This document shows, piece by piece, positions 1 through 24,000 of a DNA stretch of 24,000 nt. How positions within the stretch are numbered: position 1 is the first letter of the stretch; the number at the start of each line of letters is the position of its first letter. Under the pieces are notes generated by a model. The model saw only the letters and a list, made by a program, of their open reading frames with translations. It made no database searches and was not told the DNA's origin. A program made the position numbers and the translations under genes. Source of the DNA: Fervidicella metallireducens AeB. GTDB taxonomy: Bacteria; Bacillota; Clostridia; Clostridiales; Caloramatoraceae. The stretch covers positions 129,755-153,754 of the forward strand of contig NZ_AZQP01000001.1 in assembly GCF_000601455.1 (NCBI RefSeq). The letters are read 5' to 3'.

Positions 1-1
1 G

Positions 2-742
2 GCTGCTGTTTTAGCAGATGGGGAAACAACAATAGAAAATGCAGCTGAGGAACCTGAAATAGTTGATTTAGCAAATTTCTTAAATAGCATGGGGGCAAGC
101 ATAATTGGGGCTGGAACTGATACAGTTAAGATTTGCGGAGTGAAAGAGTTAAATGGTACAAAACACCAAGTCATACCTGACAGAATTGAGGCTGGAACAT
201 ATATGGTTGCTGCTGCTTTAACACATGGAGATGTAATTATTGAAAATATTATTCTTGAGCACATAAGACCTATGATAGCAAAGCTTAACGAAGCAGGAAT
301 AACAATAATAGAGGAACCAACCAGAATAAGGGTAATAGGAAAAAACAGACCAAAGGCAGTGGATATAAAAACAATGCCATATCCAGGATTTCCCACAGAT
401 ATGCAGGCACAGTTTATGGCACTGATGAGTATAGCTGAGGGAACATCAATCATAACAGAAACAGTTTTTGAAAATAGGTTTATGCACGTTACGGAACTTA
501 AGAGGATGAGTGCAGATATTAAAATTGATGGAAGAAGTGCTGTTATAGAGGGGAAAAACAAACTGACAGGAGCAAAGGTTAAAGCTACAGATTTAAGAGC
601 GGGAGCAGCATTGATATTAGCAGGATTAGTTGCGGAAGGTACAACAGAAATCTTTGATGTTCACCATATAGACAGGGGCTATGTTGATGTAGTTGGAAAG
701 TTTAAATTACTTGGGGCAGATATAGAAAGAATAACAGAATAA
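2..742 (+). CDS. murA: UDP-N-acetylglucosamine 1-carboxyvinyltransferase MurA, C-terminal part (5' end lies outside the window)
   Basis: The frame is open from position 2 ([31 protein letters not shown]...), and this continues into the listed ORF 89..742. The protein has a typical MurA C-terminal half ([40 protein letters not shown]). It sits upstream of spoIID, as in Bacillus. Confidence 0.9.
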
Positions 743-768
743 AAATCTAGAATTATATATATGACAGT

Positions 769-849
769 AACCCTATAATCTCATCAGTCAATCAAGAAAA
801 TAAAGCTTTGGGGCAGTTGACTGAGGAGATTATGGGGTTTGTGTTTTTA
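769..849 (+). terminator. Long-stem hairpin followed by a T-run, probably the murA terminator
   Basis: aaccctataatctcatcagtcaa (769-791) pairs with ttgactgaggagattatggggtt (817-839). The stem is about 23 bp with two G.U/mismatch positions and a 25-nt loop, and it is followed by gtgttttt. Confidence 0.5.
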
Positions 850-950
850 AACTTACACACATGATTAAAAACAAGCATAATTTTCATATTATAAAAATAA
901 AATTGTATATGAGGATTGTCCATAGTTTTTTACAAAAGGGAGGTTGTTTG

Positions 951-1994
951 GTGAGAAAAGTTGGATATTATGTCTTGTTAATAGTTTTTTTAATGATAAT
1001 AATTCCTGTAATAGTGCTTAATGGAGTTGGACCTGGTATTGAACTACCTAAAATTATACACAAAATAACAGAAAAAGTTCCTAAGGAAGTTGAATATAAT
1101 GACAAAAATGGTGGACCAAAGATAAAATTATACAATAAGGCTGAGGATAAAATTATTGAATTATATTTGGAAGATTATTTAAGAGGAGTAGTTGCAGCTG
1201 AAACACCAGCTTCATTTGAGTTAGAGGCATTAAAAGCACAGGCTATAGCAGCAAGAACCTTTGCAGTTGCACATATGAATGTATATGGAGGGAATGGATG
1301 TGCCAGACATAATGGAGCTGATGTATGCAGTGAGGTTCATTGTCAAGCCTGGATGTCTAAGCAGGAAAGGATGAAAAGCTGGGATGGCGAAAATGCAGAG
1401 AAATATTGGAAAAAAATTTCTGATGCAGTTGATTCTACAAGAGGAATGGTTATAACATATGAAGGAAAGCTGGCTAAGGATATAAAGTACCACGCATCAA
1501 GCGGTGGAAAAACTGAAAACAGTGTCAGTGTATTTGGTTATGAATCTCCATACCTGGTTAGTGTAGATAGTCCCTATGAAAAAGGAAACAGCAGATTTAC
1601 TTCTGTGGTTACATTAAAAAAGCAGGATTTTATCAATAGGCTAAAAGAAAGTAACCCGTCATTAAAGCTATCTGTAAAAACATTATCATCCCAAGTTAAA
1701 GTAATATCCTATACAGATGGAGGAAGGGTTAAAGATATAAAAATTGGAGATAAAATTTTTACAGGTGTAGATATCAGGTGGGCAGTTGGACTGAAATCCG
1801 CTAACTTTACCATCAAATTTGATAAAGATAACATAATATTTACGGTTGTTGGAAGTGGTCACGGGGTAGGGCTTAGCCAGTGGGGGGCTAATGAAATGGC
1901 TAAAAGAGGAAGTAATTATAGTGAGATTTTGAAGCACTATTATAAAGGAACAGAACTTAAGGAGATTGATAAAGTATTTGAGAATAAAAAGTAA
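951..1994 (+). CDS. spoIID: Stage II sporulation protein D (SpoIID, lytic transglycosylase)
   Basis: SpoIID family motifs are present: ALKAQAIAARTFAV, YHASSGGKTEN, GHGVGLSQWGANEMAKRG. There is an N-terminal TM segment. GTG 951 is the preferred start because AAGGGAGG (936-943) lies 7 nt upstream. The ORF track extends to ATG 861, which has no SD. Confidence 0.85.
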   Translation: MRKVGYYVLLIVFLMIIIPVIVLNGVGPGIELPKIIHKITEKVPKEVEYNDKNGGPKIKLYNKAEDKIIELYLEDYLRGVVAAETPASFELEALKAQAIAARTFAVAHMNVYGGNGCARHNGADVCSEVHCQAWMSKQERMKSWDGENAEKYWKKISDAVDSTRGMVITYEGKLAKDIKYHASSGGKTENSVSVFGYESPYLVSVDSPYEKGNSRFTSVVTLKKQDFINRLKESNPSLKLSVKTLSSQVKVISYTDGGRVKDIKIGDKIFTGVDIRWAVGLKSANFTIKFDKDNIIFTVVGSGHGVGLSQWGANEMAKRGSNYSEILKHYYKGTELKEIDKVFENKK

Positions 1995-2000
1995 AAAAAT

Positions 2001-2040
2001 GAGCATCTTACATATTGTAGGATGCTCTTAAATTTTTTTC
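2001..2040 (+). terminator. Rho-independent terminator after spoIID
   Basis: gagcatcttac (2001-2011) pairs with gtaggatgctc (2017-2027), followed by ttaaattttttt. Confidence 0.7.
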
Positions 2041-2097
2041 TCTCCACATGTATTATATTCCATATTCTGGACAAACTAAATAATGGAGGTGTTCTCA

Positions 2098-2880
2098 ATG
2101 GGAGTTAAGAACATGTTTAAGAAATCATCTAAATTATTTGAGAAGGAGGGCTTCTACATTATCTTATTTGTCTGCTTATGTATAGTTGCGGTTACCGCTG
2201 TATACATATCTAGGCAAAACAAGGACATTACCAGTCAGCCTGGAACAAATAAGATAGTGGAAGAAAAAGAAACTTCAAAAAAGCCTGTTCAAAATGAAGC
2301 AGACCCTGTAATTAACCCTTCTAACAACACTACAGAAACCCTGAACAACACAAATAATACTAGTTCCATTTCCACTACAAAACCTTCAACAGAAAAAAAT
2401 ACTGCTGTTGTTAAAAAAGACAGCAATCCAAAATTCAAAATGATTATGCCAGTTGAGGGTGATATAGTAAAAGGTTTTGACAAAGAGCAACTACAAGAAT
2501 CAAAGACGATGCAGCAATGGGAAACACATGAGGGTATTGATATCATGTGCGATATGGGAACAGAAGTTAAAGCTGCACAAAGTGGCAAAGTTGTTGAAGT
2601 AAATCAGGATAATACGATATTGCATGGAACTAAATCGGGGTTTGGAGTTACAGTGGTTATAGATCATGGCAATGGAGTCAGATCTTATTACTGTAATTTA
2701 AATGAAAATGTAAAGGTTAAGGTTAATGATGTAGTTAAGAAGGGGCAGGTACTTGGTGTAGTAGGAGATACTTCGATTAGAGAGGCTGTAAGTATTGAAG
2801 GAAGCCACCTACATTTTACTGTAAAAAAGAAAGTTAACAAAGAGTATGTAACAGTTAATCCTATGGACTATTTGAAGTAG
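2098..2880 (+). CDS. spoIIQ: Membrane-anchored M23/LytM peptidase-domain protein, SpoIIQ-like by position
   Basis: It has an N-terminal TM helix (FYIILFVCLCIVAVTAVYI), a low-complexity linker and a C-terminal LytM domain with HEGIDI (HxxxD) and SHLHF (HxH). It lies between spoIID and spoIIID, as spoIIQ does in Bacillus. ATG 2098 has GGAGGTG 6 nt upstream. Confidence 0.65.
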   Translation: MGVKNMFKKSSKLFEKEGFYIILFVCLCIVAVTAVYISRQNKDITSQPGTNKIVEEKETSKKPVQNEADPVINPSNNTTETLNNTNNTSSISTTKPSTEKNTAVVKKDSNPKFKMIMPVEGDIVKGFDKEQLQESKTMQQWETHEGIDIMCDMGTEVKAAQSGKVVEVNQDNTILHGTKSGFGVTVVIDHGNGVRSYYCNLNENVKVKVNDVVKKGQVLGVVGDTSIREAVSIEGSHLHFTVKKKVNKEYVTVNPMDYLK

Positions 2881-2892
2881 CCATAGAAAACA

Positions 2893-2936
2893 GGGGGGCT
2901 TGCGAACTTTCATTTGTTGGTAAGCGCCCTTTTTTA
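2893..2936 (+). terminator. Probable terminator after the spoIIQ-like gene
   Basis: An imperfect GC-rich hairpin (gggggcttgc ... ggtaagcgccc) is followed by tttttt at 2930-2935. Confidence 0.45.
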
Positions 2937-3016
2937 AGATTATTATTAATTTTCAATTATAAATTCATATGTTTTGTCATATTTTATAAAAGAAGCATTT
3001 AAAGGAGGTACCTGAT

Positions 3017-3271
3017 TTGAAGGACTACATTGAAGAAAGAGTTCTAGAAGTAGCTAGGTATATAATTGAATCAAGAGCCACCATTAGAAAAACAGCAAAA
3101 ATGTTTGGAGTAAGTAAAAGTACAGTACACAAGGATATAACAGAGAGGCTGCCCAAAATAAATCCCCAAGTAGCAAAAGAAGCAAAGGACATATTAGATT
3201 TAAATAAATCAGAAAGACACATAAGAGGTGGAAAAGCTACAAAAATGAAATACAAAGCAGCAGATTTATAA
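3017..3271 (+). CDS. spoIIID: Sporulation transcriptional regulator SpoIIID
   Basis: The 84-aa product MKDYIEERVLEVARYIIESRATIRKTAKMFGVSKSTVHKDITERLPKINP... is close to my recollection of B. subtilis SpoIIID (GVSKSTVHKD HTH). The start is TTG with AAGGAGG (3002-3008) upstream. Confidence 0.93.
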   Translation: MKDYIEERVLEVARYIIESRATIRKTAKMFGVSKSTVHKDITERLPKINPQVAKEAKDILDLNKSERHIRGGKATKMKYKAADL

Positions 3272-3381
3272 TAAATTTCATCCTACAAAGAAAAACTCCT
3301 ATTAATAGAAGGATTTCTATAATATTTATAGAATATTTATAGAAATATACAATGTTTTAAAATAGTAGGGAGTGAAAATAC

Positions 3382-4400
3382 GTGGGACTGTTTGGCATGA
3401 GTAATGATATAGGCATAGATTTAGGTACAGCTAGTGTCCTTGTATTTATCAAGGGAAAGGGAATTGTACTTAATGAGCCATCTGTTGTGGCTATAGATAA
3501 ATCAAATAACAAAATTCTTGCTGTAGGTGAGGATGCAAGAAAAATGATTGGAAGAACACCTGGCAACATTGTTGCAATCAGACCATTAAGAGATGGTGTT
3601 ATATCAGATTATGATATTACTGAAAAGATGCTTCAGTATTTTATAAGGAAATCTGGTGGAGCTAAGGGTTGGGGAAAGCCTAGGGTTGTGATTTGCATCC
3701 CGTGTGAGGCAACTGAGGTTGAAAAAAGAGCAGTTAAAGACGCAGCAATAAATGCTGGAGCAAGAAAAGTATACCTGATTGAGGAACCTATAGCTGCAGC
3801 AATAGGCTCAGGTCTAGATATTTCAAGGCCTAGTGGCTGCATGGTAGTTGATATTGGTGGTGGTACAACCGATGTTGCAGTTATATCCCTAGGTGGAATG
3901 GTAGTACGTTCATCAATAAAGGTTGCTGGTGATAGATTTGATGAAGCAATAGCAAAATATATAAGGAAACATAATAAAATAATGATTGGTGAAAGAACAG
4001 CTGAAGACTTAAAGATTAATATTGGTTGTGCTTTTGAAAGGGAAGAAGATTTATCTATGGAAGTCAGGGGAAGGGATTTAATAACAGGACTTCCTAAGAA
4101 CATTATTGTAACATCTGAAGAGATGAGACGTGCTTTAGAAGAACCAGTTAATGCAATTGCAGAATGTGTACATTCCGTTCTTGAAAAAACGCACCTGAAC
4201 TAGCTGCTGATATCAGTGAGAGGGGAATTCTAATGACAGGTGGAGGTTCTCTTCTATGGGGACTAGATAAATTTATTCAGGAAAAAACAGGCGTACCAGT
4301 CAGGGTGTCAGATGATACTATTGCTAGTGTTGCAAAGGGAACGGGAGTTGTTATACAAAATTTAGAAAAATATCAGGATGTAACAGTTGCAGCATATTAA
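3382..4400 (+). pseudogene. mreB: Rod-shape protein MreB/Mbl, reading frame interrupted by a 1-nt shift near 4185-4200
   Basis: Frame 1 (3382-4203) encodes DIGIDLGTASVLVF...VVDIGGGTTDVAVISLGG...VLEKT and then stops. Frame 3 continues from 4191 with APELAADISERGILMTGGGSLLWGLDKFIQEKTGVPVRVSDDTIASVAKGTG... and ends at TAA 4398-4400. The two parts together make a full-length MreB. The break coincides with the A6 run at 4184-4189. Confidence 0.85.
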
Positions 4401-4472
4401 CTTTCATTAACTTATCAGACTGATGAGTCTGTAGAAGTATTTTTGCAACTTAAGGTAGTCCTATGTCTATAT

Positions 4473-4510
4473 GTCTCCTTTGAATTTTCAAGGGAGACCT
4501 TTTATTTTTA
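4473..4510 (+). terminator. Rho-independent terminator after mreB
   Basis: gtctcctttgaa pairs with ttcaagggagac (one G.U pair), followed by cttttattttt. Confidence 0.65.
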
Positions 4511-4631
4511 ATTCTGATAAATATAATATAATCAACACATATTATCTGATAATAAAATTTTTATTACCAGACTACAATTTATCCTCAATTTGTATTATAA
4601 TAAAATAAAAGTGCTGAATGGAGGAGATATT

Positions 4632-5054
4632 ATGGAGAACATAGATATTCAGAGTATTTTACCACACAGATATCCTTTTTTACTGGTTGATAGAATAATG
4701 GAAATTGAGGAAGGTAAAAGAGCAGTTGGAATTAAAAATGTAACAATTAATGAGCCTTTTTTTCAAGGACATTTTCCTGGTAATCCAATAATGCCTGGTG
4801 TTTTAATTGTAGAAGCAATGGCACAGGTAGGGGCAGTTGCAATATTGTCAACGGAAGAATATAAGGGAAAACTCGCTGTTTTTACTGGTATAGAAAAAAT
4901 GAAGTTTAGAAAACAAGTAGTTCCAGGAGATACATTGAAGATGGAGGCTGAAATGATTGCGCTAAAAAGGGGTATCGGAAAAGCAAAGGTTTGTGCAACT
5001 GTTGACGGTAAAATAGCTGCAGAAGGAGAATTAATGTTTGCAATATTAAAATAA
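4632..5054 (+). CDS. fabZ: 3-hydroxyacyl-ACP dehydratase FabZ
   Basis: FabZ motifs are present: [13 protein letters not shown] and [26 protein letters not shown] 4632 is preceded by GGAGGAG. The ORF track start at 4590 has no SD. Confidence 0.93.
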
Positions 5055-5078
5055 CAACTAAAAAATTTTTATTCATAT

Positions 5079-5112
5079 AAAGCCCATGGATCTATTTAAG
5101 ATTATGGGCTTT
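5079..5112. terminator. Hairpin between the convergent genes fabZ and yyaC, possibly a bidirectional terminator
   Basis: aaagcccat (5079-5087) pairs with atgggcttt (5104-5112), with a 16-nt loop. Confidence 0.5.
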
Positions 5113-5146
5113 GTTAATTTAGAAATATTTAGATTTCGTGACTTTT

Positions 5147-5692
5147 TTAAAATAGGTCCTTGTTCGCTGCTAATAACAAAGCTCTTGAAATAACTTCAGA
5201 CATTTTCATAACAAAATTTAATCGTATGTTTCTGATTGAAAATAAGTCAGAATTATCTATAGTATCAACAACCCCAACGATTGAAATATCACCAACACGG
5301 GGAAGGGTTTTTCCCACTCCTTTTCCAGGATGAACAGGTCCCATTTTTACTTGGATATCTCCTACACAATCATCATAACCTAGGCATGCATCAATGGCTA
5401 TAACAAAATAATCTGGATACTTTGATTTTATTCCCTTAATGACTGTTTCAAGATTAATTGCATGAGCGGGTTTTTCTAGTGTGCCTATGACAGGGTGTGG
5501 AAAATCAGATTTACATAGGAATGTACCAACTAAAGGTCCAAGACAGTCTCCAATACATTTATCAGTTCCTATGCAAACTATTAAAGTTTTTTCTTTAATA
5601 AATGATGACAAATATTGTCCTAGCATTTCAGATGCATTTTCATCTTCATAGTTAAGTCTAATACCTACAGAATCAATATTACTATTTGGCAA
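5147..5692 (-). CDS. yyaC: Spore protease YyaC (GPR-like endopeptidase family)
   Basis: IVCIGTDKCIGDCLGPLVGTFL and AIDACLG match the YyaC family signature. TTG 5692 is preferred because AAGGGGGTG lies 6 nt upstream. The alternative start is GTG 5701, the end of the ORF-track ORF. Confidence 0.8.
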   Translation of the reverse strand: MPNSNIDSVGIRLNYEDENASEMLGQYLSSFIKEKTLIVCIGTDKCIGDCLGPLVGTFLCKSDFPHPVIGTLEKPAHAINLETVIKGIKSKYPDYFVIAIDACLGYDDCVGDIQVKMGPVHPGKGVGKTLPRVGDISIVGVVDTIDNSDLFSIRNIRLNFVMKMSEVISRALLLAANKDLF

Positions 5693-5878
5693 AGATTTCA
5701 CCCCCTTGATTATATATATAAATAAGGGGAGTAATTTTATTACATAAAATTCGATGAATAATTATTTTAAAAAAAGTAATAATAACAGATGTAATATTAG
5801 AAGGTAGGTGAGTTATGCAGTGAAAAAAATTATTGATTCAGCCCTTATATGCGTACTTACATTAATAACGGTCATTGC

Positions 5879-6457
5879 ATGATGACTTTTAGAATTGAAA
5901 ATCAGAATTTCCCTGTTAACGAGGTTCTTGATGAAATTGATACTACAACTCATGTAGAAAAACCAGATGGAACAGGGTATATTTTTGATGACTTTGAAAA
6001 AGAGATTAATTTACCACTTGATAGTAAAGATGACATAGAGGTGAACTCATTAAAGGAAAAAAACAAAAAAATAAACATGGAGAATGGTATAAAAGAATAT
6101 TTTCTAAGATACAGCATGATGAAATCTAAAAATGATGAAGACTATAATTTAAGTCTAAGCAATAGAAACAAAGCATATAAAACACTTTCATTGAATGTAC
6201 AGAATAAAAAAGGCTCAAAACCAATCCAATTATCTCAGGCAAAGGAATATGAAAAAAAGTTGGACTACGAAGATAAAATATCTTTAATCAAGATATCAAA
6301 AAATTTCAGCACTTCAGAAATAAATGATATTAAAAGGGCAATAGATAGGGGACCTAGCTATGAAGATACTAGAAAAATTTTAGATATGTTGAAGAAAAGA
6401 TTAAAAAGTGAAGAATATGAAAGATTGATTAAAATAGTTGATAAATTTCAACAATAA
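5879..6457 (+). CDS. Hypothetical Lys/Glu-rich protein
   Basis: This is a long ORF in a coding-like frame with no family I recognise. The start is ambiguous (5849, 5879 or 5882). It overlaps the stop of a 20-codon hydrophobic ORF at 5820-5882 (see findings). Confidence 0.55.
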   Translation: MMTFRIENQNFPVNEVLDEIDTTTHVEKPDGTGYIFDDFEKEINLPLDSKDDIEVNSLKEKNKKINMENGIKEYFLRYSMMKSKNDEDYNLSLSNRNKAYKTLSLNVQNKKGSKPIQLSQAKEYEKKLDYEDKISLIKISKNFSTSEINDIKRAIDRGPSYEDTRKILDMLKKRLKSEEYERLIKIVDKFQQ

Positions 6458-6460
6458 ATC

Positions 6461-6533
6461 TGGCTGATAAGTCATTGTGAATTCAAACCTGTTATGGGGC
6501 AGAGTTTTTAAAATTCACTTGACTTATCAGCCA
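6461..6533. terminator. Long-stem hairpin between convergent genes, possibly a bidirectional terminator
   Basis: tggctgataagtcattgtgaatt (6461-6483) pairs with aattcacttgacttatcagcca (6512-6533). The stem is about 21 bp with a small internal mismatch. Confidence 0.5.
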
Positions 6534-6535
6534 TT

Positions 6536-7294
6536 TTAATTTTCATCTTTATTTATTCCATTACATAAGCTGCTTATTTTTGACTTATCCCAGATATTTA
6601 GCTGTTCTATATTCATTAATGCTCCAAGTATATTATCTTCAGCTTGAGGGATATCTAATTTAATTTGTTTTACCAAATCTTTCATGTATTGTCTTTGAGT
6701 ATGACCGTTGGCAGGGCATGGGTTTTTAACAATTGGAAGATTGAGTTTGTTAACAGTTCCAATTATATCCTTCTCACTAACATATACCATAGGTCTAATT
6801 AAATAAAGATCCTTTATGGAAAGGTAAGTCACTGGTGAAAATGTATTTATTCTCCCTTCATAAAGTAATGACATTAGGAATGTTTCAATAGCGTCGTTAG
6901 AATGATGACCAAGTGCAACTTTATTACAGCCTAATTCCTTTGCCGCATCATGCAGGACACCTCTTCGCATTTTTGCACATAGTGAGCACGGATTTTTTTC
7001 TTTTCTAACGTTAAATAATATTTCTCCTATTTGAGTATCAATAATTTTGTAAGTGATATCCTCTTTTTTGCATAATTCAATCAGGGGAGAGGGGTCGTAT
7101 CCTTCCAGTCCCATACTTATGGTAACTGCACATAGTTCAAATTTTTGAGGTGAAAATTTTCTATATTGGTTTAAAGCAAGAAGAAGCAAGGTGCTGTCTT
7201 TTCCCCCAGATAAACCAACTGCAATTCTATCTCCATCTTGTATCATATTGAAGTCCTGTATAGCCCTTCTAAGTTTACTTAGTATCTGTTTCAT
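6536..7294 (-). CDS. ttcA: PP-loop ATPase of the TtcA family (tRNA 2-thiocytidine biosynthesis-like)
   Basis: It carries the SGGKDS PP-loop, CSLCAKMRRG and GHHSNDAIETFLMSL, with the overall TtcA layout. ATG 7294 has AAGGTGA 6 nt upstream. The ORF track begins at GTG 7297. Confidence 0.75.
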   Translation of the reverse strand: MKQILSKLRRAIQDFNMIQDGDRIAVGLSGGKDSTLLLLALNQYRKFSPQKFELCAVTISMGLEGYDPSPLIELCKKEDITYKIIDTQIGEILFNVRKEKNPCSLCAKMRRGVLHDAAKELGCNKVALGHHSNDAIETFLMSLLYEGRINTFSPVTYLSIKDLYLIRPMVYVSEKDIIGTVNKLNLPIVKNPCPANGHTQRQYMKDLVKQIKLDIPQAEDNILGALMNIEQLNIWDKSKISSLCNGINKDEN

Positions 7295-7504
7295 CACATA
7301 TCACCTTTCTATTAAAAGTATGCCAATTTACACAAGGTAAATTATATATCAAATTTTATAAATATGAAAGTCAATTATAAAAATTAAGAACTGAAAACAA
7401 GAATATGGGGATTAAAATATTATGTAAACATGAGCGAAAAATAAAGATTTTAATAGGAATACTGCGTAAAATATATAAACTCAAAATTTAATACACTTGT
7501 TGTA

Positions 7505-7533
7505 TTGCTATTAAAACAAATATTATGTATACT
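7505..7533 (+). promoter_or_regulatory. Candidate sigma-A promoter for the first tRNA triad
   Basis: TTGCTA (7505-7510), 17 nt, then TATACT (7528-7533), about 37 nt upstream of tRNA-Val. Confidence 0.5.
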
Positions 7534-7569
7534 AATCTATGTCTTCAAGGGACGGCAAACAAATTTGAC

Positions 7570-7645
7570 GGGCGCATAGCTCAGCTGGGAGAGCATCTGC
7601 CTTACAAGCAGAGGGTCACAGGTTCGATCCCTGTTGTGCCCACCA
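7570..7645 (+). tRNA. tRNA-Val (anticodon TAC), CCA encoded
   Basis: The acceptor stem is gggcgca/tgtgccc, the anticodon loop is cttacaa, the T-arm is ggttcgatcc, and the 3' end is CCA. Length is 76 nt. Confidence 0.92.
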
Positions 7646-7652
7646 TATGAAT

Positions 7653-7728
7653 GCCGGCTTAGCTCAATTGGCAGAGCAACTGACTTGTAATCAGTAGGTT
7701 GTAGGTTCAAGTCCTATAGCCGGCTCCA
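7653..7728 (+). tRNA. tRNA-Thr (anticodon TGT), CCA encoded
   Basis: The acceptor stem is gccggct/agccggc, the anticodon loop is cttgtaa, and the T-arm is ggttcaagtcc. Length is 76 nt. Confidence 0.9.
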
Positions 7729-7733
7729 TATAC

Positions 7734-7818
7734 GGAGGAGTTCCCGAGTGGCCAAAGGGGGCGGACTGTAAATCCGTTAGCACAGCTTTCGATGGTTCGA
7801 ATCCATCCTCCTCCACCA
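7734..7818 (+). tRNA. tRNA-Tyr (anticodon GTA), long variable arm, CCA encoded
   Basis: The acceptor stem is ggaggag/ctcctcc, the anticodon loop is ctgtaaa, there is a long variable arm, and the T-arm is ggttcgaatcc. Length is 85 nt. Confidence 0.9.
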
Positions 7819-7849
7819 AAATAAAATTATATTGTCATAAAAAATAATG

Positions 7850-7878
7850 TTGACAAATATTAAAACACAATATATAAT
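7850..7878 (+). promoter_or_regulatory. Perfect-consensus sigma-A promoter inside the tRNA cluster
   Basis: TTGACA (7850-7855), a 17-nt spacer, then TATAAT (7873-7878), 20 nt upstream of the second tRNA-Val. Confidence 0.7.
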
Positions 7879-7898
7879 AGAATATGTCATTAAGATAT

Positions 7899-7974
7899 GG
7901 GCGCATAGCTCAGCTGGGAGAGCATCTGCCTTACAAGCAGAGGGTCACAGGTTCGATCCCTGTTGTGCCCACCA
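7899..7974 (+). tRNA. tRNA-Val (anticodon TAC), second copy
   Basis: Identical in sequence to 7570-7645. Confidence 0.92.
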
Positions 7975-7981
7975 TATAAAT

Positions 7982-8057
7982 GCCGGCTTAGCTCAATTGG
8001 CAGAGCAACTGACTTGTAATCAGTAGGTTGTAGGTTCAAGTCCTATAGCCGGCTCCA
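7982..8057 (+). tRNA. tRNA-Thr (anticodon TGT), second copy
   Basis: Identical in sequence to 7653-7728. Confidence 0.9.
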
Positions 8058-8062
8058 AATGC

Positions 8063-8147
8063 GGAGGAGTTCCCGAGTGGCCAAAGGGGGCGGACTGTAA
8101 ATCCGTTAGCACAGCTTTCGATGGTTCGAATCCATCCTCCTCCACCA
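8063..8147 (+). tRNA. tRNA-Tyr (anticodon GTA), second copy
   Basis: Identical in sequence to 7734-7818. Confidence 0.9.
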
Positions 8148-8171
8148 AAAGACGCTAAAAGCGTCTTTTTT
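8148..8171 (+). terminator. Rho-independent terminator of the tRNA operon
   Basis: gacgc (8151-8155) pairs with gcgtc (8161-8165) around the loop taaaa, followed by tttttt. Confidence 0.8.
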
Positions 8172-8234
8172 ATTATTTCTGAAAAATATTCTGAGGTAAA
8201 TTATATAATATATTAATCAGGGTGGGGTATCTTT

Positions 8235-8612
8235 ATGAAATTAGATGGTTTTAAAAACCGGATTGTTGAGATTAAGAAAAAAATTTCAATACTTTACATG
8301 GCATATTTAGATAAAAGAACTCCCTGGTATACAAAGATATTAGCATTAATTGTGTTACTTTATGCTGTAAGTCCAATAGATTTAATACCCGATTTTATCC
8401 CAATATTAGGATATTTAGATGATTTATTGTTAATACCCTTAGGTATATCTGTTGTATTAAGACTTATTCCAAAAGATGTTGTTAAAGAGTATGAAAATAT
8501 AGAGGAATTGCCTGAAGAATTTAAGAAAAAAGGGAAATATGCGGGATTATTTATTATACTTTTATGGATTTTAATATTATTAAAGATACTGAGAAGGTTT
8601 AAAATATTATAA
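8235..8612 (+). CDS. DUF1232 (YkvA-like) membrane protein
   Basis: SPIDLIPDFIPILGYLDDLLLIP is the DUF1232 signature. The protein has two to three hydrophobic segments. Confidence 0.75.
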   Translation: MKLDGFKNRIVEIKKKISILYMAYLDKRTPWYTKILALIVLLYAVSPIDLIPDFIPILGYLDDLLLIPLGISVVLRLIPKDVVKEYENIEELPEEFKKKGKYAGLFIILLWILILLKILRRFKIL

Positions 8613-8678
8613 TTTCAGATTATGAATAAACAAAATTGTTTCTGAAAAAAATATTAAATGGATGAAGAGTAAATATTG

Positions 8679-8707
8679 TTGACAACTAAATAAGCTTGTG
8701 ATAACAT
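8679..8707 (+). promoter_or_regulatory. Candidate promoter driving the SAM riboswitch and metK
   Basis: TTGACA (8679-8684), 17 nt, then TAACAT (8702-8707), preceded by a TGn extended -10. Confidence 0.5.
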
Positions 8708-8741
8708 TAATTATCGTAAAAACGAATACTATTTTTTAACC

Positions 8742-8890
8742 CTTATCAAGAGAGGTGGAGGGACGGGCCCGATGAAACCCGGCAACCGGTGGCAAAAGCT
8801 ACTATGGTGCCAATTCCTGCAGAATGTTATATTCTGGTAGATGAGGATGTTTGAGAAATCAAGCCTCTTCATGTTGAAGAGGCTTTAATT
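8742..8890 (+). promoter_or_regulatory. SAM-I (S-box) riboswitch with its terminator, 5' leader of metK
   Basis: The S-box core is present: cttatcaagagaggtggagggacgggcccgatgaaacccggcaacc ... ggtgccaattcc ... agatgag. It is followed by a perfect 10-bp terminator stem, aagcctcttc/gaagaggctt (8861-8885), directly upstream of metK. Confidence 0.9.
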
Positions 8891-8928
8891 ATGTCAAAAT
8901 AAATTTTTATATACAAGGAGGTAGTTCA

Positions 8929-10113
8929 ATGGTAAAGAGATTATTCACTTCAGAATCAGTAACAGAAGGACATCCAGATAAAATCTGTGACCAGATTTCA
9001 GACTCAGTTTTAGATGCAATACTAGAAAAGGACCCAAATGCTAGAGTTGCTTGCGAAACAGCAGTTACAACAGGTATGGTTCTTGTTATGGGAGAAATAA
9101 CTACAAATTGTTATGTTGATATTCCTAAAATAGTTAGAAAGACAATTGAAGAAATAGGGTATACAAGAGCTAAATATGGTTTTGATTCAGATACATGTGC
9201 AGTAATAACTTCAATTGATGAACAATCATCAGATATAGCAATGGGTGTTGACACTGCGTTAGAAGCTAAAAAAGGAGAAATGGACGCAATAGAAGCAATT
9301 GGAGCAGGAGACCAAGGTATGATGTTTGGTTTCGCATGTAATGAAACACCAGAATACATGCCGCTTCCAATAGCAATGGCACATAGATTATCAAGAAGGC
9401 TTGCAGAAGTAAGAAAAAATGGAACCCTTGAATACTTAAGACCAGATGGAAAAACACAAGTAACAGTAGAATACCATGACAATAAGCCAGTAAGAATAGA
9501 TGCAATTGTTATATCAACTCAACATAGCCCAGAAGTAACTAGAGAACAAATAGAAAGGGATATGCTTGAGCATGTAGTTAGCAAGGTTGTACCAGCTAAT
9601 CTTTTAGATGAAAATACAAAGTATTACATAAACCCAACTGGAAGATTTGTTATAGGTGGACCACATGGAGATTCAGGATTAACAGGAAGAAAAATTATAG
9701 TTGATACTTATGGTGGATATGGAAGACATGGTGGTGGTGCTTTCTCAGGAAAGGATCCAACTAAGGTTGACCGTTCAGCTGCATATGCTGCAAGATGGGT
9801 TGCTAAAAACTTAGTTGCTGCTGGTGTTGCAGAAAAATTAGAAATAGAAGTAGCTTATGCAATAGGTGTTGCTAGACCGGTTTCAATTGAAGTAGATACA
9901 TTTGGAACAGGAAAGATAGCAGACGATAAGATAGTTGAAATAATCAATAAGGTATTTGATTTAAGACCTGCTGCAATAATTAAAGAATTAGACCTTAGAA
10001 GACCAATATATAGACAAACCGCAGCTTATGGACATTTTGGTAGAACAGATTTAAATTTACCATGGGAAAACCTGAACAAGGTAGAAGAAATAAAGAAAGC
10101 AATGATGGAATAA
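8929..10113 (+). CDS. metK: S-adenosylmethionine synthase MetK
   Basis: MetK motifs are present: [54 protein letters not shown] lies upstream of the ATG. Confidence 0.97.
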
Positions 10114-10115
10114 AA

Positions 10116-10140
10116 ATAGCCCTTAGGGGCTATTTTTTTA
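10116..10140 (+). terminator. Rho-independent terminator after metK
   Basis: atagccc pairs with gggctat around the loop ttag, followed by ttttttt. Confidence 0.8.
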
Positions 10141-10257
10141 GGCTGTTAAAAAAGTTATAAATTTATTAGCCCCATGAAGGATTTCTTGGGCATCGGTTCA
10201 TTTCGCCTATATAAAATTCCAAATAGTGATCAATTTTTAAAATAGGGAGGTGAAAAA

Positions 10258-10404
10258 ATGGAGGAGATTTTTAAAAGTATAGCAAATTTTGGATTTCCAA
10301 TAGTCATTTCGGTTTATCTTCTTATACGGATTGAAGCTAAACTTGAAAGGCTTACTGAGAGCATTAATGAGCTATCAAAAACAATCGCAGCCATGGGAAA
10401 ATAA
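10258..10404 (+). CDS. Small YvrJ-family membrane protein (48 aa); not in the supplied ORF track
   Basis: An ATG follows AGGGAGGTG. The product MEEIFKSIANFGFPIVISVYLLIRIEAKLERLTESINELSKTIAAMGK resembles the YvrJ family pattern (xNFGFPxxxxxYLLxRIExKL). Confidence 0.65.
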   Translation: MEEIFKSIANFGFPIVISVYLLIRIEAKLERLTESINELSKTIAAMGK

Positions 10405-10413
10405 AACAGATTT

Positions 10414-10470
10414 ATCAGCTGAGAGCATGAATTATGTATATAAAACATGTTCTCAGGGCTGATGGTCTTT
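10414..10470 (+). terminator. Hairpin after the yvrJ-like gene, possibly a terminator
   Basis: atcagctgagagcatg (10414-10429) pairs with catgttctcagggctgat (10446-10463). The stem is about 16 bp with a 2-nt bulge, and only a weak T-tract (ctttatt) follows. Confidence 0.4.
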
Positions 10471-10471
10471 A

Positions 10472-10500
10472 TTGACACGAACATATGTTCGTATTATAAT
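10472..10500 (+). promoter_or_regulatory. Consensus sigma-A promoter with an embedded LexA (Cheo/SOS) box
   Basis: TTGACA (10472-10477), a 17-nt spacer, then TATAAT (10495-10500). The spacer starts with the perfect palindrome CGAACATATGTTCG (10478-10491), which equals the Gram-positive LexA operator consensus CGAACN4GTTCG. Confidence 0.7.
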
Positions 10501-10530
10501 AAATGTAATTAATTGGAATGGGGTGAGTAA

Positions 10531-11069
10531 ATGATATATTTTATTATTCCAAAATATATGAATGAAATTGGTGATTGCTGCATAATTAAAGACTCAGAAG
10601 GAGAACGAATAAAAAATAAAAGAATTAATTCTGTCCTAAATGGCATATGCTTGACAGATGCTTAGATTTTCGTGCCATAAAAAATAGAAGTAAAAAGATA
10701 TTAAATCAAAGAAATCTTGCACCGTTATACATAAGTGAAAGTGAGATATTAATACCAGTAAAGGTAAGAAAACCACGTGTCAGCCGGGATGGAGGATATG
10801 GTTATTTAAATATAAATACTATTAAGGAAATTAAGGACAAGTATCTCATTTTAAACAACGGTGAAAAAATAATATTTAAAGATAGTAATAGAACTATTAT
10901 AAAAAGAATAAAAATGGCAAGAATTCTAAAGGAAAGGGTAGCTCAAAGCTATATATCAACTAATATAGAAATAACAGGTAAAGAATATTTGGTTATGGAG
11001 GGTATAGAAGAGATATTAAAGCAGATTAATTTAATCAAAACAACCATGGAGAGGAAAGGGAACATATGA
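10531..11069 (+). pseudogene. ComK-family-like protein, frame interrupted between 10629 and 10662
   Basis: Frame 1 (ATG 10531 after GGGGTGAG) gives MIYFIIPKYMNEIGDCCIIKDSEGERIKNKRINSV..., which stops at 10663. Frame 3 continues with PKWHMLDRCLDFRAIKNRSKK...APLYISESEILIPV...NGEKIIF...ARILKER. The joined protein follows my recollection of the B. subtilis ComK layout (P-x3-VDRSCxFF ... PIMV ... FFP ... NG ... AWL). Confidence 0.5.
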
Positions 11070-11168
11070 TATAATTCTTTTAATAAGATAGCTGATTTGA
11101 TTCTGTAAGAACACTTAATTTTGTTCTAGGGATACCAAACAGCTGGGATTTATATAGGAGAGATTTAA

Positions 11169-13390
11169 ATGGTTGAAATACAGGGTAGAGTTGAACAAAT
11201 AGTCTACAAAAACGACGAAAATGGGTATACTGTAGCGAAGATAAAATATAATAAAGAGTTAATTTCTGTTGTTGGCTATATGCCTTTTTAACTGAAGGTC
11301 AGGAGGTTAAGATTCAGGGGGAGTGGAGTGTTCATAATACCTTTGGGCAGCAGATTAAAGTAGAATCATGTGAGGAAATAATACCTGCTACAACAGATGG
11401 AATAGAAAAATATTTAGCCTCTGGATTAATTACTGGAATTGGACCTGTTACGGCTAAAAAAATAGTGGAGAAATTTGGGTCAGATGCCCTTGATATAATT
11501 GAAATGAATCCTATGAAATTAACGGAAGTAGATGGGATAGGTGAGAAAAAAGCTGCAGTTATAGCAGAGGCCTTTAAAGAACAAAGGGAATTAAGACAGG
11601 TTATGGTTTTTCTTCAGAGCTATGGAATTAGTACAACTTATGGTTTAAAAATATATAAAAAGTATGGCCAGGATACAGTAAGGATTGTTAAAGAAAATCC
11701 ATATAGACTCTGTGATGAAATTTCAGGTATTGGTTTTAAAACCGCTGATAAAATAGCAAGAAATTTGGGTATAGACTTATGTTCCAAATCCCGTGTAATG
11801 GCGGGTATAAAATATATCCTCTCTAATTTTACGTTAAATGGAAACACATATATGCCAAAAGAAATGTTAAAACAGGAATGTATGAAGCTGTTAAATGTCC
11901 CATCAGATCTAATTGAAGATTCTATGGTTGCTTTAATGACATCAAAACAGATTGTAACCGAGGAGATGGAGGATGGATTTGGTGTATATTTAAATGCTTT
12001 ATATTTTTCTGAACTTGGTGTAGCTAAGAGAATATTAGAATTATCATTAAACAATTTTAATGGTAATTCTGATGGAATAGATGAAGAAATAACCGAATAT
12101 GAAAAAGAGAATAATATTGAATTTGCTATAGAGCAAAGACAAGCAATAATTGAAGGTGTAAAAAACGGGGTATGTATAATTACTGGTGGACCAGGAACGG
12201 GGAAAACTACTATTATAAAATGCATAATTAAAATATTTGAAAAAAGAGGTATGTTTATAGTTTTAGCTGCTCCAACAGGAAGAGCAGCTAAGAGGATTAC
12301 TGAAACAACTGGATACGAAGCTAAGACAATACATAGACTATTGGAGATGGAGTACATACCTGGTGAGGGATATCCGTCATTTTCTAAAGATGAAGGTGAT
12401 CCTATTGAAGCTGATGTAATAATAATAGATGAAGCCTCAATGGTGGATATTCTTTTAATGAACAGCCTGTTAAAAGCAGTTGCTGCAGGTACAAAATTAA
12501 TAATCGTTGGTGATGTGGATCAGCTTCCTTCAGTTGGCCCAGGGGATGTATTAAGGGATATTATAGAGAGTAAAGTTATAAGTGTAGTCAGGTTAAACAG
12601 AATATACAGACAGGCAGATACCAGTTTGATTACTCTCAACGCCCATAAAATAAATAATGGTGAATTGCCAATATTAAATGAAAAGGACAAGGATTTTTTC
12701 TTTATACATCAGCCTAACTCATCTGAAATAGTAGAGGAAATTGTGAAATTAGTTAATACACGTCTGCCTTCATTTAAAAATGGATTTAATCCAATAAAAG
12801 ACATTCAGGTTTTATCCCCGATGCGAAAGGGTGAAGCAGGTATATATAATCTAAATCAAAGGCTTCAGGCAGTTTTAAATCCTCCGTCAAGTACCAAGGG
12901 AGAAAAGGAGTTTAGAGACTTTGTTTTCAGAGCAGGGGATAAGGTAATGCAGATTAAAAATAATTACAATATAGAATGGAGAAGGATTGCTGGAGAAGGG
13001 GAAGAAGAAGGAACAGGTGTTTTTAATGGAGACATTGGCTTTATAGAAGAGATAGATAAAGAAAATCAAAATCTATCTGTTATATATGACGATGAAAAAA
13101 GGGTTGTATATGATTTTAGTAACCTTGATGAACTTGAACTTGCATATGCTATAACTATACATAAGAGTCAGGGGAGTGAATTTCCTGTGGTGGTAATTCC
13201 AGTATGCTATGGGCCGCCTATGCTAATGACAAGAAATCTTATATACACAGGTGTAACAAGGGCTAAACAGCTAGTTGTTCTAACAGGTACCAGACCAGCA
13301 CTATCAATGATGGTAAAAAATAAAACAATAGCAAAAAGATTTTCAGGCCTCAAAAAAAGAATAGTAAATTTAGTACAAATAATAAAATAA
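11169..13390 (+). pseudogene. recD2: RecD2/YrrC-type ATP-dependent DNA helicase, frame interrupted at a T5 run (11285-11289)
   Basis: Frame 3 from ATG 11169 (after AGGAGAG) gives MVEIQGRVEQIVYKNDENGYTVAKIKYNKELISVVGYMPF and then stops. Frame 2 continues from 11291 with TEGQEVKIQGEWSVHNTFGQQIK...GIGPVTAKKIVEKFG and on through the listed ORF. Helicase motifs are present: GGPGTGKTT, IIIDEASMVD, VGDVDQLPSVGPG, ITIHKSQGSEFP. Confidence 0.85.
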
Positions 13391-13449
13391 CAGTTTTAAA
13401 ACAGTAAGCATATTATATTTATAGTGTAGAATTATTTGAAAATATTAAA

Positions 13450-15120
13450 TTGATGTCTATGAAACCAAAAGGGGTGTTTGGTTTGGATGTAGTTATTTTT
13501 AAGGCGAGGGGAAGAGGAGGATATATATATGATATGTCCATAAATCCCCTTGTAGATTTCAGCATATTAAAGAGGACAAGAAAAATAGATAAAATAGAGG
13601 TTATCACACCGAAAATATCAATTGAGAAGGCAGAGATTATTTTAAAAAGCATATATGGAGTATCATCTATTATAGGAAAACTCATATCGTCACAAGATTA
13701 TATGATAAATAATATATTAAGAAAAAATGATGTTAAAAAAATAAAATATGAAATAAACAATGGAATAGAAATACCTTCTCCTCAAAAAATTGCGTCCGTT
13801 GAGGAGATAATAGTAGGAAAAATTTTAAGTCTGGAAAAACTGCTGGGTATAAAGGATAAACTGGGAATTACCAGTGAGGAAATGACTATTATAATTCAGA
13901 CCTTATATTGTCAAAGAAGAATAAAAATGACCTGCGCCATCCATAAGGTAAAAAATAAACACACATGCTTTATATGTAACAGGGAGCCGTGTCCTAGCTG
14001 TACCCTTGGTATTGAAAAGGATGATATATTGGTATATGCTGCTGATAATTATAGTATAAGTATACCTGAAAATATAATTTTAAAAGACAAGAGGTTATCT
14101 GATGTCATAAAGGATGCCCAGAATGATTTTACTAATTTTTTAAAATCCAAGAAGCTGTCTTGTGTAATCTGGTGTGCTCCTTCTGCCTTTGAATATGATA
14201 TTGTTTCAACAGGTGTTTTTAACATAATCAGAAGGGGTGGAAGGGTTTTATATATAACTTCAACAGCAATGGCATATAGTACAAAAGAGTTCTTTGGTAA
14301 TAATTTTTATGGTGCCAAGGTTGGAATTGTAACGAATGTTTTTTCTAGAGGTGAGAACCTTGATATAACGATATGCTCCTACGACAATTATCCATGTTTT
14401 TACAAAAGTTTTGATTTGGTAATTTTAGATGTTAGGTATTCCTTTATTTACAGACCGATGATTAATACCAAATATGTATGTCCAAAGGCTGCAAAGGAAA
14501 AGGGAAAGTTTGTAACGATATCCTATGTTGTTGAAAAGGAAAAGAATTCTTTAATCAATACTACTACAGACCCATTGATATTACCTGTGACATACATTAA
14601 AAAGCCAATTCCTGAGCCGCGTATAATAACATCAAGATATTTAAAATCTCCAGAGGCATTTATTCCTCAGATGGCAATGGATTTGATTAATTGGTCAATC
14701 AGTGAAGGTATAAGAGTGGTTATTTTTGTACCTGATGAAGAAGGTCTTTATAAGGTGTATTTTTATCTTTCAACACTTGAAGGATTTGAAAAGGATTCAA
14801 TTGATGTATCAGATGAGGATGAAAAGGCAGGATTATTAAGATTTAAAAGAAAAGAAAGTAAAATACTGATATCAAAGGACTTTAAAGATACATTACATCT
14901 TATGGAGGATGTAAATGTTGTAGTTATGTTTAGTGATGAAGGCATATACTCTACTGAAACCCTTATATATATGTCTTCTATGGCAACTATGCAAAATAAT
15001 AAGAAACTTGGGGAGGTAGTTTTTGTTGCTACACAGGAAAGTGAGGCCATGTCTTTAGCAAAATCTGCAATAAGAAACCTGAACAAAATAGCTTGGGACA
15101 AGGGATACTTAAAAAAATAA
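13450..15120 (+). CDS. comFA: ComFA-like protein with a zinc ribbon and degenerate (apparently inactive) helicase motifs
   Basis: It lies directly upstream of comFC and overlaps it. It has the Cys cluster CFICNREPCPSC and the ComFA-specific KPIPEPR. The Walker A position reads CAPSAFEY, the DExD position reads LDVRYSF and the motif VI position reads MSSMATM. The start is uncertain (TTG 13450, or ATG 13453 or 13459). Confidence 0.65.
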   Translation: MMSMKPKGVFGLDVVIFKARGRGGYIYDMSINPLVDFSILKRTRKIDKIEVITPKISIEKAEIILKSIYGVSSIIGKLISSQDYMINNILRKNDVKKIKYEINNGIEIPSPQKIASVEEIIVGKILSLEKLLGIKDKLGITSEEMTIIIQTLYCQRRIKMTCAIHKVKNKHTCFICNREPCPSCTLGIEKDDILVYAADNYSISIPENIILKDKRLSDVIKDAQNDFTNFLKSKKLSCVIWCAPSAFEYDIVSTGVFNIIRRGGRVLYITSTAMAYSTKEFFGNNFYGAKVGIVTNVFSRGENLDITICSYDNYPCFYKSFDLVILDVRYSFIYRPMINTKYVCPKAAKEKGKFVTISYVVEKEKNSLINTTTDPLILPVTYIKKPIPEPRIITSRYLKSPEAFIPQMAMDLINWSISEGIRVVIFVPDEEGLYKVYFYLSTLEGFEKDSIDVSDEDEKAGLLRFKRKESKILISKDFKDTLHLMEDVNVVVMFSDEGIYSTETLIYMSSMATMQNNKKLGEVVFVATQESEAMSLAKSAIRNLNKIAWDKGYLKK

Positions 15121-15797
15121 GACTTATTTTAGATTGTTTCTTAGAAATAATCTTTCCAGAGCCAATAACCTGTACCATGTGTGGGAGAGTATTAAAAGAA
15201 GCTAATAAATATTATCTGTGTACAGGATGCCTGTCACAGATTAAATGCTATAGTAATAGTGAGAATAAAATACCAGTAGAAGAAAGCATTTTTAAACAGG
15301 ATTTACATATGGCATTTGATGAAACTTATTCAGCCTGTGTGTATGAGGGTATAAGCAGAGATTTAGTTCATAAGTTAAAATATAAAGACAAACAAAATAT
15401 TGCCAAAACAATGGCGGCTATGATTAAAGACGTTTTAGGTAATGATTTGAAATATGATATGATAGTACCAGTTCCAATTCATCCATCTAGACTTAAAAAA
15501 AGAGGATATAACCAAGGGGAGTTAATAGCATCCGAACTTGAAAATATTGTGAATATTCCAATGATTAAAGCTTTAAAAAGAACAAAAAATACTCCTTCGC
15601 AGGTATTGTTTAATGAGAGGGATAGATGGTATAATGTTAAATGTGCTTTTTCATGCACATTAAACTTAAAGGGCAAAAGGATTCTGCTTATTGACGATGT
15701 TATTACAACAGGTGCAACTGCTCATTATTGTGCTGAGACACTTAAAGCTTCAGGGGCGGTTTATGTTACGGCAGTTTCTTTTGCAAGAACTAAATAA
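15093..15797 (+). CDS. comFC: ComFC (ComF family phosphoribosyltransferase-domain protein)
   Basis: It has N-terminal CxxC pairs (CTMCG, CTGCL) and the PRT motif ILLIDDVITTGAT. The TTG start overlaps the end of the comFA-like gene. Confidence 0.85.
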   Translation: MGQGILKKIRLILDCFLEIIFPEPITCTMCGRVLKEANKYYLCTGCLSQIKCYSNSENKIPVEESIFKQDLHMAFDETYSACVYEGISRDLVHKLKYKDKQNIAKTMAAMIKDVLGNDLKYDMIVPVPIHPSRLKKRGYNQGELIASELENIVNIPMIKALKRTKNTPSQVLFNERDRWYNVKCAFSCTLNLKGKRILLIDDVITTGATAHYCAETLKASGAVYVTAVSFARTK

Positions 15798-15806
15798 ATC
15801 AGTTTA

Positions 15807-16035
15807 AAAGACACTTTTATCAACTAGGTCTGTGGTTGAAAATCGATGCTAGTCGCAGGCAAAACGATCCACGTAAGTTAGACAAAAGTCTGATGAGCAT
15901 GGTGCGGTTTAGAGGTAAGACCTGCCGAATTTTAATTCGAGAGGGGTAGTAGTGAGAGGAATACACCTTAGGCGAACCCCCCAGCAGGCGAGTGTGGGGG
16001 CAAAGACCAGGTCAGCTAGTTGAATAGGTGTCTTT
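15807..16035 (+). ncRNA. Structured ncRNA, candidate raiA-motif RNA
   Basis: This is a GC-rich island in AT-rich intergenic DNA. It is closed by long-range helices: aaagacac (15807-15814) with gtgtcttt (16028-16035), and caactag (15821-15827) with ctagttg (16016-16022). Internal hairpins include ttagac-aaaa-gtctga (15878-15893), cgaa/ttcg (15926-15939) and a C5/G5 stem (15977-16000). It has no ORF. It sits between comFC and hpf/raiA, the reported typical locus of the raiA motif. Confidence 0.7.
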
Positions 16036-16083
16036 ATTTTATTGGAAAATTATAGAAAAATATATCGTAATAAAAAAAATGCA

Positions 16084-16255
16084 AGTGGATAAAATAAAAA
16101 TATGCAATATCTTGTAGGAGATTTATGTAATCCTTGTTCGGTTGTGTAAAATTTTCTACAGCTAATCCACAGTGTGTGTGAATTAAATATTAGAATTTTC
16201 AAGTTATACACAAACTTATAAACATTATTCACATAATTAAAAAAAGTTATCCACA
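16084..16255. promoter_or_regulatory. Cluster of five DnaA-box-like 9-mers
   Basis: TTATCCACA is perfect at 16247-16255. Four sites carry one mismatch: ttattcaca 16225-16233, ttatacaca 16204-16212, taatccaca 16163-16171, and the inverted agtggataa at 16084-16092. Confidence 0.55.
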
Positions 16256-16452
16256 TGAGAACGTAGGAAAGAATAATTATTAACAAAATATTTTATTTAA
16301 AGAATTATGATGTAAAACTTTAATGGGGTTTCAAAAAAATAAATATTAAAAAATAAGTCAAAAATACTTGAATATAATAGAAATAAAGATTAAAATAATA
16401 GTAAGAAAATTTTAAATATTCCCTTAACTTTACTATGAGAGGGGTAGATATT

Positions 16453-16977
16453 ATGAGATTGACAGTTGTAGGGAAAAACATAATGTTAACAGATGCATTA
16501 AAGGACATTGTAGAAAAGAAACTTGGCAAACTTGACAGGTATTTTGATCCTCAGGTTGAGGTAAATGCAACCTTAAGCGTTCAAAAGAACAGACAAATAA
16601 TTGAAGTTACAATACCATTTAATGGTATGATTCTAAGGGGAGAAGAAGCAACAGAGGATATGTATTCCTCAATTGATAGTGTTGTAGATAAAATAGAAAA
16701 GCAGATAATTAAACATAAAACAAAATTAGAGAGAAAGATTCATGAGGGAACACTCAGATTCCCAGAAGTTGAAGAAGATAATATAGATGAGGAGCCCAAA
16801 ATTGTTAAAAATAAAAAGTTTTATGTAAAGCCTATGGATGCACAGGAAGCAATACTTCAAATGGAACTTTTAGGACATAATTTCTTTGTATTCAGAGATG
16901 CTGAAACAAACGATGTAAATGTTATTTATAAAAGAAAAGATGGAAACTATGGCTTAATAGAACCAGATTTTCAATGA
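16453..16977 (+). CDS. hpf: Ribosome hibernation promoting factor, long form (HPF/RaiA/YvyD)
   Basis: It has an S30AE-type N-terminal domain (MRLTVVGKNIMLTDALKDIVEKKLGKLDRYF) and the long-HPF C-terminal dimerisation domain (KPMDAQEAILQMELLGHNFFVFRDAETNDVNVIYKRKDGNYGLIEP). ATG 16453 follows AGAGGGGT. Confidence 0.92.
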   Translation: MRLTVVGKNIMLTDALKDIVEKKLGKLDRYFDPQVEVNATLSVQKNRQIIEVTIPFNGMILRGEEATEDMYSSIDSVVDKIEKQIIKHKTKLERKIHEGTLRFPEVEEDNIDEEPKIVKNKKFYVKPMDAQEAILQMELLGHNFFVFRDAETNDVNVIYKRKDGNYGLIEPDFQ

Positions 16978-17001
16978 TTGATATTAAAATAGATATAAGT
17001 A

Positions 17002-17036
17002 ATGGAGGTCAAATTTATATGGCCTCCATTTTTTTG
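17002..17036 (+). terminator. Rho-independent terminator after hpf
   Basis: atggaggtc pairs with ggcctccat, followed by ttttttt. Confidence 0.8.
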
Positions 17037-17054
17037 AATGTGGTATTTTGGGTT

Positions 17055-17879
17055 TTACTGCTTGAATTCAATTATATTATAATCATCATAATGTCTAAAT
17101 CCAATGGAATTATATGCTTTAACAGCAGGGGTATTTTTCTTTGATACCATTAGAGTAGGAGTTTTACCTCTAGCAATTATCATCCTGCAAAGTTCAGAGA
17201 TTAGAGCCTTACAGTAGCCTTTACCTCTTTCAGTATCAAGTGTGTATACACCACCAATCTGACAAATCTTAGATGTTGAGGTCTGGATGCATCCCTGAGC
17301 AAGGATTTTACCATCTTTAAGTAGAAATAAAAAATCATCTCCAGGCACTCGCTGCTTTAACATTTTCTTGATTTCCTCGTAGTTGATTTTTGTGTCAAAG
17401 CCATCTTCATATGCATGAATCATAAAGTTTGTTACCTTATCCTCATCTATCTCGTGAGGATATTTGAAATCTATCCCTTCAAGATTGTATGGAGTATAAT
17501 TGTTATTTATATAATAGCTATCTTCTCCATATTTTTTAACGTCCTTCGTTTCTTTAATAGCTTCATATAAAGGTCTTACTATCTTTTCCATACCCAATAA
17601 AAATGAAAAAGTTTTCTTCTTCATTATTTCAGCGAAACATATTACAGCTTTATCATTTTCATAATGGGGTATGCAACTACCTATGTTATAAAATGGAAGT
17701 ATACCTTGAAGTTTACCATCCTCAAAATAACCATAATAATCTCCAGAACGATTAATTTCCTTATTGTTATCAATACCAACACCAATTACATTTCCGATTA
17801 TAAAGGTACATTCAATATGATGATTTTCAGCATATTCAAGTACCACTTCCTTATCAGCATTTGTTAGCAACCTTATCAT
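17055..17879 (-). CDS. GNAT-family N-acetyltransferase (274 aa, extended N-terminal domain)
   Basis: The C-terminal GNAT core is QIGGVYTLDTERGKGYCKALISELC ... NTPAVKAYNSIGFR (an R/QxxGxG/A-type acetyl-CoA loop). The ATG follows AAGGGGG at a 7-nt spacing. Confidence 0.75.
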   Translation of the reverse strand: MIRLLTNADKEVVLEYAENHHIECTFIIGNVIGVGIDNNKEINRSGDYYGYFEDGKLQGILPFYNIGSCIPHYENDKAVICFAEIMKKKTFSFLLGMEKIVRPLYEAIKETKDVKKYGEDSYYINNNYTPYNLEGIDFKYPHEIDEDKVTNFMIHAYEDGFDTKINYEEIKKMLKQRVPGDDFLFLLKDGKILAQGCIQTSTSKICQIGGVYTLDTERGKGYCKALISELCRMIIARGKTPTLMVSKKNTPAVKAYNSIGFRHYDDYNIIEFKQ

Positions 17880-17921
17880 ATAAATTCCCCCTTATATATG
17901 AAAATCCCTACAGAATCACAA

Positions 17922-17955
17922 GTTAGAAAGAAAGGTCACTTTTTCGGTGACCTCG
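17922..17955 (-). terminator. Terminator (minus strand) after the nuclease-like gene
   Basis: aggtcac (17933-17939) pairs with gtgacct (17947-17953). On the minus strand a T-rich tract (tttctttct) follows. Confidence 0.6.
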
Positions 17956-17985
17956 TAAAAACCAGTTCCTTTTATAACACTAGAA

Positions 17986-18873
17986 CTACAATTTATCTAC
18001 TAAATCCTCTATATACATCTTTCCTTCGTTTAGGTCGCATACTTTAATTTGAAAAGTAGAAGTCAGATTTTTACTTATGCCTTCAGGTAAATCTGAAACT
18101 AGTAAAATTGATTTATCTGCTGATGTACCCAGTTTTTTTCTAAAATCTGCATATTTAGATATATATCTTTGATAATCCCCTGTTTTACATTCAATCCATA
18201 TGGGAGAATCATTTATAACGAAAAGCATATCAATTTCAAAATCGTCACCGTTAGGCAACTCAATTTGACAATTTTGTACAAAGGAAAAATTATTGATTTC
18301 CTTTGTTTTAAGTAGCTGTAACAGGAAGTGAAGTATGTAATTTTCTAACCAACCTCCTGTAAAAAAATTTATAACCTTTCCAATCCTCTGAGGAGTTCCG
18401 ATTATAATTTTCGATGATTTTTTGTAAGAATAATTTGTTAAAAAGGCATTCTGGTGAAGTAGATTACAAAATTGGGTGGCATAAGCTATAACCTCTTGAG
18501 GTTTATTCTGCATGTTATAATAAAAGCTTCCACCGGTTGATAAAGATGGTTTAATAGTGTTATACAAATCTTTAAGATGGGGATAACGGTTGCCAAGATA
18601 GTTAGATAATTTAAAGAATATATCATCTTCTGTTTCTACTTTGTAGCTTTTAATATTTATTTTTTTCGATAGTAGATATTTTATTGCATCGTTGTTTTCT
18701 TCGTCTTTTGGAACAAATGTAACTAAGCTTTCTTCGTTTTTTGCAGTATTGTGGAATTTTTTAGAATTAATGAGATTGTGGTTATCAACACCCAGATAGC
18801 TTCTAATACAGTGAAGTTCCTCTCGAAGTAATTTAATTTCTTCAGTTAAGTTTTGAATTAGAATGTTATCCAA
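17986..18873 (-). CDS. Card1/DUF1887-like PD-(D/E)xK nuclease-domain protein with an N-terminal coiled-coil
   Basis: The C-terminal half carries FFTGGWLENYI and FEIDMLFVINDSPIWIECKTG, a D-x12-E-x-K restriction-endonuclease-fold motif as in DUF1887/Card1 nuclease domains. The TTG start has AAGGAGGTG 5 nt upstream. Confidence 0.6.
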   Translation of the reverse strand: MDNILIQNLTEEIKLLREELHCIRSYLGVDNHNLINSKKFHNTAKNEESLVTFVPKDEENNDAIKYLLSKKINIKSYKVETEDDIFFKLSNYLGNRYPHLKDLYNTIKPSLSTGGSFYYNMQNKPQEVIAYATQFCNLLHQNAFLTNYSYKKSSKIIIGTPQRIGKVINFFTGGWLENYILHFLLQLLKTKEINNFSFVQNCQIELPNGDDFEIDMLFVINDSPIWIECKTGDYQRYISKYADFRKKLGTSADKSILLVSDLPEGISKNLTSTFQIKVCDLNEGKMYIEDLVDKL

Positions 18874-18993
18874 GGCAACACCTCCTTTGTAGATTATTAT
18901 ATTCTATAAAAAAGGAATAAATCCTTCTGAAGGAATAAAAAATTGGATTAATATAACAATTTTTACATATAGACTATCCATAAATTAAATAAT

Positions 18994-19022
18994 TTGAGAA
19001 TACAAAGTATATTTGGTATAAT
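18994..19022 (+). promoter_or_regulatory. Candidate distal promoter upstream of secA
   Basis: TTGAGA (18994-18999), 17 nt, then TATAAT (19017-19022). Confidence 0.4.
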
Positions 19023-19108
19023 GAAAAAAGCTACCTATGTAAAAAAAATTATGTATATTATAGCAATATTGAAAAGTTAGTATATGATAACACATGATAT
19101 ATCATTTA

Positions 19109-19137
19109 TTGATTAGGTAATTTCAAAATGCTATAAT
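19109..19137 (+). promoter_or_regulatory. Candidate proximal secA promoter with an extended -10
   Basis: TTGATT (19109-19114), 17 nt, then TGcTATAAT (19129-19137), 30 nt upstream of the secA ATG. Confidence 0.55.
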
Positions 19138-19166
19138 CATTTTATTATTGAGGAGAAGGTGAAAAT

Positions 19167-21671
19167 ATGGGTATATTAGAAAAAATATTCGGCAGTTATA
19201 GTGATAAAGAAGTAAAAAGAATAATGCCTATAGTTAGCAAAATAGAAAGTTTAGAACCTCATATGCAGGGCTTGGCAGACGAAGAATTGAGGAAAATGAC
19301 AGAAAAGTTTAAAGAAAGATTAAAAAATGGAGAAACCCTTGATGATATTCTGCCTGAGGCATTTGCCGTTGTAAGGGAAGCTTCATGGAGAGTACTTGGA
19401 ATGAAACATTTTAGGGTTCAATTAATTGGTGGTATCGTACTACATCAGGGTAGAATTGCAGAAATGAGAACCGGAGAGGGTAAAACTCTTGTTGCAACCC
19501 TGCCGGCATATTTAAACGCTTTAACTGGCAGAGGTGTTCATGTTGTAACAGTAAATGATTACCTTGCAAAGCGTGATAAGGAATGGATGGGGCAAATATA
19601 TGAGTTTTTAGGTCTTACAGTTGGTGTAATCACCCATGACCTTGACAGCGAAGAAAGAAGAGCAGCATATAATGCAGATATAACATATGGAACTAATAAC
19701 GAGTTTGGCTTTGATTATTTAAGAGATAACATGGTAATTTACAAGGAAGAGATGGTTCAAAGGGAACTTAATTATGCCATAGTAGACGAAGTTGACTCAA
19801 TATTAATAGATGAAGCGAGAACACCTCTTATTATTTCAGGTGCAGGGGAAAAGTCAACTCATTTATATAAGGTTGCTGACAGTTTTGCAAAGGGACTAAG
19901 AAAAGAGGAAGATTTTGAAGTTGATGAAAAGCAGCACGCAGTTACTCTAACAGAAAAGGGTATAGAAAAAGCTGAAAAATTCTTCAGTCTGGAGAATTAT
20001 GGTGATGCAGAAAACATGGAAATACAACACCATGTTATTCAGGCATTAAAGGCAAATTACCTAATGAAAAACGAAATCGATTATGTTGTAAAAGATGGGG
20101 AAATCATTATTGTTGATGAATTTACAGGAAGATTGATGGAAGGCAGACGTTATAGCGATGGACTTCACCAGGCTATTGAAGCAAAGGAAGGGGTAAAGGT
20201 AGAGAGGGAGTCAAAAACACTGGCTACAATAACCTTCCAGAACTACTTCAGGTTGTACAATAAGCTTGCAGGTATGACTGGTACTGCCTTAACTGAAGAG
20301 ATGGAATTTAGAGAAATATATGGACTGGATGTAATAGTAATCCCTACAAATAAACCAATTGCAAGGGTTGATGCACCAGATTTAGTTTATAAAACTGAAA
20401 GAGGTAAGTTTAATGCAATTGTTAATGAGGTTATAGAAGCTCATAAAAAGGGGCAGCCTGTGCTTGTAGGTACAATAAGTATTGAAATGTCAGAAAAGCT
20501 TTCTGAGATGCTTAAGAAAAGAGGAATACCTCATCAGGTTTTAAATGCTAAGTATCATGAAAGGGAAGCTGAAATTGTATCACATGCGGGAGAAAGAGGC
20601 ATGGTTACAATTGCAACGAACATGGCAGGTCGTGGTACAGATATTAAGCTTGGAGAAGGAGTAAAGGAACTAGGGGGTCTGATGATATTAGGCTCAGAAA
20701 GGCATGAATCAAGACGTATAGATAACCAGCTGAGAGGTCGTGCAGGACGTCAGGGAGACCCTGGTTTTACAAGATTTTATATTTCACTTGAAGATGATTT
20801 AATGAGATTATTTGGTTCAGATAGAGTTAGAGGTGTAGTTGATAAGTTAGGTTTATCTGAGGATGAACCAATAGAGAGTAAAATGGTTTCCAATGCAATT
20901 GAAACTGCTCAAAAGAGGGTAGAAGGTAACAATTTTGAAGTTAGAAAAGCATTATTACAATATGATAATGTAATGAATAAACAAAGAGAAATTATTTACA
21001 GCCAAAGAGCCCGTGTTCTTGAAGGTGATGATGTAAAGGAAAACATTTTATCTATGATTAATGATGTTATAGATGCAACCATTGATGCGCATACATCAGA
21101 GGATAAATATAGAGAAGAGTGGGATTTAAAAGGAGTAATAAGATATCTTGAAGATATTTTCCTGCCAAGGGGATATGTAAAACTTGAAGAACTTGAAATA
21201 CTTTCAAAGGAAGAAATAAAGAAAAAACTGTACGATATAGCAGTTGAACTTTATGAAGAAAAAGAGGAAGAATTTGAACCTGAACAGATGAGAGAAATAG
21301 AAAGAGTAGTTCTTCTTAGAGCCGTTGACTTAAAATGGATGGATCACATAGATGCAATGGAACAGTTAAAACAGGGTATAGGACTTAGAGCTTACAGACA
21401 AAGGGATCCAATCCATGAGTATCAAATCGAAGGTATGAATATGTTCGACGAGATGATATATAATATTAAAGAAGAAACTGTGAGAATGCTTTATAGATTA
21501 AAGGCTGAAAGAAAGATAGAAAGGGAGAGGGTTGCAGAACCAACCTCAACTAACTTTGATGATTCATCTACAAAACGAACACCAATTAAAAAAGAAAAGA
21601 AGGCAGGAAGAAACGATCTATGTCCATGTGGAAGTGGAAAGAAATTTAAAAACTGCTGTGGAAGGGAATAG
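19167..21671 (+). CDS. secA: Preprotein translocase ATPase SecA
   Basis: SecA motifs are present: [45 protein letters not shown]. The C-terminal zinc motif is [14 protein letters not shown]. Length is 834 aa. Confidence 0.97.
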
Positions 21672-21744
21672 TGGAGAGTAATTTTTTCAAAGCGTGACTG
21701 CTTTTTAGTGATTGGGTAATTGTATATTAAGGATGGTGATAAGT

Positions 21745-22852
21745 GTGCACATACATTTTGAAGAACATTATGCAGCAATAAAACCTATGATGGAGACACT
21801 GAAGGAAATGGGGGCTTCTCTTTGACATTGATGGTCTTAGAAAAGAGATAGAACTGTGTGAAGAAAAGATGCAGGATCCAGATTTTTGGACTGATGTTGA
21901 GAGTGCACAGAGGATAGTGCAAAAGACAAAGATGCTGAAAAATAAGGTTGAAAAATATGAGAACCTTTATAAACGGGTGGAAGATTTAGAGGTTTTAATT
22001 GAACTGTCTGATGAGGTAGAGGATTTATCAGCACTTGATGAAATTGTTGCAGAAAGAAGGGAAATCGAAAATAAAATAGAGGAACTCAGAATAGAAACAC
22101 TTTTATCAGGTGAATATGATAAAAACAATGCAATATTTACAATACATGCTGGAGCAGGTGGAACAGAAGCCTGTGATTGGGCCCAGATGCTTCTTAGAAT
22201 GTATACAAGATGGGCTGAATCAAAGGGATATACAGTTGAAACTATAGATTTCCTTCCAGGAGATGAAGCTGGGGTTAAAAGTATTACCCTTGAGATTAAA
22301 GGTGAATATGCCTATGGTTATTTAAAAGCAGAAAAGGGTGTTCACAGACTTGTTAGAATATCACCTTTTGATGCTGCAGGAAAAAGACATACTTCCTTTG
22401 CGTCAATAGAAGTCTTACCGGAAATTACGGAAGAACAGGATATAGAGATAAGATCAGAGGATTTAAAGATTGATACTTATCGTGCAGGTGGTGCAGGGGG
22501 ACAATATGTTAATAAAACTGAATCTGCAATTAGAATAACACATATTCCAACAGGAATAGTTGTTCAGTGTCAAAGTGAGCGTTCTCAGCACTCAAACAAG
22601 GATATGGCCTTAAGAATGCTTAAGTCAAAGTTGATTGAAATGAAGGATAGAGAACGTAAGGAAAAAATTGAAGATTTGTCAGGTGATTTAAAAGAAATTG
22701 GATGGGGAAATCAGATAAGATCATATGTTTTCCAGCCATATACCCTGGTTAAGGATCATAGAACAGGTGTGGAAATAGGAAATGTTCAGGGAGTTATGGA
22801 TGGAGATATAGATGAATTTATAAACGCATATTTAAAGGCTCAGGCTAAATAG
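21745..22852 (+). CDS. prfB: Peptide chain release factor 2 with a programmed +1 frameshift
   Basis: ORF0 (GTG 21745 or ATG 21733) ends ...KEMGASL at CTT TGA C (21820-21826), with a GGGGG SD-like element at 21810-21814. The +1 frame continues DIDGLRKEIELCEEKMQDPDFW... RF2 hallmarks are present: SPF (VRISPFD) and GGQ (GGAGGQYVNKTESAIRITHIPTG). Confidence 0.92.
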
Positions 22853-22861
22853 TCTGAGCCT

Positions 22862-23638
22862 TTAAATATGTTTAGAAAGAAGATATGAAACAGACCATCT
22901 TTTAAATTTATTTTTCAAAAAGAAATTGGTAGAGGATTCAAAAATATTATCTACAAATATAATAAATATATTATAAAATCTTAAGGTTTCTGAAATATCC
23001 TGAAGAATCATGCTGCCGATGCCTTGATTCTGATAATCTGGTTTTACTGCAATTTTACTGATACTTCCGTATTCTATTGTATTGTTGATTTTTAAAAGAG
23101 AAAAACCTACTGGAAGGTTATCATATATGCATATCCTGAAGATAGTATTCTTGTCTTTCAACAAATCTAAAACATCATTTTTTGATATAAGCATTGGCTT
23201 TGGAAAGCAGAGGGAGTCAATACTTCTTAAGGCTTCATAATAAGTATTTGTATAGTTTACAAACTGACATGTATTTTTATTAGTATTTGTGGAATTACAA
23301 TATTTATATAAACTTTCTATTTTATATTCAATGGTAAAACCATAAGGAATAAAGGATTCATAAAGTTCTTTCGGGATATGTGGTACATATATTTTACCTG
23401 TTAGCTTGGATGAAAGAAAAATGCACATATCAAGTATATCCTTTGAATCCGAAGAAAAATATCTAATCAAAGTACCATCATAGTATTTAATTGGGTAACA
23501 GAAATTCATGGGATTAAAATCACTTACAACTAAATCTCCAGAGCTATAAACTTTAGATAGCAGCTTTTCATCAAGAAAAAATAAGTTAACGTATTTTATC
23601 AGCCTTTTATAGTCTAAAATTGTTGCATAGTGTGGCAT
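22862..23638 (-). CDS. GNAT-family acetyltransferase-domain protein (about 258 aa)
   Basis: The C-terminal part IAVKPDYQNQGIGSMILQDISETL is a GNAT acetyl-CoA-binding motif. The N-terminal two thirds are unrecognised. ATG 23638 follows GAGGTGA by 5 nt. The ORF track starts at GTG 23647. Confidence 0.6.
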   Translation of the reverse strand: MPHYATILDYKRLIKYVNLFFLDEKLLSKVYSSGDLVVSDFNPMNFCYPIKYYDGTLIRYFSSDSKDILDMCIFLSSKLTGKIYVPHIPKELYESFIPYGFTIEYKIESLYKYCNSTNTNKNTCQFVNYTNTYYEALRSIDSLCFPKPMLISKNDVLDLLKDKNTIFRICIYDNLPVGFSLLKINNTIEYGSISKIAVKPDYQNQGIGSMILQDISETLRFYNIFIIFVDNIFESSTNFFLKNKFKRWSVSYLLSKHI

Positions 23639-23708
23639 AAAGATCACCTCATTAATTTATATGCTTGGAAGAGAAAGTAGTGAACAAAATATTAAAGAAA
23701 TAAACAAG

Positions 23709-23783
23709 TTATCCACAAAAAATGTGAATAAAACTGTTGATACTTATGTTAATTAAAAGTGAATAAATAAAAAATGTGGATAA
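23709..23783. promoter_or_regulatory. Second DnaA-box cluster
   Basis: TTATCCACA is perfect at 23709-23717 and TGTGGATAA is perfect in inverted orientation at 23775-23783. tgtgaataa at 23723-23731 has one mismatch and agtgaataa at 23758-23766 has two. Confidence 0.5.
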
Positions 23784-23849
23784 CTTATATGTATAATGCT
23801 AAAAATTATATCCTATGTAATCTAATAGGAATAATATGAATATAATTAA

Positions 23850-24000
23850 ATGAGTGTGAGTCTGGGTGGTGATAATTTGGGGGATAATTTCAATGGATTT
23901 ATGGATGAAGAAACAAGGGAATTAATTAAAAAGTTCAGTCAGAGCAGCCTCCGAAAGGACAGTATTGATAATATTAGTGAAGAAAATGAAAATGAAGAAG
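23850..24000 (+). CDS. Hypothetical protein, N-terminal part (runs off the window)
   Basis: The frame is open from ATG 23850 (MSVSLGGDNLGDNFNGFMDEETRELIKKFSQSS...EENENEE) to the window end. There is no clear SD, I recognise no family, and TTG 23877 is an alternative start. Confidence 0.35.
   Translation, partial: MSVSLGGDNLGDNFNGFMDEETRELIKKFSQSSLRKDSIDNISEENENEE

What the first reader, a model, noticed from the sequence alone, without database searches (positions are those of the whole stretch)
15807..16035. Large structured RNA between comFC and hpf: candidate raiA-motif ncRNA
About 230 nt of visibly GC-enriched, ORF-free sequence is enclosed by two long-range helices (8 bp and 7 bp) that pair its ends. 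It contains several internal hairpins and ends in a T-rich tract. The raiA motif is a bioinformatically discovered ncRNA class of Bacillota and Actinomycetota. It is reported to lie typically between comFC and raiA(hpf), to be very abundant in C. acetobutylicum and to affect sporulation and aggregation. Its biochemical function remains unknown. This locus matches that context exactly.
Basis: partly seen in the sequence, partly recalled or inferred. Interest (0 to 1): 0.75.

Follow-up and report, generated by a model that had tools for sequence, protein, structure and literature searches.

The report
raiA (ModT) RNA gene, unusual wiring
The flagged interval is a genuine copy of the known but functionally unsolved raiA/ModT structured RNA, in Fervidicella metallireducens; the RNA is ordinary for its family, but in this lineage it seems to be transcribed from a promoter hidden in the codons of the upstream comFC gene and ended by an extension of its own closing stem.

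Summary
Window 15819-16024 (+) matches Rfam raiA (RF03072) end to end: 194.6 bits against a gathering score of 101.3, E 2.6e-50. It shows every sequence hallmark described for the family. Across 61 homologues, 91.5% of cells are paired, with compensatory changes in seven helices including both pseudoknots. Its position between comFC and hpf is the textbook one. The source is Fervidicella metallireducens AeB. As a family member it is therefore not novel.

The gene's wiring is less ordinary. Eleven Clostridium loci have a TTGACA/TATAAT promoter touching P1 and a separate hairpin terminator. This lineage has neither.

- **Outer helix.** It covaries and runs straight into a U-tract.
- **Embedded promoter.** An extended -10 promoter (TTGTTT-18-TGnTATAAT, 15606-15635) sits inside comFC codons with frozen synonymous sites.
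- **Natural control.** The promoter has decayed in a relative that lacks raiA at this locus.

I infer a roughly 400-nt precursor ended by a P1-extension terminator. No transcript data were available to test this.

Separately, a DnaA-box cluster follows raiA in two unrelated groups of Clostridia.

The parts
15819..16024 (+). raiA motif (ModT) RNA core, 206 nt; subtype without P2 and with P6-P7-P8
   Evidence: Rfam RF03072, 194.6 bits, model 1-209/209. The structure maps onto the sequence with one non-pair, A1xA206. Covariation on 61 sequences.
15819..15836 (+). 5' strand of P1: P1a 15819-15827, GU bulge 15828-15829, P1b 15830-15832, P1c 15833-15836. It pairs with 16006-16024, where the GGU bulge is 16010-16012.
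   Evidence: The bulge nucleotides are invariant in alignment A1. P1a shows compensatory changes at 8 of 9 pairs.
15838..15841 (+). GAAA of junction J1, the GAA(A) tetraloop-like turn
   Evidence: G20, A21, A22 and A23 are invariant in 61 sequences. The feature is defined in He et al. 2026.
15851..15857 (+). PK1 5' strand (P3b loop AGUCGCA), pairing with 15903-15909
   Evidence: 95.8% of cells paired; 3 pairs with compensatory changes (helix 5).
15900..15901 (+). PK2 5' strand (UG), pairing with C16001 and A16002
   Evidence: U-A changes to C-G in 4 sequences; 96.7% of cells paired (helix 8).
15909..15918 (+). Conserved single-stranded linker UUAGAGGUAA, the proposed KhpA/KhpB binding site
   Evidence: Sequence read. 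The motif UUAGA(C/A)GUAA is described by He et al. 2026. Here the variable position is G.
15943..15981 (+). P8 arm with E-loop (UAGUA / GAAC)
   Evidence: helices 12 and 13.
15807..15816 (+). Outer helix 'P0', 5' arm AAAGACACUU; lies outside the Rfam model
   Evidence: Present in the MFE and centroid folds. It covaries across the lineage. RNAalifold predicts 21 pairs, 15 with compensatory changes.
16026..16035 (+). Outer helix 'P0', 3' arm AGGUGUCUUU
   Evidence: Same as the 5' arm.
16033..16043 (+). U-tract UUUAUUUUAUU directly following the P0 stem; inferred termination site
   Evidence: Read. 7 U in 8 nt in the window's 3' flank; 7-8 in five of the six complete relatives and 5 in T. celere. 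No other terminator-like site lies before 17001.
15606..15635 (+). Inferred extended -10 promoter inside comFC: -35 TTGTTT 15606-15611, TG 15627-15628, -10 TATAAT 15630-15635; predicted TSS about 15642
   Evidence: Conserved in all lineage loci. It is the scanner's top + strand hit in L123 and L102. Y is invariant in RWYN. Synonymous sites are frozen. It has decayed in L132, which lacks raiA at this locus.
15093..15797 (+). comFC; its last ~52 codons would form the 5' leader of the inferred precursor
   Evidence: P0001 is 100% identical: F. metallireducens AeB, Q428_00765.
16453..16977 (+). hpf (long form). Start revised to the ATG at 16453, with RBS GAGAGGGG at 16438-16445. It is the downstream neighbour, not part of the RNA.
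   Evidence: The TIGR00741 match begins at residue 7 of the longer ORF.

Best explanation
Window 15819-16024 encodes the raiA-motif RNA (ModT) of Fervidicella metallireducens AeB. It is a compact, pseudoknotted, ~206-nt non-coding RNA of the subtype without P2 and with P8, the subtype whose cryo-EM structure is known from C. acetobutylicum.

What the RNA does rests on work in other clostridia and is inferred here. It acts in trans as an abundant, very stable RNA. It probably works as a ribonucleoprotein with the KH-domain proteins KhpA/KhpB, which are proposed to bind the exposed UUAGAGGUAA linker. It tunes the switch from growth to stationary phase, sporulation and aggregation; in C. difficile this runs through c-di-GMP levels. 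It does not regulate hpf in cis. Its biochemical activity is unknown.

How it is made in this lineage is my inference from comparative sequence. It has no promoter or hairpin terminator of its own next to P1. Transcription starts at an extended -10 sigma-A-type promoter written into comFC codons Q-V-L...R-W-Y-N (15606-15635, TSS about 15642), and also arrives by read-through of the recD2-orf-comFC operon. The result is a precursor of about 400 nt. This stalk serves as the intrinsic terminator for both raiA and the comF operon. It probably also fixes or protects the ends of a mature RNA of about 230 nt.

Sub-confidences: family membership 0.98; trans-acting role 0.85; embedded promoter 0.7; P0 plus U-tract as terminator 0.7; 5' processing at the stalk 0.35.
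For: Membership:
- Rfam hit of 194.6 bits against a gathering score of 101.3, full length.
- All published hallmark nucleotides are present (compared).
- 91.5% of cells paired, against 31-42% for slid controls; 0 of 500 shuffles reach the observed value; 37 pairs carry double changes, including pairs in PK1 and PK2.
- comFC upstream and hpf downstream. Clostridial source.

Trans action:
- Published complementation from a plasmid or an ectopic locus, high abundance, and KhpA/B binding.
- Locally, 428 nt separate the RNA from hpf, and a relative keeps hpf and its spacer without raiA.

Architecture:
- 11 of 11 Clostridium loci have TTGAC(A/T)-16/17-TATAAT ending 5-8 nt before P1a, and most have a separate hairpin terminator. 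The window lineage has neither.
- P0 differs in sequence but keeps its pairing in all 7 complete lineage loci: z = -3.5 to -6.3, mini-hairpin energy -21 to -34 kcal/mol, retained in the MFE of the whole predicted precursor, and 15 of 21 pairs compensatory.
- In six of the seven, 7-8 of the next 8 nt are U; T. celere has 5.
- The embedded promoter is present in 12 distinct loci, each with raiA beginning 171-202 nt after the -10.
- The ComFC motif R-W-x-N has x = Y in 48 of 50 lineage proteins and in 0 of 70 others.
- Of 45 invariant residues, only 7 use a single codon. Four of those are V171 GTA, L172 TTG, Y180 TAT and N181 AAT. Other invariant Leu columns use 4 codons (my hypergeometric estimate is about 2e-4).
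- L132 has no raiA at this locus, and its comFC reads TCC-TTA...TGG-GAA-AAT.
Against: - No transcript data exist for this organism. The TSS, the 3' end, abundance and processing are all predictions.
- In the window itself the -35 matches only 3 of 6 (TTGTTT), so the standard scanner did not list the site. It relies on the TGn extension.
- The invariant Tyr could be a lineage-specific protein requirement. TAT and AAT are also the preferred codons in AT-rich genomes.
- A terminator whose 'loop' is a 206-nt folded RNA is unconventional, and the scanner cannot score it.
- The lineage sample is small: about 9-12 distinct sequences, which are related to each other.
- The raiA-less relative is a single case, and its raiA might lie elsewhere in that genome.
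- Whether F. metallireducens has KhpA/KhpB, or sporulates, was not examined.
Confidence: 0.8

Rival explanations
1. The element is a cis-acting leader or riboswitch controlling the downstream hpf gene, as the Rfam type label 'Cis-reg; riboswitch' implies.
For: It is on the same strand as hpf and upstream of it. Rfam lists the family under riboswitches. Weinberg 2017 first noted that representatives often lie in potential 5' UTRs.
Against: 428 nt of 21% GC spacer separate the RNA from the hpf start. The RNA's closing stem runs into a U-tract with no evident alternative antiterminator pairing. Relative L132 keeps hpf and the spacer without raiA. Published work shows trans complementation, no ligand binding, and variable orientation and downstream genes.
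Confidence: 0.03
2. The RNA has a weak promoter of its own directly upstream (for example TTGCAA 15781-15786, 17 nt, TTAAAA 15804-15809), with the TSS at P1a as in other clostridia. On this view the outer complementarity is an accident of an A-rich -10 region facing a U-rich tail.
For: An A/T-rich hexamer (TATAAA, TATAGA, TAAATA, TTAAAA) lies 6-10 nt upstream of P1a in most lineage members. This is where Clostridium species place their -10.
Against: TTGCAA encodes the conserved ComFC C-terminus (F-A-K/R), and its spacing to the A/T hexamer ranges from 8 to 17 nt across the lineage. The complementarity includes the G/C-containing centre of the arms: GACAC/GUGUC, GGCAGU/ACUGCC, GGC/GCC, GAUA/UAUC. 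It covaries, and this has no explanation if the 5' arm is not transcribed.
Confidence: 0.1
3. There is no dedicated promoter. The RNA is simply the structured 3' end of the recD2-orf-comFC operon transcript. It accumulates because it is extremely stable, and the TTG...TGGTATAAT conservation reflects protein or mRNA constraints.
For: The ORFs are tightly packed or overlapping, and no terminator is predicted between them. ModT half-life exceeds 180 min in C. difficile, so even weak transcription could build up the RNA. P0 plus the U-tract would end the operon either way.
Against: The conserved nucleotides match an extended -10 promoter exactly, at the correct 18-nt spacing, while the 12 nt between them vary freely. 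The synonymous freeze is confined to the two hexamers. The constraint disappears when raiA is absent from the locus. Competence operons are usually weakly and conditionally expressed (general knowledge), which fits poorly with an RNA that ranks among the most abundant in related species.
Confidence: 0.12
4. The RNA is a ribozyme: it self-processes or cleaves other RNAs. In this lineage it would remove its own ~165-nt leader.
For: The Breaker and Faber groups raise catalysis as a possibility for this large, highly conserved fold. The inferred precursor in this lineage would need 5' trimming.
Against: No cleavage has been reported in in-line probing or in the structural studies. Nothing in this analysis bears on catalysis.
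Confidence: 0.04

Closest known systems
raiA motif RNA of Clostridium acetobutylicum (Ca-raiA; Soares et al. 2024, He et al. 2026)
   Same: Same Rfam family and same subtype: no P2, with P6-P7-P8 and an E-loop. Lengths are 206 and 204 nt. The same hallmark nucleotides are present (U19, G20, A21, A22, A23; GU and GGU bulges; PK1; PK2; 8-nt P4-P1c linker). comFC lies immediately upstream.
   Different: Ca-raiA is followed by gntR rather than hpf, and the published rescue used 'its natural promoter'. The window copy has no adjacent promoter. It also has a covarying P1 extension fused to a U-tract and a promoter embedded in comFC. The variable linker position is G rather than C or A.
ModT of Clostridioides difficile (Lence et al. 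2024)
   Same: Same family. GC content is far above the genome average (0.47-0.49 here, against about 0.3). The expected role is a trans-acting modulator of the growth transition and sporulation.
   Different: ModT starts at an intergenic SigA promoter. It has two isoforms (215 and 260 nt) because a separate terminator hairpin lies downstream. The window has only the P0/U-tract end, so a single 3' end is predicted. T. celere (L102) has both kinds of end.
raiA RNA of Thermobrachium celere DSM 8682 (locus L102)
   Same: Closest sequence found: 90% identity over the RNA, Rfam 197.6 bits. It has the same architecture: an embedded TTGCTA-18-TGnTATAAT promoter, a P0 helix (AGGCAGU/ACUGCCU), a U-tract, and a DnaA-box cluster before hpf.
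   Different: Its P0 is contiguous with P1a, with no internal loop, and has an entirely different sequence. An extra hairpin terminator lies 43 nt downstream.
Type I 3'-UTR-derived small RNAs with a promoter inside the upstream ORF, such as MicL in cutC and DapZ in dapB (from my own knowledge, not checked here)
   Same: The inferred logic is the same: a promoter embedded in the coding sequence of the upstream gene, a terminator shared with that gene's mRNA, and a longer primary transcript trimmed to a shorter stable RNA.
   Different: Those are short, Hfq-dependent, base-pairing RNAs of Proteobacteria. raiA is a large RNA with a tertiary fold and no known base-pairing target. The resemblance concerns gene architecture only, and no part of it has been shown experimentally here.

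Membership tests
raiA motif RNA / ModT (Rfam RF03072) | Covariance-model score at or above the curated gathering threshold, covering the full model | tested here: met
   194.6 bits against 101.3, E 2.6e-50, model 1-209/209, not truncated.
raiA motif RNA / ModT (Rfam RF03072) | Closing stem P1 in three segments (P1a, P1b, P1c) separated by conserved GU and GGU bulges, with a 9-bp P1a | tested here: met
   P1a 15819-27/16016-24 (8 pairs plus A.A); GU 15828-29; P1b CUG/CAG; GGU 16010-12; P1c UGGU/ACCA. The bulge bases are invariant in 61 sequences. P1a covaries at 8 of 9 pairs.
raiA motif RNA / ModT (Rfam RF03072) | GAA(A) tetraloop-like junction after P1c (U19, G20, A21, A22, A23), in the subtype without P2 | tested here: met
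   UGAAA at 15837-15841. G20-A23 are invariant. The feature is defined. The tertiary contact itself cannot be tested here.
raiA motif RNA / ModT (Rfam RF03072) | Core of P3a/P3b with an A-rich asymmetric loop, P4, and pseudoknots PK1 and PK2 | tested here: met
   All pairs form in the window sequence. P3 and P4 are invariant, so they are uninformative for covariation. PK1: 95.8% of cells paired, 3 compensatory pairs. PK2: U-A changes to C-G in 4 sequences.
raiA motif RNA / ModT (Rfam RF03072) | Conserved 10-nt single-stranded linker UUAGA(C/A)GUAA between PK1 and P6 | tested here: met
   UUAGAGGUAA at 15909-15918. Nine of 10 positions match. G at the variable position also occurs in L122, L035 and L091.
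raiA motif RNA / ModT (Rfam RF03072) | Peripheral domain P5 and P6-P7-P8, with an E-loop in P8 (the majority variant) | tested here: met
   P5, P6, P7 and proximal P8 are 89-99% paired, with many compensatory changes. Distal P8 aligns poorly (67%) under MAFFT.
raiA motif RNA / ModT (Rfam RF03072) | Typical context and taxonomy: downstream of comFC, upstream of raiA/hpf, in Bacillota or Actinomycetota | tested here: met
   Published frequencies are 74% for comFC upstream and 66% for raiA/hpf downstream.
raiA motif RNA / ModT (Rfam RF03072) | Expressed as an abundant, stable, discrete transcript that acts in trans (sporulation, aggregation, growth-transition phenotypes; KhpA/KhpB binding) | not testable with these tools
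   Known only from C. acetobutylicum, C. difficile, C. perfringens and P. sordellii. No transcriptome or genetics is available for Fervidicella.
Riboswitch / cis-regulatory leader (Rfam's type label for this family) | Aptamer immediately upstream of the regulated ORF, with an expression platform that switches between alternative structures | tested here: not met
   428 nt separate the RNA from hpf. The closing stem itself ends in the U-tract, with no competing antiterminator seen in the MFE or centroid fold. hpf is retained without the RNA in L132.
Intrinsic (Rho-independent) terminator | Stable G/C-containing stem followed directly by a U-tract, often with a complementary upstream A-tract | tested here: inconclusive
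   The stem (P0 plus P1a, 18-22 bp, -21 to -34 kcal/mol when closed by a tetraloop), the A-tract and the U-tract are all present and conserved. The 'loop' is a 206-nt folded RNA, so the standard scanner cannot call it. Termination was not measured.
ORF-internal-promoter (type I 3'-UTR-derived) RNA gene architecture | Functional promoter inside the upstream coding sequence, with a terminator shared with that mRNA | tested here: inconclusive
   The sequence evidence is strong: conserved TTGnnn-18-TGnTATAAT, frozen synonymous sites, and loss together with raiA. No TSS mapping or reporter data exist.

The most novel reading that the evidence does not exclude
The raiA locus in this lineage may be a compact unit tied to replication status. 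On this reading, the RNA is made from a promoter written into comFC codons and is ended, and possibly processed, by an extension of its own P1 stem. The DnaA-box cluster just downstream follows raiA in two unrelated clostridial groups that have different downstream genes. It would link this growth-transition RNA locus to DnaA, that is, to the cell's replication-initiation state. If so, comparative genomics would supply a first regulatory input for an RNA whose function has been open since 2017.
Probability: 0.15. Interest if true: 0.65.

Novelty: new member of a known kind. Interest (0 to 1): 0.38.

Why it matters
The identification itself adds little. raiA/ModT is already catalogued in more than 2,700 species, and a comFC-hpf spacer is its classic location.

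The comparison has more value than the annotation, in four ways.

1. The published claim that the length of P1a is strictly conserved applies only within the model boundaries. Several lineages extend the stem beyond it, and in this lineage the extension doubles as the terminator.
2. An abundant housekeeping-like RNA can apparently lose its strong intergenic promoter and be driven instead from codons of the neighbouring gene. This leaves a measurable footprint: an invariant Tyr and frozen synonymous sites. Annotation pipelines and dN/dS analyses would misread that footprint.
3. A close relative that lacks raiA at this locus, and lacks the footprint with it, offers a ready comparative handle.
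4. The unexplained pairing of raiA with DnaA-box clusters may help explain why raiA usually lies hundreds of nucleotides from the next gene.

Tried and rejected
- **ComFC peptide scan of species-representative genomes.** It found no relative, so the organism was identified from the protein database instead.
- **Exact-sequence look-ups of Hpf.** Both possible starts returned nothing.
- **Adjacent promoter TTGCAA-17-TTAAAA.** Considered and rejected. TTGCAA is the ComFC C-terminal F-A-K/R codons, its spacing to any -10-like hexamer is not conserved, and a TSS at P1a would leave the P0 covariation unexplained.
- **Other + strand promoter-like sites in comFC.** TTGAAA-16-AATGAT at 15538-15565 is not conserved in relatives.
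- **Replication origin.** The very AT-rich, DnaA-box-bearing spacer was considered as an origin and rejected. GC skew stays positive throughout 14800-17200 and genes keep the same orientation on both sides.
- **DnaA-box clusters as an AT-richness artefact.** Rejected using 150 permuted motifs.
- **Rfam's own secondary structure.** It models PK1 as a nested helix and mis-registers P5 on this sequence. I used the revised published consensus instead.
- **Whether this copy is in the published catalogue.** The supplement of Soares et al. is not held as text, so this could not be checked.
- **The 556-aa ORF in the ComFA position.** It has no Pfam match at E <= 10, no NCBIfam match at the default E <= 0.001, and no meaningful PDB match (only a hemagglutinin chain at E = 2). 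I ran no further search on it.
- **Truncated contigs.** Four short-read contigs of relatives stop inside raiA (L121, L128, L130, L134), so only their 5' halves could be used.
Full report
**1. The observation**

- GC reaches 0.47 in 15800-15999. The flanks are at 0.25-0.36 and the downstream spacer at 0.175-0.245.
- The only ORF is a mechanical 48-aa reading frame on the minus strand.
- The single-strand fold has z = -4.08 against dinucleotide shuffles, and none of 200 shuffles folds as well.
- Two helices join the ends in both the MFE and the centroid structures. The outer helix is AAAGACAC(UU) 15807-15816 with (AG)GUGUCUUU 16026-16035. The inner helix is UCAACUAG 15820-15827 with CUAGUUGA 16016-16023.
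- The 3' arm of the outer helix runs into UUUAUUUUAUU at 16033-16043.

**2. What it is**

A scan of the whole window against Rfam 15 gives a full-length raiA (RF03072) match at 15819-16024. It covers model positions 1-209 of 209 and scores 194.6 bits against a gathering score of 101.3, with E 2.6e-50.

The neighbouring genes fit the expected context.
- Upstream is a ComF-family phosphoribosyltransferase. It matches TIGR00201 at E 4e-32, which is below its trusted cutoff, and also matches Pribosyltran and a double zinc ribbon.
- Downstream is a long-form HPF. It matches TIGR00741 at 95.9 bits, above its cutoff of 40.9, and both S30AE domains.
- The wider order is recD2, an unassigned 556-aa ORF, comFC, raiA, hpf, then secA and prfB.
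- The ComFC protein is 100% identical to Q428_00765 of Fervidicella metallireducens AeB. This is an iron-reducing thermoanaerobe from the Great Artesian Basin.

**3. Testing the family features**

I took the defining features from the literature rather than from memory. Soares et al. 2024 describe P1-P8, two pseudoknots and 51 highly conserved positions. He et al. 2026 describe the following:
- P1a, P1b and P1c with GU and GGU bulges;
- a GAA(A) turn at U19-A23;
- a kinked P3a/P3b and a six-pair PK1;
- PK2 within an 8-nt linker between P4 and P1c;
- the exposed linker UUAGA(C/A)GUAA;
- an E-loop in P8.

All of these map onto the window sequence with a single non-pair, A1xA206. There is no P2 and P8 is present, so this is the C. 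acetobutylicum subtype.

For covariation I collected 120 raiA loci with a degenerate DNA pattern. I aligned 61 distinct sequences of 198-216 nt with MAFFT, which does not fit the alignment to any structure. Counting the literature structure on that alignment gave these results:
- 91.5% of cells are paired, against 31-42% when partners are slid by 1-3 columns.
- None of 500 column shuffles reaches any of the five measures.
- 37 of 64 pairs carry changes on both sides.
- Compensatory changes occur in P1a, P5, P6, P7, P8, PK1 (three pairs) and PK2, where U-A becomes C-G in four sequences.
- P1b, P1c, P3 and P4 are (near-)invariant and therefore uninformative.

Membership is secure.

**4. What the family is known to do**

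- In C. acetobutylicum the RNA is the fourth most abundant transcript outside rRNA and tRNA. It peaks at the transition to stationary phase. Deleting it lowers sporulation about tenfold and reduces aggregation, and a plasmid copy rescues both defects.
- In C. difficile, ModT starts at an intergenic SigA promoter and has 215-nt and 260-nt isoforms that differ at the 3' end. Its half-life exceeds 180 min. It acts in trans and influences sporulation through c-di-GMP levels.
- KhpA/KhpB bind raiA RNAs from four species with low-micromolar affinity. The conserved single-stranded linker is the proposed binding site.
- The biochemical activity is unknown. Riboswitch function has been argued against repeatedly, despite the Rfam type label.

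**5. What is different here**

I lined up the sequence just outside the model boundaries in each locus. Eleven Clostridium loci show TTGAC(A/T), a 16-17 nt spacer, then TATAAT ending 5-8 nt before P1a. Most also have a separate hairpin terminator shortly after P1a.

The window has neither. The same holds for its closest relative, Thermobrachium celere (90% identity over the RNA), and for uncultured relatives fetched through ComFC homologues of 42-89% identity. In all of them the RNA begins 14-41 nt after the comFC stop codon.

Every complete locus also has an outer helix, which I call P0, extending P1a. The sequences differ while the pairing is kept:
- AAAGACAC/GUGUCUUU;
- AGGCAGU/ACUGCCU;
- AGGUAUAU/AUAUGCCU;
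- AAAGGC/GCCUUU;
- AAAGAUA/UAUCUUU.

The support for P0 is as follows.
- Flank-to-flank duplex energies have z = -3.5 to -6.3 against shuffles.
- P0 plus P1a forms an 18-22 bp stalk of -21 to -34 kcal/mol, and it persists in the MFE of the whole predicted precursor.
- RNAalifold finds 21 pairs, 15 of them with compensatory changes.
- In six of the seven complete loci, 7-8 of the next 8 nt are U; T. celere has 5.
- In the window, no other terminator-like site occurs before the hpf terminator at 17001-17030.

For the 5' arm to matter it must be transcribed, so the start site must lie upstream, inside comFC.

**6. A promoter in the codons**

I scanned the 330 nt upstream of each raiA. In every lineage member this found TTG(T/C)(T/A)N, 18 nt, TGnTATAAT, ending 171-202 nt before P1a. 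The standard scanner ranks it as the top + strand site in L123 and L102, and it is the only site there with the TG extension.

In the window the elements are:
- -35 TTGTTT at 15606-15611;
- TG at 15627-15628;
- -10 TATAAT at 15630-15635.

The motif is encoded by Q-V-L and R-W-Y-N. Four lines of evidence suggest the constraint is on the nucleotides rather than only on the protein.

- **An invariant Tyr at a variable position.** In ComFC generally the motif is R-W-x-N, with x freely variable (E, N, K, D, S, L, F and others). In the window's lineage x is Y in 48 of 50 proteins, and in none of 70 more distant proteins.
- **Frozen synonymous sites.** Across nine lineage genes that are about 50-58% identical to the window's ComFC as proteins (T. 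celere's identity was not measured), 45 residues are invariant but only 7 use a single codon. Four of those 7 are V171 GTA, L172 TTG, Y180 TAT and N181 AAT. The three other invariant Leu columns each use four codons. Other Tyr and Asn columns use both of their codons. By my calculation the chance that these four columns all fall among the seven is about 2e-4.
- **Free variation between the hexamers.** The 12 nt between the two hexamers vary freely, but their length never changes.
- **A natural control.** Relative L132 has a ComFC reading R-W-E-N. It has no raiA between comFC and hpf, either at the gathering score or at E <= 10. Its DNA at this position reads TCC-TTA...TGG-GAA-AAT.

Two further checks agree. 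The most distant R-W-Y-N relative, L134, keeps the motif and has raiA abutting comFC with no adjacent promoter. A metagenome scan for the motif returned three contigs (two distinct sequences), all with raiA starting 171-175 nt after the -10.

**7. The model, and its limits**

I infer a primary transcript running from about 15642 to about 16040, roughly 400 nt. It would be supplemented by operon read-through and would end at a terminator whose stem is P0 plus P1a.

Whether the ~165-nt leader is removed, and by what, is open. RNase III acting on the ~20-bp stalk is one candidate (from general knowledge). T. celere and one metagenomic relative also carry a conventional hairpin after P0. This is the layout that gives short and long ModT isoforms in C. 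difficile.

None of this has transcript evidence. In the window the -35 is only 3 of 6, a 206-nt 'loop' is unconventional for a terminator, and the lineage sample is small and phylogenetically related.

**8. Verdict**

As a raiA family member the element is of a known kind, found in its textbook position. The new material is the lineage-specific gene architecture, which is moderately interesting and directly testable. I score interest at 0.38.

**9. Side observations**

The spacer between raiA and hpf holds five DnaA-box-like 9-mers within 172 nt (16084-16255). My estimate from the window-wide chance rate is about 0.07.
- The cluster is conserved in order and spacing in every lineage member. 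It lies about 190-300 nt upstream of the hpf ATG, and it persists in the relative that lacks raiA at this locus.
- Across 112 raiA loci (839 kb) there are 12 non-redundant clusters. Eleven lie within 700 nt downstream of raiA, a zone that makes up 8.2% of the sequence. Composition-matched permuted motifs average 0.25 clusters overall and 0.013 near raiA.
- Four of the eleven are in unrelated Clostridia. There the order is raiA, a small zinc-ribbon ORF, the cluster, then a periplasmic-binding-protein gene, with hpf kilobases away where it could be located (in two of them).
- GC skew rules out an origin of replication.
- I found no report of this association and I have no explanation for it.

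Noticed in passing
window 16084-16255: A cluster of five DnaA-box-like 9-mers (TTATCCACA with at most 1 mismatch; one is perfect, at 16247-16255) lies in the AT-rich spacer between raiA and hpf. It is conserved in order and spacing in all lineage relatives, about 190-300 nt upstream of the hpf ATG. Across 112 raiA loci, 11 of 12 non-redundant clusters lie within 700 nt downstream of raiA; permuted motifs give a mean of 0.013 there. It is unexplained and I found no report of it.
   Followed up: yes
L054 3382-3456, L090 1553-1636, L092 3915-3943, L098 6725-6785 (oriented so that raiA is on the + strand): In four unrelated Clostridia MAGs the DnaA-box cluster again follows raiA, but here it precedes a periplasmic-binding-protein/ABC-transporter gene and comes after a small zinc-ribbon ORF (MYEDKTLVCKDCG...). 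Where hpf could be located (L054 and L090) it is 3-4 kb away. The cluster therefore tracks the raiA locus rather than hpf.
   Followed up: partly
window 23709-23783: A second DnaA-box cluster (two perfect boxes and one with a single mismatch) lies in the intergenic region beside a minus-strand GNAT acetyltransferase gene (22862-23647), at the edge of the window.
   Followed up: no
L132 2001-3633: A lineage-edge relative (ComFC 44% identical, motif R-W-E-N) has comFC followed by a 391-nt spacer and hpf, with no raiA RNA at all, although it keeps the DnaA boxes. This looks like natural loss or relocation of raiA. Whether raiA sits elsewhere in that genome is unknown.
   Followed up: partly
window 13450-15120 (+): A 556-aa ORF sits in the position usually held by comFA. 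It overlaps the comFC start by 28 nt. It has no Pfam match even at E <= 10, no NCBIfam match at the default E <= 0.001, and no meaningful PDB sequence match (only a hemagglutinin chain at E = 2). It is conserved at 542-553 aa, likewise with no Pfam hit, in the relatives whose fetched contigs cover that position. It may be a very divergent ComFA or an unrelated protein.
   Followed up: partly
window 16435-16453: The hpf start is probably the ATG at 16453, which has the RBS GAGAGGGG at 16438-16445, rather than the first ATG at 16435. The TIGR00741 match begins at residue 7 of the longer ORF.
   Followed up: partly
window 17055-18873 (-): Two minus-strand genes lie between hpf and secA: a GNAT/FR47-like acetyltransferase, and a 295-aa protein with a weak, below-cutoff Card1-like endonuclease domain match. 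In every relative fetched, hpf is followed directly by secA, so this looks like a local insertion.
   Followed up: no
window 8740-8847 and 8929-10113: A SAM-I riboswitch (RF00162, 95.6 bits) lies upstream of metK (S-adenosylmethionine synthetase). This is an ordinary arrangement.
   Followed up: no
window 7570-7815 and 7899-8144: A block of three tRNA genes is tandemly duplicated. The two copies have identical Rfam scores (70.1, 73.6 and 54.9 bits) and a 329-nt period.
   Followed up: no
L042, L023, L032 (Actinomycetota MAGs); L054, L070, L074 (Christensenellales): P1 extensions beyond the Rfam boundary are not unique to this lineage. Three actinobacterial raiA copies extend P1 by about 8-9 bp (GAAGGCU/AGCCUUC); in L042 and L023 a U-run follows (6 U in 8 nt), in L032 only 4. 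Three Christensenellales copies extend it by 12-13 bp with no U-tract. The reported strict length of P1a may therefore partly reflect where the alignments stop.
   Followed up: partly
L121, L128, L130, L134 (contig ends): Four short-read (Logan) contigs from relatives terminate inside the raiA gene, 43-190 nt after comFC. This may be an assembly effect of this GC-rich, structured and highly conserved segment.
   Followed up: no
L102 1528-1560: T. celere has a conventional hairpin terminator 43 nt beyond its P0/U-tract end. It may therefore make short and long raiA isoforms, as C. difficile does. The window has no such second terminator.
   Followed up: partly
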